In this document: positions 1 through 64,000 of the stretch, in pieces
Numbering within the stretch: the stretch's first letter is position 1
Layout of the letters: every line of letters begins with the position of its first letter
From: an uncultured Planctomycetaceae bacterium
Lineage (GTDB): Bacteria > Planctomycetota > Planctomycetia > Isosphaerales > Isosphaeraceae
Direction: 5' to 3'
NCBI GenBank assembly: GCA_963833985.1
Contig: CAWIAD010000002.1
Location: 5,344,001 to 5,408,000, forward strand
Length of the DNA stretch: 64,000 bases
Made by a program: the position numbers and the translations under genes
Notes under the pieces: model-generated
Database searches by the model: none
Seen by the model: only the letters and a program-made list of their open reading frames with translations
Told to the model about the DNA's origin: nothing

Positions 1-294
1 CATGTACTCCTGGTCCACCTGGATCACGTCGCCGATGTCGTACTCGCTCGCATCGCCGACGGTCAGGGTGGTGGCCCCCGCCGTGAAGGCGGCAGCGACG
101 GGCTGGCTACGGGGGCGATAGTTGTCGTTGGTGATGAGAAACTGGGGCGCGCCGGTCGGCAGCTTGGGCAGCCGGGAGATCAGTGGCGTGCGGTTGACGA
201 ACCAGTTGATCGCCACTCCGAACACGTCGTTCGGAATGACCCCGGCGTTGAACGCCGTGAATTGAGTCAGCGGTCCACCTTCATACAGAGGCAT
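1..294 (-). CDS. Probable major capsid protein (DUF5309/SU10-like), N-terminal part; runs off window start
   Basis: Manual translation from ATG at 294: MPLYEGGPLTQFTAFNAGVIPNDVFGVAINWFVNRTPLISRLPKL...GDVIQVDQEYM. AAGGA RBS upstream; follows the scaffold gene in head-gene order. Family assignment is by recollection. Confidence 0.6.
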   Translation of the reverse strand, partial: MPLYEGGPLTQFTAFNAGVIPNDVFGVAINWFVNRTPLISRLPKLPTGAPQFLITNDNYRPRSQPVAAAFTAGATTLTVGDASEYDIGDVIQVDQEYM

Positions 295-387
295 GGGTTA
301 GTCCTTTGGCACGTGGCCGATGAATGAACAAAGCGGGTCTTCTCAACTTCTGGCCACTGGCCACAGACCACTGGCCAATGCGATGGG

Positions 388-1134
388 TCACTGCCGGTTG
401 CCGGACGGGCGAAGCCCGAAGGCCTGGTACTGGTTCTGCCGGTTCCTCCATTCCGAAACGATCGAGTCGAGCGAACCGGGCTGGGTCAGGGACGGGCCCG
501 CCGGTGGCCGGGTGGCGTCGCTGCCGGAACCACCGCGTGAGGACGGGGCGAAAAAGATGGCGAACTGAGGCGAATCGAGGCGCTCGCGGAGCACCTCGGT
601 CGCGGGCCGGCCGCTCACCTTCTCCCGCACCATCAGGGCGCCGGAGCCGTCACGCGTGGTCTCGAATTCGTCGGCCAGCAGGCGGCGGACCATCACGGCC
701 GTGGCGGCCCGCGCCTCGGGCGTCTCACCCACGAACGCACGGCCGTGGAAAGCCTCGGCAATGGCCGAGTTCTTGCGCTCGGCATTGACTTGCTGCTCGA
801 GCTGGCTGTAGCGGTTCAACGCCTCGGCATGTTTCTGTTCCCAGCTCTTCCGCTGCTGGGTCAGCGCTTCCTCCACCTGGCCCTTCTCGGCAAGCGCCCG
901 CAGCCGCTCGGCCTCCTTGGCCTCGAGCATCGCTTGCTGGGCTTTCTGCACGTCCTCGAGTTGGTGCTCCAGCGATCGCAGCCGCTGGTACTCCTCGACG
1001 CTCAGGTGAATCGTCGGCGGCAGGGACGCTTCGGGGACCGTGGAAGGGCGGCCGGAATCTGGCGGCAGTGCCGGCTGCGCCTGGCCAGGAGACGTCGCGC
1101 CGGCATTCGTCGGCGAATAGGGTTGGTCACTCAC
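388..1134 (-). CDS. Putative capsid scaffolding protein (coiled coil)
   Basis: GTG start at 1134 with GGAG RBS. Long E/Q/K/A coiled coil followed by a GGSGS-type C-terminal motif; lies between portal and capsid. Confidence 0.65.
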   Translation of the reverse strand: MSDQPYSPTNAGATSPGQAQPALPPDSGRPSTVPEASLPPTIHLSVEEYQRLRSLEHQLEDVQKAQQAMLEAKEAERLRALAEKGQVEEALTQQRKSWEQKHAEALNRYSQLEQQVNAERKNSAIAEAFHGRAFVGETPEARAATAVMVRRLLADEFETTRDGSGALMVREKVSGRPATEVLRERLDSPQFAIFFAPSSRGGSGSDATRPPAGPSLTQPGSLDSIVSEWRNRQNQYQAFGLRPSGNRQ

Positions 1135-1237
1135 GGTAAGGCTCCAGTGCGTGGCGCTCTCTTGCGGGATGTGGTCGCTTCGGCAAGTCCAGGCTTCGCA
1201 GGGCACGGGCTTCGCAAGGCCCCGGCTCCGCGGCGCG

Positions 1238-2883
1238 TTACGGCTTTGTTTGCGGCTCCGGGTCGTCGGCCTCGCCCTCGCCCTCGCGGAGCTCCCCCGC
1301 ACGGGTGCGCAGGTAATCGTCCAGCTCCGTGTCGAACTCGCTGTACTGCTCGTCCTCGAGGCCCGGAAGCATCAGCCGGACCAGCCTTCGCAGCAGCTCG
1401 CTCTCGGTCTCCGGCGCGTTGCCGGCATTTGCCAGGATCTCCTGGAACTGGCCGATCGTCCGTGCCAGCTCCTCCGCGGTGAAAAGATCGAACTGCGTGG
1501 GATAAGCAATCCTCACGTCCTCGCGATCGGCGGAGGCCCGGCCGTCGTCCAGCACCAGCAGGGCCAGCTCGGCGATCTGCTTCTCGGCGCGGCCCAGCAT
1601 GCCGGCAATCTTGCCCAGCAGGTCGTTGCCGGCGGACTGGTCGATCCGCTTGGAGATGCCGCTCTGCGCGACGGTCGTCCCTGTTGATCCGCTCGCACCG
1701 GCCGGCTTCAGCAGCAGCGCCGCGCGGTCCGCGGCGTCGCGCAGATCGGCCTTGTTCAGGCGGATCGACTCGGCACCCCCCTTGGGAAACTCGACGACGT
1801 CGAACCCCTCGTAGGTCGCGCCCGCACCGCTGGAGTTCTTCTTCTTGGGCAGCAGCCAGTTCGGGCCGATCGGCACCGTGCCGTCCGGCTGGACGTAGTC
1901 TTCGGGTCCCTGCAAGAGCGGGTGCGCCTGGGTGGTATCCGAGAGGATCAGCTCGCTATCGCGGTTGTAGAATTCTCGCTGAAGCTCGGCGATGGATTCG
2001 TACCGCGGCAAGCCGATGTTGCCAAAGCGCGGCCGGCGGCGGTCGAACACCCGGACGATGGGCACTCGCCCGAACGGATGCGCGACGGGCCCGGCCTGGA
2101 TGTCGCCGGCTTCATCGAAGAGCATCCAGGTTCTCGCGTCCCAGTAACGCCAGAGAACCGAGCCGTCATCGCGCACCTCGCGGACCACGCACTGGCGGTA
2201 ATGGCCAAGCCGGTCCAGGCTCCACCAGAGCATGTTCTCGGGAAGGATGTACGAGGCCACGCAGCCGTCGAGGCCCAGACGAAACTCGTCGGCACGGGTG
2301 CGGACCTGCTCGCCGTCGGGAAGCGGCGGGTGGTCGACCACGATGTCGAGCTGGCCCAGCACCAGGAGCAGCGGGGCGATGGTCCCGGACATCCACTGGT
2401 CGATCGTGGTACCGCGGCCGTCCACGTTCTTCCACCAGGCGCGGAGCCTTTCGGGAGCGCCGCGATGGACTTCCCGGCTGAAGATCCGCGCCAGGTGGGC
2501 CTCGACCGCCTCGGCCACGAACGTGGGCACGGGCGTGCGCGCCTGCGCAGCTCGTAATCGTCGTCGGTGGCCTGGTTCGCCGGATCGGTGCCCGGCGGCC
2601 TGCCGGTCTGCATCGAGTAGTTCGAGTCGAATGCCGAAGGGTACTCGCGCTTGTGCCGGATGAGGTTGCGCACGGGCAAGCCGTGGATGTCATATCCATA
2701 CACGGCCATGCGATAAGCCTCGCCCCCTTCCCACGAATCGAGCAGCCAGCGCCAGCGTAGCTGGAACAGGATCCACTCGTTGTGGGGCCGCTCGATCGTT
2801 TGCCCGTCGGGCAACGCGATGCGCGGCATCCCCCCCTGACTCGCCAGGTAGGCCAGGGCCGCTGAGTTTGGTGCAAGTGGCAT
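1238..2883 (-). CDS. Phage portal protein (frameshift near 2545)
   Basis: N-terminus from ORF 1948..2883 (RWRWLLDSWEGG...YELRR) joins ORF 1238..2530 (HPFGRVPIV, SIAELQREFYNRDSE, QSGISKR, IAYPTQFD), typical of portal proteins. Directly downstream of TerL. Confidence 0.75.
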
Positions 2884-2928
2884 GGTAGAAATCGGTGGGT
2901 TTCTTGGGAAAACGGGATCAGTGCTGCG

Positions 2929-4437
2929 TCAGAACACTCGTGCCGCCCGGGCCCTGCCCAGGCCTCTTTGCCGGCTGTGACTTTCCGGGAGCATCAGCTT
3001 CAGTGCTCCGCGAAGGGCATCGATCAGGTCCTCGTGGGGGTGCTGCGGATCGGCCGGGTAGTCCATCCACTGACCCGAACGGCGGGCTCGGGCGTAGCTT
3101 CTCATGGCGGCGATCAGAGTGTTGCACCGCGGGTGGATGGTCAGGCGGACGCCGCCGTCGGCCGAGCGGACGAGGTTCTCTATGAGACCCAGGCCATCGG
3201 TCACGCAGCCGGGATACTTGGGCCACTGGAGCAGGCCGCCGTCGCCCACCAGGCCGCACCTCTGGTACTCCGCGATGACGGTGGGCCCGACCGGGTTCCG
3301 CGACCCGCCGGCCGAATCGGTAGACACCTGCCGTCGCGCCGCACCACAGAGCCGTTCGGCCATGCCGCGGATCGACAGGGCGCAGGATTCGGCAGTCTGT
3401 CCCTCGGCCAGGAAGTCCGCGAAGATGTTCACCCGTGGCAGGGCATCGGGGCGCAGCTGGAGGAACACCGCGCCGGTGAAGACGCCACTGTCGATGGCAA
3501 TGTGCACCGGCAGCTCCGGGTTGAACTCGGCGTCCGGCGAGACGTTGTCGGCCTCGACAAACTGCGCGAACCAGACGCCGTCGGCCCGGGGCCCCCGGCA
3601 CAGGTAATCGCTGGCGAAGACCCGGGGTGAGACCGCCTTGCACTTCTGGATCAGAGCATCGATGGTGTAATGACCGCGGCTGCGCTTGGCCTTGGGCCGG
3701 CCGTGGGGGTCAAGATCGCGGTCCTCGTGACACCAGCTCACCAGGGGACACGCGGGGCACTTCTCCAGGTTCGGGCCGCTTCGCTCCGGTGGGCAACGCT
3801 CCAGCACCTCGAACATGCAGTACGTGAAGACCGGGAACTCGCCGGACCGCCCGCGCTCGATGAGCTGCGACATCGGTCCCACCAGGCGGTGCCAGGTTGA
3901 GGTCATGAGCACGCTGGCGCGGCAGCCGTGCCGCTCCATCACCATGCCCATCGCCGACTCGCGGATGTCCGGGTCGATCTCGTCCACCTCGTCCAGCTTC
4001 AGGCTGGCAACGTGCGGGCCGCGAACGCTGGTGGGGCTGGCGGCCAGGATCGCCACGCGCGACCGGTTCTGATACACGACCTCCGTCTTCAGCAGCTTGC
4101 CAATGGCGGCCGCGTCGCCGCCCAGGGCGCCCCTGCCATCGACGATCGCCTCGGTGAGCGCCCGGTAGATCTGCTCGGACTGCGCCTTGGAACCACCCAG
4201 GATCCTGGTTTCGTGGAGCGGGTGGAAACGGCTCTTCAAGTGTGTGTCGATGGCCGAGAGAAATGACTTGCCGCTGCCGCGCGGGCCGTGCCAGAGTGCC
4301 AGAGAGGGTCGCTCCAGCACCTGCTGGCTGAACATCGCCAGCGGCGCGGAGTGCCCCACGCAGACCGGGCGGTCGGGAATGCGCACACCGGTGAACTGGC
4401 GGACCCAGTCGGCCAGCTCGGCGCTGCTGGCCGGCAT
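2929..4437 (-). CDS. Terminase large subunit
   Basis: Walker A HGPRGSGKS, Walker B LKLDEVDE, motif III MTST, nuclease IAIDSG and C-terminal HEDLIDALR. Start uncertain (ORF open to 4572). Confidence 0.85.
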   Translation of the reverse strand: MPASSAELADWVRQFTGVRIPDRPVCVGHSAPLAMFSQQVLERPSLALWHGPRGSGKSFLSAIDTHLKSRFHPLHETRILGGSKAQSEQIYRALTEAIVDGRGALGGDAAAIGKLLKTEVVYQNRSRVAILAASPTSVRGPHVASLKLDEVDEIDPDIRESAMGMVMERHGCRASVLMTSTWHRLVGPMSQLIERGRSGEFPVFTYCMFEVLERCPPERSGPNLEKCPACPLVSWCHEDRDLDPHGRPKAKRSRGHYTIDALIQKCKAVSPRVFASDYLCRGPRADGVWFAQFVEADNVSPDAEFNPELPVHIAIDSGVFTGAVFLQLRPDALPRVNIFADFLAEGQTAESCALSIRGMAERLCGAARRQVSTDSAGGSRNPVGPTVIAEYQRCGLVGDGGLLQWPKYPGCVTDGLGLIENLVRSADGGVRLTIHPRCNTLIAAMRSYARARRSGQWMDYPADPQHPHEDLIDALRGALKLMLPESHSRQRGLGRARAARVF

Positions 4438-4453
4438 GCGATTGCGGACCGCG

Positions 4454-4807
4454 TCAATCAGGCTCGGCAGGACCCTGGTCTCGTCCCAGCTCGAGAATCT
4501 GGCGGGCGAGTTTGTCATCGATGTCAACTGCATCACGGCTTGAGGGGTCCGCGGAGCCCGGCTTGCCGTCAAGCCGGGTCCAGATTTCCAGCATGGCCCG
4601 CAGGCTTCCTCTGTCGGTGAATTCCAGGAGTCCCTGCACCAGCCGGTCTTGCCAGGAGACTCCGTCGCTGCTTCGCTTGTTGAGGTGGTTCCTCAGGCGG
4701 AAGGTCAAGCTGCCTCGGGCGGGGACCTCACTCTGCTGCCTCCGGTCGTTCTCCGGGGCCTCAGCCGGGTCGTTGTTGAGCCATGAATCAAGTTGAGGAT
4801 CGGCCAT
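4454..4807 (-). CDS. Putative terminase small subunit
   Basis: 117 aa immediately upstream of TerL; GSLRAMLEIWTRLDGKP resembles small-terminase/DUF5681-type C-termini. Confidence 0.5.
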   Translation of the reverse strand: MADPQLDSWLNNDPAEAPENDRRQQSEVPARGSLTFRLRNHLNKRSSDGVSWQDRLVQGLLEFTDRGSLRAMLEIWTRLDGKPGSADPSSRDAVDIDDKLARQILELGRDQGPAEPD

Positions 4808-5166
4808 CAGGGCACCGTCGAAGTGTCCGAGTTGTCCACGATGTGCCCGAGCTGCCGGATGATCCCCTCGAGCTGTTCCATCATCTCGTGCCGGTGCTTG
4901 TCATCCTCGTTCTGCTGCTTCTGGCTGTCTTGCAGCGACAGGAGCAGGCTGGCGAACTGACCCTGCTGGAAGGTTTCCTGCCGCTGGAACCGCTGGCGGA
5001 CCTCGCGGACCAGGGCGCGTGACCGCCGCTCAACTTGCCAGAGCTCGATGCTCATGTAGCCAAGAATGAGCGCCAGAAACACAAGCGCCCTGAGCTGCGG
5101 TGTGCGCTGCCGCCACCAGCCGAGCAAGTCATACCAGATGAATGTCCGCCTCGGATTCTTCATCAT
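4807..5166 (-). CDS. Small single-TM membrane protein with coiled coil
   Basis: TM segment LRALVFLALILGYMSI; stop overlaps the ATG of the TerS-like gene (TGATG). Confidence 0.55.
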   Translation of the reverse strand: MMKNPRRTFIWYDLLGWWRQRTPQLRALVFLALILGYMSIELWQVERRSRALVREVRQRFQRQETFQQGQFASLLLSLQDSQKQQNEDDKHRHEMMEQLEGIIRQLGHIVDNSDTSTVP

Positions 5167-5515
5167 CAAAGTGAACCTCCGGAACCGCCGGCAGCGCCGC
5201 GACAGCACCGTGCGCTGCCTTGGCCCAGCCATACAGCTCACGCACGGCGACGCCGGACCGGCTGCTACGCAGCTTGATCCTGAGCATGGCGACCTCGTGC
5301 TCGCGCTGCTTCTGCCGGTCCGACCAGTAGTCCTTGATAAAGGCGGAGATCGCCGCGACCAGTCCCGCCCCGCCCAGCAGGAACGAGCCCGTGCCCACGG
5401 AGGTGTCCGTCGAGCTCGCCTCGGCGATCACCGCAGCGCCGGTGGCCAGCAATCCGCCCACGACGGTGAGTGTCCTCGAGGTGAGTTCTGGCAGAATGCT
5501 CATGACACGCTCCAC
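5129..5515 (-). CDS. Small two-TM membrane protein (holin-like topology)
   Basis: Two hydrophobic segments followed by a charged tail (KDYWSDRQKQREHE); GGAAGG RBS. Confidence 0.55.
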   Translation of the reverse strand: MERVMSILPELTSRTLTVVGGLLATGAAVIAEASSTDTSVGTGSFLLGGAGLVAAISAFIKDYWSDRQKQREHEVAMLRIKLRSSRSGVAVRELYGWAKAAHGAVAALPAVPEVHFDDEESEADIHLV

Positions 5516-5676
5516 CCTTCCCGGTGCTGAAACGAGATGAGTTCACGGAAGAACGTTCCAGACTCTTTCGGAGAAGAGCAACGCAAGACCTGCTAGCGAC
5601 AGCAGGACCAGCCATGCCAGGTCTCCATGGTCCATCCTCGGCACGAATCGTGGCATGGCCGGAGCCTGTGGTGAAA

Positions 5677-6306
5677 TCAAGGTTTCCACGCTTTGACTTG
5701 CGGGGACGGATCCGCCGCATGGCTCGCGGAGGTCCCTGCCTGCGCCAGTCCTGTACGCCGGGCCGCGTACAGCCGCTCCCGGCGCTGCTTCCTCGTCTCC
5801 TTCACTCCCACGGCTGCCCTGACCGCGGCGGGCTTGCTCTCGGGACGCGGGTCGGTCCGGGGGTCGCGCTTCAGCGCTGGATGGTCGTCGAATCCCGACC
5901 GGGAACAGACCATGCAACAGAACACCGACCCGCGAGGGATCGGGCCGTGATGCGGACAGACCGATTGGGGGGTGAACGACCCGACCGGGAAAAGCGGCAT
6001 CAGCCGGGGCGGACGATCGCGTGCATCACCCGAGAGGCTGCGCACTGCGCCACTTGCCACCTCGTCCCGTGTGTGCAGGTCCCCGCTGAATCGGGTATTG
6101 CTGGAACGGGAGATCTGATGATTCGCTTTCTCCCGCGCTCGGGAGACCCCCAGCTGGATGCTGCGGCAACTGAGCCGTTCCTGCCTGGCGATCTCCTTGA
6201 TGCTCTTGCCGCAACGAACCTCTTCGAGCCAGGAAAGCTCGCGGCCCTGGCAGGCCACGGAACGCTGGGGCCTGCTCATGCCAGGTAAACCACGTGTACC
6301 GGCCAT
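5677..6306 (-). CDS. Putative transcription regulator: HTH plus Cys/His (Zn-binding?) domain
   Basis: GKSIKEIARQERLSCRSIQLGVSRAR is HTH-like; CPHH...CCMVC...DDHP cluster; first gene of the head operon. Confidence 0.5.
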   Translation of the reverse strand: MAGTRGLPGMSRPQRSVACQGRELSWLEEVRCGKSIKEIARQERLSCRSIQLGVSRAREKANHQISRSSNTRFSGDLHTRDEVASGAVRSLSGDARDRPPRLMPLFPVGSFTPQSVCPHHGPIPRGSVFCCMVCSRSGFDDHPALKRDPRTDPRPESKPAAVRAAVGVKETRKQRRERLYAARRTGLAQAGTSASHAADPSPQVKAWKP

Positions 6307-6617
6307 GTCGGTCGATCCTCAGCCGCCCGGCCACGATCGACTCTGCTCTCAGAATGCGCCAGGAATCTGGCTGATTTGCGTGAAAGACCTCCTAGTGGCC
6401 CATCACTCGTCTCTCAAGTTGTTATGCATCAAGAACTTGGACAAAAAGAAAAAAAACCGCCGGTGCGCAAAGAAAGGTGGCGATCTGGCGTCTTTGTGTC
6501 GCAGACTCAGAAGGGGGAGTGGCGCAATCTGGAATCTGGAATGACCTTATCTAACCAAGCCCGCCCGGCCCGGTCGCCTGCGCAGGCTCCCCTGAATCCG
6601 TCCGCCGATCTGATCGC

Positions 6618-7514
6618 TCAGGCCTCGTCCGCGCGCCCCGGCTGTCCTGATGGGGTTTCCACGGAGCGGGCCAACGGCAAGCTGGACGTCAGATGCACGC
6701 GTCCAAAGAGTGCCTGTCCGGAAAGGGCGGCGTCGGCGTGGCGACGCGGCCGCTTGCCGCCAGCGACCGGAACGGCCCGGGGCACTGACCAGGAAGCCGT
6801 TGCGGCCTCGTCCCAGTGCCCCGGCTGGCGGCACGGTACGACGACCCGCATCATGAACGCCGCGTGGCAGCCGCTCCCAGCCAGAACGAACAGGTGAAAC
6901 AGCTCATGCGAGCCGAAAACCCCTGGCAGCGGCACCGGCCAGCCTCGCAGGTTGATGAGAGCACCCATGCTGTAGAGAACACCCCCCAGCGGAAGCGGCA
7001 AGAGCGTGCGGTGGCTCAGGCTTCGAGCCAGCTCGCGATAGCAGATCAGAACCCCCCAGCCCATGGTCATGTAGATGGTGGTGGAAAGCCAGATGGGCAA
7101 GACCCCGCCCAACCAGACGCGCGCCGAGCAAAATGCGGCCACGCTCCAGACCACGCTCAGGGTACCGTGCCTCCAGCGGCGACGGAAAAGCGACCACGTG
7201 GCTGGCGTGTAAGTACCGGCAATCAGCAGGTAAATCCCCACGTGGTCCAGCCTGCGGTACCACCCGAGCGCCTCCCCGGAGAGCCGGACAGAGTGGTACA
7301 GGGCGCTGCTGCCGAAGCAGATCACCAGGGTCAGACCATAGAGGACCAGGGTTGCGCGCTTGCCGCGCTGGTAGTGCGTCACCCGGTCGTCGCCCGATGT
7401 GTCCCGCAACGGAGACCTTGCGCGTTCCCAGAAGATCCACGTGAGCGGAAGGGCCAGCATCATGCCCACGCCATGGCTGAGAGCGCTGATCGGCTCTCGA
7501 AGTTCAAGCAGCAT
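6618..7514 (-). CDS. Hemolysin III/PAQR family membrane protein
   Basis: REPISALSHG, SSALYH, RRLDHVGIYLLIAGTYTP and HELFHLFVLAG motifs. Confidence 0.9.
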   Translation of the reverse strand: MLLELREPISALSHGVGMMLALPLTWIFWERARSPLRDTSGDDRVTHYQRGKRATLVLYGLTLVICFGSSALYHSVRLSGEALGWYRRLDHVGIYLLIAGTYTPATWSLFRRRWRHGTLSVVWSVAAFCSARVWLGGVLPIWLSTTIYMTMGWGVLICYRELARSLSHRTLLPLPLGGVLYSMGALINLRGWPVPLPGVFGSHELFHLFVLAGSGCHAAFMMRVVVPCRQPGHWDEAATASWSVPRAVPVAGGKRPRRHADAALSGQALFGRVHLTSSLPLARSVETPSGQPGRADEA

Positions 7515-7638
7515 CGCCGCGGCCCCGGGTTTGTGAGTTGCGTCATCGGTGGACTTTCGACCGCGCCGGGGCCCGTTCTTGAACCATTCCGAAGCTGGAA
7601 CTCGCGTGAGACAACGTTCCAGTCGTGCCTCCGCGGTC

Positions 7639-8580
7639 TCACCGATCCGGTGGGCAACGTTTCCCACGATCGCGCCAGAGCAGCAGTGCGGCAGCGGCCA
7701 GGCCGAAGACCACGAGCGTGCGGGGCTCGGGAACGGGGGTTGGCTGCACCGAACCGGTGATCACCTGGGCTTGCAGTACCGGCTTCGTGGTGCTCGCAAG
7801 CGCCTTGGGGGCAACGTTCTTGGGCGCCTTGATCCCCAGGTCGCTTTCGATCGCCGTGAGGCTTTGCTGGTTCCAGTTCACAAGCTTGCCGGATTTCAGC
7901 TTGAACAGGTTCCCCAGGTCCTGGACGAGCTTGGAATTCATGATCGGGTCGGTATTCGCGTTCGTGGGAACCAGCGTCTGGGCCTGAACAGACGTGCCGG
8001 ATGCGGCTGTGGACGTCGCCGCTACCGAAGACCCCGCCGGGGAGCTGCCGCTCGCGGACGAGGACAAGGACGAGGACGAGGCGGCCAGCCAGGCCAGGGT
8101 GGTGCCGCTCGACGCGGAGGATCCGCCCGCGCCGAAGAGCGGCGGCAGGGGCCTGACCAGGTACACACTCTGCCCGTTATAAACCGCGGCGTGCCCGTTT
8201 GCGGCCAGTGTTTCATCAAGCTGGGACTTGACCTGGGCATCGAACCGGAGCGGACCGGTAGTGGCAGCCGTGCCCGTCGTCGCTGGCGCTGAGTTCACCG
8301 TGGGGTAGTTTTGCGGCAGCGGGTTCCCCTTGAGCTGGACCGCGACATAACTGGGCAGCTCGCCGTTATTCAGAACCACCGGCCCTGCACTCGGGCTGGT
8401 CGGCATGGCAATCGGCTGTCCGTTCTGGTCCAGCACGATGGCATTGGGCAGCTTGCCGAGCTTGATGGTGGAGCACCATGCCAGCGGCCCCATGCCCGTG
8501 CCCGCACCCAGACCGATGCCGAAGATCAGCACCGCCAGTAGCCCGCGGCAGAAACGGTAAAAAAGAGCGATCATGTGCAT
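7639..8580 (-). CDS. PEP-CTERM sorting domain protein
   Basis: N-terminal signal; C-terminal VPEPRTLVVFGLAAAALLLWRDR. Confidence 0.8.
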   Translation of the reverse strand: MHMIALFYRFCRGLLAVLIFGIGLGAGTGMGPLAWCSTIKLGKLPNAIVLDQNGQPIAMPTSPSAGPVVLNNGELPSYVAVQLKGNPLPQNYPTVNSAPATTGTAATTGPLRFDAQVKSQLDETLAANGHAAVYNGQSVYLVRPLPPLFGAGGSSASSGTTLAWLAASSSSLSSSASGSSPAGSSVAATSTAASGTSVQAQTLVPTNANTDPIMNSKLVQDLGNLFKLKSGKLVNWNQQSLTAIESDLGIKAPKNVAPKALASTTKPVLQAQVITGSVQPTPVPEPRTLVVFGLAAAALLLWRDRGKRCPPDR

Positions 8581-8807
8581 GGCAGCGCCCCTCCCTGGGA
8601 AACGGCAAGTGCCGAACCGGCCTGATCTGACCGAGCTTCGATGTGACTGCGTTGAAAGGTAGGGCCTATCTAGCAGGATCACCGGGCAGGCTCAACCCGG
8701 GTTGAGCACCGCCGCGGGCGAATTGAAGCGGATTGAAAGATTTCCCTGAAGTTCTGCAACAAATGGACCGACAGCCCGCAGACCGTGCAAGGCGGACCGC
8801 TGGAGCA

Positions 8808-9180
8808 ACCACGGAAATCCTGAAGACACCAACCACGGAATCTCAGAGGACAGAAACTGCGGAATTCCAGAAGACATCAACCACAGAGATCACAGAGATC
8901 ACAGAGAAGAAAAAGAGCGAAGAGGAGACAGGGAAGCGGGAAGAGGGAAGCGGGGATGTCCAGGCAAGGTCACCCATGTCACTCGCGAATTCCGCGTGTC
9001 TTTCTCTGTGGTCTCTGTGATCTCTGTGGTTGGTTCTTCGCGTTCGCTTCATCACTGCCCACTGCCCACTGCTGACAGGCAAGAATGCCTGTCCTCCCCT
9101 TCCTCTTCACTGCCCACTGCCGCCTTCGTGGGCCTCGCCTGCGGCTCGACCCACCCTACAAGCTGCCCACTGCACACTGC
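8808..9180. repeat. Intergenic REP-like cluster: AACCAC(A/G)GA repeats, a 30-bp inverted pair, CACTGCC heptamers and a GTAG-type REP
   Basis: 8879-8908 and 9002-9031 are inverted with 29/30 identity. Minus-strand TGTAGGGTGGGTCGAGCCGCAGGCGAGGCCCAC at 9128-9160. CACTGCC tandems at 9050-9180. Confidence 0.75.
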
Positions 9181-9693
9181 CTACTTGATCTGTAGTAGTT
9201 CGACTTCGAAGAGCAGGGTGGCGTTGGGCGGTATGACGCCGCCTGCGCCGCGGCTGCCGTAGCCGAGGCTGGGGGGGATCAGCAGCTCGCGCTTGCCGCC
9301 CACCTTCATGCTCATCACGCCCTCGTCCCAGCCCTTGATCACCTGGCCAGTGCCGATGACGAAATCGAAGGGCTGGCCGCGGTCCACGGAGCTGTCAAAC
9401 TTCTTGCCCTTGACTCCGTTTTCCCAGAGCCAGCCGGTGTAATGCATGTAGCAGGTTTCGCCCCTCTTGGGCTTTTCGCCGGTCCCTTCCTTGACGTCCC
9501 GGTATTGCAGGCCGCTGTCGGTCTTGGTCATCCTCTTTTCCTTCTCGGCTTGGCTGGCACGCGCGAGTGGACCCTCGGTCGCCGCGACGAAGGCGAGCAT
9601 CGCCGCCATGGCGGCAACAAGACGCCAGGGCCTCGAGGCGGTTCTGAGATGGCAGGTGAGATCCGTCGTGTGCATCATCCACATCCTCATCAT
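9181..9693 (-). CDS. FKBP-type peptidyl-prolyl isomerase
   Basis: HYTGWL, KFDSSVDRGQPF, VIKGWDEG and IPPNATLLFEVEL motifs; start uncertain. Confidence 0.95.
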   Translation of the reverse strand: MMRMWMMHTTDLTCHLRTASRPWRLVAAMAAMLAFVAATEGPLARASQAEKEKRMTKTDSGLQYRDVKEGTGEKPKRGETCYMHYTGWLWENGVKGKKFDSSVDRGQPFDFVIGTGQVIKGWDEGVMSMKVGGKRELLIPPSLGYGSRGAGGVIPPNATLLFEVELLQIK

Positions 9694-9947
9694 GTCACAT
9701 GCGGGTTCGGAGAGGGAAACGGGCCCTCCTTGCGGACTGGGTGCACCGTATCAGCGCCCGGGCGAGCGTGGCAAGAGGTTGCAGCCGGCAGGCTTTCCTG
9801 GCCGCAAGCATTCCGCAGGGCGCTTTTTTGCCGCTCCGCCTCTTCGGGTCGTTGTGTCGATCGATCCTATTGCGTACGCTCAGGTTTACATCGTCTCGGG
9901 GGTGTTCCCGCGCCTCTGCATCCGATTCCTGTGTTGAGGGTTCCTCG

Positions 9948-12450
9948 GTGATCGGTATCGGCACGACACTCAACCAGAGGTTCCTGCTCGAGCGGGAGCT
10001 GGGCCGGGGAGGGATGGGCGCGGTTTACTCGGCCACCGACCAGCTCTTGCAGCGGAGTGTGGCGATCAAGCTGCTGAAGGAGCAAAGCGGCGAGGACGTG
10101 GGCAAACGGCTGCGGCTGGAGGCCCAGATCGCCGCCCGGCTGCTGCACGATAACGTCGTACGGATTTACGACTTCGGACAGGCGGAAGGAACCTGGTACC
10201 TGGTGATGGAGCAGGTCGACGGCACCAGCTATGTCAAGCGCTGGAGGGCGCTGAGCCTGGTGGAGCGTCTCCGCGTGCTGGCCCAGGTGGCCGACGCCCT
10301 GGATTACGCCCACCACCAGGGCGTCATTCATCGCGACATCAAGCCGGGCAACGTGCTCCTGACCGCGGCGGACGTGCCCAAGCTGTCGGACTTCGGCCTG
10401 TCGCTCCTGGCCGAGCAGGCCGACGAGGCCGGGAGCATTCGTGGCACGCCCCATTACATGAGCCCGGAGCAGACCAAGGGGCGGCGGCTCGACTTTCGCA
10501 CTGATCTCTACTCCCTGGGCGTGATGCTCTACGAAAGTGCCGCCGGCGCTGTGCCGTTCACCGGCACGACGGCCGCGGTGATGGCCATGCACGTGGGGAC
10601 CATGCCCCAGCCTCCGCGCAGCCGCAACCCGGGGATTTCGGAGCCGCTGGAAAGCCTGATCCTGGCCCTCCTCTCCAAGAAGCCGGCGGCGCGGCCCGCC
10701 AGCGGCGCCGCGGTGGCGCAGGCGATCCGCGAGGAGATCGAGCGGATCGCCGGCCGCGAACAGGCCCAGGCGCAGAACGTGGCGGCCGAAGGGGCCACCG
10801 CGCCGGAGGCTCTGCCCGAGGCGGTTCCCGCTGGCCCGGACCTGTCCGCCCTGGCCGGCCTGGAACAGGAGGCCGCGAGGTCCGCCGCGGCTTCCCAGGC
10901 AGCCAGCGTCGAGCGCTTGCGGCCCGTGCCGCCGGCTCCCTCCCGTCCGGCGCAGCCGCCAGCCAGCGCGGCCGACCTGGTCGCCTCGCCACTGGTGCAG
11001 AAGATGCTCCGCGTGGTGCTGGCCGAGCCGGTGATGCTCTCGGCCGACGAGCGCTACCTCATGGGCCATTACCTGGCCTACCTGCTGATCGGCTCGCGGC
11101 GCAAGGGGCCATTCCAGCGCCGTACCGTGGATCGCCGCAACGCCGACCGCGCACGCTATCTTCTGGCCATGACCTACGCCCTGGCCTCGGGCCCCACCGA
11201 GGAGGCCGTGCACGAGGCGGCCGGCCTGCTTGACCAGAAGATCGAGGTCCGCCCTGCCCTCTCGCCGGTGGTGGTGGCCAAGTACCTGGCCTGGCGCGAT
11301 ACGCCCCAGCGCCGTCGGCTTTTCCGGCAGACGCGCAAGGCCCTCCGCGAGGCCAGCCAGCATGCCCAGAAGCAGATGACCGACGCCCGCGGCCAGCTCA
11401 ATCCCGGTCTGGTGCCCCAGACGCTCGACGACCTGCGGAAGATCGCCCCGGCCCGGAACGTGGTGGACGACGTGCTGGTGGAGCGCTGGAACCGGCTGGC
11501 CGAGGTCTGGCGCGACCATCCCGACTTCCGCGTGGCCGCCCTCCGCTATGCCTCCAGGGAAGCCTACCGCGACCCGGCCAGCCTGGCACTCTGGCCAGAG
11601 GTCGTCTACCCCTTGATCGAGCTGGCGCGCTGGCAGCGCCGGTTCCGCACCCGGGCCGAAACGCTCTGGGACACGCTGGTGGGCCGCCTTTTCCGCCCGG
11701 GCGACGCCGGCCGAACGCTGGACAGGCTGCTCGCCCGCTCCGTCCCCGCACAGGTGGTCGCGCAGATCGACGACTCGGTGAACCTGCTGGCGAAGAAGCC
11801 TCCCGTCGATGCCGAGGAAGACGCCGATGGCGAACACGAGTCCGCGGCCGATGAGACCGACCGGCTGAGCGCCCGGCTTTCCTCGGCGGCGGTGGACCTT
11901 GACGACCTGGCCCAGGAAGCGAGCAAGGACAAGGACCAGGAGCTGGTCACCCTGGTCGATGCCGACCCCATGCGGTTCCTCCAGGGCCAGCTTCAAGAGG
12001 CTCTGGAAGGAGGCCGTGAACGCCTTGACGGCCCAGGCCCGGCCTGGTGCGCCCGGGGCGAACCGCACTCCCGCACACAAACCGGTCCCCCTGGGCCCGT
12101 ATCGCCTGGTGGTCGTGGCGTCGATCCGCGGCCGTGCGGCCGGGCAGGTCGCCATCCAGGGAATGGCCAACAAGCAGATCGAGCTCACCACACCTTCGTT
12201 CCGCACCACCGGCTCGGCCAGCCGCCCCATCCTGGCCGTCTGGCTCTACCGCGATCACAGCCTGGTGATCTCGCACCTCGACTTCCAGGGCACGGAGCGC
12301 TACGTGCTCTGGCACGCCCCGCTCGCGCACCAGGTGAAGTTCGACGACCCCGCCGACCTGCACCGCGAGCTCGAAAACCTCTCCCTGGAACCCCCCGAGC
12401 ACCTCGACACCGCGCTCACCCGCCGCTTCCGCCCCAGGAATATCGTGTAA
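9948..12450 (+). CDS. Ser/Thr protein kinase with long C-terminal domain (frameshift near 11998)
   Basis: LGRGGMGAVY, AIK, HRDIKPGN, DFG and GTPHYMSPE; C-terminus continues in ORF 11899..12450 (LWKEAVNAL...). Confidence 0.9.
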
Positions 12451-12588
12451 GTTCACGGAAGCACCATGAGACCGGAACCGGATTGACAGGGCGGTTTTTT
12501 TAGCTACTCTGTATTACGCAGTAGAGAGCGGAGTCTGGGTCATTCCTCGGGCTCTGCTCGGTCTTTGCGAGATGGGGAAAGCGTGGAT

Positions 12589-12939
12589 ATGGACCACTGG
12601 GAAACCCAGATGCGCAAGGGGCTGGTGGAACTGGCCGTGCTGGCGACGATTGCGCGCGGGGAGACCTACGGGTACCGGATCGTCGAGCAGCTCCAGCGGC
12701 TGGAGGGCCTGGCGCTCACCGAGAGCACCGTGTATCCGGTACTCACACGGCTGGCTCGCGAGGCGTTCCTGGCGACCCGCACCGAGCCTTCGCCGGCCGG
12801 TCCGGCCCGGCGGTATTATCGCCTCACGGCCCGCGGCGAGCAGCGGTTGCGCCAGATGGCGGAACGCTGGAACAGCGTGGTATGTTCGGTTACAGGATTG
12901 CTCAACTCTCATCACGAAGGAGCGCAAGCATGTCCGTGA
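12589..12939 (+). CDS. PadR family transcriptional regulator
   Basis: QMRKGLVEL, TYGYRI, ESTVYPVLTRL and GPARRYYRLT motifs. Confidence 0.92.
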   Translation: MDHWETQMRKGLVELAVLATIARGETYGYRIVEQLQRLEGLALTESTVYPVLTRLAREAFLATRTEPSPAGPARRYYRLTARGEQRLRQMAERWNSVVCSVTGLLNSHHEGAQACP

Positions 12940-13615
12940 TCACCTCGGTCCAGGTTCCCGAATCGCTGCAAATGCTGATTGACAGCCGGCTCGACACGAT
13001 CGACCGGATGCTGCTGGGTGCATGCCCCGGTCGCAAAGGGTGGAGATCGTCCGCGAGGTCGAGGCCCAGATTTACGAGCTGCTTGGCGAATGCGAGCGCG
13101 GGCGCGAGGGCACAGGAGCAGGCGCAGGCGAGGAGGTGTCGCGCCAGGACGTGCTGTCGGTGCTCGGCCGGCTCGACCCGCCGGAAGCCTACCTGCCGGA
13201 CGAGGCCGGGTTCGAGACCGGGCCGGGCCTAGCAGGGCAAGGGCCTGGGCCTGCCTCCGTCAGGGCGATGGCTGCGCGTCCGGCCGTCTCGCGGAGCGCC
13301 CCGGCGGTCGAGCTGAAACCGAGGGCGGCGAAGGCGAGCGGGATTGTGGGAATCGTGACGCTGGTGTCCTCGTTCCTGCTGGCTCCCCTGCTCATCCTGT
13401 TCGCCTCGGTCTTCAGGACGGATTCCACGGTGGGGGTTCTCATCTTCTGGATTCCCACGGCCGGGTCTGTCTTCGTCGCCGCCATCGTGGCGATCGTCCT
13501 GGCGGCCCAGGCCCGCCTGCGCAACGGCTGGGCGATCACCGGCCTGTGCACGGGCATCGGCGCGCTTCTGGTCTTCAGCGCGAAGTCGCTCTGGCTGCTG
13601 CTGGAGGCCTTGTGA
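12930..13615 (+). CDS. PadR-associated membrane protein (HAAS-like N-terminus; frameshift near 13020)
   Basis: LDTIDRML.../...EIVREVEAQIYELL...LGRLDPPEAY followed by three TM helices; overlaps the PadR stop. Confidence 0.7.
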
Positions 13616-13624
13616 CCCAGTTGC

Positions 13625-13768
13625 CGTGGAACACGATTCCATTCGTGTCATTCCTCTTCTTTCATAGATCCCATGACACGATCGGAATCGTGTTCCACGG
13701 AAAGAGAAACGTGGCATTCTTCCCTCTTTATAGAACACCATGACACGAACGGAATCGTGTCCCACAGG
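13625..13768. repeat. Cluster of 3 GACACGAT-nnnn-ATCGTGTC-CCAC palindromic repeats
   Basis: Copies at ~13625, ~13675 and ~13742; same family recurs elsewhere in the window. Confidence 0.85.
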
Positions 13769-13869
13769 GGAAGAATCACAACACGAGCGAAGTCTTGCCC
13801 CTCATGGGGCAATGCGGCATGATCGGGTTTTGCATCAGGCGAAGACATGACGACCCGCGGAGCAGTTCC

Positions 13870-16143
13870 ATGAGCTCTCTCAACCGCCCGAGCCTGTTCT
13901 GGGTGCCCTTGATCTGGCTCGCGGCGATTCCCTCCGCGGCAGCCCAGCCTTTGCCCGGCACTCAGCCGCTTACCATGACCGGCGATATTGCCGATGCGCT
14001 CGTCTCCGGCGCCGACCGGTTCCTGCTCCGCAAGATCGACGAGTCGGTCGGCCAGCGCGCCCGGCACTGGAAGCGCGACGTCTCGTCGGCCGCGGCCTAC
14101 AACGCCTCGGTCGAGCCCAACCGCAAGCGGCTGGCGCATATCGTGGGGGTGCGTGATCCGCGGGCGGCGGTCGAGGGTTTGCAGCTCGACGTGAAGCGCG
14201 CGCGGGACATGGCGCTGAGCCGCGGGGACAACTTCCAGGTCTTCGCGGTCCGCTGGCCGGCCTTCGGCGACGTCCAGGGCGAGGGCTTGCTGCTGGTGCC
14301 CGACGGGCCCGACAACGCGACCGTCATCGCCATTCCCGATGCGGGACAGTCGCCCGAGCAGCTTGCCGGCATCTCGCCTGGAATCCCCGAGGTATCGCAA
14401 GTGGCTCGCAGGCTGGCCGAGAGCGGCTGCCGGGTGATCGTACCGGCACTCATCGACCGCACCATCGAACCGCGCCACGGCCGCGTCCGGCTGACGGACC
14501 GCGAGTTCCTTTACCGCCCCGCATTCGAGCTCGGCCGGCATATCATCGGCTACGAGGTGCAAAAGGTGCTCGCACTCGTCGACCTGCTGGCAAAGCAGCC
14601 CAACCTGGGCGTCTTCGGGTACGGCGAGGGCGGGGCCATTGCGCTCTACGCCGCGGCCCTCGACACGCGGATCAAGGCCGCCTGCGTCAGCGGCTATTTC
14701 GACGACCGCAATTCTCTCTGGACCCAGCCGATCGACCGCAACGTGTTCGGCTTGCTCGATGAGTTCGGCGATGCCGAGCTGGCCAGCCTGGTGGCGCCTC
14801 GAACGCTGATCATCGAGGCCGCCAGGGGGCCGGAGTTCGTCATCCCGCCCGGTACGGGAGGCGCTCCGGGCCGGCTGACCACGCCCAGGCTGGAAGCGGT
14901 CAAGGCCGAGGTGGACCGCGCCCGCAAGCTCGTGGCCGGTCTTCAGCCGGAAGCGTGGCTCGCGCTGATCAACCGCGAATTCGATGGTCAGGGGCCGTTC
15001 GGAACGACGCTGGCCTTGAGCCGGTTCCTGTCGGCCCTCGATGCCAAGCTGGTGATGCCGGAAAACGCCCAGGTGAAGATCATCGATCGGTCTGATGACC
15101 GCCAGGCCCGCCAGCTCCACGAGCTCGACCGGCACACCCAGCAGCTTCTGGTCGAGAGCCCCTACGTCCGGGCGAAGTTCATGGAGAAGCTCGACACGAA
15201 GACGCCGGAAGCTTACGCGAAGACGGTCGAGCCTTACCGCGAGTTCTTCGCCACCGAGGTCATCGGCCGGTTCGACGACACGCTGTTACCGCCCAATGTC
15301 CGCTCGCGCAGGGTCTACGACGAGCCGAAGTTCACCGGCTACGAGGTCGTGCTCGACGTCTTCCCGGACGTCATCGCCTATGGCATCCTGCTCTTGCCGA
15401 AGGGCATCAAGGACGGCGAGAAGCGGCCGGTGGTGGTTTGCCAGCACGGGCTGGAGGGCCGGCCGCAGGACGTCGCCGACCCGAAGATTCACAACCCGGC
15501 CTACCACCAGTTCGCGGTGCAGCTCGTCGAGCGCGGGTTCATCACGTTCGCACCACAGAACCTCTATCTCTTCGGCGACCGGTTCCGCACCCTCCAGCGC
15601 AAGGCGAACCCGCTGGGCAAGACGCTCTTTTCGATCATCGTCCCGCAGCACCAGCAGATCACCGGCTGGCTGAAGACCCTGCCGCAGGTCGACCCTGAGC
15701 GCATTGCTTTTTACGGCCTCAGCTACGGAGGCAAGTCGGCGATGCGCATCCCGCCCCTGGTGAAGGATTATTGCCTGTCAATCTGCTCGGCGGACTTCAA
15801 CGAATGGGTCTGGAAGAACGCGTCCACGCGCAGTCCGTACAGCTACGTCTGGGGCAACGAGTACGAGATCTTCGAGTTCGACCTGGGCTCGACGTTCAAC
15901 TATGCGGAGATGGCCGCGCTCATCGCCCCCAGGCCGTTCATGGTCGAGCGCGGGCAGTTCGACAGCGTGGCTCCGGACGACATGGTGGCCCACGAGTTCG
16001 CGAAGGTCTTTCACCTCTACAGCGCCCGCCTTGGCCTGGGCGACCGCTGCGCCATCGAGTTCTTCGCCGGCCCGCACACGATCCACGGCCAGGGCACGTT
16101 CCGCTTCCTGCACCGCCACCTGAACTGGCCCGACCCGCGCTGA
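13870..16143 (+). CDS. Secreted tandem alpha/beta hydrolase (dienelactone hydrolase-like)
   Basis: Signal peptide; GYGEGG and GLSYGG nucleophile-elbow motifs; CQHGLEG. Confidence 0.8.
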   Translation: MSSLNRPSLFWVPLIWLAAIPSAAAQPLPGTQPLTMTGDIADALVSGADRFLLRKIDESVGQRARHWKRDVSSAAAYNASVEPNRKRLAHIVGVRDPRAAVEGLQLDVKRARDMALSRGDNFQVFAVRWPAFGDVQGEGLLLVPDGPDNATVIAIPDAGQSPEQLAGISPGIPEVSQVARRLAESGCRVIVPALIDRTIEPRHGRVRLTDREFLYRPAFELGRHIIGYEVQKVLALVDLLAKQPNLGVFGYGEGGAIALYAAALDTRIKAACVSGYFDDRNSLWTQPIDRNVFGLLDEFGDAELASLVAPRTLIIEAARGPEFVIPPGTGGAPGRLTTPRLEAVKAEVDRARKLVAGLQPEAWLALINREFDGQGPFGTTLALSRFLSALDAKLVMPENAQVKIIDRSDDRQARQLHELDRHTQQLLVESPYVRAKFMEKLDTKTPEAYAKTVEPYREFFATEVIGRFDDTLLPPNVRSRRVYDEPKFTGYEVVLDVFPDVIAYGILLLPKGIKDGEKRPVVVCQHGLEGRPQDVADPKIHNPAYHQFAVQLVERGFITFAPQNLYLFGDRFRTLQRKANPLGKTLFSIIVPQHQQITGWLKTLPQVDPERIAFYGLSYGGKSAMRIPPLVKDYCLSICSADFNEWVWKNASTRSPYSYVWGNEYEIFEFDLGSTFNYAEMAALIAPRPFMVERGQFDSVAPDDMVAHEFAKVFHLYSARLGLGDRCAIEFFAGPHTIHGQGTFRFLHRHLNWPDPR

Positions 16144-16161
16144 GCTCCTGCACCTCTGCCT

Positions 16162-16260
16162 CGTGGGACACGATTGGAATCGTGGCCCAAAGGGAGAGAC
16201 CGTCACACGATCGGAATCGAGTTCCACGAACAGCGAGAAGATCGGAATCCTACACCACGT
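16162..16260. repeat. Degenerate copies of the GACACGAT palindromic repeat
   Basis: GTGGGACACGATTGGAATCGTG, CACACGATCGGAATCG and GATCGGAATC between convergent genes. Confidence 0.75.
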
Positions 16261-16267
16261 CGTTTGT

Positions 16268-19141
16268 CTACCGTCGTGTGCCGCGGGGTGGGCGTCGTCG
16301 GGGAGCTCCAGCACCTGGCCGGCGATGAGGCGCGAGGGGTCGTCGATGATGTCGCGGTTCAGTTCCAGGATCTCACTGGCGCGGCGGGCGTCGTCGAGGG
16401 TGTCGCGGGCGATCGTCCGCAATGTGTCGTAGGGGCGGACCTTGTAAACCGGCCGGGCGGCCGTCACACGGGTGTGGACCTCGGGTTGACCGTCCTGGTC
16501 CGGACGGACACGCTCGGCGGGCGCGGAACCGCGGGTGCTCGTCCGCTCGGTCGCGGCGTCGGGGAACGGCAGGTTCAGCTCCACGTCCGACCGGCTGGAG
16601 CGCCGCACCGGCACGCTGTCGCCGGAGCCAGCATCGGAGCCGGCGCGGGTCGTCTCGTGGCGGGCCAGGATCTCGCCTTCAGCCTGAGGTTGAGGCTGAA
16701 GCTGAGCCTGAGGTTGACGCTGACGCTGAGACTGGGTCCTGGCCTGAATGGGCTGAGCGGCCTTGCCGGGCGGGTCGATGAAGGCCGGGTCCAGCTCCTC
16801 GGGCGGAGGAACGCGTACCACCGTGCCCTGGTAGAGCTTGGTGATCTCCGGCACCCTGTCCTCGTTGGCCTTCCACAAGGCGCGATAGTACCGGCCCGAG
16901 TTGTAGTACATACGCGAGATGTCCCAGAAGTTCTCGCGGTTCTCCACCCGGTGGAGCACGGTTTCCAGCTTGCCCGCGCCGCTGGCCGGCCGCTTGCTAC
17001 CGGCGCTGGCCTCCGCGGCCGGTGCACTCTTGCCGCGGCCTGGCGGCGATTCGAGCTCGAAGCTCTGCTCCTTGTCGGCGTGGGCGTTCGGGTCGGTCGT
17101 TCCGGCGAGCGTTCCCTGGCCTTCGCCATCGTCCAGGCCTGGAACCTCGCGCTGCACCTCGTGCACGGCAGAACCGCCGCTGTGATGGATTGGCACCCAG
17201 CCCTGCCGCACCAGCTCCTCGCTGTTCATGGGTCCGGCTGCCGTCGGCGCGGCGTCCCCGGCGGGAATGATGCTGGCCGAGGGCTCCGCGGAGGCTGGCT
17301 CACGGCTCCGCTCCGGCCGTGATGACGACGCTGCCGCAGCCGCAACGGCCGGTGCCAGAACAGCAGCGGAAGCGCCGGCCACAGCAAGAGCCGGGGCCGG
17401 TGACGGATGCGACGCGGGCGCTCCGGATGCCCCGTGATCCAGGGCAGAAGCGGAAGCGAAAGCGGAATCGGCAGCGGGAGCATGTGCCGGTGCGGACGAC
17501 GCCGATACCGAGTCCAGTACCGGGGCAGGAGCAGGCGCCGCGGCGACCAGTGGTGCCGCGGCCGGCCCAGGATCCGGCGCGGGAGCCATGGCCGGCGGCT
17601 CGGCGGGTGCAAGGGCGGACGGGGGAGGAACAGCGGGAGAGGGAGCGGGCTTCGCCTGGGCCACGGGCGTGCCGCGGCCATTCGACGGCGCGGGCTTGTG
17701 CTCTCGCGCGGTGACGGCGGCCGCGGCGCCAAGGGCTGCGCCTGTGCCCAGGGCCGCGCTGCCGGCCACGGCGGCCAAGGTAGCCGCAGCCACCGTCGGG
17801 TTCCCGGCCGCCGAAGCGGGCGCGGGCAGCGGAATGGCTCGGGAGGCCGGGGCCGGCGCAGGGCAGGGGCAGCCGCCGGCACCGGCGCAGGGGCATCGAC
17901 CGGCGGCAGCGGGGTGATCACCGGCGCGGCGCACTGGTAAGCGTTGCGGCGGGTGCAGGGGCGGGCGCGAGGCCAGGAGCCGCGACAGCACCCGGCGGCG
18001 CAGCAGGCGGCTTGTCGGCCGTGGGAAGTTCCAGCAAGGGCGAGAGCGCAGGGGCGGCCGCCGGCACGGGTCCCTGTCCGGCAGCCGCGGCCGGCTCCGG
18101 CAAAAGGCCGATTGCCGGAGCGGAGCCGACCGCAGGCGCCGGCGCGGCAGCCAGCTTCGGGTCTGTCACGGCCCCCGCGCCGTTCCTGGCACCGGAGACC
18201 GGTGGCAGCTCGTCGATGGGCGGCAGCGCGAGGCTGCTGCCGGCGGCCGCCAGCGAGATGGGCTCGCCGGAGGGCACCGGAAGCGCAGGATCGTCAGCCC
18301 TGGCATCCGGGGCCGGGGCAGCCGCAATCACCGGCGCCGGTGGGGCGGCAGACGGAAGCGCTTCGCCGCCGTGAGATCCCCTGTCCTGGCTCGACTGGCC
18401 CGACGAGCCGGAATCGCCGGGCAGAGCCGGCAGGTTCCCATCAGCCAGCAGGGCCGCCGGTGCAGCCGCTTTCGACTTCCTCTCATGCGTTTCCTGCTTC
18501 GCGGACTCCGACTTCGAGGCGGAGGACGCGGGCAAACTGTTGTGGGCCGTTTGCGCGGCTGATGGCGCGGGCCTGGGAGCCGTATCTGGATCTGGAACCG
18601 CAGCCGGGGTCCTGGACTGAGCCCCGGACGTGGAGCCGGAGGCCGAGGCCGAGGTCGACGTGACCGCACCGATCTGGGCGGTTGTGTCGTGCTTCCCCTG
18701 GCCCGGCTTGAGCACGACCACGGACGCCAGGATGGCCAGCGAAAGCCCCGTGGCCAGGGCGCCCCGGGGATAGCGCCGGGCCAGGACATAACCCTGCCGG
18801 GCCGCTCCCCACCCGAGGTCTGCCGCCATGCCCAGCCGCTGAGCCCAGGAAGCGGCCGCGAACCGGGATTTCCCTTTGGCCGCCTTCTCGTGGACGTCAT
18901 CCCCGTCCGGGTCGCCGTGCTCGTTCTCGTCCTCGGGCGCGCCGTCGTCGCCCGTGGAACCGTCGGCGTAGTGGACGGGCAAGGCGAAGCCGGCCAGGGG
19001 CCCGGCCGGGCGCGAAGTCGAGGGCTCAGCCCCGGCCTCTGCCATCGGCATCGGCGCTGGCGTCGGCGCTGGCCCCGGCTGAGGCTCGGGCTCTGGCCTG
19101 GGATCGAATTCGGACGTCACGTTCCAGGCTGGTTCAGACAT
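16268..19141 (-). CDS. Membrane-anchored Pro/Ala-rich protein with two LysM domains (frameshifted)
   Basis: TM helix (ALATGLSLAILASVVVL); LysM motifs HRVENRENFWDISRMYY...LYQGTVVRVP and YKVRPYDTLRTIAR...LIAGQVLELP. Frameshift(s) ~17.85-18.0 kb; 3' end approximate. Confidence 0.75.
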
Positions 19142-19154
19142 CGCTCGGCCACCC

Positions 19155-20021
19155 TCAGTTTGGCGCTGCGCGCCGGGGATTGACGGCCACTTCCGGGGCC
19201 GTCGCGGTCACGGGTTTCCTGGTCAGGACATTCAGCGCGGGCTCGTTGCGAAAGGCCCACTTGACGCGGCGGTCTTCCAGCGAGTGGAAGCTGATGATCG
19301 CGGCCCGGCCGCCAGGAGCCAGGATCCCCGGCAGTTGCCCGAGGATCGCATCAAGGTGGCCCAGCTCGTCATTGACCTTGATTCGCAGAGCCTGGAAGAC
19401 GCGGGTCGCCGGGTCGATCGGCCCGTGCCGGTAGCGGCCGGGCACGCTCTGGCGGACGAGCTCGGCAAGCTGCCGGGTGGTCTCGATCCGCGTGTGCCGC
19501 CGGGCCTCGACGATCCGGCGGGCGATCCGCCTGCTGTACCGCTCTTCCCCGAAGTGAAAGAAGACGTCGGCCAGGGCGTCGGCCGCGAGGCTGTTGACCA
19601 GCTCGGCGGCGGTGGGCCCGGTGGCCAGTGAGCCCGGTTCGGGGCTCGCGTCGAACCGCATGTCGAGCGGCCCGTCCTGAGCGAAGCTGAACCCGCGATC
19701 GGCCCAGGCAAGCTGGTCGGAGGAGAGCCCCAGGTCCAGAAGAACCCCCTGGACCGCCCTGATGCCGCGCTCGTCCAGCACCTCGCGCATCGCGCTGTAG
19801 GGTGAATGGATCAGCGTCACGGGCAGGCCGGCGGTGGCTTCCTGGGCCAGGGCCAGCATGGCCGGGTCGCGGTCCAGTCCGATGACTTGGCCGCTGGGGC
19901 CGACGCGCTCCGCCAGGGCTGCGGCATGCCCCCCGGCGCCGGCGGTCCCATCGACCAGGACTGCCCCGTCTTGCGGCTGCAACCAGTGAGTCACCTCGTC
20001 GAGCAGGACGGGGCGATGCAC
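19155..20021 (-). CDS. rsmH: 16S rRNA m4C1402 methyltransferase (C-terminal frameshift)
   Basis: HRPVLL, DGTAGAGGH, DLGLSSDQL, RGFSF, PLDMR, FHSLEDR; SAKLRVAE continues in another frame. Confidence 0.95.
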   Translation of the reverse strand: MHRPVLLDEVTHWLQPQDGAVLVDGTAGAGGHAAALAERVGPSGQVIGLDRDPAMLALAQEATAGLPVTLIHSPYSAMREVLDERGIRAVQGVLLDLGLSSDQLAWADRGFSFAQDGPLDMRFDASPEPGSLATGPTAAELVNSLAADALADVFFHFGEERYSRRIARRIVEARRHTRIETTRQLAELVRQSVPGRYRHGPIDPATRVFQALRIKVNDELGHLDAILGQLPGILAPGGRAAIISFHSLEDRRVKWAFRNEPALNVLTRKPVTATAPEVAVNPRRAAPN

Positions 20022-20247
20022 GTTTCAACCCGCTTTCGACGGTCGAGAACGCGTCGCGGCCCTGTCCTGTCCTGGGACATGCCGCGACGCCAGATAGGAA
20101 CATCGCGACTCTACCGGAACCGACAAAGCTGTCAAGCTCAGGGAGCCAGCCATCATCATCGATCGGCGCTGGCGGGGGAAAACTTGAGGAGCAGAGATGT
20201 CTGTCTTGCTTGAACGGAGAAGATGACTCCCATCGATCTGGTGGTCT

Positions 20248-21090
20248 TCAGGCTTCGACGAGTCGCTGAAGCTCGCGCCACTCCGGGACCCAGTCGCCGA
20301 TGTCATCCGTCATTCGTTCAATACCGATCAAAACCCTCTCGAGGAAAACCTGGGCACTGGGGAAACCAAGCTCCCTGAGTTTGGCGTCAATCGACAGCAA
20401 TAGATCCTTTCCAGAAAATGCGTAGAGAAACGAAGCGTGGCGCGCGCCTCCTTGTAGGAACTCAGGGAGGAACGACGTGAACTTTTGCTCAACGTCGTCA
20501 CAGTCTATGGTCTGAGATTTTGCATGTCTGTCTACAGTCAGCCGGAGACCGGTCCTGCAACTTGGCTCATCGAGAGAATCCGGGAATGGGTGCCTCTGTC
20601 TTCCGCGTGCCTTGCCGAAGCACGAGGGTAGATCGACAAATCTGACCCGGCTTGAGGCGGGTGTCGTGCGGGCGGCCTGGTACGGACCAAGCCGATCTCG
20701 GGCTTCCTCGAGCATGGTCCTGTAGAGATTGCCTGCCGGCGCCGCATCGCTGCCCAGCAGGCTCAAAGCCGGGATGACCACATCCGGATCCAGAAGATAA
20801 TTCTCGATTTCCTTCCTCTCCCAGCGCCACCCGAAGTGAATTCGCCCGTCTGAGTTGGTCCACGCTCTGGGGTGGTCCGTCGGCTGCTGCCACGGTTCGA
20901 CGAAGTCCCCGTCGAGCAGCCCAAAGACGGTCTGCCGGCCCAGCGCTTCGCGGCGGGCAATGACCTTGCTGCCCATGCTGTACTTTCCACCCTGGGGCAG
21001 AACCAGGCATCGGCCGGCGAGCAGCTTCGTGAACACTCGCACATCCGGGCTGTTCGGACCTCCCTCACAGAGAAGCAAGTCTACAGGCAC
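20248..21090 (-). CDS. TOPRIM/DUF4435-like protein
   Basis: LLCEG..D, LDGDF and RKEIENYLL motifs; overlaps the upstream ATPase stop. Confidence 0.65.
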   Translation of the reverse strand: MPVDLLLCEGGPNSPDVRVFTKLLAGRCLVLPQGGKYSMGSKVIARREALGRQTVFGLLDGDFVEPWQQPTDHPRAWTNSDGRIHFGWRWERKEIENYLLDPDVVIPALSLLGSDAAPAGNLYRTMLEEARDRLGPYQAARTTPASSRVRFVDLPSCFGKARGRQRHPFPDSLDEPSCRTGLRLTVDRHAKSQTIDCDDVEQKFTSFLPEFLQGGARHASFLYAFSGKDLLLSIDAKLRELGFPSAQVFLERVLIGIERMTDDIGDWVPEWRELQRLVEA

Positions 21091-22175
21091 AGTCGTCCTC
21101 CCGGCAGCCTGTAGATCTGCTCCCTGCTGAAGACGCTACTGATGGCTTCCGAGTGAGTCGTCAAGATGAACTGGGAGCAAGGCGCCAGGGCGGGCAAGGC
21201 CGACAGCAACGCTTGGGCCAGGGGAGGATGAAGATTCAAATCAAGCTCGTCGATCAGCACAACCGAATGACGGATTTGCTGCCGAACGAATTCGTACAGC
21301 AAGGGCAAGACTGCCTGTTCGCCCGCGGACATCTCCTCGATATCGTATGACCGATTCCCATCCTCGATGATGAAGTAGTAATCCTCCGGGGAGGGCACTC
21401 CACCACGGTACATGGGCTCGGGCATGCCGAAGGATCGCCCAGGGAAGACACGCTTGAAGCTGCGCTGAAGCTCGTCCAGGAAATCCACCTTGCCAGGTCC
21501 CCTGGAGAGCCGGTTCAGCTGCCACCGGTTGAGATGCTCGCGCAGACGCGCGACTCCCACCTGATAGCTTGGCCGTTCAGGGCCTTCCCGACCGCCGTTC
21601 CCTTCGCTCATGCTGGGAGGCGTTGCGAGGTTTCGGAACTGGTCAAACCAGAAGACTCCCGGCAGACGCCCGAACAGGTCTCGGGCAGCCGGATCGGTCT
21701 CCAGAAGCTGTGCGGCATACCAGCGACCCCGGAACTGGTAGAGTTCCGCCTGTGAACGAGCCGAGCAATGCTCGCCCTCGAGCCTGATCGTAACGACCCG
21801 GGAGTCACCCGGTTCAACGTAGACCAAATGCCTTTCAACTGTGGAGCGTGAACGGAACCAGCGGTCGGCCGCCTCCCGGGTGGCGTCGATCTCTTCCTGA
21901 GAAAAGTGCACTTCCAGTTCCACGGCGGGTCTGCCCCACCGCTCATAACGGCCGGAAACCCATCCGAGCCAGTGAAAGTCTTTGACACTTCTTGTGCGCC
22001 AGGATGCCAGCGACAGGCACAAGGCGATCGCTTGCAGAACCGTGGTCTTCCCCGTTCCATTATCGCCCAGCAGCAGGAACTGGTCCGCGATATCCTGGGT
22101 CAACGAATTCCGCAGCTCGATGTCCAGCGTCTCGAATCGCTTGAAATTCTCCAGGTGAATGGACGCAACTCTCAT
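21081..22175 (-). CDS. ABC-type (AAA_15/AAA_21-like) ATPase
   Basis: IHLENFKRF, GDNGTGKT, MSAGEQ, LIDELDLNLHP and ILTTHS; GGAG RBS. Confidence 0.9.
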   Translation of the reverse strand: MRVASIHLENFKRFETLDIELRNSLTQDIADQFLLLGDNGTGKTTVLQAIALCLSLASWRTRSVKDFHWLGWVSGRYERWGRPAVELEVHFSQEEIDATREAADRWFRSRSTVERHLVYVEPGDSRVVTIRLEGEHCSARSQAELYQFRGRWYAAQLLETDPAARDLFGRLPGVFWFDQFRNLATPPSMSEGNGGREGPERPSYQVGVARLREHLNRWQLNRLSRGPGKVDFLDELQRSFKRVFPGRSFGMPEPMYRGGVPSPEDYYFIIEDGNRSYDIEEMSAGEQAVLPLLYEFVRQQIRHSVVLIDELDLNLHPPLAQALLSALPALAPCSQFILTTHSEAISSVFSREQIYRLPGGRLCL

Positions 22176-22498
22176 GGAGGTTCTCCGTGCATGAACGGTT
22201 GCTTCACCGTGAGGCGTGGAGAGTGAAATGTCGAGAGACACCTTGCTCGCCTCCCGGGCGAGCAGCCAGACACCCTTGCGGCTCATCGGCCAGCGCGACG
22301 CAACTCGGGCCGGCCTAATGCTCGGTCGGTTCCTGATGGGTCTGCATTCTACCCGGAATGCGTGCCGGCGGCATCATGCCCATAGACCCTGGTGGTGAGC
22401 GGTTTTCCGGCCGTTCTCGTTGAGTTGCCGTTCTCGAAAATCCTCTCCTCCGTTACGATCCGCGTCATCGGAGGTATTCCAGCAGGCCAGGGAAGGAC

Positions 22499-24109
22499 TT
22501 GCCGCACATGGAAGGACCACAAGGCGGAGTGCGCACACCCGAACCAGCGGTGCTGGGTGGCGGATCCACGTCCATTCGGCGCGATCTCGGGACGGCGGAA
22601 CGGCGTTCCTCACCGCGGCTCTGGAGCTGGCTGGTCGGACTGTTCCTGGTGCTCGCCGTGGTCTTCTCAGCCATCCCGCTGGGCATCGACCTGCTCGAAA
22701 AGCCGAACAAGGATTACAGCCTCTGGTACCAGGTGGGCGCCTTGCTGCGCCAGGGGATGGACCTGTATCCCGATCCCTCCACCGGCCGGCTCTTCCCGTT
22801 CATGTACCCGCCCTCGGCCGCGGCCATGCTGGGCTACTTGAGCGTGCTGGGCAAGCACGGCACAACGCTGGTGCTGGTGCTGGCGCACTCGGCGGCCTGG
22901 GCCGGGGCGATCGTGCTTTCCGTCTGGCTGGCGACGGGCGGCAAGGTGGGTATCCACACGCTGCGGCAGCGCCCGCTGCTGGCGGCGGCGCCCTCGCTCG
23001 CCATCGTCGCCCTGGTGCACAACACCTATCTGCTGGGCCAGCCGAACCTCGGGCTCCTGACGCTCTTGCTGCTGGCGTTCGCCTACCTCCGCCAGCGCCG
23101 TGAGATCACCGCGGGCGTGCTGGTGGCCACGGCGGCGGCCATCAAGGCGTTTCCCATCCTGGCGCTCGGTTACTTCGTCTACCGCCGCATGTGGCGGGCG
23201 TCGGCCGCCACCGTGCTGGCACTCGTGGCCTGGCTGCTCGTCGCCCCCTTGCCCTTCCGCACGCCCGCCCAGGCCCTCGCCGACGTGACCACCTGGTCGC
23301 AGGGGATGCTCTTCACTTACAACAGCAAAGGCATTGCACAGCGGCCCTACCGGTCGTTCTCGTACAAGAACCAGTCCATCATGGCCCTGGCGCACCGGCT
23401 GCTGCGGGATGTTCCCGCCGACGGCGAGAAGGTGCTCACCGAGCACGTCGCCGCGCGGCTGCGGGGCCGGTCGATCCGGGGGATGACCGCCGATGGCTCC
23501 ATTGACCTGGCCGCCATGCTCACCGCACCGCCTGATACCCCCCGCTGGAACGAGAACTACGAGGGCGTCGACGCCGCGCTGCGGAAGGCCTGGCGGGTGA
23601 ACGTCCTGTCGCTCAACTTCCGCGCGGTCACGGCCGTCACGCTGGCCGCGATGCTGGCGCTTGCGCTGTTCGTCGCCAGCATGCTCCCCGCGCGGAAGCA
23701 GCGCACGGCCGACACGGACGCCATCGAGTTCGCCCTTGTCACGCTGCTCATCGTGATGTTCTCTCCGCTCTCATTCAACTACGCCTTCGTGTGGCTGATC
23801 TACCCGCTCACCGTGGCCCTGAACGTCGTGCGCGAAAGCCCCGCGAAAGCCCGCTGGCGGAACCTGGAGCGCACCTGGGTGGCCCTGGTCTTCGGCATCC
23901 CCGCCACGGCGATCGCCTTCCCGCTGTACGCTCAAGCCTACGGCAACCTCTTCGTCCCGGCCCTGCTGCTGGTCATCGGCCTGGGTGTGAAGCTGCACGC
24001 GCTGCGATCGGCCGGCTGGCCCACCTCTTTGCCAGCAGCTTCTGCCCCGCTTCAGTCTATAGCATCCAGGCATTCCATCACTACCAACTGCTCATTTAGC
24101 AGTTATTAG
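22499..24109 (+). CDS. Glycosyltransferase family 87 (DUF2029) membrane protein
   Basis: DYSLWY, FMYPP, LLGQPN, AAIKAFP and NQSI motifs; many TM helices. Start uncertain. Confidence 0.8.
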   Translation: MPHMEGPQGGVRTPEPAVLGGGSTSIRRDLGTAERRSSPRLWSWLVGLFLVLAVVFSAIPLGIDLLEKPNKDYSLWYQVGALLRQGMDLYPDPSTGRLFPFMYPPSAAAMLGYLSVLGKHGTTLVLVLAHSAAWAGAIVLSVWLATGGKVGIHTLRQRPLLAAAPSLAIVALVHNTYLLGQPNLGLLTLLLLAFAYLRQRREITAGVLVATAAAIKAFPILALGYFVYRRMWRASAATVLALVAWLLVAPLPFRTPAQALADVTTWSQGMLFTYNSKGIAQRPYRSFSYKNQSIMALAHRLLRDVPADGEKVLTEHVAARLRGRSIRGMTADGSIDLAAMLTAPPDTPRWNENYEGVDAALRKAWRVNVLSLNFRAVTAVTLAAMLALALFVASMLPARKQRTADTDAIEFALVTLLIVMFSPLSFNYAFVWLIYPLTVALNVVRESPAKARWRNLERTWVALVFGIPATAIAFPLYAQAYGNLFVPALLLVIGLGVKLHALRSAGWPTSLPAASAPLQSIASRHSITTNCSFSSY

Positions 24110-24189
24110 CAGTTGATTGGCAGTCGCACCGGCAGGGTCATGCGGATAGGGACATGCTGCCGGCGAGCCTTCCCGGTTTCCCAAAAGCC

Positions 24190-24388
24190 CTCTTCCTGGC
24201 ACACGTTTCCTTTCGCCTCATGCCTTCTCTCTCTTGATCCAGAAATTGGCACGATCGGAATCGTACCCCACGAGGGGAGCGCGGACGGCCCCTCTTCCTG
24301 GCACACGATTCCATTCGTGTCGGGATAAACTCACGGTCAACGAGAAACAGGATCGTCTCAAGATCTTGAGGCATCAAGGAGACACGAT
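24190..24388. repeat. Cluster of GACACGAT palindromic repeats; the last copy is split by the intron
   Basis: Copies at ~24249 and ~24299; half copy GACACGAT at 24381-24388 whose other half is at 28398-28416. Confidence 0.85.
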
Positions 24389-24495
24389 GTAGAGTCGAGG
24401 TGTGGCGCGGTGGGCTCGAGTCGATGGCTCGGCTGGGCCTCGTTTCCACACCCCGCTCATCAAACTGGACGGGCGGTTTTCCCGCATCCAGCTTT
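24389..24495 (-). ncRNA. Group II intron domains V-VI
   Basis: AAAGCTGGATGCGGGAAAACCGCCCGTCCAGTTT (AGC triad hairpin), then GATGAGCGGGGTGTGG...CCACACCTCGACTCTAC. Confidence 0.9.
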
Positions 24496-24552
24496 CGGAC
24501 AAGGCTTGTCTCATCGGTTGAGTTCACACGTTCGCTCACGAAACCATCGCGG

Positions 24553-25152
24553 CTAGGTTCGTTGCAGCTGGTAAAGATGCAACTCCTGGTGCAGGTATCT
24601 GTCAGGGTAGCGTCTGAGCCCCTGACCCGGCACCTTGAACTTCGCACACAACCACTGACGTACCCGGTAGCGGACGTGGTGGTTGACTTGGCGATAGGCT
24701 GGGCTCACCGTTCCGATGCGAAAATAGTTGGACCAACCGCGTAACTTGCGATTGATCCGACCAATCTGCATCTCGACGTCCTGTCCAGTGGTCTGGCGCG
24801 TCGTCATCGCACTGATCTCGCTGCACAGCCGAATGATCTTCTTCCGCGATGGGCGTGACCCTATGTAGGATCGGCCCGTTCGTCGGTCGTAGTTCCGGCC
24901 GAGGGTATAACCCAGAAAGTCGAACGTCTCCTCAGGCAGGTGGCACAGCCGCGTCTTGGTCTCGTTCACCGTTAACTTCAGCCTGGACATCATCTTCCGC
25001 ATCACCGTCATGGCCTCTTCGGCCGTGCCGCGACAGCAGATGACGAAGTCGTCCGCATAGTTGACGATTCGCGCGACCAGACGCCGCTCGTGTCCACCAG
25101 TCTTCCATCCCTTCACAAATCGTCGCATGTAGATGTTGGACAACAATGGTGA
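24553..25152 (-). pseudogene. ltrA: Group II intron RT/maturase, 3' half (interrupted)
   Basis: SPLLSNIY, VNYADDFV, FDFLGY and INRKLRGWSNYF; no endonuclease domain. Confidence 0.9.
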
Positions 25153-26806
25153 GATCACGCCCCCAACAATGTTGCGAACTACGTTGTTGGGGGCCTTTCT
25201 CAAAAGGGGACGGACTGACCCGATACACGATGCGGACCTCCTGCTCGTCGATCTCGACCTTCTTCACCAAGGCCCGAACCACCTCCCGTCGCGTGGCCCA
25301 GTCCGGCTCTTGCAACCCTTGCGAGACGCGACGTGCGAACTCCTCCAACTGACCGATCACCAGTCGCAATTCCGCCTCTTGGGCGGCCTCGCCGATTCGT
25401 TGTCGATGCTCCTCCGCCAATCTCGAGAGGCGCGTCCTTGCCGCCGAGATCCGGGGCTCGAACTCCGATTTGTCGAGCAACCCGTCGCCGTAAGCATCGA
25501 TTAATCGAGAAATCATCTTTTTCACATTATTTATCAATTTGCCGAGATGCTCCACCTCCTGATTCGGCCCGCCCTGGGCACCCTGCAGCCGCCGCTCGTA
25601 CTCCTCCCGGACCCGCTCCGGCTCGGACAGGAGACCTCGTAAGTCCTCCCAGACGGCAGCGTCAAGGATATCGGTGCGGATCTGCTTGTTCCAGCAGAGG
25701 CGCTGCCCGCCGAAACGATAGGCGTCAGAGCCCGTGCAACGGTAGTACGCGTAGCGGACCCTACCCTTGCCCTCGAACGCGGCTCGGCTCGTCGGCTTGC
25801 CGTAGCAGCCGTAGCCGCAGCGCTTGCAGACGACCAGGCCCTGGAGCAGATATCGGCCACCGCCGGGCCGGTCGCGACGGCGTTGCCGGTTCTCTTCAAG
25901 CTGGGCCTGGACAGCCAGGAAGAGGTCTTCGCTCACCAGCCCGGGGACTTCAATGAAGATTTGATCTTCCGAGGATGTATCAACCCGTGAGACCGGTCGC
26001 CGGGAGTGTTCGGGGCGGCCTCGCTGCGGGCGGAGGCGTTGAGGTTTGAACTCACCTGAGCGCGTCTTGCCGAAGGCCGCGGTCCCCTTGTAGGCAGGGT
26101 TCTTGAGGATCAACCAGACCGTCGCGCAATCCCAGGCCGATTTCCCGGTCCGCGTCGGGATACTGTCGCGCCGGAGGCGTCGGCACACCTCGCCGATCGA
26201 GCACCGTTCCTGACCCACCCATTCGAAGATCTTCCGCACGACCCGGGACTCTTCAGCGAGGACCTGATAACGCGCCTCGCCACCTCCCTCGTGCTTGCCG
26301 ATGTAACGGTAGCCGTACGGCGCGCCGCTGAGGACGTTGACCGAACCGCGGCGGGCGGCGTGTTGCTTGCCCCTGCGGCAACGCTCCATGATCTTGGCGC
26401 GCTCGTATTCCGCGATCATTCCCTGGACCTGAAGCAGCAGGTCGGCTTCCGGACTGCGGCCGACGGGGTTGCGCAAGAAGACGACCTCGACACCGCACCG
26501 GATAAGTTCCTCAAGGATCAAGACCTGATAGGCATACTTGCGTGAAAGTCGATCCGGATCGAGCATATAGAGGCGGTCGATGGCTCCAGCGGCGGCTTGG
26601 TCCCGAAGTCGCTCGAGTGCCGGTCGGGCCAGGATGTAACCGCTGACGCCGTCGTCCACGAAGTGCAGTTCGGGCTCGCATTCCAAGCCATCAGTGGCGA
26701 TCCGCTGAGTGACCGCCTCGAGCTGGCTGGCGATCGTGTCCTCCTTCTCCTGCTGCTCCCCCGAAACCCGGGCGTAGAGCGCCACGCGGAGATTGTCCGT
26801 GATCAT
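24932..26806 (-). CDS. Large serine recombinase (resolvase + recombinase + Zn-ribbon + coiled coil)
   Basis: ALYARVS catalytic motif, DDGVSG, DRLSR, APYGY, LKNPAYKG, CKRC...YYRC. ORF reads past the element end into intron sequence. Confidence 0.95.
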   Translation of the reverse strand: MITDNLRVALYARVSGEQQEKEDTIASQLEAVTQRIATDGLECEPELHFVDDGVSGYILARPALERLRDQAAAGAIDRLYMLDPDRLSRKYAYQVLILEELIRCGVEVVFLRNPVGRSPEADLLLQVQGMIAEYERAKIMERCRRGKQHAARRGSVNVLSGAPYGYRYIGKHEGGGEARYQVLAEESRVVRKIFEWVGQERCSIGEVCRRLRRDSIPTRTGKSAWDCATVWLILKNPAYKGTAAFGKTRSGEFKPQRLRPQRGRPEHSRRPVSRVDTSSEDQIFIEVPGLVSEDLFLAVQAQLEENRQRRRDRPGGGRYLLQGLVVCKRCGYGCYGKPTSRAAFEGKGRVRYAYYRCTGSDAYRFGGQRLCWNKQIRTDILDAAVWEDLRGLLSEPERVREEYERRLQGAQGGPNQEVEHLGKLINNVKKMISRLIDAYGDGLLDKSEFEPRISAARTRLSRLAEEHRQRIGEAAQEAELRLVIGQLEEFARRVSQGLQEPDWATRREVVRALVKKVEIDEQEVRIVYRVSPSPFEKGPQQRSSQHCWGRDLTIVVQHLHATICEGMEDWWTRAASGRANRQLCGRLRHLLSRHGRRGHDGDAEDDVQAEVNGERDQDAAVPPA

Positions 26807-27171
26807 GGTTTGTCAAACCCCCCCGACCTTGGACTGGATAGTGTGGACCACAGTCGCGTGGTTGCGGCTGGGTCGCGGCCGATCCAGGCGCTGCGAAACG
26901 ACCGGGATCAAGACCTGATATGCACGCGCGATCAATTGCTCCTGAAGCCGAGTGAACTCGAAGTGGCGGGTGACAGGAGGACTGAACGTGGGCCTCCGTG
27001 GGGACGTGATCATGTCGACTCCTCCTCTCCGAGAGCGCGGCCGCCAGCCTGCCTTGGATCGGGATCGAGTCGGGGCTGCCATCCGTGCCCGTACTTCGGT
27101 CGAAGCCGCGATCTGGAAATGACAGAGTCAGGAATCAGGGACGATTTTGCAACATTGTTGGGGGCGTGATC
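25153..27171 (-). mobile_element. Minimal serine-recombinase integrative element (2015 bp plus duplicated GATC core)
   Basis: Perfect 23-bp inverted ends at 25153-25175 and 27149-27171, both including GATC; removal restores the RT frame. Confidence 0.92.
26813..27013 (-). CDS. 66-aa accessory ORF of the recombinase element (possible directionality factor)
   Basis: Strong RBS GGAGAGGAGGAG before ATG at 27013; ends 6 nt before the recombinase ATG. Function is inferred. Confidence 0.65.
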   Translation of the reverse strand: MITSPRRPTFSPPVTRHFEFTRLQEQLIARAYQVLIPVVSQRLDRPRPSRNHATVVHTIQSKVGGV

Positions 27172-27866
27172 GGTGCACCTTGCGGTGTACCCATCCCCTG
27201 GTCTTTATTCCGGGTCGTTCGATGGCGCTGCCCCTTCCCGTCGGTTTCTTCCACCGGTGTTTCCAGCCACATCTTGATCAGCCGCAGGACGCGACCGTCG
27301 CTGATGCGCCGTGACGCCGATTTCATTAACTCGGAATGGGGTATGCTATCGAAATATCCAGATAAGTTCGCGTCCACCACCTCGGTGTGCCCCGTCTTGA
27401 GCAGCCGTTCGACTTCGCGGACGGCGTCCAGGGCGCTGCGCTCCGGGCGGTAGGCGTGTTGTTCCGGCTCCAGGTCGGCCTCGAAGATCGGCTCCAAGAC
27501 CAGCACCGCAGCCATCTGCACCACACGATCCTTGATGCAAGGAATGCCCAGCGGCCTTTGCTTGCCGTCCCCTTTGGGGATGTACACGCGCCGCACCGCC
27601 TGGGGTTGATACGTCTCCTTACGAAGTTGTTCCGCCAGTTCGTCCAGCCATCGTTCCTTCCCGGACGCCTCGATGTCGGCGAAACTCTGGCCGTCGATCC
27701 CCGGCGCGCCGCCGTTGGCACGGCAGCGTTCGTAGGCGAATCCCAGAACGTCACGTCGATAAATCTTGTCGTACAGGACGTAGAACCGATAGTTGGGCGC
27801 GTTCTTCGCTTTGGTGTGCAACGCCGTCTGCAACTTCCCGACCTTCAGTGGAGGTGATAGACTCAC
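27168..27866 (-). pseudogene. ltrA: Group II intron RT/maturase, 5' half (interrupted)
   Basis: LYDKIYR, GAPGIDG, RRVYIPK, RPLGIP..DRVVQ, YFDSIPH and GTPQGAPI, then the insertion. Confidence 0.92.
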
Positions 27867-28426
27867 GCCAATCTCCCGGCTGTCTGCCGCTTGTTGCGTT
27901 GACCTTGAACCAAGGCCCCTTCCCTCGACCGGAGTTACCCGGCGTCGACGGTACTACGGGCCTCTCCGCCACCCCAGGCAGCCCGGCCGGTCCCTCGCGG
28001 GCGTCCGGTTGAGGGTCACGCGCCCTCACCGCTTGGGGTTTCCCGTGTTGTGTTGATCTCCGTGTGCCGACATGCCGTCGTCAATACCCCGGTGGCCCGC
28101 TGGGTTCTGATCGCTCGTGGGGCGGCCTATTCCAACCGTTTCCCTTTCATCCCCAGCGACGGCGGCCTTCCCCATATTCCAGCAAGGTCGGCGACCACAT
28201 TGGACTTTTCGAGGCCTGCTCAACGTTCACTCGCGTTACGGCCTGTCGGTTCGCTGCATCGCCAAGCGACACATCTGTCTCGAAGGCTCCGACGGTTTCG
28301 TCTCCTCCACCGCCGCTCCGATAGCTACCGGCTGGAGCGACCCAGTTGCCGGGTGGGAGTTACACCCACTGAAGACCAACACCTTTCCACGGCGCACCGG
28401 AATCGTGTCCCACGAGGGAAAAACCC

Positions 28427-29450
28427 TCAGCCCTTCGCCGCCATGGCGCTGATGCGCACCACGCCGTCGTGGTGGGCCGTGGCGAGGTGGATGCCGTCCG
28501 GGTGAAGATCCAGCGCACGGGCGCTGGTGGGGAGCGCGAACTTGAAGAACTCGCTCTCCTGGTCGGGCCGCGTGAAGAACAGGAACCCGCCGCTGGTCCC
28601 GCCGACCACGCTGATGAGGAAGCCCTCGGGATGGAAGCGCACACCCCAGGACACGCCCTTGATGTCCTCTTTGGGATGGGAGAGCGCCTTGAACGCGCCG
28701 GTCTTCCAGTCGAAGACCAGTACCGCCGGCGTGCTCACCGCGCCCAGCGGGTTGCTGGCGTTGATCAACCCGGCGCAGGCCAGGTAGGCACCATCGCGTG
28801 AGAAGCTGAGGTCGCGCACGCCGCCGTAATCGACCCCCTGCCCTCCCTCGTAGAGATGCAGCCGGGCCGCGTCAAGCCGGCGCGCTTCCTTGCCGGTGCG
28901 CACGTCCCACTGGATCACCAGCCCCATGAGGTCGGCCGAGATCAAAAACTTGCCGTCGGCCGTGTAGCTCACCTGGTAGACCGGCCGGGCATGGCCGGGC
29001 AGCTCCATCTCAAGCGTGCCGTCCGCGAGCGACCAGAGCTTGACCCGGCCATCGTTCCCGCAACTGGCGGCCTGCTTCCCGTCCGGGCGAATAGCCAGCG
29101 CCGCGCACCCAGCCGTGATGTGCCATGATCGTGCGCAGGGGTTTCGGGGCGGCGGCCGCTCTCGCATCCGCACCCGCATCCGGCCACCAGATCAGCCGGC
29201 CGTCGGTCCCGCCGCTCAGGAGCGTCTTGCCGTCGGGAGTCACGGCCAGGGCGAACACCCAGCCGTCATGCGCGGCGAAGCTCACGGGCCTGGCCCTGGC
29301 AGGATCGGCACTCCAGTCCCAGCGCACGACCGTATCGTCCTCGGAGCCGGCGAAGAGGTAGCGGCCCGTGGGATCGAACCGGCACGACACCAGCGGCTTG
29401 CCGTGCTTCAGGTCCTGCACGACGCGCGTTTTCTCAGGAGTTGCACCCAT
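28427..29450 (-). CDS. WD40-repeat protein (frameshift near 29115)
   Basis: Repeated GH/AH...WD-type units across ORFs 29010..29450 and 28427..29179. Confidence 0.85.
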
Positions 29451-29470
29451 GGTCTGGTCCGCTCCCTCCC

Positions 29471-29540
29471 ATCTGATCTGACCCGATCTGATCTGATCTG
29501 ATCTGATCTGATCTGATCTGATCTGATCTGATCTGATCCG
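29471..29540. repeat. Pentanucleotide microsatellite (ATCTG)x14, 10 consecutive perfect units
   Basis: Read directly from the sequence; contains 12 GATC sites. Confidence 0.95.
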
Positions 29541-29567
29541 CTCCGCTGCCGTTGCCAGGCCGCTCGC

Positions 29568-30860
29568 TCACGCCAGCAGGGCCTCCACCGCCTTGCCGGT
29601 CGGATCGGCAAGCTGGATGGAGCGGCCGTCGGCCTCGAACGATTCGGTCGGGTCCAGGCCCACGGCGCGGAGGTAGGTGTGGAACAGGTCGCCCCCGCTC
29701 ACCTGGTGGTCGACGACCTCGGTGCCGTTGGCGTTCGTCTCGCCCACGACGTTGCCGGGCTTGACCCCCGCGCCCGCCATGCAGACCGACCACGCGGTGC
29801 CCCAGTGGTCGCGGCCGTAGAGGTGGTTGATCTGCGGCGTGCGGCCGAACTCGGACATGACCACGACCAGCGTGTGCCGCAGCAGCCCCCGCGCGGCCAG
29901 GTCCTCGATGAGCGCGGCGAACGAGACGTCGAACTCGCCCACCTGTTCCAGGTGAAAATCAAAGTTTTCGTTATGGGTGTCGTAGTTGGAATGCGTGACC
30001 TGCACGAACGTGGCGCCCGCTTCCAGCAGCCGGCGGGCCAGCAGGCAATGGCGGCCGAAGTCGTGCGTACCGTAGCGGTCGAGCTCCTTCGCCGGTTCCC
30101 TGGAGACGTCGAAGACGTCGCGCCGGGACATCAGCTTCTGGGCCTGGTCAAAGGTGGTGGTGTAGGCTTCGGTCTCCGCCGTGCGCCGGCGGCGGGCGAA
30201 GCGGTCGCTGGCGTGCATCCGGATGGCTTGCCGGCCCGCCGCCCCCAGGGCCGAGAGTGCGGGGTCGGCCGCCGTGTTGGCCGGGGCATGGCCGTTGCCC
30301 AGGTACAGCGGGTTGTAGCGCGGGCCGAGATAGGCCGCCTCGCTTGAGCCGCGGCCGCCCCCGCCGGGCGTGATGTGGATGTAGCCGGGCAGCGGGTTGG
30401 CGTCATCGCCGAGGTAGCGCGCCATGACCGAGCCAATGTGCGGATACACGAGCGCCGGGGTGAGCGGCCGCCCCGTGTGCATCAGGTACGTGCCCTTGTT
30501 ATGGTCGTTCTCCTTTGTGTTGATGCTCCGCAACAGGGCCAGGTGGTGCATCTGCCTGGCGGTCCTGGGCAGCAACTCGGAGATCCGCACGCCCGGGACC
30601 GAGGTCTCGATGGACCGGAACGGCCCGCCGGTGTCGGTCCTGGGCTTCGGGTCCCAGGTCTCGAGCTGGCTGGCACCGCCGGCCAGCCACACCACGAGCA
30701 CCTGGCGCTCCTTGCCTTGGAGCTCGGCCGAGATCGCCGGTGTGGTGAACCCGGAGAACCCGAGGCCGAGGCCGGCTCCCAGGCCCGCGCCCACCGTCCC
30801 CAGGAATTGCCGGCGCGAGAGCAGGTGCTCCGCCGAGTTGCAGGCATAGGTGCACTTCAT
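29568..30860 (-). CDS. DUF1501 family protein
   Basis: SRRQFL twin-arginine-like start, GGASQLETWDPKP, LLARRLLEAG, MSEFGRTP and GRDHW. Confidence 0.93.
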   Translation of the reverse strand: MKCTYACNSAEHLLSRRQFLGTVGAGLGAGLGLGFSGFTTPAISAELQGKERQVLVVWLAGGASQLETWDPKPRTDTGGPFRSIETSVPGVRISELLPRTARQMHHLALLRSINTKENDHNKGTYLMHTGRPLTPALVYPHIGSVMARYLGDDANPLPGYIHITPGGGGRGSSEAAYLGPRYNPLYLGNGHAPANTAADPALSALGAAGRQAIRMHASDRFARRRRTAETEAYTTTFDQAQKLMSRRDVFDVSREPAKELDRYGTHDFGRHCLLARRLLEAGATFVQVTHSNYDTHNENFDFHLEQVGEFDVSFAALIEDLAARGLLRHTLVVVMSEFGRTPQINHLYGRDHWGTAWSVCMAGAGVKPGNVVGETNANGTEVVDHQVSGGDLFHTYLRAVGLDPTESFEADGRSIQLADPTGKAVEALLA

Positions 30861-30902
30861 GGGTGGTGTCCTGAAAGCTTGAGTGAGCGGGGCCTGGATC
30901 GA

Positions 30903-32728
30903 TCAGTGGTTGAACCGGAACTCGGACGAGGTCAGCAGTCCCCAGGCCAGCTCGGAGAGGGCGGCGGAACGCTCCTTGCCGGCGCGGCTGGCCAGGTAGC
31001 TGGCGACCTCGGCGCGCTCGTCGGCGGTGGGCCGGCGGAGAGGATGCCGAGGTAAAGCTCCTCGGCGACGGCGGTGGCGTCCGCCAGCGCCGCGGCGCGG
31101 CCGATCAGCCAGCCGGCGTGCGGGGCCAGCCACGCGCGGACGGGCTGGCCATTGCTCAGGAAGAGCGCCTGGTCCACTGTCGCGGTGCCTTCCACGGACT
31201 CCTGCGGCTGCCCCTGCACGCCGCCGAAGTGGCTCACGAAGGAACGCACGTTCGGCTCCAGCCGGACGAAGACCTTCTCTTCCAGGACCGCCTCGCGGAG
31301 CGCCTTGCGTTTCGCGTCGAGGCTGAGGATGGCCTTCATTCGCGGGTCCGCGCCGTCGAGCTGCCAGGCGGCTTCGGTGCGCGTGGCGTCCAGCAGTCCC
31401 ACGGCCTGCATGACGCTCCAGGCCAGGGGCTCCGGCGCCAGGGGCCGCAGCGTGGCCACGGCAAAGCGGCCCGGTTCGCTCAGCTCCGGGCGGCAATCCG
31501 GCGGCGGCTCGCTGCTGCGCGCGTAGGCCCGCGTCAGCACCAGCTCGCGGATGAAGGCCTTCAGGTCGTAGTGCATGGCCGCCAGCTCACCGGCCAGCAG
31601 GTCCATGAGCTCGGGGTTCGACGGCGGGTTGTCCTTGTGGTGCAGGTCCACCGGGTGCACGATGCCGCGGCCGAAGACCAGCGCCCAGAGCCGGTTGGCG
31701 ATGTTGCGGGCGAAGGCCGGCGTGCCCGGTCCGGTCAGGCTTGGACCAAGGAGCGCCCGGCGGCTGTAGGCCGGCACGGGTGGGACCTGGCCATTCGGGT
31801 CCGGCGGGATCAGGTACTCTTGCCCTTTCAGGATCGCGGGCTCGGCCAGGGGCGGTCCGCCCAGCACGCGCGGGCCGGTCTTCTTGATCACCTTCTTCTT
31901 GAAGACCGAGCTGAAGGTCACCTCGCCGTCGGCCTTCTCGCCCAGCACGGCCACCGACCCCGGCTTGATCGAGCCGTCGGCCTGCTTGCCATTGAGGATC
32001 ACCGTGCGGCTGACGAAGGCGTAGAGGCCGTAGTAGTCTTGCTGGCTGTAGCCGTCGATGAGCGGGTGGTCGTGGCACTGGCAGCACTGGAGATCGACGC
32101 CCAGGAAGAGCCGGCCCAGGTCGCGGGTGATGAGGTTCGGGTCCCCCTCGCGGGCCAGCAGGAAACGGGCGACCGGCCGCGTGGCCGGATCGGTGCCGTC
32201 GGCCGCCAGGATCTGCCGCACCAGCACGTCGTAAGGCCGGTTCTCGGCGAACGCCTGGTGCAGGAACTCGCTCCAGGGTTTGGCCTCCACGAACAGGTCG
32301 GGCCTGCGCTCCATGAGCATGACGTCGAAGACCTGCTGCATGCGCCGGGCGTACAGCGGGGACGAGAGCAGCCGGTCCACCAGCGCCTGCCGCTTGTAGG
32401 GCGTGGGGTCGTCCAGGAAGTCGCGTGCCTCGTCCGCGCCGGGAATCATGCCGGCCAGGTCGAGCCAGGCGCGGCGCAGGAACTCGCCGTCGGTCGCCGG
32501 AGCGGCCGGCGCCTGCCCCGGCAGCTCACGCGCCAGCTTCGCCTCGATGAGCCGATCGATCCGCTCGTGCAAGGGCACGGCCGCCGGCGCGCTTTCTGAC
32601 ACAGGGCCGGCCGCCGCCCACGACGCCAGCACGGCCGGGCCAGGGGTCAGGGCCAGGGCCAGGGCCAGAATCCTCACCAGGGCCGGCGCCGGAACGGGCC
32701 GCGTTTGCCTTCGGGGTGTCGTGCTCAT
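30903..32728 (-). CDS. DUF1549/DUF1553 (PSCyt2/PSD1) protein (frameshift near 31040)
   Basis: EFLRRAWLDL, CCQCHDHP, NRLWALVFGRGIV and NPPSNPEL; C-terminus LLTSSEFRFNH in another frame. Confidence 0.9.
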
Positions 32729-32783
32729 GATGCACCCTCATGTGGCATGCAGGTTCGCAACGCGATGTTCATCGGTTGTTAAA

Positions 32784-33884
32784 CTAGTGTCCTGAGTTAG
32801 AAGTTCGCTCACAAACACTCGTCACTCGATCTAAGATCATATCAGCATCTGCCGTCCATACGAAAGGCTTGGGATTTACGTTGTGTTTTGCCAGGAATTC
32901 ATGGATCGCCTGTTCCAACGCCGCCACGCTCCGGAATACTCCACGGCGAATTCGCTTCTCGGTAATCTCCGCGAAGAATCGTTCAACCTGGTTCAGCCAA
33001 GAGCCGCTGGTGGGAGTGAAATGCAGATGATACTCGGGATGGCGAGCGAACCACCGCTTCACGGCTGGAGCTTTGTGTGTGCCGTAGTTGTCCATGACGA
33101 GGTGAATCTCGACGCCTGGTGCTTTGGCGATCTGGCTATCGATCTCGTTGAGGAATTTGAGGAATTCTTGTTGTCGATGGCGACGGTAGCATTTGCCAAT
33201 CACACGACCTGTCGCGACGTCCAAGGCGGCGAACAGCGAAGTCGTCCCATTGCGTACATAATCCGGAGTTCGCCTCTCCGCCTGGCCAGGCCCCATGGGA
33301 AGCAACGGCTGGGTACGGTCCAACGCTTGCACCTGGCTCTTCTCGTCGATGCTCAAGACGATAGCGCGCTCCGGCGGGCTCATATACAACCCGACGATGT
33401 CGCGGACCTTCTCGATGAAAAAGGGGTCCGTGGAAAGCTTGAACGTCTCGCTGCGGTGAGGCTTCAACTCGAACGCTCGCCAGATACGCGAGATCGCTGT
33501 CTGAGACAAGCCGACGGCTTCCGCCATGCCCCGAGTGCTCCAATGCGTGGCGGCCTTGGGTTTCTCCTCCAGAGTCTTGGTCACAACGGCCTCGACCATT
33601 GCGTCCGTGATTTTGCAGGGCGCCCCCGGCCTTGGCTCGTCGGACAGGCCGTCGAGACGATCGAGGAGGAAACGTTTCCGCCATTTCCCGACCGTCACGA
33701 CATTCACCCGGAGCTGTGCGGCGACTTCCTGATTATCGAAACCTTGAGCGCAAGCCAAGATGATCCGCGAACGGAGGGCGAGACGCTGGCTGGTCTTGGG
33801 CCGGCGCGACCACGCTTCGAGTTTCTGGCGCTCGACATCATTCAAAGTGAGAGTAGCCTTGGGGCGACCACCTTTATTCATCAT
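32784..33884 (-). CDS. IS630 transposase
   Basis: [15 protein letters not shown] and [13 protein letters not shown] motifs; stop codon is formed at the target TA. Confidence 0.95.
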
Positions 33885-33959
33885 AAATCTCCTTTGAGAG
33901 ATTATATGACGAATACATGATAAGTCAAGGTTATTTGGCGAATTTGTAACTCAGGACAC
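32787..33959 (-). mobile_element. IS630 family insertion sequence
   Basis: 22-bp IRs (GTGTCCTGAGTTAGAAGTTCGC, 20/22 match) flanked by duplicated TA within CTAG; lower GC than surroundings. Confidence 0.95.
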
Positions 33960-34106
33960 TAGCGAGCGCCCGGGGAGCAATCAACCCGATTTTTGAAGAA
34001 TTGTTTGAGAATCTGCTCGGGTGCAAATGCCGAGGGGCGTGCCTGGCCGATGATGCCGGGCACGCCCCTGGTGGTCCGCTTGCGCGGAATCGTATGCATG
34101 TTCCGA

Positions 34107-34460
34107 TCAGCAGTCGATCATTTCGACCCGATGGCGGAGCGAGCTCACGTACGGGAGCATGGGGAGCAGTTGCTGCGTCTGGAGCTCCGCCTCGAGACGG
34201 CGCAGGGCGACACGCAGCTCGTGCAGCTCGGCCCGCAGCGACTCGTCTCGGTGCTGCAACGAATTCTTGAGCGCCCTGTCGGCGCGGACGGCCAGGGAGC
34301 GCAGCGACACGGCCAGGTCGGCCGGGTCCGTTCCAGGCTCGGAGTCGTGCCGCAACACGCGGCCGTTGTGCGCGTGCGCGTGGCCGTGCGTCGCGGCGGT
34401 GTTGGTGTTCGTGTTCGTATTGGTGGTTCGGTGTGTTCGCTTGGAAAGTGTATGGGTCAT
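34107..34460 (-). CDS. Hypothetical protein with low-complexity TN/HA repeats and coiled coil
   Basis: AAGGAGG RBS before ATG at 34460. Confidence 0.55.
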   Translation of the reverse strand: MTHTLSKRTHRTTNTNTNTNTAATHGHAHAHNGRVLRHDSEPGTDPADLAVSLRSLAVRADRALKNSLQHRDESLRAELHELRVALRRLEAELQTQQLLPMLPYVSSLRHRVEMIDC

Positions 34461-34911
34461 GGCTCGACCTCCTTGTTTCTCTCTCGTATTCCGCGTCAGC
34501 CTGGTCCCGACCGCGCTCCCGAGAGCGAGGCGGTGCGTCTTGGCCCCGGCGATCCGTACCATCGAGCCGACCGACGACTCACAGACACGCAACGCGTCGG
34601 TTTTGTTCGCTCGGGTATTCGCTGGTTGAGAAGGAAGCTTGAGGAAGGAATATGACGAAGCGGCTCACGGCCAGCGATCAAGGGTGGGAGAGTCCCGTTC
34701 CAGCAGCGTGATCGCCGGTCGGCTCTCACGCCGTCCCTATCCTATACGAAAAACGAATCATCGACAATTGTCAGATCCGGGCTTTCTTCAAAAGTTCTTC
34801 GGGCCGGAGCCACGAGGGGAAGACGCAACGGCTTGGTACGACGTTGTTTGTGCGCCTAGGTTCCGGCATCTCTGGCGACGGCGGACCAGGCCACGGCCCG
34901 GAACGGCCAGT

Positions 34912-35033
34912 CTGTCCATCCTGTCCATGGTACCTGGTCGGTATTTCATTTCAGTGGAGTGGGATGAGAGCGTTTTCAGGGTTCTCTACGTCTCCCGCGT
35001 AATTTGAGAAAAGACCGTGGACAGGGTGGACAG
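34912..35033. repeat. Imperfect 20-bp inverted repeat pair (REP/MITE-like)
   Basis: CTGTCCATCCTGTCCATGGT versus ACCGTGGACAGGGTGGACAG, 18/20; both mismatches are G-U compatible. Confidence 0.55.
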
Positions 35034-35163
35034 GAAAGGAGCGGAGACGAGGGGAGAGTCCGAATGGGGAACTCAAAGCCTTTCCATGGGAAATGCGAAA
35101 GAGGAACTCAAAGCCTGTACTATGGCGCATGGGGAATGAATGAATGGGACAGGCTCATCAGGC

Positions 35164-37164
35164 TCAGCGGCCGCTGGCCAGGCTCAGGGCGCCGGTTTGC
35201 TGCGCGTGCACCGCGGCGTAGTGGCCGGCGCGCGCCAGCAGCTCCTGGTGGGTGCCCTGCTCCACGATCCGGCCCCTGTCCAGTACCACGATGCGGTCGC
35301 ACCGGCGGACCGAGGAGATCTTGTGCGAGACGATCACGCAGGTGCGGCCGGGGAGGTGCCGGTCCAGCGCCTGCTGGATCCGCGTCTCGGTCTCGGCGTC
35401 CAGGGCGCTCGTGCAGTCGTCCAGCAGCAGTACCGCCGGCGCCGCCACGAACGTACGGGCGAGCGCCAGGCGTTGCCGCTGGCCGCCCGAGAGCGAATAA
35501 CCGCGCTCGCTGACCGGCGTCTCCAGGCCCTGGGGAAGAGAATCCACGAGCGTTGCCAGATCGGCAATCTCCAGCGCCTGGCGGATCTCGGCCGCGCTGG
35601 CATCGGGCCGGGCATAGAGCAGGTTCGAACGGATCGTCCCCTCGAACAGGAGCGCCTGCTGCGGCACCAGCGCCACGGCGCGGCGCAGGTCGGCCAGCTT
35701 CAGGTCGCGGATGTCCACGCCGTCGAGCCGGATCGAGCCCGCGGGCTGCGCGTCCGCGGCGCCGGGGTCGGGGTCGTCGGTCAGGTCGTAGAGCCGCTGG
35801 GCCAGCGCCATGAGCGTGCTCTTGCCCGCGCCGCTGGGGCCCAGCAAACCCACGCGCATGCCCGGCTCGATCCGCAGGTTCACACCCTGGAGCACCGGCG
35901 TGAGCGTCAGCGCGGGCGCGGGCGCGGGCGAAGTCAAAGCTGAGGGCGTGAGCATGAGCCGATCGGTCGCGGGACCGTTCCGGTCATGGTCTCTCCCCGT
36001 GCCCCCGGGCCGGCTGTACGCGAAGCGGACGTTGCGGAACTCCAGGGCGCCGCGGGCGTTCGTGACCGGGCGGGCGTCCGGGCGGTCGCGCACCGGCTCG
36101 GGCTCGTCGAAGACCTCGTAAAGCCGCTCGATGGAGACCTGCGTGGCCACGGCCGTGGCCTGAAACTGGGTGAGCCGGACAATCGGCGCGTAGAGCTGCG
36201 TGACCAGCGCGTAGAAGGCCAGCAGCGCGCCCACGGAGATGACGCCCCGGCCGACCAGGACCACGCCGTAGCTGATGACGAAGACGGTGCCCACCCCGCT
36301 GATGAGCGTGGCGAGCGCTCCCAGCGTGGCCGCGGCCCGGGTGTTGGCCCAGGAGAGTGCCCGGTGGGTGTCGATCCGCTCGTCCAGCGCGGCCAGCTCG
36401 GCGTCTTCCCGGGCGAACGACCGGACGACCCGCACGGCCGAGACCCGCTCGCTCAGGAGCGCGTACAGGGCCGAGATCTGGGCGCGGATCTCGTCGGAGA
36501 GCTTGCGGAGCCGGCCGAAGAAGTACCTCTGGTTCACCGCGTACAGCGGCACCACCACCAGGGCCACGAGCGCCAGCCGCCATTGCAGCCAGACCAGCAG
36601 GCCGGCGATGGCCAGCGAGAGGATCAAATCGCTGGCAAGCTGGATCACGCCACTGCGCAGGAACATGAGAATGCTGCCCACGTCGCTGGTCACGCGGGCC
36701 ATGATCCGCCCGGTCTGCTGGGCGTCGAAGTAGGCCATCGGCAGGCGCATCAGCTTGCGGTGCAATGCGCCGCGCAGGGCCACGACGACCTCCTGGCTGA
36801 TCCGCCCCATCACGGCCGCGGTCCACCAAGAGATCGCCGAGCGGGCCAGGTGCAAGGCCACGGTGCCGGCCAGGGCCAGGCCGATGGCCAGGGCCACCTC
36901 GCGCCGGGCCTGATCCGTTGCGCCCGCCGCGCCGGCTCCCGCGGCCGCCAGCGCCACCAGCCGGTCCAGAACCCAGCCCTGCAAGAGGGGCACCGGCAAG
37001 AGCAGCACCGACTGCACCAGCAGCCCCGCCAGCCCGATTCCGATCGCCCCGCGATAGGGCCGCAGGAAGTCGGCCTCCAGGCGGTGGAGCGAGGACGAGC
37101 GGGCCGCGTCGGCCGGCGGTCCGGGGTCAGTCATGGGTATGGTCCTGGGGCGGAGGATGGTCAT
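35164..37164 (-). CDS. ABC exporter, permease + ATPase
   Basis: TM domain, GPSGAGKS, LSGGQRQR and LLDDCTSALD (degenerate Walker B). Confidence 0.93.
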   Translation of the reverse strand: MTILRPRTIPMTDPGPPADAARSSSLHRLEADFLRPYRGAIGIGLAGLLVQSVLLLPVPLLQGWVLDRLVALAAAGAGAAGATDQARREVALAIGLALAGTVALHLARSAISWWTAAVMGRISQEVVVALRGALHRKLMRLPMAYFDAQQTGRIMARVTSDVGSILMFLRSGVIQLASDLILSLAIAGLLVWLQWRLALVALVVVPLYAVNQRYFFGRLRKLSDEIRAQISALYALLSERVSAVRVVRSFAREDAELAALDERIDTHRALSWANTRAAATLGALATLISGVGTVFVISYGVVLVGRGVISVGALLAFYALVTQLYAPIVRLTQFQATAVATQVSIERLYEVFDEPEPVRDRPDARPVTNARGALEFRNVRFAYSRPGGTGRDHDRNGPATDRLMLTPSALTSPAPAPALTLTPVLQGVNLRIEPGMRVGLLGPSGAGKSTLMALAQRLYDLTDDPDPGAADAQPAGSIRLDGVDIRDLKLADLRRAVALVPQQALLFEGTIRSNLLYARPDASAAEIRQALEIADLATLVDSLPQGLETPVSERGYSLSGGQRQRLALARTFVAAPAVLLLDDCTSALDAETETRIQQALDRHLPGRTCVIVSHKISSVRRCDRIVVLDRGRIVEQGTHQELLARAGHYAAVHAQQTGALSLASGR

Positions 37165-38357
37165 GGAGCTGCAAAGCCTCGAGCTTCGTCGTCCGGATCA
37201 TCGGTCTGGATCCTGCGGACGATTTCCTGAGCCAGGTAGATGCGGTTTCGGGCCTTGCCGGTGACCTCCACGAGGATGTTCCGAGCCTCGAAGTCCGCAA
37301 CCGCGAGACTTGCCGAACGGAAGGTCACCTGGAGCGCCCTGGCGACCTGGTTGACCGTGACCGCGGGTTGCTCGAAGAGCAGATCGACCAGGCGGCTTGC
37401 CGTTGCGGAGCGTGAGGAGGCCCGCACCGCTTCGTGATACTCTTGCCGCAGCGCCAGCAGGTCATGGGCGCGGCGGATCGCCTGCCGCGCCTGGCCGCTC
37501 ACGCCGGTGAGGAAGAAATCGATCCAGGCCGGCCACTCCCCGCGCTGGCTCACGGCCAGCAGCAGGTCCGTGTAGGTCTCGCGATGCCGCTCGAAATACG
37601 TGCTCAGGTAAAGCACCGGCTGGTCGAGCAATCTTCGTTCGCGGAGCAGCAGCGAGATGAGCAACCGTCCCACCCGTCCGTTGCCGTCCAGGAAGGGATG
37701 GATCGCCTCGAACTGGTAATGAATGAGCGCCAGGTCCACCAGGTCAGGCAAGCCGGACGGGCGGGCCAGGTACTTTTCCAGCGCGTCGAGCGCCGCGTGC
37801 ATCTCGATCACCGGCGGCGGCACGAAACGGGCTTCGGCCGGCGTCTGCCCGGCGCGGCCAATCATGTTCTGGCGGCTCCGGAACTGGCCGGGCATCTGGT
37901 CCTCGCCCCGGACTTCGGCCATGAGCCTCTCGTGCAGCTCACGCAGCAGCCGGAGCGACAGGGGAAGCTGCTCCAGCCGCTTCAGCCCGTAATTCAAGGA
38001 TTCAACATAATTTTTGACTTCCTGCGCGTCGTCGTCTTCCGCGGGCTGGCCCGAAGGCTCTGCCTCGAAGACGACGAGCTGCCTCAGGTCGGTGATGGTC
38101 CCTTCGATCCGGCTGGAAGCCACGGCTTCCCGGCGCACAAACGGGCCGATCAGCAGGTGCGGATTCGGCAGCATCCGGCCAATGCCCTTCAGCTCGCCCA
38201 GCGCCACCGCCGCGTCAGCGAGCCGGCGGATCGTCCCCATGTCCAGCACCAGGGCCGGAGGCAGCGGCTCTGGCACATAGGCGTAAAACTCCCCCTGGCT
38301 GCCGCTCTGGCGCACCAGCCGACCCGGTGCAGACGTCGCGAAATCCAGGGTTCTCAT
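37161..38357 (-). CDS. Fic family protein (Fic_N + Fic + wHTH)
   Basis: EAVASSRIEG and HPFLDGNGRVGR. Confidence 0.93.
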   Translation of the reverse strand: MRTLDFATSAPGRLVRQSGSQGEFYAYVPEPLPPALVLDMGTIRRLADAAVALGELKGIGRMLPNPHLLIGPFVRREAVASSRIEGTITDLRQLVVFEAEPSGQPAEDDDAQEVKNYVESLNYGLKRLEQLPLSLRLLRELHERLMAEVRGEDQMPGQFRSRQNMIGRAGQTPAEARFVPPPVIEMHAALDALEKYLARPSGLPDLVDLALIHYQFEAIHPFLDGNGRVGRLLISLLLRERRLLDQPVLYLSTYFERHRETYTDLLLAVSQRGEWPAWIDFFLTGVSGQARQAIRRAHDLLALRQEYHEAVRASSRSATASRLVDLLFEQPAVTVNQVARALQVTFRSASLAVADFEARNILVEVTGKARNRIYLAQEIVRRIQTDDPDDEARGFAAP

Positions 38358-38725
38358 TCTCAAGGAGTCCACTCCGCAGCCCAGCCTCGAATCAATCGTT
38401 GCACCCACTCATCACGTCACGCCACGACGGCCTCTTCGTCCCCGGAGACTCGCCCTCTCAGACCAATGATACTCCGAAGCTGAAAAGTACAATAAGATTC
38501 CCGCTATGATCGCCAGGTATCATGACCAACACCGTGATGATACTTTGGGCGAGAAAAGTACCATGACCAGACTCGATTCATCCATGCATGCCACCATACA
38601 GGTTTTCAAGTTTTCCCGGAATGCCATGTTTTCTTGAATGAGAAAAGAACCGAAATCAGGAAAACGTCTGACCGGGGCAGACGAGCCAGCGATGCGTGTC
38701 CTCATCCGCCTTGCGACTTACCGCT

Positions 38726-40550
38726 TCATGCACTCAATTGCCGGGCTCTGCGGGCCGGCTGCGGCTTGCGCGGGGCGGCGGATGGTGAGGGTGCCGGGGC
38801 CGGGTCGCCGAATTGCTTCTGGCAGAGGCGGCGGTAGAGGCCCGTGGCGTCGGCCAGAAGCTGGGCATGCGTGCCGGCCTGGACGACCAGCCCCCCTTCC
38901 ATGACGACGATGAGGTCGGCATCGACGGTGGTCGAGAGCCGGTGCGCGACGACAAACGACGTCCGGTCGCGCAGCAGGTTGGCGAGTGCCGCCTGGATGA
39001 GGGCTTCGCCGGCGGTGTCGAGCGAACTGGTGGCCTCGTCGAGCACGACCAGGGCGGGGTCCTTGCAGAGTGCCCGAGCGATCGCCAGCCGCTGCCGCTC
39101 GCCCTGGCTAAGCTTGAAGCCGCCCTCGCCCACCAGCGTGTTGTAGCCCTCGGGGAGGGCCTGGGCGAACGGGTGCACGAGGGCCGCGCGGGCGGCGGCC
39201 TCCACCTGGGCATCGCTCGCGTGCGAGGCTCCGTAGCGGATGTTGTCCGCCAGGCTGAGCCGGAAGACGACCGGGTCCTGGAGCACCACGCCGACCTGCT
39301 GCCGCAAGAGGCGGGTGGGCATGCGCTTGATGGGTACGCCGTCCAGGCGGATCTCGCCCCAGGTCGGGTCGTAGAACCGCAGGAGCAGGTTGACCAGCGT
39401 GCTCTTGCCGCAGCCGGTGGGGCCCACGAGCGCCACCTTCATGCCGGGCTCGACGTGGAGCCGGACATCCCAGATCACCGGCTGGTCGGGCAGATAACCG
39501 AAGCCGACGCGGTCGAACTCGACGCGCCCGCGGAGCTGCTCTCGACCCGCGCATCGGGGTAAGGCCAGCACCTCGGAGGCCGCGGGCTCGCGGACGTCCG
39601 CTTGCAGGTCCAGGATGTCGCCCAGCCGGGCCACGCTGGCCGCGGTCTGCTCGAACACGTAGGCCAGGTCGGCCAGCCGGGCCACGGGCCCGAAGACCAT
39701 CCCCGCCAGCGCCGCGGTGGACACCACCTGCCCGGGCGTGAGCCGGCCGCGCAGCACCTCGTACGCCCCCACCGCGAAGACCAGCGCCGTGCCCACGCCG
39801 CCAATCGCGCCGCTGATGTTCGCGAAGGCCGCGCCCAGGTTGCTCTCCTTCACCCGCGGCACGTGCGCATCGTCCAGTTGCATGGCGAAGTCGGCAATCT
39901 CCTCGGGCTCGCGGGCGTAGGCCTTGATCACGATCGTGCCGTCCAGCTTGGCCTTGAGGTTGCCGAAGAGCAGGTCCATCTTCTCGCGGATCACCGTGCT
40001 GGTGGCGCGGATCTGCTTCATGAAGTGGCGGAAGTTCACCGCGAAGAGCGGGGCGACGCCCAGCACCACCAGGGCCAGCCGCCAGTCGCGGGCCAGCAAC
40101 AGCGCCGAGATCGCCACGGTCGTCCCCAGGTCGGTCAGGATCGTGAATGTCTGGCTGGTGACGAAGACCTGGATCGCGCCCACGTCGTCCATCACCCGGG
40201 AGAGGATGGCACCGCTGGGCGTCTTGTCGTAATAGGCCATCGACAGCCGCTGGAGCCGTTCGTAAAGGCGGTGCCGGAGGTCGCGCACCACGCCCTGGCC
40301 AATCCGCCCGATGAGCAGGCTGTTCCCCAGCGCGAGCGCGGCCTGGAGCGCGAAGACCACCAGCAGCCCCAGCGCATAGAGCGGCAAGGCGGCCCACTGG
40401 CCGCGCAGTGACCACCCGGTCCACCAGTCCTTGAACGATCAGCGGTACGGGTAGGTTGCCCAGAGCCGCCAGCGTGGTCAACGCCAGCGCAATGCTCATC
40501 GACAACCGATACGGGGCAAGCCAGCCCGCGATCCGGCGAAGTGTATCCAC
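38726..40550 (-). CDS. ABC exporter, permease + ATPase (frameshift near 40400)
   Basis: GPTGCGKS, LSQGERQR and LDEATSSLD; N-terminal TM portion lies in the 39108..40823 frame. Confidence 0.9.
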
Positions 40551-40739
40551 AGCGCACAACCCCCTCCTCCGTGGCTGGGGAGCTCCTCTTCTGCGAGACT
40601 GGATCAGAGCATCCGGAGAGCTGACGTGGCGGCCCCGGATTTCATCCTCCACATGTAGTGTAGACAATCGCCCCGGTCCTACCAAGCGTGTTCTGCCAGA
40701 TGGTGCACTCAGCGGCGCCAGGGCCTGGCCGCCCCCATC

Positions 40740-40915
40740 TCGTGGAACACGATTCCAGGCGATACCCGCGGCGGTTATAACTCTTGACCCCCATCTCGTG
40801 GGACACGATTCCAATCTTGTCATGACGTAATAAGTTCATGATAACGCTGTTTAACGAATAGAGAGGGTTATCAGAGAAATACAAGCGACAAGATTGGTAT
40901 CTTGCCCCACGGGGG
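40740..40915. repeat. Cluster of GACACGAT-family repeats
   Basis: CGTGGAACACGATTCCA, CGTGGGACACGATTCCAATCTTGTC and GACAAGATTGGTATCTTGCCCCAC. Confidence 0.75.
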
Positions 40916-41065
40916 AGGCTTGCGGGGCCATGGGGGGGGGCGGACCGGCGGTAGCGGCCGGCCGGCTGGCGGTGGCTTGCCTGCGCGTCTGGCAGGTGGG
41001 ACACTTGGGGTTCCTGCCGCACTCCATTCCAGACCTGTAACCTTCCCACCCAGGACAGCACTCCC

Positions 41066-44000
41066 ATGACAGGCTTCGCTGCGTTGCGATGGCACCCGCG
41101 CCGGCTCGTGCGGATCATGGCGGCCATGGCTGGCCTCTGGCTGCTCGCGGCCGATCCCGCGGCGCGGGGCCAGGAACCGAGGGCCCCGCTGCCGGGCTTC
41201 GACTTTCAAAAGCCGGGGTCAGCCGCCGGCTGGGGCGAACTCCCGCACGACGTCGCCCGCACGGAGACCACGCCGGAGGGCCTGGCCGTGCACATCGGCG
41301 GGCCGGACCCCTACATCCACGGCCCGGCCCGCGATTATCCGGCCGGCGTCCCGCTGTTGCTGAAGATCCGCCTGAAGTCCTCCGAGGGCGGAACGTTCCA
41401 GGTCTTCTACTTCGGGCCGCGGCACGACACCAGCGAGGCGCATTCGGCGCGCTTCGCCGTCCGCCGCGGTGCCTGGCAAGAGCAGATTGTGCCGCTGCCG
41501 CCCCTGGGCGCGCAGGCACGCCTGCGGCTGGACCCGCCCGGCGACCGCGGCGTCTGCGTCATCGCGTCGATCACCTTCGTCCCGCGGCCGCAGATCGCCG
41601 CGCCCGCCTGGCCACAGCCCAGGCCCGGCAGCGACGAGCCCGGTCCGGACGCCCTGGAGATCACCTCCGGCGCCCTCGTGCTGCGGCACCATCCGGCGCA
41701 CTGGCAGCATTTCACCGTGACCGCCGCCCGCCGCCTGGTGGCCGCCGGCCATGACCGGCCGATGATCGGCTATCTCCACCCGCGCGGCACCAGCCAGAGG
41801 CCCGGCTCAGGCCCAGGCTCAGGCCCAGGCACCAGCCCTGCCCCAGCCCCTGCCCCTGCTCCTGCCCCAGGCGCCGCGGCCCCGGTGCGCTGGATCGACG
41901 TCGCCGCGGCCGCGACGGTCACGGCCCGGCGCGACCCCGCGGCGCAGGCGATCGTGGTGGAAGCCAGCCTCCGCGACCCCGACGGCGGCACCTGGCGGCT
42001 GCGCCAGGAGTTCCGGCCCGGCGCGGCGGGCTCCATCGACGTCCGCGCCGGCTGCGCGGTGGACGCTCCGCGCGACGTCGTCTTCCTGCCGCTCTTGCTG
42101 GTTCTGCCCGGTCACGGCTCGTTCGGAGCGCTCAAGGGCCAGGCACTCTTCGCGGGCATCGAGTACCTGGAGAACGAGCCCAGCAGCTCGACGGCCGACC
42201 TGAACGGCCCCGGCGCTGCGGCGCGTGCCCGACCCGGCCAAGCTCACCTTCCCGCTCATGGCCGTGCAGGCCCATGGCCGGTACATCGCGCTGGCCTGGG
42301 AGCGCGCCGCGGAGGTCTCGGCCCTGTTCGACTCGCCCGACCGCACGTTCGGCACCGATGGCCACGTGCTGGGCCTGATCGCGCCGGGGGCCAGCGGGTC
42401 GCGCCGGGTCGATGGCGAGCTCTTCCCGCTGGAAGGCCTGCACCTGACGGCCGGACAGAAGGTGGAAGCGCGCCACGATCCTCGGCGGCCCGGCCGACAG
42501 CGTGGTTGCGGCCGTGCGCAAATACGTCGCGCTGCGCGGCCTGCCCCCCTGCCCCGCGGTCCCGCCGCTGGCGGACTACACGCGGCTGGCGGCCGCGGGC
42601 TGGCTCGATTCACCATTGCGCGTGGGCGCTCACTTCCGCCACGCCGTGGGCGGGTCGTTCGGTGCCCATCCGGCCGCGGATGCCGCCTGGATGATGGATG
42701 AGCTGGCCGCGCTCTGCGCTGATCCGGCCCTGTCCGGACGCTTGCGGTCGACCGCGGATGCCGCGGCCGCCGAGGTTCCCATCGAGGCGCGCTGGCACGC
42801 CGCGGTCACCACCAGCCTGCACCAGGCCGCGCCCTTGCTGCTCTCGGCCGTGCCGTACCGGCCCCGGGATGGGCGCTCGCCTTTGCCATCGTCAGCGGCA
42901 GCGGTAGCGGCATCGGCGGCGGAGGCCCCTGCGCTCGCGGTGCTCGCGGGCATCGAGCAGGCGCGGGGGCTGGCACAGGGGCTCTTGCGGCGGTTCGAGC
43001 CCGACGGTTCGGTGCGCTACCAGGCCGCGGGGGAGATGGATTACGGCCGCACGCACTTCTCCGCAGAGGCCAGCGGCTACACCGCCGAGCCGGTCTTCCG
43101 CCTGCTGGAAGCCGCCGTTTTCGCGGGCGACTCGAACCTGGTCCAGGAGGGCCTGCGCCTGGCGCGGGTGCTTCAGCGGCGGTTCGGTCACGGCGTGCCG
43201 CGCGGCGCCCAGACCTGGGAGATCCCCCTGCACACGCCCGACATCGTGGCCTCGGCGTACATGGTCAAGGCGTTCGCCCTGGCGTTCGAGCTCACCGGCG
43301 AGCCAAGGTTCCTGGACGCGGCCCGCTACTGGGCCTGGACCGGCGTGCCGTTCGTGTACCTGGTCAACCCGGTGGAGATGACAGAAGGGCAGCAGCCGCA
43401 GGAGGAGCCGGAGCAGCAGCCGCAGCAGTCCGGGGCGAACCGGGTCGGCCCGTACGCGACCATTCCCGTCCTGGGCGCCACGCAGTGGCAGGCCCCCAAC
43501 TGGATTGGTCTGCCCGTGCAGTGGTGCGGGCTGGTCTACGCCGACAGCCTGAGATCGCTGGCGCGGCTGGACCCGCGTGGCCCCTGGCGCAAGCTCGCGC
43601 GCGGCATCGCGGCCTCGGGCATCTTGCAGACCTACCCGCTCGACCACCCGCACCGCGGTCTGCTGCCCGACTCGTTCAGCCTGGCGGCCGAGGCGCGCAA
43701 CCCGGCCGACATCAACCCCGGCCTGCTCCAGCCCGCGGCGCTCTGGCTGCTGGCCGGCGACCACCCCGGCGCAGTCCCTTACGCGTTTGTCGCCCTCCGC
43801 GCCAGCGGCCTGTGGGTGCACAGCCCCGGCGCGATCTCGGTGACGGCCGACCGGCCCGGCAGCGCCCGCTTCACCATCAACGCCTGGAGCCAGCGGCCCT
43901 CCTTCGCGGTCATCCACGGCCTGAAACCGCGTGGCAAGACGGCTCCCCAGGTTCGCCTGGACGGCCAGCCCCTCCCGCTCGGCGCCCCCCAGCTTTATCT

Positions 44001-44073
44001 CCCCGAACGCGGCACGCTGATCCTGCTATTGACCGGCGGCACCCCGGCAAAGCTGGAGATCGAGGCGCATTGA
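41066..44073 (+). CDS. Large secreted hypothetical protein, possibly carbohydrate-active (frameshifts ~42215 and ~42470)
   Basis: Signal peptide, CBM-like GPDPY...LRLDP domain; C-terminus with PRGAQTWEIPLHTPDI and PVQWCGLVY. Pieced together from three ORFs. Confidence 0.6.
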
Positions 44074-44138
44074 GCGGCGTGGCAGTTTCACGAATAGAGA
44101 TGCTTTCAGTCCAATAGAGAGCCATGATAGGAATTGAA

Positions 44139-44206
44139 GAGACACGATCGGAATCGTGTCCCACGGGGGATGGAAGAGACGAGATGGGCAGCTTGTCCCA
44201 CGGGAG
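44139..44206. repeat. Consensus copy of the GACACGAT palindromic repeat plus a degenerate copy
   Basis: GAGACACGATCGGAATCGTGTCCCACG matches the reconstructed intron target site. Confidence 0.85.
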
Positions 44207-44356
44207 ATGGAAGAGACAGGAAGTGAAACAGTGCGGCTTCCTCGGCATCGTCCCTTGCTTCCGCCGGCCCGCGTGGCCTAGGATCAAGGAGACGGCCGCG
44301 GCCCGATCAGGGGATTGCGGCGCAGGTTCATTACCAGGGTGCAGGAGACTGGCTCC

Positions 44357-44647
44357 ATGGCGGGCATTGGCAAGTTCAAGCTGAGCGACGCGCTGCCGAA
44401 GACTCAGGCGAGCTTCGAGGAGGAAGTGCCCGGGGCGGTCCTGGGCGGCAAGAATACGAGCAAGGCCAAGCCGAAGAGCAAGAAGGCCACCAAGGGCAAG
44501 GCCCAGGCGCCGCACGAGCAGGCGGCCGAACAGGTACGCGAGGCCCGGGAAAGCACCCGCGCACGGAACAACGAGGCCTCGATCCGCGGCCACATGGTCG
44601 ATATCGGCCGGGGCAACCAGCAGGCCGGCCGCCAGAAGGCCAAGTAG
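44357..44647 (+). CDS. Small basic hypothetical protein
   Basis: AGGAG RBS, host-like codon usage, Lys-rich. Confidence 0.6.
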   Translation: MAGIGKFKLSDALPKTQASFEEEVPGAVLGGKNTSKAKPKSKKATKGKAQAPHEQAAEQVREARESTRARNNEASIRGHMVDIGRGNQQAGRQKAK

Positions 44648-44675
44648 CCCCGGCCGCACACGGACGCGACCGGGC

Positions 44676-45713
44676 TCACCCCGAAACGGTAATGTACGCC
44701 GGCACCGTGCCGCTCACGTTGGCGCCGAAGCGGTTGCTGGGAACGTTGCCCGCCACGCGGATATGCCCGGCATAAACCTGCGACACACCATTGAGCGTCT
44801 GCGTGAGCGACTGCTGGATCACCGCGGCCACGGTATTGTTGTAGATTTGCAGGTCCGTGCCCGTCGTGGTCGGCAAGGGGATTGCCAGGAGCAATTGCTG
44901 AAGGCTCGTCGCCGGAATGTTGTTCGTCGCCGGGACGGTCTGCACGGCGCCGCCTGTGCCGCCTGTGGCTCCCGTGCTGCCGGACGCACCGGCGATGGAC
45001 TGGTACACGTACGTCTGGACCGCCCCGCGATTGTTGGGCGTGTGCGGGGCCACGTTGAGCCAGGGCAGCCGCTGAGGCAGGCCATTGAAATACTGCACGA
45101 GCTGGATGGCCATCTGGTTGGTGCGGTTGGTGATGTAGCTGGGAAAGATGCTCCCCGCGCTGCTCTGGCTGCTGGTGCCGACGGTTGCCGACAAGATGGC
45201 GCCCGTGCTCAGGTCGGTCGGCGTCGAAAGCGTGGGGCTGACAAACAGGGTGTTGCCGGCATAGCCGGTGAGGTAGAACGCGCCGACCGGGAAATTCCCC
45301 TGGCTGGCCTGGGCGGTGACCGGCGTGGTCGACCCGTTCGGAAAGAAGGCCGACGCGTTGTCCACCTGCATCGACGAGCCTCCCGAGGTATAGTCCGCCG
45401 TCACCTTCGCCGTGACGCTGCTGGTACTACTGGATTGCTCGTTGATCGAGGTGACATACAGCGCCTCGACGGAAGCGAATTCCTTGGCGAACGTGTTGTA
45501 CGCGCTGACGATGGTGGCGGCGGGCAAGGACCTTGGCGGATAAACCCGCGCGTGCAACGCGACACGGTGGACCGCGGCCGCGGCCCGCGCGCTCAGGAGC
45601 ACTCGCGGCTCCAGCACGCAGAGGGCCGCACACCCGGCTCCCGTGCTCCATGAGTCCGGGCGAAACCGTCGCTCGCGCCTGCGGCCACGTGTTTTGGACT
45701 TCTGCATCCCCAT
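44676..45713 (-). CDS. Planctomycete secreted protein with LEPR-xLL motif
   Basis: RRFRP...LEPRVLLS N-terminal motif; Ser/Thr-rich. Confidence 0.7.
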   Translation of the reverse strand: MGMQKSKTRGRRRERRFRPDSWSTGAGCAALCVLEPRVLLSARAAAAVHRVALHARVYPPRSLPAATIVSAYNTFAKEFASVEALYVTSINEQSSSTSSVTAKVTADYTSGGSSMQVDNASAFFPNGSTTPVTAQASQGNFPVGAFYLTGYAGNTLFVSPTLSTPTDLSTGAILSATVGTSSQSSAGSIFPSYITNRTNQMAIQLVQYFNGLPQRLPWLNVAPHTPNNRGAVQTYVYQSIAGASGSTGATGGTGGAVQTVPATNNIPATSLQQLLLAIPLPTTTGTDLQIYNNTVAAVIQQSLTQTLNGVSQVYAGHIRVAGNVPSNRFGANVSGTVPAYITVSG

Positions 45714-45866
45714 CCGCCCGATTCCTCATCGAATGCCAGGAGGCCTGCGCTTTCTCAGCAAGTATCGGCTTTTCGGCGAGTTCTCACCACTTGCTTCCGT
45801 CCCTGGGGCGAGACACGATCGGAAGCATCGACCGTGACTCAGCGGCCTACCGAGGAGCATTCTCCC

Positions 45867-46655
45867 ATGGACCTTGAGCTGACCGGGCAGGTTGTTGTGG
45901 TTTTCGGAGCGGCGCGGGGGATCGGCCGGGCAATCGCGGAGGCCTTCCGCGCCGAGGATGCCCGCGTAGTGGCCGTCGATCGAGACCGCGGCGTGACGGA
46001 CCTCTTCCCGCCCCCCGCGCTGGCGCTCGTGGCCGACGTCACTGATCTTGCGGCGGTCGGCCGCGTGGCCGAGGCGGTGCGCACTCAATGCGGGCGGTGC
46101 GACCATGTCGTCTTCGCGGTCGGGGTGGGCTCGGGCAAGTTCGGCTTCCCATTCTGGAACCTCGATCCGGCCGACTGGGAACCGGTGCTGCGGGTGAACC
46201 TGCTGGGCGCAGTGCACGTGGCGCACGCGTTCGCACCGCTCCTGGTGGCTGCTGGTGAGGGCTCGCTGCTGTTCCTCTCATCGGTCGCCGGCCAGATCGG
46301 CTCGCAGAGCGACCCTCCCTACAGCGCCGCCAAGGCCGCGCTCATCAACTTCGCCCAGTGCGCCGCGAAGGACCTGGCAAGCCACGGCGTGCGCGTGAAT
46401 TCCGTCTGTCCCGGAATGGTCAAGACCCCGCTGAACCACTCGGTCTGGCAGGCCTGGAACAGCCGCCAGAGCGAGGCGGACCGGCAATCGTACGAGGAGT
46501 GGACGGCCGAGAAGATCCACAAGCTCATCCCCTTGAACCGCTGGCAAGAACCCGAGGACATCGCCGCGATGGCGGTTTTCCTCGCCTCGTGGCAGGGCCG
46601 CAACATCACGGGCCAGACCATCAACGTGGATGGCGGCTATGTGATGCACTGGTAA
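45867..46655 (+). CDS. SDR family oxidoreductase
   Basis: GAARGIG, YSAAK, VNSVCPG and ITGQTINVDGG. Confidence 0.93.
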   Translation: MDLELTGQVVVVFGAARGIGRAIAEAFRAEDARVVAVDRDRGVTDLFPPPALALVADVTDLAAVGRVAEAVRTQCGRCDHVVFAVGVGSGKFGFPFWNLDPADWEPVLRVNLLGAVHVAHAFAPLLVAAGEGSLLFLSSVAGQIGSQSDPPYSAAKAALINFAQCAAKDLASHGVRVNSVCPGMVKTPLNHSVWQAWNSRQSEADRQSYEEWTAEKIHKLIPLNRWQEPEDIAAMAVFLASWQGRNITGQTINVDGGYVMHW

Positions 46656-46689
46656 CCACAGCTCATCTCGGCTCGGCCGCGAACGGTCC

Positions 46690-47872
46690 TCAGCGGGCAC
46701 CCATCCGCGACAGCAGTGAGAGCAAGGCCTTGCGCAGCTCGGTCATGGTGCCGTAGCGGTCGGCCGGGTCCTTCTTCAGGCAACGCTGGACGAGCTGGTC
46801 GATGGCCGCGGCATGACGCACATGCGCACGCGGAATGGACGGGACCACCGAGGGGGGCTCGGCTCGGGAGTGCTGGCGATCGAGCAGCTCCATCGACTTG
46901 CCCCGGAACGGCAGGTTCCCGGTGATCATCTCGAAGAGGACCACCCCGAAAGCGTAAATATCGGCCCGGAAGTCCACCGCGGCGGGATCGCGGAACTGCT
47001 CAGGCGCCATGTACGCGCCGGTGCCCAGCCGCGCCGGAGCGGGTCAGCCGCGGGTCGGAGGTCTCGCCCAGCGCGATGTAGTCAGCGGTTTCCAGCTCGG
47101 CTTCCTTCTCCAGCGTGCTCGGAGTGGGCACGGCCCGTCCACCCGGGCGGACCGGCACCTTGGGAACCGGCGAGCCCGCCTTCGGCACGCCCCGCGCCTG
47201 TGCCGGCGCCTGCACCCGGCCGGATCGTGCCAGCTCGGCATGCGACAGGCCGATCGGCCGCACCTGCTGCTGGTCGCGCGGATCGGTGAAGATGATGCGC
47301 TGGGGTGCCTGCGGTGCGTCGGCCAGCGGAATGGAGCCGTCGGGCAGCTCGGGGCGCACGGCCACCATCTCCTCGCAGATCCGCGCCAGGCCGAAGTCGG
47401 TGATCTTGAGGACCCCGTCCTCGGTGATGAGCAGGTTCCCGGGCTTGATGTCGCGGTGGCAGCTGAGACCTTGCCGGGCGGCGTGCTCCATGCCTTGACA
47501 AAACTGCACCCCGAATCGCAAGGCCTGTGCCAGATCGAGCTTGCGTGTGCCGATCCAGCGCGACAGGTCACCCCCCTGGACCAGCTCAATGACCACGAAG
47601 GGCTTGCCTTCGATGATCTCCACGGAGTGGGCCTGGACGATGTTCGGGTGCTGGCCCAGTTGCACCCAGAGCCGGCACTCGGTGGCGAACCGCGAGCGCC
47701 TGATGCGGTGGCTGAGCAGTTCGTCCTTGAGCGTCTTGAGCGCGACCACCATCCGCCCGGACTTGCCCAGGTGGTCGTGGACCACGTAGACCAGGCTCAT
47801 TCCACCTTCGTGCACGACGAAGATTTCGAACCGGTCGCCGATCCAATCACCCACGCTCCGGGCGCCCGCCAT
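46690..47872 (-). CDS. Ser/Thr protein kinase (frameshift near 47030)
   Basis: ALK, HRDIKPGN and DFG; YMAPE...DIYAFG continues in the next frame. Confidence 0.88.
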
Positions 47873-48072
47873 GAATCCTCACCTCGACTGCGGCCCACGC
47901 CACCGCCCGCTCAATACAAGGCGGCCATGCTGGCTTCATTATACGCGGAGAAAAACCAGAAGCTGGCCGCGCGTGCCGGTTGCTGAGTGAGAATTCAGGA
48001 CATAGCCCGGCGCTCATCGGTACAGGAGACGGCAAGGGGAGGGGTCAGGAGAAGCGGGGCGGAGGGTGCCGC

Positions 48073-48654
48073 TCACGCGCTGCGGAGATGGCGATCGGCG
48101 TGCCAGTCGGCGGCCGTCAGCCGGTAGAGCCTGTGCAGCAGTCCGGCGAAGACCGTGTCCGTCTCGTAGGAAAAGCCGAGCTTCTGCATCACTCGCTGGG
48201 AGGCGATATTGAAAGGCAAGGTCCAGCTTGCCACCTCATCCAGGCCAAGCTGCTCGAACCCGATGCGCAGGCTGGCCGCGGCCATCTCGGTGGCCAGGCC
48301 GCGGTTCCAGTGGTCAAAGATGACGGCATAGGCCAGGCCCACCACGTCCTGGTCGTCGATGGTGTACCACTTCAGGCCGCAACGGCCCAGGAACGTTCCG
48401 GTGTCCCTGGCCCGGAAGATCCAGAAGCCGAACCCATGCTCCGCCCAGTGGGTGTCGTTCTGGATCAGGCCGTCCTTGGTGACGTTGTCGGGCAGGATTT
48501 GCCCATCGCGGGAGAGTGTCTTCATGACCTGGGGATGCAGATGCAGCCGGCGAATCTCCGGATAATGCGTGGACGTAAGACGCTCTGCCACCATCCGCCG
48601 CGTCGTGAAATGATCAATCCCTGACCGAACCAGGTCAGCCCTTGTGGAAACCAT
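48073..48654 (-). CDS. GNAT N-acetyltransferase (RimJ/RimL-like)
   Basis: HGFGFW, WNRGLATE and NIASQRVMQKLG. Confidence 0.9.
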   Translation of the reverse strand: MVSTRADLVRSGIDHFTTRRMVAERLTSTHYPEIRRLHLHPQVMKTLSRDGQILPDNVTKDGLIQNDTHWAEHGFGFWIFRARDTGTFLGRCGLKWYTIDDQDVVGLAYAVIFDHWNRGLATEMAAASLRIGFEQLGLDEVASWTLPFNIASQRVMQKLGFSYETDTVFAGLLHRLYRLTAADWHADRHLRSA

Positions 48655-48884
48655 GGCCCCCTGCTCTTTCTGCGTCGAAAGATGAACGACTCATCACAGG
48701 ATATTCTACGATCTTTCGATGCCCGGGTCGATCGGAATACCGAAAGATGCGCACCCAGAGCGAGCGGCGCACCCAGATCCAGGACCCGTGAAACAGGCAC
48801 AGTGAGTCCAGCTTTCCCTCCCTGCATTGCGGCCGGGCGGAAGTCGCGGTCGGCCGCTGGACCGGCACTGGTGGTGCCGATCCA

Positions 48885-49406
48885 TCACTCCGACGTTGTG
48901 ATCCGGGGACGTCCCCTGCCTCTACGAGGCATTTCCACATCCAGCGCGGGAACGAAGTTGCGGCTTGGCTCCGGCTGGGAGGCTATGCTCGGCGGAGGAA
49001 TAATGGGCAGCAAACGGAACGATTCCTCGACGATCCGAGCAATTCCGTCCGCCAGCGGAGAGCTCAGGAGCATCCGGAACTTTTCGATCAGCTCGTCGGC
49101 CCGATCGGTCGAGAACGATCGCTCCAGGCTGCCGCTCACCATGGTATGGGCGTAAGCCGCGCCCTCGCCCGGCCCTTCCGCGACGGCCCCCTGCTCGCCG
49201 AGCACCGGTGTGGAATCCAGCAAGATCTCCAGGGGCACGCCCAGCGCTCGGGAAATCCTGCGTAGCGTACCCGCCTGCGGCTTGCTCGTATTGCCCCGTT
49301 CAATCTGGTAGAGCGCGGTCCTGGAAATCTTGGCGCGGTTGGCCAGCTCGTCGGGCCCCCACCCCTTGGAGTAACGCAGGTCGCGGATTCGTTTCGCCAG
49401 ATTCAT
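48885..49406 (-). CDS. XRE/Cro-family HTH regulator
   Basis: IRDLR...ELANRAKISRTALYQIERG...ISRALGV. Confidence 0.9.
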   Translation of the reverse strand: MNLAKRIRDLRYSKGWGPDELANRAKISRTALYQIERGNTSKPQAGTLRRISRALGVPLEILLDSTPVLGEQGAVAEGPGEGAAYAHTMVSGSLERSFSTDRADELIEKFRMLLSSPLADGIARIVEESFRLLPIIPPPSIASQPEPSRNFVPALDVEMPRRGRGRPRITTSE

Positions 49407-50827
49407 GAACCGCCTCGTTTCTAAATGGATTGAACCAGATGTCTCAAGGAATTATACGTAATCGAGACGTCCCGCCCGTCGATCAACAAGATTTTTTTCC
49501 GTGAATTCCGAGCATAATTCGTCCTCAAAAGAAAATCAATTACGAACCGAGGATTTTCGGTTCAACAAGGCCGTACTCGCTCGCAGTGTGTTTTATTGAG
49601 CTTCCCGGGCCCGATCGTACTCTCGATTCCACACCTTGCATGATTCGCGCATCCCGCCTCGCACGCGGGAATGGGACCAGGGATGGACCTACCGCCTGGC
49701 GTGTCCGTCAGCACCCGGCCCTCCGATCGACGTGTGACGGGCCCGCCTGCACGAGATCCATCCGGATCCCTCAACCATGGCAGAAAAGACTGGGAGTGAG
49801 TCCACGTGGGAAGTCTGCGAGCGGAAGCTAAAGCCATTCTAAACGCCTTGCGGCGTCGGGACATGAAACGGTAGGCAGATATTGTCGGAGCGAGAGGAGC
49901 GTTCGATGAATCATTCATCACAAATACGACACGCAAGTAAACAACTTCGTCAACTTCGCACATGCTCCCAAGCGATCACAACAGGATGTTCCGGCCGGTT
50001 ACCCGGGTTCCCGGCCTGATCGCAAGTGTCACAGCCGGTTCGCGGCCCACCGCGGCTGGAACGGAGTGCGTACGGAATCGACCCGGAAGCCGCCACGGGA
50101 CAGCCGGGAGCGGAAGACAACGAACATTTCTGGAAAAACAAGGCCATTCCCGTTGCTGCCGGCCATTCCGCCCGTCAGGTCCTGCCCAACCCGTACGCAC
50201 GCCCAAGAATCAGCCATTGATTGCTTGCATGTTTCCAAAAAAGGACAGGAGCGGGATCTCACCACGTCGGGAGGCCCTGTGACCGGCTGATCCGTGCAAC
50301 ATTATGGCTGTTGCGTTCCGTTCCGCATCGAAATCTGAGCACGCCAATTCCCATTCTTGTGAGAATCCGGTAGAGCCTCTTGAGCTTGACGACGAACCAT
50401 GTATAGTGTCACTCTTGTGCAATCAAGGATATTGTCTCGCATCCAAGCATAGAGGTGATCGGTTCTCTGGCGGCCTGCTTGATCGTGGCTTTCTCCGTTT
50501 TGCGCTTGCTGCCTGCACGGCAGTTCCTCTCCGTACCCTTGGTCTCTCCAGGTTGACTGTCTTTTTTTAGCGAACGTTCGTCGCATGCCAGGCACACGGA
50601 ACAGTTCACGCCAGCCGCGCGAAGTACGCAGTCCGCGTGCGTGAGCTGAGGCTGCCTGCGGATTCTCGGTAGACGGGCCAACGATAGGCCCGCAGCCAGG
50701 AGCCCCGGACCCGCCTGGCACACCATTGATGGTGAATGCAACGCAGAGCGGCACCGAATTGCCAGCGATCGGCTCAAACCTGAGGCTCGTCTCTCATTTC
50801 GTCAAGGTGCGTGGGAGCTATCACGCG

Positions 50828-51448
50828 ATGAATCTGCCTTCTCAAGATTTCGACATGTTCTGGGTGTCCTGCGCCACGCGCAAGCCAGTGCCGCCAAGCC
50901 GCCCGGTGGTCCCCGTGTATCGCGTGGGTGAACCGCTCCAGCGGGGCCGGCGGCAGTGGCCGTGCGGCGCCCAGTTCATTCATGGCCGCAACGGCCACGA
51001 GCTGACGTTGTTCCTCCCCGAGATCGACCACCGCCACGTCCAGGACGTGAAAAACGGCGAGGGCGAGTTCGCCGTCATCACCCTGCACCCTCTCATCGTC
51101 CTGGCTTATCGCTTTGGCCGCTCGGTTCCCTGGAACGACGTTCCCTACTGCTGGCACATGCAGCCGCCGCCCTACCGCGTCCTTCCTCCCCAGGAAACGT
51201 CCCCCGAGACCCGGGCCCTGCTCTGGGTCACACTCGTCGGCGCCGAGGACGGCATCATCCATGCCCAGCGCGGCATGACCCTGGCCCCCGAATTTACCCG
51301 CATTCTCAACGCCGCCATCCGCTCCCAGGCCCGCTCCACCTTCGACCCGGACGCCTGCGCCGAGGCGGTCAGCCACCTGTTCATCGCCCACCCGACCATC
51401 TCCGACCGTCTGGCCCTCGCCCAGTCCCGCACCATCGGCAACCAATGA
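50828..51448 (+). CDS. Hypothetical protein
   Basis: Strong GC3 codon bias over the ORF; start uncertain. Confidence 0.7.
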   Translation: MNLPSQDFDMFWVSCATRKPVPPSRPVVPVYRVGEPLQRGRRQWPCGAQFIHGRNGHELTLFLPEIDHRHVQDVKNGEGEFAVITLHPLIVLAYRFGRSVPWNDVPYCWHMQPPPYRVLPPQETSPETRALLWVTLVGAEDGIIHAQRGMTLAPEFTRILNAAIRSQARSTFDPDACAEAVSHLFIAHPTISDRLALAQSRTIGNQ

Positions 51449-51508
51449 AAACGTCCGGATTGCCAAAGATGCGAGCCACCATCATTGAATGATAGCTTGC
51501 ACTGAAAG

Positions 51509-52674
51509 TCAAGGGTCCTCACAGCCCAGCACTCGATTCCAGAGCCGCTCGTAGGCGGCCACAGCCTGGCCGAGCGAAAACTCCGCGCCGACGAGCGTTC
51601 TTCCCCGGGCTCCATGGCTGCGGCAGAGTTCTGGAGCCTGCGCGGCGGCCAGCAAGCCGGCCGCCAGGGCCTGGGAATCGCCGGCGGGGACCAGCCAGCC
51701 GGTCTGGCCGGGCACGACCAGTTCCTCGGTGCCTTCCACGGCCGTTGCCACCACGGCGCGGCCGGCGGCCATGGCTTCCAGAACCACGTTGGGCATGCCC
51801 TCCCAGAGCGAGGCCAGCACCAGCACGTCGGCCGTTTTCAGGAGCGCCGCGACATCGTCCCGCTGGCCCAGCCAGTGGACCCGGCCGCACAGCACGGGTG
51901 ACGTGGAGATCTGCTCCAGCAGCCAGTTGCGGAGCGGGCCATCGCCGGCGATGGCCAGGTGCCAGCAGGGGCACCGGCCGATCACCGACGCGGCTGCCTC
52001 GAGCAGTGGGCCGACGCCTTTCTGCACGTCCAGCCGGCCGACGGCGAGAGCGAGGCGTGCGTCCTCGGGAACTCCCAGCGCGGCCCGGGGCACAGGCGCT
52101 GCGCGGTCGAATGGCCCGGGATCGATCCCGTTGGGAATGACCACGAGCCTCCGCGGGTCGATCCGGCCCACGTCGCGGCCATGGCGCAGCACCCCCTGCG
52201 AGACGCACACGGAGCCGGCCGAGAGGAAGGCGGTCCAGCGGTCGAGCGTCAGGTGCCAGGACTTCTGCCGCTCGGCCACGCGCAGGCCGCCGATCACCCA
52301 GGGGCGCCCGGCCAGGGCGCCGCCAGGCGGCTGGCCAGGTTGGCGTGGAACAGGAAGCTCTGAACCAGGGCGGGCCGGCAGCGCCGCAGCGCGCGTACCA
52401 GCCGCGCGACCACCTGGAGCGGCCGGCGCGGGCTCCCCTCCAGGCACTCGCAGGGCAGGCCGGCCTGGCGCAGCACCTGCGCGAGGCGGCCTTCGCCGCC
52501 CAGGGCAATGATCGTGGGGGCCCAGCGGTTGCGGTCCAGCCGCAAGGCCAGGTTCACCAGGGCCTTCTCGGCACCGCCGACGTCCAGGTCGGTGATCACC
52601 AGAGCCAGCGGCAGGGGCCGACCCGGAGCCGGACGATCTGGTGCACGGGCAAGGCGGTCGGCCAGGGTCTGCAC
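51509..52674 (-). CDS. Glycosyltransferase family 4 (frameshift near 52320)
   Basis: LDVGGAE, IPNGID, VGRLDVQKG and EGMPNVVLEAMA. Confidence 0.9.
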
Positions 52675-52742
52675 GGCGGCAAGAGTTCCTTCTGCGAAGG
52701 TCGCGACCTGCTTATGATACGAAGGAACGAGGAGCTTCGCCC

Positions 52743-53805
<1,063 letters not shown>

Positions 53806-53957
53806 ACCAATGGCCGGCGGATGTGAATTGCGGGCATCATACTGCGCAGGGCCGCGTGGTGTGGCGTTATGCTCGATTGCCTTGAGGCCAGTCCGTGCCG
53901 GGGTCGGCCCCGGGGACCCGCCTCTTCGTAGGTGGTGGACGAAATCACGTTCTGATC

Positions 53958-54464
53958 ATGATGACCGAGCCATCCGCAGAGTCACCACGTCCTGGCGCGC
54001 CGGCGCCCCATTCCCCTTCCATTCCGCCGCGGCGCGGGCAGGCAGATCGCCGGCGTGTGCCCACCCGGCCCCTCGACGCGTTCCGGCTTGCCGGCCGGCG
54101 CGGGCACGTGCGCCGCCAGGCGGAGCGGACAGGCGCCTACTTCACCGACCGCTGGGGCGTCTGCACCTTGCTGCTCATTGTCCTGGTGCTGGTGCTTTCC
54201 CTGGCCGACGGCATGCTCACCATCGAGCTTCTGGACCGGAGCGCTGTGGAGCTCAACCCCTTCATGCGGTTCTTGCTGGAGCGGGGCCACCAGCCGTTCC
54301 TGATGGGCAAGTACCTGATCACGGCCGCGGGCCTGCCGTTCCTGGTCGTCTACCAGAACTGGCCGCTCTTCGGCACCCGGTTTCGGGCCGGTTTCTTGCT
54401 GCCGATCTTCGTGGGGCTCTATCTCGGGCTCTTGACCTACCAGGTGCGGCTGCTGGGCTCTTGA
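53958..54464 (+). CDS. DUF5658-like membrane protein
   Basis: DRRR..T, RRQAE...TDR and LSLADGMLT...ELNPFM. Confidence 0.75.
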   Translation: MMTEPSAESPRPGAPAPHSPSIPPRRGQADRRRVPTRPLDAFRLAGRRGHVRRQAERTGAYFTDRWGVCTLLLIVLVLVLSLADGMLTIELLDRSAVELNPFMRFLLERGHQPFLMGKYLITAAGLPFLVVYQNWPLFGTRFRAGFLLPIFVGLYLGLLTYQVRLLGS

Positions 54465-54699
54465 ACCGACGCGGCGATCGTCGCTGGATTCCTGAACCGG
54501 GAGAGCATCCGCTGGCCATCGGGCCGCACCGGCCGATTCACCCCGGAGAATGGCAGGCAACTGGTGAACCGACCGGGTCTCAGACCGTGGATACGGCCCG
54601 CCGTGAACCTGGCAGCCGACCAGTGGATCCGCGACCTGGCGGACGAACTGGGCGTGGGCTTCCGCCGAATCAAAGATCGGTTGGCGAGGGGCTCTCTCC

Positions 54700-54975
54700 A
54701 TGCCCGACGAGTCGTCAGCCGGAAGCATCTGGTCGTCCGGGCTGATGCGGAGCAGCGCGATCGACCCCGTCCGGGTGTTGATGGAGGCCTGTGCGGCAGA
54801 GTGGCAGCGGCTGGCCGCGTGGCATGCCGATCTCGCGGAGAAATACCGTCACGCCGCGCAGCGACCGTGGGAGACGTTGCCGCTGGGCCCACGTCCGCCA
54901 CTCCACTCCGTCCCGCTGGCTGAAAGGTTCCCGCGTGAGGCGGAGGAACTCCAACGCCTCGAGCGAGGCCAATGA
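54700..54975 (+). CDS. Hypothetical protein fragment with planctomycete H..L..KY..AA..PW motif
   Basis: AWHADLAEKYRHAAQRPWETLP; 5' part is probably frameshifted or degraded. Confidence 0.4.
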   Translation: MPDESSAGSIWSSGLMRSSAIDPVRVLMEACAAEWQRLAAWHADLAEKYRHAAQRPWETLPLGPRPPLHSVPLAERFPREAEELQRLERGQ

Positions 54976-55059
54976 ACGGCGTAAGGCCTGAAGTGCTATT
55001 GAAACCTCACGCTCAGGCTTCGGCGCGGTAGGAAAGCGTACCGGTTCGCCCGAAGGCAT

Positions 55060-55230
55060 CTGAGCGCCTCCGAGCGAGCGACGTTGCGGCGGATCACCCG
55101 CGGTCGGCCGCATCTCAGCCGCCTGCGCAAGCTGATGGACGAGGCCTACCGGCTGTTCAATCGCTGGTGCCGGATGGCCATGGCACTCGCCAGGCTGGCA
55201 GCGCTGCGCCGCCGGAACGGCGCAACCGCT
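55060..55230 (+). pseudogene. Possible transposase remnant
   Basis: LRRITRGRPHL..LRKLMDEAYRLFNRWCR...ALARLAALRR resembles planctomycete transposase C-termini (by recollection). Confidence 0.35.
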
Positions 55231-55496
55231 GAGTGTTCCGACTCATGTCCATGCCATCACCGTGTTTCGGCGCTGGCGTTCTTGCGAGGGAATCGGCTGA
55301 GTTCGCCTCGGGGTCGTCCGAGCCCCTGGAAGCCGGGTGCATGATGACGAGCGGCTGGCGCACCCGGCAAAGACGTTGGCACCGACGGTTGACTTCCTTT
55401 TTCTTGACTTGTACTATTGCAGTAGAACAATAGGCGATTTTTGTTCACTTCAGACTTGATCTCGAATCGTGAAAAGTTCTGGGGGGCTTCGCAACC

Positions 55497-57165
55497 ATGT
55501 CTTCCCTGACCATCGAGGATCCGGCCTTCGCCCGACGATCCGACCTGGACGCCCTGCGGGCCTTCGCCATGCTGCTGGGGATCGTCCTGCACGCCTCCAT
55601 GTCGTTCATTCCGTCGTTCTGGGTGGTCACGGATCGCCAGGTGAATCCCGCTTTTGGGATCGTCTTCCACGCGATCCACGGCTTCCGGATGCCGCTCTTC
55701 TTTGTCATGAGCGGCTACTTCAGTGCAATGCTGCTACGCCGCCGAGGTCGTGTGGCGCTGATCAAGCACCGGTTCTTCCGGGTGTTCCTCCCCTTGCTGC
55801 TGGGGATGGTCACCATCGTCCCGGCCACGATGTGGATCTCCGCCGTCGCGATGTCGTCCGCTTCCCGGAAGGCCGGCGGCGCGTCGCCGGCCGGGGAGGA
55901 GTCGGACATCTGGGCGGCCGCGGATGTGGGAGACCTCAGCGCCATCGAGCGGCACCTGGCGAATGGGGCGGCGGTCAACGGCTCGGGCGGCAAATTCGAC
56001 TCAACTCCGTTGCACCGGGCGGCGGTGGCGGGTCGCGCGGAGGCCGTGGAGCTGCTCATCCGCCGCGGCGCGGAGGTGAACACCGGCGATCGGGACGGCA
56101 GCACGGCCCTGCACGCGGCGGCCTTCCTGGGCCACGAAAAGACCGTCCACGTGCTCGTTCAGAACGGCGCGGACGTCAACGCGATGAACACCCGCGGTGA
56201 GACGCCGCTGGGTGTCGCGACCATTGACGAGGGGACGACACGTCTCTTCGCCTCGGTGTTGAAGATCAAGCTCGATGAGGAGGGGCTGGGGAGCCGTAAG
56301 GCCGCAATCGCGGAGTACCTGCGCCAGCATGGCGCGACGGCGGGGAAAACGTCGGGCGTGGCGGACATGCTGATGCAGATGCCGCTCTTCAGCCACCTCT
56401 GGTTCCTCTGGTTCCTCTGGTGGTTGGTGCTCGGGCTGGCGGCTGTCTCTGCCCTGGGCGCGCGATTGCCGTCGATCCGGCTGCCCGCGTGGCTGGTCGT
56501 CTCGCCCACCCGCTACCTCTGGCTGGTCCCCCTGACGATGATTCCCCAGTGGTTCATGGGTGCCGGGGACGCTTGCCTGCCCTTCGGGCCGGACGGCTCC
56601 GCCGGCCCGCTGCCGATCCCGCACGTCCTGGGGTACTACGTAATCTTCTTTGGCTTCGGGGCGCTTTTTTTTGGGTTCGACGACCGGTACGGTCGCGTCG
56701 GCGAGCGCTGGTGGCTGCCGCTTTCGCTCGCACTTCTGGTTGTTTTCCCGCTGGGGATGGTCCTCATGCAGGGATGGCCCGGACCTCTGGGCGTCAGGCC
56801 CGACCCGCTACCGCTCCGGGTCCTTGCCGTTTTCTTGCAGGCGGCCTACCCCTGGCTCATGACGTTCGGCCTCATGGGGTTGTTCCGGCGGTTCTGGCCG
56901 GCCGAGAGCCCGACGATGCGTTACCTGTCGGACTCGGCCTACTGGCTTTACCTTGCACATCTGCCGCTGATCATCGCGGGCCAGTACGTCGTGCGGGACT
57001 GGCCCTTGCCGGCCCTCGCGAAGTTCCTGATCATCGGCGCGGTCGTGACCTCCTTCCTGTTGTGGTCGTACCAGAACCTGGTGCGCTGACACCTGGCTCG
57101 GGCGCTTCCTGAACGGGCCGCGTGTCCGGCCCGCGCGGGCCGGTGCGCCCGCGGTCGTCGTATGA
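55497..57165 (+). CDS. Acyltransferase 3 (OpgC/MdoC-like) with inserted ankyrin repeats (frameshift near 57087)
   Basis: DLDALRAFAMLLG, HGFRMPLFF, HLWFLWFL and YLSDSAYWLYLAH; ankyrin TPLH/TALH/TPL units. Confidence 0.88.
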
Positions 57166-57394
57166 GCATGAGGTGTGGCCGCGCCGAGGCTTCCCAGGCT
57201 CATTGCCCTCGCCTTGATGGGGTCGAATCCCTGATGCGAGTGGTTCGCGCCGGCGGCGATCTCGAACCGCGTCGGGCCGGTACGCCCAAGGGTGGTCCAT
57301 TCGAATATCGTCATCCCAGCCGCACCAGGATCGCGACCCTGAATTCCAGATATCCGCTTGCATTCGACCCACGAAATCGGGTTGTGTTCCCCGT

Positions 57395-58254
57395 TCATCC
57401 TCCCGCGGGTCCACTGGCGCTGGTCAGGCCGTGAGTCAGCTTCTGGATGGCCTGGTTCTCGAGCTGGCGCACCCGCTCACGCGTGAGCCCCAGGTTCTCG
57501 CCCACCTCGCGCAGGGTCATGGGGGCAAAGGGCTCCAGGCCGAAGCGCATGCGGATCACCGCGGCTTCGCGCTCTTCCAGATCGTCCAGGCGTCCGAAGA
57601 TGCGATCGAGGTCGTCGGCCTCGATCATGATTTGCTCGGGTGCCTTGCTGCGGTCGTCGGTGAGCACGTCGTCCAGCATGGTGCCCTCGTCCTCGCCGCC
57701 GTCCGGATGAGGGATCAGGTTATTCACGCGGATGGCCTTGGCCACGATGCCGATCTTCTTCTTCGACAGCCGCAGCGCCTTGCCCACCTCTTCGGGCGTG
57801 GGAGCGCGGCCCAGGCGGTCGGTCAGGATCGACGAGGCGCGCTTCCATTTGGAGAGCAGGCTGACCATGTAGGCCGGCAGCCGGATGGGCTTGCCGTTGT
57901 TCATCACGGCGCGGCGGATTGATTGCTTGATCCAGTAACTGGCGTAGGTGCTGAAGCGCGTGTCCATCATGCCGTCGAAGCCCTCCACGGCACGCATGAG
58001 ACCGAGATTTCCCTCCTCGATCAGGTCTTCCAGGCTCAGTCCCTTGCCCAGGTACCCGCGGCGATGTTAACCACCAGGCGCAGGTTCGCCTTGACCATAT
58101 GCTCACGGGCGTAGGGGTCGCCGGCGGCAACCCGCTCGGCCAGCTCGCGCTCCTCTTCAGGCGAGAGCAGGGGCGTGTCATTGATGTCGTGCAGATAGAT
58201 CTGCAAGGGGGAGGCCGCGTTCAGCTCGCGGCGGTCGGCTCGATGGGAAATCAT
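57395..58254 (-). CDS. Sigma-70 family sigma factor (RpoD/RpoS-like, lacks region 1.1; frameshift near 58058)
   Basis: LQIYLHDI, MVKANLRLVV, RFSTYASYWIKQSI and TLREVG...TRERVRQLE. Confidence 0.92.
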
Positions 58255-58561
58255 GAAGGGTCGCTCCTGGTGCTTCGAGCTTTTTGCGCTGCCTGGCACG
58301 AGCGCGGCGATCGTGGCGGCAGTGTGCCATGAGTAACCTAGAACACCGCTCCATGATGTCAATTCAGGCGACAGTTCCGCTCATCGTCGGGGCCGGGACC
58401 GGCCGATGAACGTTGTAGTGGCTTCAGCGCGGGCTGTGCGGGCGTGCGAGTCTTCTCCGCCCCGGCTCGTCGCGGCCGCCTGGTTCCTGGAGGGACCTCC
58501 AGGCGGTTCCTGGCCCAGGTTGGATCACCCGGGCCATTCGGGGAACGGAAAGGATGCGGTC

Positions 58562-58969
58562 ATGGCAAGGATTCGAGAGGCGCTGCTGGCCGTGGCGGTC
58601 CTGGCAGGGGGTGCCGGCTGCGCCACGTTTTGTGATGAGTGCGACAACTTTCCCATCCCGGGCGGCCCACAACACTTCGAGATGATGCCCGGCTCGTACA
58701 CGGGCCCGCCGGTGAATGCCGCACCCGACCTTGGCCCCGGCGGATCGCCCGCGCCGGCGGAGGCCGCGCCGTCTCTCCCCACGCCGCCCAGTCCAGGCGC
58801 GGGCGCGGGAGAAAGCGAACCCGCGCCGGAGGCCGCGCGTTCTGTCCCCACGCCGCCGGCACAACCGCCGGCATCGGCCCCCGCGCCGGAGGCCGTACCG
58901 GCTGCTCCAGGCCCCGCGGCAGCCGCGCCCGAAACGATCCAGCCGTTCAATTCACCAGCCCCGCGCTGA
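58562..58969 (+). CDS. Pro/Ala-rich lipoprotein
   Basis: Lipobox-like GAGC followed by CDEC. Confidence 0.65.
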   Translation: MARIREALLAVAVLAGGAGCATFCDECDNFPIPGGPQHFEMMPGSYTGPPVNAAPDLGPGGSPAPAEAAPSLPTPPSPGAGAGESEPAPEAARSVPTPPAQPPASAPAPEAVPAAPGPAAAAPETIQPFNSPAPR

Positions 58970-59031
58970 GTGCGCTGGTGCGACTCGACTCCACAGTCCG
59001 ACCAACCCCCAGCCTTTTCAGGAGCTTGACG

Positions 59032-59217
59032 ATGGCGAGGATCGCTCTCGGGCTGCTCTCGGTAGCCCTCTTGCTGGGCACTTCCGGCTGTACGTGGACG
59101 CAGACGCGCCGCGATTACCCGCCGGACGTGCGTACGTACCATCCACAGGGCCAGCCGCAGCCCTCGGTGCCGATGCAGCCCATGGTGCAGCCGCAGCCCC
59201 CGGTGACGATGCAATAG
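59032..59217 (+). CDS. Small lipoprotein
   Basis: AGGAG RBS; MARIALGLLSVALLLGTSGC lipobox. Confidence 0.65.
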   Translation: MARIALGLLSVALLLGTSGCTWTQTRRDYPPDVRTYHPQGQPQPSVPMQPMVQPQPPVTMQ

Positions 59218-59251
59218 GGGCCGCACACCTGGGCGCACCGGTGCAGGGCCG

Positions 59252-60241
59252 TCAGAACTGGTCGGCGGAGAGGACCTCGCCGCCGGCCTTGGTGGCGATG
59301 GCCTGGAAGATGGTGAAGCCCACCAGCTCCTTTATGAACCGGACGCTGCCGTCGGCGAACAGGAAGTTGGCGCCGCCGGGATGCAGCGACCAGAACTGGT
59401 CGCCGTGGGCCAGGCCGGAGGGGGAGTTCGGCCCGTGGCCCTCGCCCGTGTGCGAGAGGATCAAGGCGCCGCCGCCCTCGGGGTCGAGCCCCGCTTCCGC
59501 CTGGAGCGCAATCAGCGGCACCGCGGCGTTGGTGACCGCGCCGGTCCAGGTGGCGCGCGACAGGTTCTGGCTCCGCTCGCCCACGGCAATGGTCTGGCTG
59601 GTGCCGTCCGTGATCTGCGCGATCCTCACCGAGCGGTTGCGGAAGAACAGGCCGTTGCCGTTGTCGCGGCCGGGCGGGCCGTTGTCGGAGTCGATGATAT
59701 AGGGATAGAGGCTGGACGGATCGCCGCTGCCCACCGCGCCCACGTAGTTCGACGACGCCACGGTGCAGATCGGCGCGCCGGCAGAGGTACTGGACGTCGT
59801 GGAATCGACCACGGTGAACGTGTCTTGCCGCCAGGCATCCGACGGGCAGAGAAAACTGCTGATCAGGGTCACCCGGGCCGTCTGGTTGGCCGGGTAATCG
59901 ATGCCCAGAACGAAGTTGATGCTGCCGTAAATGGGCGATGCCTCCATCTGGGCCAGCACGAACGAGGCCCAGCCCCAGCCCGGACCGTCGTTGTCGTAGG
60001 TCACCGGGTCCATGATCGAGAGGTAGCCTGGAGGAAAGCCGCTCAGGGCGTCGTGATAGTTGTGCAGGGCGATGCCGATCTGTTTCAGGTTGTTCAGGCA
60101 CTGGGCGCGGCGGGCCGCCTCGCGGGCGGATTGCACGGCCGGCAGCAAAAGGGCGATCAGTACCGCGATGATGGCGATGACGACAAGAAGCTCGATGAGC
60201 GTGAAGGCGCGACGGCGCGGCATCTTGAGGATGACCTCCAT
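59252..60241 (-). CDS. DUF1559 prepilin-type protein
   Basis: [38 protein letters not shown] and [12 protein letters not shown]. Confidence 0.95.
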
Positions 60242-60381
60242 TCAGAGGGGTGTGTGAACCGGGGCGCAAGCGGGCGATGCACGGCGGCGCAACGCGCCGG
60301 GGCAACCCGCGATCAGGCGAGTGATGAGACAGCCGGGGTGAGCAAGGGTGCGTTGCGTTGCCTACCCTTGCTCTGCACTGC

Positions 60382-60852
60382 TCAGATCAAGGCCTGCCGC
60401 CAGGGAGGTCGGGAAATGCGCTCGGGCCGCCGCTGTGGACGGCCACAAGGTGAATGCGGAGGGAGGGAGTTGATCAGGGGGGCGAGGCAACGAGCATCCC
60501 GCTGGGCCCACGCGACGGTATCATGCAGTCGCGGCCCGGCGCGGGACGGGAGACCCGGACCGCCGCAGGGCGCGTCCTCGAGGCACGGCCCAGGGGAAGC
60601 GGAGGTTGTGCCGGAGCGTCGCGGCGGTGTGGCCTGGCGCGGGGCCGGGTGCTCCGTGTCGCTGGCCCGGCCGCAGCAGCAGGCCGAATGCCGGCATCGC
60701 GACCCGCACTTGCAGACCAGGGAGTGCGCCTCGGCGTCGAAGGCTGGCGATGAGTCCGACCCGGCCAAGGCGGCTTGGGACGGCCACACGAGGCCGAGCA
60801 CCAGCACCAGCCAGCCGGCCTTCGGTCCAGGATGATGACGCGTCATGCTCAT
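60382..60852 (-). CDS. Cys-rich secreted hypothetical protein
   Basis: Signal peptide, CKCGSRC..ACCC and C-terminal RPP motif. Confidence 0.5.
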   Translation of the reverse strand: MSMTRHHPGPKAGWLVLVLGLVWPSQAALAGSDSSPAFDAEAHSLVCKCGSRCRHSACCCGRASDTEHPAPRQATPPRRSGTTSASPGPCLEDAPCGGPGLPSRAGPRLHDTVAWAQRDARCLAPLINSLPPHSPCGRPQRRPERISRPPWRQALI

Positions 60853-61105
60853 GGGTTGGCAAGTCAGCGGGTCAGGTCGGGGCAGGTCGGGTCAGGCCGG
60901 TCGATGGTACCCCAGCGGCGAAAACCGCACGCGAGGCGGATCGAAACAAACAGTATAATCACCACCTGAGCCGGAACCAGCGAAATCGATTATGAATTTT
61001 TGCTTGGGTGGAAACCGCTTCGCCGGTTGACGGCGGTCGCGTCTCTGCTGGAGAATCAGGGCGCGTGGGAGTATCCGCCAAGGGAGTCCTGTCGAGAAAC
61101 CTTCG

Positions 61106-61453
61106 ATGAAACTGATCATCGCGATCATCCAGCCCACCAAGCTGGAGGCGGTCAAGGAAGCTCTGTCCAGGGTCGAGGTGTTCCGTCTGACCGTGATGGA
61201 CGTGCAGGGCTTTGGCCGGCAGAAGGGCTACACCGAGGTCTACCGCGGCCACGAGGTCACGGTGAACCTGCTGCGCAAGATCGAGCTCCAGATCGCGGTC
61301 AACGAGGACTTTGTCGAGCCGACGGTGAACGCCATCCTGGAAGCCGGACGGAGCGGGCCCGACGGCAAGATTGGCGACGGCAAGATCTTCATCATGCCGC
61401 TCGACGATTGCATCCGCATCCGCACCGGCGAACGCGGCCCCGAGGCGATCTGA
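61106..61453 (+). CDS. glnB: P-II family nitrogen regulator
   Basis: GFGRQKG, YRG and GKIGDGKIF...IRIRTGE; glnB versus glnK cannot be resolved. Confidence 0.9.
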   Translation: MKLIIAIIQPTKLEAVKEALSRVEVFRLTVMDVQGFGRQKGYTEVYRGHEVTVNLLRKIELQIAVNEDFVEPTVNAILEAGRSGPDGKIGDGKIFIMPLDDCIRIRTGERGPEAI

Positions 61454-62541
61454 TGACCGAGCCAGAAGGCCTGATCCGGGCCGTGATCTTCGACTTCAAC
61501 GGCGTGCTGGTGGACGATGAGGACGTCCACTTCGAGCTCTTTCGCGAGGTGCTGGCCAGCGAGGGCGTGGCGATCACCGACCAGGATTACCACGAACGCT
61601 ACCTGGGCTATGACGACCGCGGCTGCTTCGCGGCAGCCCTGGAGGACGCCGGGCAAGCGTTCGATGGGGCCCGGCTGGATGCGCTCATCGCCCGCAAGGC
61701 AAGGCGTTACGTGCAGGTGGCCGATGCCGGCTTGCGGTTCTTCCCGCACGCAGCCGAGGCACTCGCCGCCATCGCCGGGCGCTGGCCCGTCGCCATCTGC
61801 TCCGGTGCGCTGCGGTCGGAGATCGAGTACGCCCTCGACCGCCTGGACCGCCGCGGCCAGGTGGCCGCCATCATCGCCGCCGAGGATGCCCACGCCTGCA
61901 AGCCCGACCCGGCCGGCTACCTCCAGGCCCTGCACGCGCTGCGCGAGCACGCGCGGGTTCCCCCCGGCAGCGTGCTGGAGGCGGGCGCCTGCCTGGTGAT
62001 CGAGGACAGCCTGGCGGGCATCATCTCGGCCAGGGGGGCGGGCATGCACGCCGTGGGCATCAGCCACACCTACACCCCCGCGAAGCTGCGCGAAGCCGGG
62101 GCCGAACGCATCATCGACGGCCTGCAATCCTTGACTCCCGCGTGGATCGATACGGAGTTCCGGCGCACTCCCGGCGCGGCTGGAGCGATGGGCATCCTCC
62201 TGAGCCGCGATCTGATCTTCACATCCAAGATCACCGGCACGGCGCGGGCCATGGGCCAGCGCGTGCTCGTGGCCGGTACTCCGTCGCAGGCGCTGGCGAT
62301 GATCGCGCAGTGGCAGCCCCGCGTGGTCTTCGTGGACCTATCCGGCGGCGATCTGGCGGCCCCCGAGGCCCTGCTGGCCTACCAGCAACAGGCGCAGCCC
62401 ACGACCGCCTTCGTGGCCTTCGGGTCCCACGTGGACACCCAGGCGCTGGAGAGTGCCCGCGCCGCCGGCTGCGACCCGGTCTTGCCCCGCAGCAAGTTCA
62501 CGGCCGAGCTGCCCGAGCTGATCACGCGCTATCTTGGCTGA
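61453..62541 (+). CDS. HAD-family phosphatase fused to a receiver-like domain
   Basis: FDFNGVLVD, KPDPAGY and IEDS; C-terminal DLIFTSKI...VFVDL...AFGSHV...AGCD. Translationally coupled to P-II. Confidence 0.8.
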   Translation: MTEPEGLIRAVIFDFNGVLVDDEDVHFELFREVLASEGVAITDQDYHERYLGYDDRGCFAAALEDAGQAFDGARLDALIARKARRYVQVADAGLRFFPHAAEALAAIAGRWPVAICSGALRSEIEYALDRLDRRGQVAAIIAAEDAHACKPDPAGYLQALHALREHARVPPGSVLEAGACLVIEDSLAGIISARGAGMHAVGISHTYTPAKLREAGAERIIDGLQSLTPAWIDTEFRRTPGAAGAMGILLSRDLIFTSKITGTARAMGQRVLVAGTPSQALAMIAQWQPRVVFVDLSGGDLAAPEALLAYQQQAQPTTAFVAFGSHVDTQALESARAAGCDPVLPRSKFTAELPELITRYLG

Positions 62542-62592
62542 GGTTGCGGGCGGCTGGAGAGCGGCGGCCCGCTCCAGGTGTGGCGCGGGAGC

Positions 62593-64000
62593 TCATTCTT
62601 CATCGGCCGTGACCGTGAGCGCGGCTTCCAGGCTGGTGAGGCCCTGGCGGACCTTGTCCAGGGCGCTGTCGTAGAGCATCTTCATGCCGTCCTCGCGAGC
62701 GCCCTTGCGAAGCTGATCCAGCGGCACTCGCTTCTGGATCAGGTGCGTGAGGCGGGGGGTGATGCGGATCACCTCGAAGACGCCGAGCCGGCCGCGGTAG
62801 CCGAGCCGCCGGCAGTGCAGGCAGCCCTTGGGGCGATAGAAGACCTCGCCGGGGGTGAGGCCGTGCCGCGCGGCAAGCTCGGCGTCCACCTCGTAGGGCT
62901 CCTTGCACTTCGGGCAGAGCCGGCGGACCAGCCGCTGGGCCTCCAGCACGCGCAGGGTGCAGGACAGCAGGAACGGCTCGATGCCCATGTCTTGCAGCCG
63001 CGTCACGGCCGAAAGGGCGTCGTTGGTGTGAATGGTGGAGAGCACGAAGTGGCCGGTCAACGCGGCTCGCAGGCAGATCTCGGCGGTCTCCTGGTCGCGC
63101 ACCTCGCCCACCATGATGATGTCCGGGTCCTGCCGCAGGAAGGCTCGCAGGGCCGAGGAGAACGTCAGGCCCACCTGGGCCTTCACCATCACCTGGTTCA
63201 TGCCCTTGAACTTGTATTCGACGGGGTCCTCGACGGTGCAGATGTTGTGCCGGGGCTCGTTCAGAAGGTTCAGGCAGGCGTACAGCGTGGTTGATTTACC
63301 GCTGCCCGTCGGCCCGGTCACGAGCGCCAGGCCATGCGGCGAGCGGATCGATTCCAGGAGATCGTTCGATTGTCGCTCGTCGAGGCCCAGCCCGGTCAGG
63401 TTCAGCGGGATGGCGTCCTTGTCAAGAATTCGCATGACCATCTTCTCGCCGTGCACGGTGGGAACCGTGTTCACGCGCAGGTCCACCCGCTTGTCGCCCG
63501 ACCGCAGCGCGATGGCGCCATCCTGCGGAATGCGCTTCTCGGCGATGTCCATTTTGGCCAGCACCTTGAGCCGCGAGAGGATCATGATGAAGACCGCCTT
63601 CGACGGCGAGGGGAGCTCGTGCAGGACGCCGTCGATGCGGAGCCGAAACTTGCAGCCATCCTCGAAGGGCTCCAGGTGGATGTCGCTGGCTCCGTTGCGC
63701 AGCGCCTGCTCGAGGATCTGGTTGACGAGGCGGACGATCCGCCCGTTCTCGTCGTTGGGCGGAGGCGTATCCAGGTTGAGGATGCTCTCATCGAGCTCGC
63801 CCATCTCATCGCCGGTGTCCTGAAACGACTCGCTCCCCTCGCCGATGCCCTTGCTCTCGCGATTGGCGCGGTAGAGCGCGTCGAGGTGTGCTTCCACATA
63901 GGAGAGCGGGGCGATCAGCGGGTTGATGCGCAGGCCGGTGAGGAGCTGGAGCTCATCGACGACGCCCATCGTCTCGGGCGAGACGAAGGCCACGTCGAGC
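62593..64000 (-). CDS. GspE/PilB family ATPase (5' truncated by window end)
   Basis: ASDIHLEP, GPTGSGKSTT, TVEDPVEY, LRQDPD and a Cys4 motif. Confidence 0.93.
   Translation of the reverse strand, partial: LDVAFVSPETMGVVDELQLLTGLRINPLIAPLSYVEAHLDALYRANRESKGIGEGSESFQDTGDEMGELDESILNLDTPPPNDENGRIVRLVNQILEQALRNGASDIHLEPFEDGCKFRLRIDGVLHELPSPSKAVFIMILSRLKVLAKMDIAEKRIPQDGAIALRSGDKRVDLRVNTVPTVHGEKMVMRILDKDAIPLNLTGLGLDERQSNDLLESIRSPHGLALVTGPTGSGKSTTLYACLNLLNEPRHNICTVEDPVEYKFKGMNQVMVKAQVGLTFSSALRAFLRQDPDIIMVGEVRDQETAEICLRAALTGHFVLSTIHTNDALSAVTRLQDMGIEPFLLSCTLRVLEAQRLVRRLCPKCKEPYEVDAELAARHGLTPGEVFYRPKGCLHCRRLGYRGRLGVFEVIRITPRLTHLIQKRVPLDQLRKGAREDGMKMLYDSALDKVRQGLTSLEAALTVTADEE

Follow-up and report, generated by a model that had tools for sequence, protein, structure and literature searches.

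A phage-derived head and short-tail gene set, probably domesticated for a GTA-like DNA-packaging particle, in the planctomycete family Isosphaeraceae

The window analysed here is a 64,000-nucleotide stretch of DNA from an uncultured planctomycete of the family Isosphaeraceae, the first part of which carries phage head and packaging genes. These genes are the front of a 34.5-kb co-directional element, 28 kb of which lie left of the window start and encode an adaptor, fibres, a non-contractile tail tube, a hub, a sigma factor, a primase and a D5 helicase. Features inside the window are given below in window positions, and genes to its left in G000:C2 coordinates (same minus strand):

6618..7514, minus strand: HlyIII/PAQR-family membrane protein (Pfam, E 2.7e-36), host flank, outside the element
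5677..6306, minus strand: protein with an HTH-like N-terminus and a Cys-rich motif, first gene of the operon (weak match to Pfam Sigma70_r4_2, E 0.018)
5129..5515, minus strand: small hydrophobic membrane protein (69-71% identity to three same-genus loci)
4807..5241, minus strand: membrane-anchored coiled-coil protein, small and hydrophobic (~32% identity to two same-genus loci)
4454..4807, minus strand: TerS-like protein (ESM Atlas viral/DUF5681-like clusters, 0.94-0.95)
2929..4536, minus strand: TerL (phrog_2, E 1.7e-12)
1238..2883, minus strand: portal protein, split by a frameshift (phrog_145, E 1.8e-32)
388..1011, minus strand: scaffold (phrog_206, E 7e-11; 78% identity to G004 and G008)
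350..377, plus strand: four tandem 7-mer units in the gap between scaffold and capsid
1..294, minus strand: 5'-terminal 98 codons of the major capsid gene (complete at G000:C2:5343140-5344294)
G000:C2 5332887-5343035, minus strand: adaptor-like, gp80-like, fn3 and fibre-like genes
G000:C2 5331946-5332362, minus strand: tail tube
G000:C2 5327979-5328908, minus strand: short ORF rich in Pro, Gly and Ser at the tape-measure position
G000:C2 5323796-5325934, minus strand: gp27-like hub (on a basis that includes a structure model of the G004 orthologue)
G000:C2 5320336-5321184, minus strand: pentapeptide protein
G000:C2 5318660-5319865, minus strand: sigma-70 factor
G000:C2 5317911-5318672, minus strand: RepB/AEP-like primase (a lead)
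G000:C2 5315776-5317851, minus strand: D5/P4 helicase with a Walker A Arg, last gene of the element

A first-pass annotation of the window had described a stand-alone head-packaging operon, starting ~310 bp from a hemolysin III gene, in which a co-directional regulator and two membrane proteins are followed by TerS-like, TerL, portal, scaffold and capsid genes. The open reading frames and profile matches confirm this gene list, and the HlyIII-family gene (a flank shared with G004, G008 and G013) ends 311 bp upstream; the operon does not stand alone, however, tail, sigma, primase and D5-helicase genes following past the window start. The first gene is conserved in copies at site A (defined below), and a homologue adjoins the integrase of a mobile copy (G119b); its product is likely a phage-derived transcription regulator. 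Position suggests a holin-like role for the small hydrophobic protein and a lysis-accessory role for its coiled-coil neighbor. The TerS-like protein has no Pfam match at E 0.1, an HTH match is likewise lacking in the TerS of three further site-A copies, and the window TerS found no match when compared directly, by BLAST, with a DUF5681-type viral TerS. TerL, whose Walker A, Walker B and nuclease aspartates are intact and whose ATPase part was found in 82 of the 121 Isosphaeraceae genomes, is named by PHROG alone, as is the portal; Pfam and NCBIfam fail to name either. The longest scaffold ORF extends to 1302, with conservation starting at ~1011. The major capsid protein matches phrog_1328 and Pfam SU10_MCP (E 7e-41), and the solved structure closest to it is VP1 (9in6, E 3.4e-7). 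The tail tube fold resembles the GTA structures 6toa/6tba (E ~1.5e-3); at the sequence level, tube, hub and TerL had no match in the PDB.

The first-pass description of composition also held: codon use of the element follows that of the host (RSCU r=0.99; GC3 0.83 vs 0.86), and the heptamers between scaffold and capsid are of a host type, in that 31 period-7 arrays occur genome-wide, many with a similar consensus (the strict 7-mer pattern occurs twice). No sigma-70 promoter consensus was found in window positions 1-6700; the regions upstream of four same-genus copies have some motifs in common and align poorly, and the region in this genome has diverged.

Two peculiarities concern this genome's own copy. 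The portal gene, a single ORF of ~510-560 aa in relatives, is broken in this assembly by one frameshift near 2540, and a protein search found no intact independent copy of it. Decay was considered as the cause and rejected, because the frameshift rate of the element equals the host background; the break is likely an assembly error. By contrast, three upstream genes, including that for a putative papain-like lysis protease, are truly missing, and hence this copy may fail to release particles.

The element is not patchily distributed. Its major capsid protein (MCP) is present, mostly in single copy, in 90 of the 121 family genomes, in 37 of the 47 of high quality and in 42 of 53 genera, named species of Aquisphaera, Paludisphaera and Tautonia among its carriers; outside the family, matches occur in 13 of 400 other genomes of the phylum, at 23-28% identity only. 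Most copies examined occupy one of two fixed chromosomal sites: site A, with the same carboxypeptidase flank in 21 genomes, and site B, with PFK/EgtD or Trm112/PSP1 flanks at 13 of the 15 parsed clade-B loci. The capsid gene is missing from 10 of the 47 good genomes; the copy in G011 is decaying, that in G010 has been deleted, and site B is empty in three genomes. No Tyr or Ser recombinase lies near the element in five of five near-closed genomes. In the present genome neither end has an integrase or resolvase, no att-like repeat exceeds chance (13-mer), and no tRNA was found. A serine recombinase at window positions 26342-26785 was considered as the element's integrase and rejected, since 11 copies score equally and this one is located 20 kb beyond host genes.

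Related elements do carry recombinases. Six Isosphaeraceae prophages (G118b, G119b, G107b, G125, G086b and G087b) share with the element its gene order and homologous head and tail genes, but differ from it in their variable context, in the Tyr or Ser recombinase beside four of the six, in a long tape measure (497-924 aa in copies with the tail in view), in extra morphogenesis genes and in longer branches. Because a related phage contig measures 57 kb, head capacity may exceed the 35 kb of the element, which would set the system apart from classical GTAs. As a side observation, fixed copies and mobile copies have slightly different carbon costs per residue, with lower values in five of six genes; this was set aside as evidence.

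Descent was assessed by comparing trees of element genes with that of RpoB. The head tree has 14 of 26 splits in common with RpoB, and 12 of 15 strong splits (shuffled mean 0.28; Mantel rho 0.42); the tail tree has seven of nine strong splits in common. A single clade for the two head lineages found at site A is rejected by an AU test (p=0.0001), and one recombinase-bearing copy is nested among the fixed copies. Descent thus appears largely, not purely, vertical, and this holds within three lineages. It is likely that the phage lineage was tamed more than once, with the element at site B as the older one, the element at site A arising in a nested clade and the head module being exchanged at a later time. 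Median dN/dS is 0.21 over 119 element gene pairs and 0.17 over 27 neighbouring-gene pairs, at similar dS; by this measure the element is under purifying selection, like host genes.

An ordinary temperate prophage, or a decaying remnant of one at an integration hotspot, is a most improbable explanation, largely refuted by fixed occupancy across many genera. An intact prophage would have an integrase and att sites at its ends and a patchy, recent occurrence at variable sites; here recombinase and att were not found, the trees are largely congruent, dN/dS is low and frameshifts are no more frequent than in the host, even though close recombinase-bearing relatives inhabit the same family and the copy in this genome is marked by frameshifts and a deletion. 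Twelve IMG/VR contigs match TerL, but two of these (L025 and L028) carry chromosomal flank genes. The first-pass proposal of a domesticated system therefore stands as to family-wide presence, fixed sites, largely congruent trees, purifying selection and the lack of an integrase or att site, which extends to both ends. It fails as to a head-only system that, like a GTA, lacks replication genes, because left of the window the element carries a conserved, though dispensable, primase and D5 helicase besides a full short-tail module.

Reduced forms of the element bear on what the particle does. In 27 genomes without a hub only heads are kept, and all 27 retain TerL. In-locus TerL is missing from 13 genomes, of which 12 have an orphan TerS-TerL cassette elsewhere, as against 13 of the 77 others, an association confined for the most part to a single clade, whose cases do not count as independent. 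Packaging looks required for the element, given TerL in every hub-less genome and orphan terminases in nearly every TerL-less one. In G027 an orphan-family TerL sits directly upstream of the portal. On TerL-less branches the capsid genes are still constrained (w 0.10-0.25).

It is rather unlikely that the domesticated particle serves in something other than transfer, as a bacteriocin, an adhesion or decoy structure, or a device for controlled lysis and eDNA release, in which DNA filling merely stabilises the head. Fibre cargo does turn over fast among copies, capsid and tail survive loss of the terminase (and, in G071 and G072, of the portal too), and the hub-less genomes imply that delivery by a tail is not universal. 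Against this, tail-less copies all have TerL, whose catalytic motifs are intact, and TerL loss is accompanied by an orphan terminase. Tailocins lose heads; here head and TerL show the greatest constancy, and Pfam and PHROG searches recognised no sheath, which argues against a tailocin or contractile injection system.

The orphan cassettes themselves (1-7 matches per genome, in varied places, at 44-87% identity and with HTH-like TerS, the contrast to in-locus TerS being based on weak HTH matches) raise the idea that the capsid locus persists in part because mobile, terminase-only satellites exploit it as a helper, and not for host gene transfer. This is very unlikely: 91 of the 121 genomes, including this one, have no orphan cassette and most of them keep the locus, and a parasite would leave selection on the chromosomal genes unexplained.

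At site A, primase and helicase are absent from the site in G004, G013, G101, G075 and G117, so that self-replication appears dispensable, and in site-B copies the stretches examined contain no primase, helicase or sigma factor. The linked helicases, most with the primase in view, form a single clade and have the Walker A Lys replaced by Arg in 19 of 19 copies. This replacement was rejected as proof of inactivation, for 7 of 40 homologues at greater distance have Arg as well; hence it may be older than domestication and does not necessarily abolish activity. A grounded selfish prophage, replicating in place, packaging itself and its flanks by headful (as in lateral transduction) and spreading by homologous recombination at one and the same site among close kin, would account for the conservation of primase and helicase in the 19 linked copies, for the swapped head modules and for an ancestral head that may hold 57 kb. 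It is nevertheless an unlikely explanation, in that selection persists in copies without primase and helicase, dS equals that of neighbouring genes and the Walker A motif is non-canonical.

GTA viriforms are defined by particle proteins of caudoviricete origin, a fully endogenized genome, often in several loci, mostly vertical inheritance with host co-diversification, encapsidation of mostly random host DNA in a head too small for the GTA's own genome, DNA delivery and loss of the ability to replicate (PMC9662315). The particle proteins here are caudoviricete-derived, the genes are endogenized at the genomic level (no recombinase, att or tRNA; fixed sites; orphan terminase loci), and inheritance is mostly vertical within the three lineages, all site-A heads together not forming one clade. 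Like RcGTA (Rhodogtaviriformidae; PMC9662315, PMC7947584), the element has a single head-tail operon in the order TerS-TerL-portal-capsid-tail, vertical descent and a short non-contractile tail; and like RcGTA TerS, which has no specific DNA-binding domain (PMC7947584), its TerS may lack such a domain, as weak evidence suggests. Homology to the RcGTA gene set was not found: MCP, TerL, tube and hub have no PDB sequence match to RcGTA proteins, and the fold likeness is generic. Also unlike RcGTA are the SU10/VP1-type capsid with a scaffold, the 35-kb length with internal sigma and primase-helicase genes, the head-only and terminase-in-trans variants and the several captures. With BaGTA (Bartogtaviriformidae; PMC5496983) the element shares a domesticated structural cluster linked to a replication module of phage origin, a primase-type domain included; it differs in having a RepB-like primase and an SF3/D5 helicase at the operon end rather than a TOPRIM/brr locus, and in having lost the module from many copies. 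A literature search, covering mostly open-access texts without supplements, found no description of the element, which could be listed somewhere as a 'prophage'.

Taken together, the genes probably encode a phage-derived head and short tail, captured more than once and domesticated as a GTA-like DNA-packaging particle that would take up host DNA and deliver it. In such a system, the HTH/Cys regulator at the front and the element's sigma factor would activate the single long operon in a subset of cells. Heads would be assembled from scaffold, capsid and portal and filled by TerL, and TerS, having no detectable DNA-reading HTH, would confer low sequence specificity on packaging. The short non-contractile tail with its lineage-specific fibres would bring DNA to kin, some lineages producing tail-less heads. 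Where the in-locus terminase is deleted, packaging would depend on an unlinked TerS-TerL cassette. The primase/D5 pair, lost in several copies and with its P-loop Lys replaced by Arg, would be either an inessential leftover or a weak amplifier acting in place (run-off as in BaGTA). A more specific version is offered tentatively, as doubtful: an independent Isosphaeraceae GTA lineage, replenished by successive captures from a phage family that is still living, might exist in modular forms (tailed particles, heads that lack a tail but are filled with DNA, and particles that rely on stand-alone terminase cassettes as an outsourced packaging motor), with the Arg-P-loop helicase throttling run-off replication to a level that amplifies adjacent host DNA while the element itself does not escape.

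The classified GTAs represent three exaptation events (PMC9662315). In Isosphaeraceae, tamed copies and recombinase-bearing relatives of one phage lineage coexist within one family, sometimes within one genome, and intermediates are seen in which the tape measure has decayed, the tail is lost, the helicase is changed or lost, or the terminase is outsourced; the steps from prophage to GTA are therefore directly comparable. If the preferred reading of a GTA-like particle is true, planctomycetes would possess a natural route of DNA transfer.

The minus-strand open reading frames listed for the window by the first-pass annotation were confirmed, and the head genes of the element (a phage-derived head and short-tail gene set) were matched as follows:

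117-aa gene preceding the large terminase (TerL): resembles viral DUF5681-like clusters
TerL: PHROGs match phrog_2
Portal: PHROGs match phrog_145
Scaffold: PHROGs match phrog_206
Capsid: PHROGs match phrog_1328; Pfam SU10_MCP, E 7e-41

As had also been claimed, a hemolysin III (HlyIII-family) gene, ending 311 bp upstream, adjoins the element, whose codon use resembles the host's. The element is not, however, the stand-alone head operon first proposed: the window spans C2:5344001-5408000 of its genome, and co-directional genes run on for 28 kb to its left (total span 34.5 kb), among them tail, sigma-70, primase-like and P4/D5 helicase genes. From the capsid, the order is adaptor-like, fibre-like cargo, terminator-like, tube (siphophage tube-like fold), chaperones, a short ORF in the tape-measure slot, Dit-like, hub (gp27-like fold), pentapeptide protein, sigma-70 factor, primase-like and P4/D5 helicase genes, where the adaptor, terminator, chaperone and Dit names were assigned from gene position; beyond the helicase end lie host PEP-CTERM and carboxypeptidase genes.

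The present genome (G000) differs from its relatives in several ways. Its portal frame, a single ORF in relatives, is broken in two, likely through assembly error, because frameshifts occur at similar rates in the element (3/18 genes; 0.18/kb) and in host genes (9/41; 10 events, 0.21/kb). It is without three genes found after the regulator in relatives, one of which has as its mobile-copy counterpart a papain-like look-alike protein. A 428-aa multi-pass membrane protein (L001:6492-7775; genome C2:5330489-5331775) sits between its tube and chaperone genes, an insertion found only here among the compared loci; other copies carry glycosyltransferases within the element. The region upstream (window 6290-6640), in which three same-genus relatives have short motifs in common, has diverged in G000. 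The host flank, labelled from sequence, holds a PEP-CTERM-type protein (7639-8682), an FKBP isomerase (9181-9693) and a Ser/Thr kinase (9699-12503; frameshifted in the G000 assembly), the first and last of which are syntenic in same-genus relatives.

The host belongs to the Isosphaeraceae, its capsid being 81% identical to that of Aquisphaera and 76% to that of Paludisphaera. Within the family, the capsid occurs in 90/121 genomes (37/47 high-quality ones), the TerL ATPase in 82/121 and the hub in 68/121, counts that take in a few genomes with an apparently mobile sole copy (G125, possibly G035 and G025). In the rest of the phylum, capsid matches of 23-28% identity were found in 13/400 genomes; these distant homologues (L141-L149) include pairs in three families and may be other domesticated loci. 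Fixed copies occupy two chromosomal sites. Site A has a carboxypeptidase flank in 21 genomes, with none in view in six other site-A stretches that were fetched. Of the 15 clade-B loci that were parsed (G014 excluded), 13 show the site-B flanks, PFK/EgtD and/or Trm112/PSP1. An RpoB tree (FastTree) groups the site-A hosts into a single clade (0.999) embedded among the site-B hosts. In three genomes also nested among the latter the site is empty, its flanks directly adjoining each other, the G011 copy is decaying and the G010 region is deleted; the element is therefore conserved yet dispensable.

The earlier claim that integrase and att site are missing was borne out: no tyrosine or serine recombinase was found near the element in the five genomes searched, its ends have in common only a chance-level 13-mer, and no tRNA was found at it. 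(A serine recombinase elsewhere in the window, 26342-26785, minus strand, is one of 11 equal-scoring copies genome-wide and likely an insertion sequence.) Six related copies at variable sites served as an internal control. A recombinase adjoins four of these (tyrosine in G119b and G125, serine in G118b and G107b); none was seen in the stretches fetched for G086b. Tape-measure ORFs span 497-924 aa in all five variable-site copies with the tail in view, whereas fixed copies mostly have a 175-350-aa Pro/Gly/Ser-rich ORF in that slot, with intermediates (314-431 aa) in some A2 copies. Weak HTH matches occur in small-terminase (TerS)-position genes of G107b, G086b and locus L035, and none in TerS of four site-A copies. 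That the fixed element is simply an ordinary prophage is barely credible. The sixth copy, G087b (G087:C20; L085, L086), lies on a 57,107-bp contig with DnaB and sigma genes; the contig begins within the portal gene and stops close to TerL, and it may represent an entire circular temperate phage from the donor lineage. G125:C3 (L048, L049) carries a full head-tail cluster and tyrosine integrase on a 201-kb contig, a possible phage-plasmid or plasmid prophage, and no fixed capsid copy was found in G125. Another related prophage (L090:6278-9925, in G025) encodes a 1216-aa TerL with intein and LAGLIDADG matches.

With 10 mobile-type rows, four viral contigs and G032 omitted, the TerL+portal+capsid tree has 14/26 splits (12/15 strong) in common with RpoB (shuffled mean 0.28, maximum 3) and the tail tree 9/17 (7/9 strong). 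Mantel tests gave a rho of 0.42 for the former tree and 0.83 for the latter. In a quick portal+capsid tree containing long branches, lineages A1, A2 and B interleave with mobile copies and G118b falls within A1 (82% support); a single A1+A2 head clade is rejected (p-AU 0.0001, portal+capsid). These observations argue against purely vertical descent. Because linked helicases of A1 and A2 form one clade (99%), site A was likely captured once, the head module being swapped later in one branch. Median dN/dS (pairwise NG86; at least 80 codons, >45% identity, unsaturated pairs) is 0.21 for 119 element pairs versus 0.17 for 27 neighbouring-gene pairs at similar dS, values that are rough because dS is high; four of the 'host' pairs, moreover, represent a glycosyltransferase located within the element in one genus.

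The modules have been lost unequally. The hub is absent in 27 capsid-positive genomes, all 27 of which keep TerL; fetched examples stop just past the adaptor/terminator genes or fibre cargo. Confined to the end of tail-less copies is a 70-aa gene (L075:2208-2417; homologues in G031, G136, G070, G110 and G107a, a match in G061), which might be a neck cap or host gene. This TerL ATPase is absent in 13 capsid-positive genomes, in-locus deletion being directly observed in G075, G081, G096, G079, G007 and G020, and capsid dN/dS on TerL-less branches is 0.10-0.25 (G071/G082, 0.38-0.39). A particle with some role other than DNA transfer is an unlikely reading of the element as a whole. A separate HTH-TerS/TerL cassette occurs in 12 of the 13 genomes without this TerL ATPase versus 13/77 others, and in G027 sits in the locus itself; this association with loss of in-locus TerL is only suggestive, since most cases belong to one clade and are not a count of independent events. 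G000 has no such cassette, its in-locus TerL being its only TerL. The cassette family spans 30/121 genomes (1-7 matches each); stand-alone examples amid host genes (L226, L227, L228 and L231, in G081, G074 and G075) are 76-80% identical across genomes and might be either packaging arms that act in trans or satellites made up of a terminase alone. That the element itself is a satellite helper is very improbable.

The primase-helicase is gone from the site in G004, G013, G101, G075 and G117, with sigma retained. The Walker A lysine is arginine in 19/19 linked helicases (through five different Arg codons) and lysine in 8/8 unlinked homologues; arginine occurs in 79/80 closest database homologues, and 40 more distant ones comprise 7 Arg, 29 Lys and 4 unparsed. 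Such a substitution usually slows hydrolysis; it may predate capture. In L199 (G004:C1:8648001-8660000) a tyrosine integrase lies about 2 kb from genes for a primase and a Lys-type D5 helicase; this is a satellite-like integrative element related to the replication module. Quite unlikely, too, is a grounded element that packages itself.

No description of the element was found in the literature searched (supplements outside scope); the parts consulted of PMC9662315 do not mention Planctomycetes, and the only planctomycete in those of PMC7947584 is a Zavarzinella prophage. On genomic grounds, three of six GTA criteria in the former apply. The element lies outside the RcGTA family and, through its link to a replication module, would work more like BaGTA (PMC5496983). 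Since the operon is fixed, recombinase-free and selected, with the DNA-packaging head as its constant core, the best fit is probably a GTA-like viriform of these bacteria.

Follow-up and report, generated by a model that had tools for sequence, protein, structure and literature searches.

A minimal serine recombinase element in group II introns whose recombinase gene probably gains a conserved tail only on the circle

We analysed a window of 64,000 nucleotides from an uncultured Planctomycetaceae bacterium, in which a group II intron is interrupted by a small mobile element (Table 1). Matches to Rfam group II intron models lie at 28231-28371 and 24414-24496, and the intron runs on the minus strand from 28397 to 24389. 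The element splits the intron's reverse transcriptase (RT) gene, and a 432-aa RT frame returns cleanly once the element is removed in silico. It carries two open reading frames, for a large serine recombinase (LSR) and a small protein, and has no conjugation module, mobilisation genes or cargo. The element ends are 26-nt inverted repeats; the two attP arms agree at 22 of 24 positions, and the joined attP is a near-perfect palindrome around a symmetric core. An earlier note on this DNA had described a 603-aa LSR on the circle, a 2015-bp circle and a 66-aa small ORF that overlaps the circle-form LSR as ATGA at 27013-27010. A script run on the window reproduced all of these, the circle consisting of the 2013-bp body and one 2-bp core.

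Table 1. Features of the element and its host intron (positions in the window)
Feature	Positions	Strand	Remarks
Group II intron hosting the element	24389..28397	-	1994 nt minus element
Intron RT gene, 5' part	27169..27866	-	as far as the GTPQGAP motif
Intron RT/maturase gene, 3' part	24553..25153	-	SPLL onward
Whole element body	25156..27168	-	2013 bp; two ORFs and circle-only tail
Crossover dinucleotide AT, upstream side	27169..27170	-	symmetric
Crossover dinucleotide AT, downstream side	25154..25155	-	positions 2-3 of LSR codon 551
attP arm, upstream	27145..27168	-	24 nt; doubles as codons 1-8 of the circle-only tail
attP arm, downstream	25156..25179	-	codes the conserved QHCWGR end of the LSR
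Large serine recombinase	25154..26806	-	551 codons within the element, without stop codon
Borrowed LSR tail	24932..25153	-	73 codons, alternative frame of the intron RT; unconserved
Circle-only LSR tail, conserved core	27073..27168	-	about 32 codons, without its own start codon
Remainder of circle-only tail and TGA	27010..27072	-	weakly conserved; TGA overlaps small-ORF ATG
Small-ORF Shine-Dalgarno	27019..27026	-	AGGAGG
Small ORF	26813..27013	-	66 aa, family-conserved

The LSR has the domain order Resolvase (8-155), Recombinase (185-306), zinc ribbon (320-390), coiled coil and a final hairpin, with the coiled coil inserted in the zinc-ribbon domain, as in large serine recombinases. In Pfam, PF00239, PF07508 and PF13408 each exceed the cut-off, and the LSR profile aligns with SPbeta integrase over positions 134-514. 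An IS607 model reached 25.9 bits against a cut-off of 110, and DUF4368 was absent from the Pfam matches at E 0.1. Every canonical domain finishes inside the element. In the integrated window copy, the 551 codons within the element are followed by the 73 borrowed ones to give a protein of 624 aa. The small ORF has a family-wide motif, V...FEP.RL....L..AY..L.P, and no match in Pfam, NCBIfam, PDB or Atlas; we infer that it is a candidate excision helper.

To place the element in a family, we scanned GTDB genomes, which gave at least 548 related stretches, and retained 79 loci. Both ends could be resolved in 59 of these, which together with the window make up the 60 elements analysed here, from Planctomycetota, Pseudomonadota, Chloroflexota and Acidobacteriota. 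The 20 loci left out had cut contigs, damaged ends or odd lengths; 12 of them have the tail motif described below upstream of the LSR, and it is missing in 8. That the LSR has no stop codon in its own element, as the earlier note had it, holds for the family: the last 30 in-element codons are open in 60/60 elements.

Junctions of the eleven copies in this genome and of the 59 relatives place the crossover at a 2-bp core, with no duplication of the target and a clean RT frame after removal. The earlier note had joined the ends at GATC. However, an off-target copy at C1:1743790 reads C-AT...AT-G and the relatives have just a dinucleotide in common at the core, so the core is the 2-bp AT; the same off-target junctions and relatives rule out GATC as a 4-bp core or as a target duplication. 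Flanks could be used in 58 elements. Joining them restores the RT PQG motif in 38, always with the core at one and the same offset and hence at a single codon of the motif; the flanks of the other 20 do not match it. The 38 RT insertions comprise 18 in the same orientation as the RT gene and 20 inverted (7 and 2 in this genome), which is not the pattern of an asymmetric, single-orientation core. In Bxb1, polarity is fixed by the central dinucleotide alone (PMC3642061), and given this rule both orientations are expected here because the AT core is symmetric. The left and right cores are unlike in 22/60 elements, one of the two being AT in 14 of them, which suggests that integration tolerates a mismatched core. 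TnpX/TndX transposons tolerate unlike cores.

This genome contains 11 full copies of the element at 99.9% identity. It also has a partial copy that has diverged, what is probably a twelfth copy at the break of a contig, and two introns without the element. These eleven recent copies show efficient spread. Seven lie in RT orientation with an LSR of 624 aa and two are inverted with an LSR of 598 aa, the orientation apparently being tracked by a putative SNP in the intron; outside introns there are two more, one with an LSR of 573 aa and the other frameshifted. Thus the 624-aa integrated form given in the earlier note is correct for this copy and is not the sole form. Across the family, the flank-derived tails are 1-373 codons long in the 56 elements that reach a stop, and some integrated copies hit a stop 1-8 codons past the core. 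Database homologs repeat this pattern: among the 120 listed, 116 have the arm motif, and those 116 end in 108 different 12-aa tails. The native tail occurs in only one of the 120 listed, a protein we call P0027. The tails of the integrated forms are random, flank-derived junk, and 624 aa is merely one length of many.

The circle-only tail behaves differently. The earlier note had allowed that a 52-codon open stretch can occur by chance, and this is so for the window sequence alone (P = 0.21 in shuffles) but not across relatives, and it is the comparison across relatives that makes the openness significant. When the left ends are read in the LSR frame, nt 25-84 contain a stop in 0/60 elements, compared with 52/60 and 35/60 in the other plus frames and 18/60, 38/60 and 21/60 in the minus frames. 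The tail is open in 26/26 lineage representatives against 10.6 expected, a contrast whose significance is overstated because the lineages are kin. In this set L027 represented the L026/L027 pair; tail codon 8 of L026, just ahead of nt 25-84, is a nonsense codon. In an earlier, coarser test, 30 codons were open in 6/9 clusters, where 2.5 would be expected (P = 0.012).

The tail also has the marks of selection on a protein. Its family motif, NNVAK..[LI][ED]F...I.R..LRP.YG.GF.GAP, is kept across four phyla, with invariant Arg, Tyr-Gly and Gly-Ala-Pro positions. Pooled pN/pS over nt 25-96 in the tail frame is 0.43 for 11 planctomycete-clade elements, 0.53 for 6 beta/gamma elements and 0.67 for 13 mixed elements, versus 0.97-1.71 in the other plus frames. 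The catalytic domain is under stronger selection (pN/pS = 0.20), and in the tail selection fades past codon 32, where values over nt 97-141 are 0.70, 0.70 and 0.96. Third codon positions are the most variable. In a frame-blind alignment the gaps ahead of the LRP motif are 9, 6 and 3 nt, and near the ragged end gap lengths are not divisible by three. With the planctomycete-clade tails left out, a profile matched exactly the 11 element ends in the six-frame genome at E ~1e-7, the next match being at E 0.067. Taken together, these comparisons of sequences make it very probable that the tail genuinely belongs to the protein and is under selection.

Searches outside the family returned little. Against Pfam, one of 42 members matched, at E 0.0098, with no domain homology; none of the 42 matched PHROGs, and there were no matches to PDB sequences or NCBIfam and a best value of 0.79 in Atlas. 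In a further homology search the sole match was P0027 itself, and the tail has no similarity to the small ORF. The motif is present in 367 protein clusters; the 150 of these listed include no full LSR, and almost every one begins with an unrelated N-terminus that reads in. MAFFT placed distant tails onto an internal RLRP stretch of the LSR, which we regard as an alignment artefact.

Forms in which LSR and tail are already joined could be found. A 2114-bp metagenome contig, L080, has a 123-bp terminal repeat and thus corresponds to a 1991-bp circle of a distant relative; its LSR frame reads through the junction into the tail, with a frameshift elsewhere in that LSR. On a 1509-bp contig, P0027 (472 aa) has the LSR continuous with the tail, and P0004 resembles it as a joined protein with one extra residue. 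These could be circles or tandems. The junction pattern had one match in metagenome contigs and none in viral contigs, and a similar pattern was found in 0/301 genomes of the phylum. In four soil runs, the circle joint of the window element was not among the 15 of 27 joints listed, and the empty-site joint (a skip of 2015) occurred in two of the four. Collectively, the open last 30 codons, the selection on the tail and the joined forms bear out the earlier claim that attP lies within the integrase gene and that excision and integration swap the C-terminus.

The AlphaFold model of P0027 is confident through the final hairpin of the zinc domain, still within the element; the tail has pLDDT <50 except for a short strand at residues 435-443, too low to show a contact with the core. 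The integrated enzyme thus retains the full set of canonical domains, to which the tail is an add-on that is predicted to be mostly disordered.

Since the gene leaves one end of the element without a stop and an in-frame module lies at the other, the complete enzyme would come only from the circle. We favor a model, at a probability of about 0.6, in which the circle encodes the integration-competent enzyme and the module is lost upon insertion, with the tail favoring integration or raising activity. The integrated gene would then make an enzyme with all canonical LSR domains, a random flank-derived tail and probably low activity, which would occasionally excise the element, presumably with the aid of the small ORF. 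Once the ends had joined in the circle, translation would run on into the conserved module. This form would probably capture a new RT target and insert either way round, tolerating a mismatched core, and insertion would split the module off again, damping further jumping.

Among the alternatives, the tail might instead be a brake or guard on the circle. It would then prevent re-excision, or attP x attP recombination at what is a palindromic site, or it would repress the operon, and integration would gain no boost from it. The conservation data suit any function of the circle form, and a guard would fit the palindromic attP with its symmetric core and an integrated form that retains every canonical domain. 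However, the eleven nearly identical copies speak for efficient spread, and in the one tested precedent, the Myxococcus phage Mx8, it is the circle form that is more active, as cited in PMC4701971; we consider a brake unlikely. A second alternative is that the switch acts on protein stability, with flank-derived tails as degrons and the native tail only a stable end. The random nature and 1-373-codon range of the integrated tails would agree with this, as would the predicted disorder of the native one, but a stop codon would be a simpler way to a clean end, the native tail is a specific 30-residue motif with invariant positions kept across phyla, and the LSR of some integrated copies ends 1-8 codons past the core anyway. 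We therefore find the degron explanation quite improbable.

The earlier note had seen the key switch in the ATGA overlap, by which translation of the circle-form LSR would be coupled to the small ORF, and had taken the overlap as a stronger sign than the open stretch. In the window the circle-form TGA (27012-27010) does overlap the small-ORF ATG (27013-27011), and the same overlap runs through the whole planctomycete clade (22 elements) and the whole Pseudomonas/Burkholderiaceae clade (8 elements) and recurs in L028; in 3/60 further elements the LSR stop is adjacent to the small-ORF start. However, this amounts to 31/60 elements in three lineages on the tree, and three is about what is expected from frame (1 in 3) and an A after ATG, by a rough, uncomputed estimate. 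In 26/60 elements the two are uncoupled, 15 running on into the small ORF and 11 stopping 19-136 nt short of it, which dismisses coupling as a family rule, and the small ORF is preceded by a strong Shine-Dalgarno sequence of its own. Long read-throughs had raised the suspicion of an LSR-small ORF fusion on the circle in L046 and L054-L056; for L054-L056 this was rejected, the small ORF being in another frame. We give coupling little credence as the main switch. Of the two features that the earlier note had proposed to check in homologs, then, read-through is general (60/60 open over nt 25-84) and ATGA coupling is not, and it is the circle-only tail that turns out to be the strong sign. Finally, conservation of the left end as DNA or RNA (a promoter, accessory sites or a guide RNA), with the open frame as a by-product, or as a separate small gene, is very improbable: many non-planctomycete elements have a -10-like hexamer at nt 29-35 and the antisense frame that shares third positions also has a low pN/pS (0.52-0.78), but that frame is stopped in 21/60, the codon-position pattern and the indels in multiples of three point to a protein, 16 leaders have no consensus RNA structure, the window's leader has no promoter match, and no in-frame start codon for the tail is conserved across the family.

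The placement of an att site within an integrase gene has precedents. In Mx8, attP lies in the integrase gene, and integration, as cited in PMC4701971, swaps a 112-residue C-terminus for one of 13 residues and lowers activity. An attP inside the integrase gene and a C-terminus replaced upon integration are both found here, and by this analogy a lower activity of the integrated form is likely. However, Mx8, a prophage, has a tyrosine integrase that always receives the same replacement tail, whereas this is a 2-kb element with a serine recombinase, random tails, many sites and two orientations. Streptococcal rumA ICEs have attR inside a serine integrase gene (PMC4701971), and thus share the placement of an att site within such a gene. 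They are large conjugative elements with one chromosomal target; the present element, in contrast, has no conjugation module, and its target is another mobile element (RT in 38/58). Selection on the tail is reported here, whereas the accessible text of PMC4701971 contains no conservation or activity test of the rumA ICE tail.

On the accessible text of PMC5704250, the closest transposons are Tn4451 (TnpX) and Tn5397 (TndX), in which a single LSR excises and integrates and the end repeats are very short; a title cited there refers to a circular intermediate. These clostridial transposons need no RDF and carry mobilisation/conjugation and resistance genes; the element described here lacks mobilisation, conjugation and cargo genes and has a conserved small ORF. 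That text mentions no att site inside the recombinase gene, and the two transposons are not known to target intron RT genes. The Bxb1, SPbeta and LI/A118 serine integrases have the same domain set as this LSR (PMC3642061, PMC11722253, PMC3783163). In the phage systems the core is asymmetric, the gene is unaltered by integration and a separate RDF sets direction, RDFs being small proteins that attach to the zinc domain and change the path of the coiled coil (PMC11722253), whereas here the cores are unlike in 22/60 elements and the enzyme's own C-terminus changes. The multi-targeting LSRs of Durrant et al. (10.1101/2021.11.05.467528) have relaxed, degenerate target motifs and many sites, as here; DUF4368, present in 63% of that clade, is absent from this LSR, a comparison by domain content and not by clade placement. 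The main text of that study, whose supplements may list such targets, contains neither "intron" nor "reverse transcriptase".

We found no published description of this LSR family in a search that ran without most subscription journals and ISfinder, and the accessible parts of PMC8496243 and PMC5861418 hold nothing on it beyond a split SSV integrase gene. No printed account turned up in this search of a minimal intron-targeting family or of selection on a circle-only module; the principle has precedents.

The direction of serine integrases is usually explained by a separate RDF. In this family the gene itself changes with the state of the element, and the part that changes is a short, defined, conserved motif. 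Because the motif can be deleted or swapped, a 2-kb system now allows a direct test of the idea raised for the rumA ICEs and Mx8. Nearly all database entries of this LSR family carry junk C-termini, so integrase screens on annotated sequences would assay the wrong form. More tentatively, and less likely than not for the picture as a whole, the circle-only module may be an integration factor covalently joined to its enzyme, an RDF in mirror image, in a widespread minimal family that would set direction by cutting and rejoining its own gene, parasitise group II introns at the most conserved RT codon and ride along in retrohoming. As a group II intron parasite, the family may limit intron spread by disrupting RT genes.

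One base of the host group II intron tracks the orientation of the element relative to the intron RT. Among the intron copies of the genome holding the window, the 15th base past the downstream GATC (window 25138) is C in all seven same-orientation copies, and A in the two inverted copies as well as the two empty introns. This split suggests that intron and element have been spreading as a unit through retrohoming with RT supplied in trans, or that the base reflects a polishing artefact. Co-segregation with this base was not seen for one element SNP or for other intron SNPs among the copies in this genome.

At each of its sites the intron sits in the same kind of short, repeated motif: the 5' flank is GGGACACGATTCC-like and the 3' flank ATCGTGTC-like. 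On contig C2 of the same genome, at 2147541-2148825, an intron occupied by an inverted element is interrupted again, within its 3' half, by a 411-codon transposase-like ORF, presumably ISAs1-like; this is a triple nesting.

Features in the window and in related elements
Feature	Location	Remark
ATCTG pentamer run	window 29461-29550	intergenic, between two genes
Transposase ORF	window 32784-33884	5 kb from intron; presumably IS630-like
Intron insertion-site motif or related repeats	window 24188-24317, 24380-24388, 28398-28415	related repeats beside the window's intron copy
L081	plasmid pWW53, 3501-8005	family member with tail motif
-10-like hexamer region	left ends, inner nt 29-46	equals window 27123-27140

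Judging by their junctions, some related elements occupy targets other than RT genes. In the clade of L054, L055 and L056 the target is a GIFPNE..I.RL.GA.L-like motif, presumably of an IS256-family transposase, and L014 and L041 have in common a different non-RT target. L081 adjoins further recombinase ORFs and lies between benA and xylS on its catabolic plasmid.

Two features may bear on expression. At the left end, which encodes the circle-only C-terminal tail of the recombinase, many non-planctomycete elements have a -10-like hexamer (TAGAAT, TAAAAT, TAGACT) that overlaps codons of the tail and accounts for a conserved stop in another frame. A promoter scan of the window's leader found none; the hexamer itself is possibly a promoter adjoining the recombinase binding site. 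In five relatives (L036, L058, L059, L068 and L080), the small ORF has its start codon in a different frame from its conserved body, and about nine consecutive A come directly after that codon; this arrangement suggests that the small ORF is expressed by slippage.

Follow-up and report, generated by a model that had tools for sequence, protein, structure and literature searches.

A two-kilobase serine-recombinase element inserted at a conserved codon of group II intron reverse transcriptases

In a 64,000-nucleotide stretch of DNA from an uncultured Planctomycetaceae bacterium (GCA_963833985.1, contig CAWIAD010000002.1, positions 5,344,001 to 5,408,000; hereafter the window), the reverse transcriptase (RT) gene of a group II intron is interrupted by a short piece of DNA that codes for a large serine recombinase. 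What is this piece of DNA, does it choose its target, and how might it move? A preliminary description, made from the sequence alone, had read it as a minimal large-serine-recombinase element that acts as a hyperparasite, aiming at the conserved PQG..I/SP codons of the RT (the slash marks the break) and thereby breaking the gene. Reconstruction of the locus agreed with the geometry given there. The RT reading breaks at GATC (27168-27171) and picks up again past a second GATC (25153-25156), and removing 2015 bp leaves a single open RT frame of 432 aa. The inverted arms at the two ends are perfect for 23 nt (25 of 26 nt are identical overall), and in this copy the joined ends, which represent the reconstructed attP, form a perfect 42-bp palindrome.

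Table 1. Features of the element and of its host intron in the window.
Feature	Position in window	Strand	Basis or remark
Mobile element, 2015 bp between crossovers	25153..27171, including both GATC	-	genomic copies, empty alleles
5' att junction (host RT N-half and attP arm)	27149..27171	-	probable AT core 27169-27170
3' att junction (attP arm and host RT C-half)	25153..25175	-	probable AT core 25154-25155
Additional 11-bp inverted repeat (hairpin) of the arm core, next to the 3' end on its inner side	25159..25194	.	
Large serine recombinase body, 550 aa	25157..26806	-	catalytic, recombinase and zinc-ribbon domains
Conserved 66-aa ORF (FExxRL..L..AY..L.P)	26813..27013	-	alignment of 59
Latent 52-codon C-terminal tail of the recombinase	27010..27168	-	in frame across the circle junction only
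Host group II intron, 1994 nt once the element is removed	24389..28397	-	ends set by flank divergence of genomic copies
RT gene, 5' half	27172..27866	-	RVT_1/GIIM, TIGR04416
RT gene, 3' half (YADD and maturase domain)	24553..25152	-	RVT_1/GIIM, TIGR04416

The host has both the RNA domains and the RT/maturase ORF of a group II intron: profile searches matched each half of the RT (Table 1), and Rfam models placed D1-D4 at 28231-28371 and domain V/VI at 24414-24496. The intron is flanked by a genomic repeat, and an interrupted host gene is not evident within the window. Its target is a short, clustered palindromic repeat (24188-24420 and 28398-28418), whose motif has 27 exact matches genome-wide, seven of them followed by an intron start. 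Within the element, the 2015 bp are taken up by the tail, the 66-aa ORF and the recombinase. The preliminary description had listed the recombinase and the 66-aa ORF as the only cargo; both are present, but it had overlooked the tail as a third coding piece. The window element carries none of the conjugation, mobilisation or resistance cargo of Tn4451 or Tn5397, and no sigma-70 promoter match was found for it. The 3' arm doubles as coding DNA for the last residues of the recombinase body, and just inside it lies the hairpin (z -3.8; equalled in 0 of 200 shuffles). Among RT-flanked 3' ends, 37 of 87 fold below -12 kcal/mol, chiefly in the close clade.

The source genome contains 11 near-identical copies of the element, which differ internally at 0-2 positions (the others from the window's copy at 1-2); one of them carries a 1-bp frameshift. 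Nine of these lie at the intron RT codon (seven in sense and two inverted orientation), and two lie off target, at look-alike sequences in unrelated loci. A search for empty intron alleles, as the preliminary description had proposed, yielded two, each with an open 432-aa RT frame, which together with the nine filled introns makes it clear that the insertion reflects neither chance nor misassembly. Thus, nine of at least 11 full-length copies of the host intron are silenced. A profile of the family's attB sites places the two off-target sites, in their empty form, among the best 0.03% and 0.05% of all positions in the genome, and gives its three highest scores to the two empty introns and to a distant second RT, which is intact and unoccupied. 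The genome also holds an older element remnant (81% identity over 398 bp), and a twelfth junction coincides with a contig break. One of the filled introns is itself broken in its 3' half by an IS-like insert of 1283 bp that contains a frame of 411 aa (G000 C2:2147542-2148824), a third nested element.

Large serine recombinases join attP and attB at a short central core. The preliminary description had centred attP on a GATC core, and here the genomic copies call for revision. AT is found at both junctions in 10 of the 11 copies; of the two off-target copies, one has nothing beyond AT repeated between its ends, and in the second AT at one junction is paired with TT at the opposite one. Since the first of these lacks the repeat of a full GATC, GATC is rejected as a 4-bp core, and the core probably consists of the 2 bp AT. 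Across the family the core tracks the target codon (AT, CT or GT), and the two junctions share it in 32 of the 50 complete copies. The 18 mismatches could reflect tolerance or a swapping of flanks between copies; serine recombinases generally fail to religate mismatched ends (PMC11722253). Nor is perfect attP symmetry a family-wide trait, as only 14 of 68 are perfect (median 19 of 22 arm bases matching). When attB arms were compared with the outer attP motif, the SPLL-side arm gave a weak optimum at a 5-bp inward shift (0.51, against 0.45 at 6 bp), a spacing described for large serine integrases (PMC11722253), and the PQG-side arm gave no clear peak.

We then asked how far this choice of target extends, using the best 79 and 80 loci from two scans for relatives, which returned at least 548/593 and at least 577/601 matching stretches, respectively. 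These 159 loci have 318 ends, of which 64 lacked an arm and 15 had too little flank, leaving 239 that could be classified. Of these ends, 179 break an RT at this codon with identical phase (90 next to N-halves and 89 next to C-halves) and 60 fall elsewhere; after removal of duplicates the figure is 170 of 226, while only 167 of 20,000 random positions pass. Most of the flanking RTs share 22-52% identity with the RT of the window, and a few share 77-86%. Complete copies with an N- and a C-half number 24 in sense and 26 in inverted orientation. The length of complete elements lies between 1920 and 2046 bp in 106 of 107 cases. This analysis bears out the claim that the element aims at the PQG..I/SP codons of RT genes. 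It had been proposed that homologous elements at unrelated sites would speak against targeting. Such insertions do occur, in two of the 11 genomic copies and in some branches that sit in other mobile-element genes, without overturning it.

Among the matches listed, the closest relatives are from Planctomycetota, and named carrier records extend to Chloroflexota, Acidobacteriota, Spirochaetales and several proteobacterial groups. Within the host family, a match with E <=1e-100 is present in 22 of 120 genomes. A tree was built from 132 sequences, each represented by its longest single alignment of at least 400 aa (28 of the 159 loci were dropped for length); on it, RT targeting is spread over the majority of branches, and nested clades occupy other sites. 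Two members (L053 and L159) interrupt an IS256 transposase at the same profile position, and other insertions lie in a HARE-HTH gene (L112), beside an IS200 fragment (L036) and at a weak rve match (L029); the Pfam check of the IS256 and HARE-HTH clades covered one or two members each. The inner arms are altered in L053, L055, L056 and L159 (one IS256 position) and in L112, L114, L146 and L157 (HARE-HTH). First readings of L074 and L076 as IS1595 were not confirmed, as no arms were found, nor were those of L047 as IS5 and L145 as a DDE transposase, which had no Pfam match. In L068 an insertion lies in intron domain V (2619-2650), where the element's arm completes the domain V stem (E 0.09, below the gathering score), and an RT match that is gapless at the motif lies upstream. 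Plasmid pDK1 (L160) carries a copy at the RT codon, with two more ‘recombinase family’ genes just downstream of the RT flank (5799-8005). A distant recombinase gene lies near L006, L011, L038 and L039. Two distant recombinase relatives in one genome (L170 and L175), each with one weak arm and non-RT flanks, possibly represent another target class.

Near-identical elements were found in different RTs of one genome. Eighteen complete elements have two N-half or two C-half flanks; for many of them the assembly is built from short reads, and these flanks may result from misjoining. On one contig (G003 C63; L162 and L177), two copies 13 kb apart on opposite strands have reciprocally swapped RT halves, as inversion between the copies would give, and RT halves are likewise swapped around a copy in another genome (L173). 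Excision from such swapped flanks would yield chimeric RTs.

The preliminary description had overlooked that the recombinase gene itself contains the att site. The enzyme combines Resolvase, Recombinase and Zn_ribbon_recom domains, all above the gathering score, and Y11, R13, S15 and four Cys are invariant among 69 sequences; these canonical domains are complete without the tail. As integrated in the window, the frame is stop-free inside the element and runs on to 24932, giving 624 aa with a host-derived end, and the integrated forms in this genome carry unrelated tails of 74, 48, 25 and 23 aa. Integration thus changes the C-terminus of the enzyme. At all 121 loci with a mapped 3' end the frame reaches the crossover without a stop; it terminates on the far side at 95 loci and continues to the contig edge at 26. 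The crossing phase is identical in 120 of the 121. Among the database proteins listed, 115 have host-derived tails of 1-340 aa.

When the same frame is continued into the 5' end of the element, as it would be in a closed circle, at least 30 codons remain open in 120 of 122 distinct ends, compared with 44 and 5 for the other two frames. With clustered ends, the continued frame is open in 27 of 29, the other two forward frames in 8 and 4, and the reverse frames in 10-15. Beyond the arm, pN/pS in this tail is 0.30, against 2.0 and 1.18 in the other frames, values from pairs that are not independent, and an Arg that is 98% conserved is encoded by all six codons. The tail appears to be neither an internal repeat of the body nor kin of the 66-aa ORF (hhalign probability 0.5%). 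In the window, the circle would encode body and conserved tail as a 602-aa protein followed directly by the 66-aa ORF: the stop of the tail overlaps the ATG of that ORF, which ends 6 bp ahead of the recombinase start, so that the circle would be almost wholly coding. Given the lack of a stop inside the element and the conserved tail across the circle junction, the full enzyme is probably encoded by the excised circle only.

Four database proteins combine body and tail: P0121, P0193 and P0201 (3 of 120 listed) and P0012 (1 of 120 listed). P0121 has exactly the predicted junction, and P0012 and P0193 have one extra residue at the joint. These fusions show that the joined DNA occurs, whether as a circle or as a head-to-tail tandem. 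A circle (attP) junction was found neither in 161 loci nor in viral contigs, nor among the joints listed for sequencing runs X1-X4 (low-depth contigs, shares 0.20-0.36, one study); in X4 one contig represents the empty allele of a related RT only.

The 66-aa ORF has its strict motif in 90 of 132 5' ends. The window's copy has no Pfam family, and five of 59 members gave single matches at E 0.02-0.08; searches of the Atlas and the PDB likewise returned no known family, with best Atlas matches of 0.87-0.88, all to hypothetical proteins, and a best PDB match at E 0.055. Its position, together with what is generally known of such enzymes, makes the protein a natural guess as a candidate directionality factor.

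Taken together, these data make it very likely that this is an IS-sized element moved by its own large serine recombinase, with the DNA of the RT PQG..[IL]/SP motif as its attB. The element is a parasite of a parasite, preying on group II intron RTs. As the genomic copies show, it inserts precisely at one RT codon, in either orientation, and breaks the RT; the two orientations would follow from the symmetry of its attP arms. By the chemistry of serine recombinases, it would then leave as a circle of 2015 bp whose attP has two-fold symmetry and recombines with attB at a 2-bp core. We hold this excision and integration to be highly likely. Several observations weigh against the model: a circle junction was absent from the loci, viral contigs and listed joints searched, the fused proteins may stem from tandems, 60 ends lie away from the RT motif, cores differ between the junctions in 18 of 50 copies, the 5-bp shift is weak, and an intact RT with a high-scoring site in the same genome stays unoccupied. 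With attP inside the recombinase gene, an integrated copy is left with the 550-aa body and whatever tail the host supplies, as its sequence indicates. This layout may act as a direction switch, in which the body form, probably with the 66-aa protein, would excise and the full-length form made from the circle would integrate; for this step we regard the chances as about even, and for the specific proposal that the tail sets direction as slightly poorer than that.

Could the family instead reflect a transposon of the TndX/TnpX type with relaxed specificity, piling up in RT genes where insertions do no harm? The 60 ends at other sites, the mismatched cores and the two off-target genomic copies are what such an enzyme might leave. 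Tolerance alone, however, would scatter insertions along the gene, and one codon in one phase is hit in very divergent RTs; moreover, the off-target sites are themselves attB-like, and many of the other sites are clade-specific, as with the shared IS256 position, so that we judge this account distinctly unlikely. A further account, to which we give somewhat less than an even chance and which is compatible with targeting, is that only two or three insertions occurred in this genome, after which the filled intron spread as a composite, through retrohoming with RT supplied by intact introns or through gene conversion. One base in the 3' half of the intron is C in all seven sense copies and A in the two inverted copies and the two empty introns, which suggests that intron and element were copied together, and filled introns at different genomic sites retain intact ends. 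The Fisher p of 0.028 for the split between sense and inverted copies (7/0 against 0/2) is overstated, as the copies are kin. Other variants conflict with this history: one element variant occurs in two copies with differing intron alleles, and one intron variant is common to a sense and an inverted copy. The off-target copies and the near-identical elements in different RTs also attest to independent movement.

Two other readings concern what the element encodes and whom it serves. The frame at the 5' end might encode a small protein in its own right, or reflect a DNA signal that is conserved, instead of being a recombinase tail. An in-frame start precedes the conserved motif in 55 of 120 tails (ATG in 8, GTG or TTG in 47), and the recombinase is complete in its canonical domains without it, but 63 have no start, the window copy among them, which has no ATG, GTG or TTG ahead of the motif (the remaining two lack the motif). 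Synonymous variation in the tail excludes a pure DNA signal, and a body without its own stop that meets the tail in phase, together with the fused database proteins, argues against a separate protein. We consider this reading unlikely, and it is likely that the tail genuinely belongs to the enzyme encoded by the circle. Alternatively, the element might be a switch of benefit to the host that restores the RT by regulated excision, like the skin or fdxN elements. Precise excision would restore the RT frame, and most full-length introns here are silenced; against this, the element is patchy within the host family, has multiple recent copies, some of them off target, and has no regulator gene, and its recombinase scores 100.8 against the NCBIfam cut-off of 375 for XisF, leaving a host switch very improbable indeed.

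The preferred reading of a targeted, self-moving parasite of introns can be extended, tentatively and with a little less than even confidence, to an undescribed class of insertion sequences, 2 kb long and found across phyla, whose serine integrases direct them into other mobile elements (RTs of group II introns in the main, with branches in IS256 and others). Such elements would set direction through a circularly permuted gene, in that the full-length enzyme competent for integration would be encoded by the excised circle only, and would ride in spliceable introns and swap RT halves between intron lineages by recombination between copies. For group II introns the element family is a common antagonist that seems to have gone unnoticed, and this has a bearing on the frequent disruption of introns in bacteria. 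The family also supplies hundreds of naturally occurring serine integrases whose attP and attB are mapped, with a symmetric attP and retargeting by clade, in which the evolution of specificity can be studied. Through the circle-only tail and the 66-aa protein, the control of direction is open to direct tests. As database enzymes nearly all end in host-derived sequence, cloning from annotation would test the wrong form.

Elsewhere in the window we noted a DDE_3 and HTH transposase (32784-33884), which we take to be IS630-like, an AAA_21 (AbiEii-like) ATPase followed by a 280-aa protein without a Pfam match (20248-22286), a possible defence pair, and tandem ATCTG pentamers between two genes (29461-29550).

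How does the element compare with known systems? Its enzyme has the domains of a large serine recombinase of the integrase type, with the catalytic Ser motif. The IS607 family is likewise IS-sized with a serine recombinase, but differs in architecture and in having TnpB: the window enzyme scores 26.3 against the cut-off of 110 for NF033518 and has recombinase and zinc-ribbon domains, with no TnpB. It also falls short of the NCBIfam cut-offs for Ccr (CcrB, 104 against 900; CcrC, 88 against 900), as it does for XisF. In a search of openly accessible articles we found no description of this type of element; it is unmentioned in the available parts of PMC6907783 and PMC6399125. In the part of the PMC10083194 supplements available, which covers only about 1,080 representatives, RVT_1, GIIM, ‘reverse transcriptase’ and ‘maturase’ gave 0 matches, as did the attP and protein motifs of the element family, and ‘ltrA’ gave 14, the two displayed ones lying within protein sequences.

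The element works like the TndX/TnpX elements and the gene-targeting serine integrases, and belongs to no named family tested. In Tn4451 and Tn4453 a single large serine recombinase, TnpX, both integrates and excises, with a 2-bp core and preferred and secondary sites. TndX is described as doing the same for Tn5397, preferring a Fic-coding sequence (PMC4430133). Those transposons are loaded with conjugation or resistance genes, Tn5397 reaching 21 kb, whereas the window element is 2 kb and cargo-free; it further differs from all of them in its symmetric attP, its insertion in both orientations, its target in the gene of a mobile element and a core that varies with the target codon. Distantly related large serine integrases are reported to share one target gene family (Durrant et al., PMC10083194); these enzymes likewise have three domains and a conserved-gene target, and a weak attP/attB shift is suggested here on one arm. 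As in the window element, attP crosses the integrase gene in SSV viruses, in phage Mx8 and in streptococcal rumA ICEs. For Mx8, whose integrase is a tyrosine recombinase, integration is reported to swap the C-terminus and to leave a less active form (PMC4701971), and for the rumA ICEs, which use a serine recombinase, the C-terminus is swapped on integration and a functional difference has been proposed (PMC4383910). Unlike these phages, viruses and large ICEs, the present element holds little beyond the split gene and one small ORF, and its circle-only tail is under purifying selection across the element family. The repeated targeting of another mobile element's gene by an integrase clade is described for helper-embedded satellites (PMC10111431), but these are phage satellites in prophage late genes with no intron involved, whereas this element sits in an intron RT. 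In summary, its chemistry is ordinary, and its lifestyle and gene layout are unusual.
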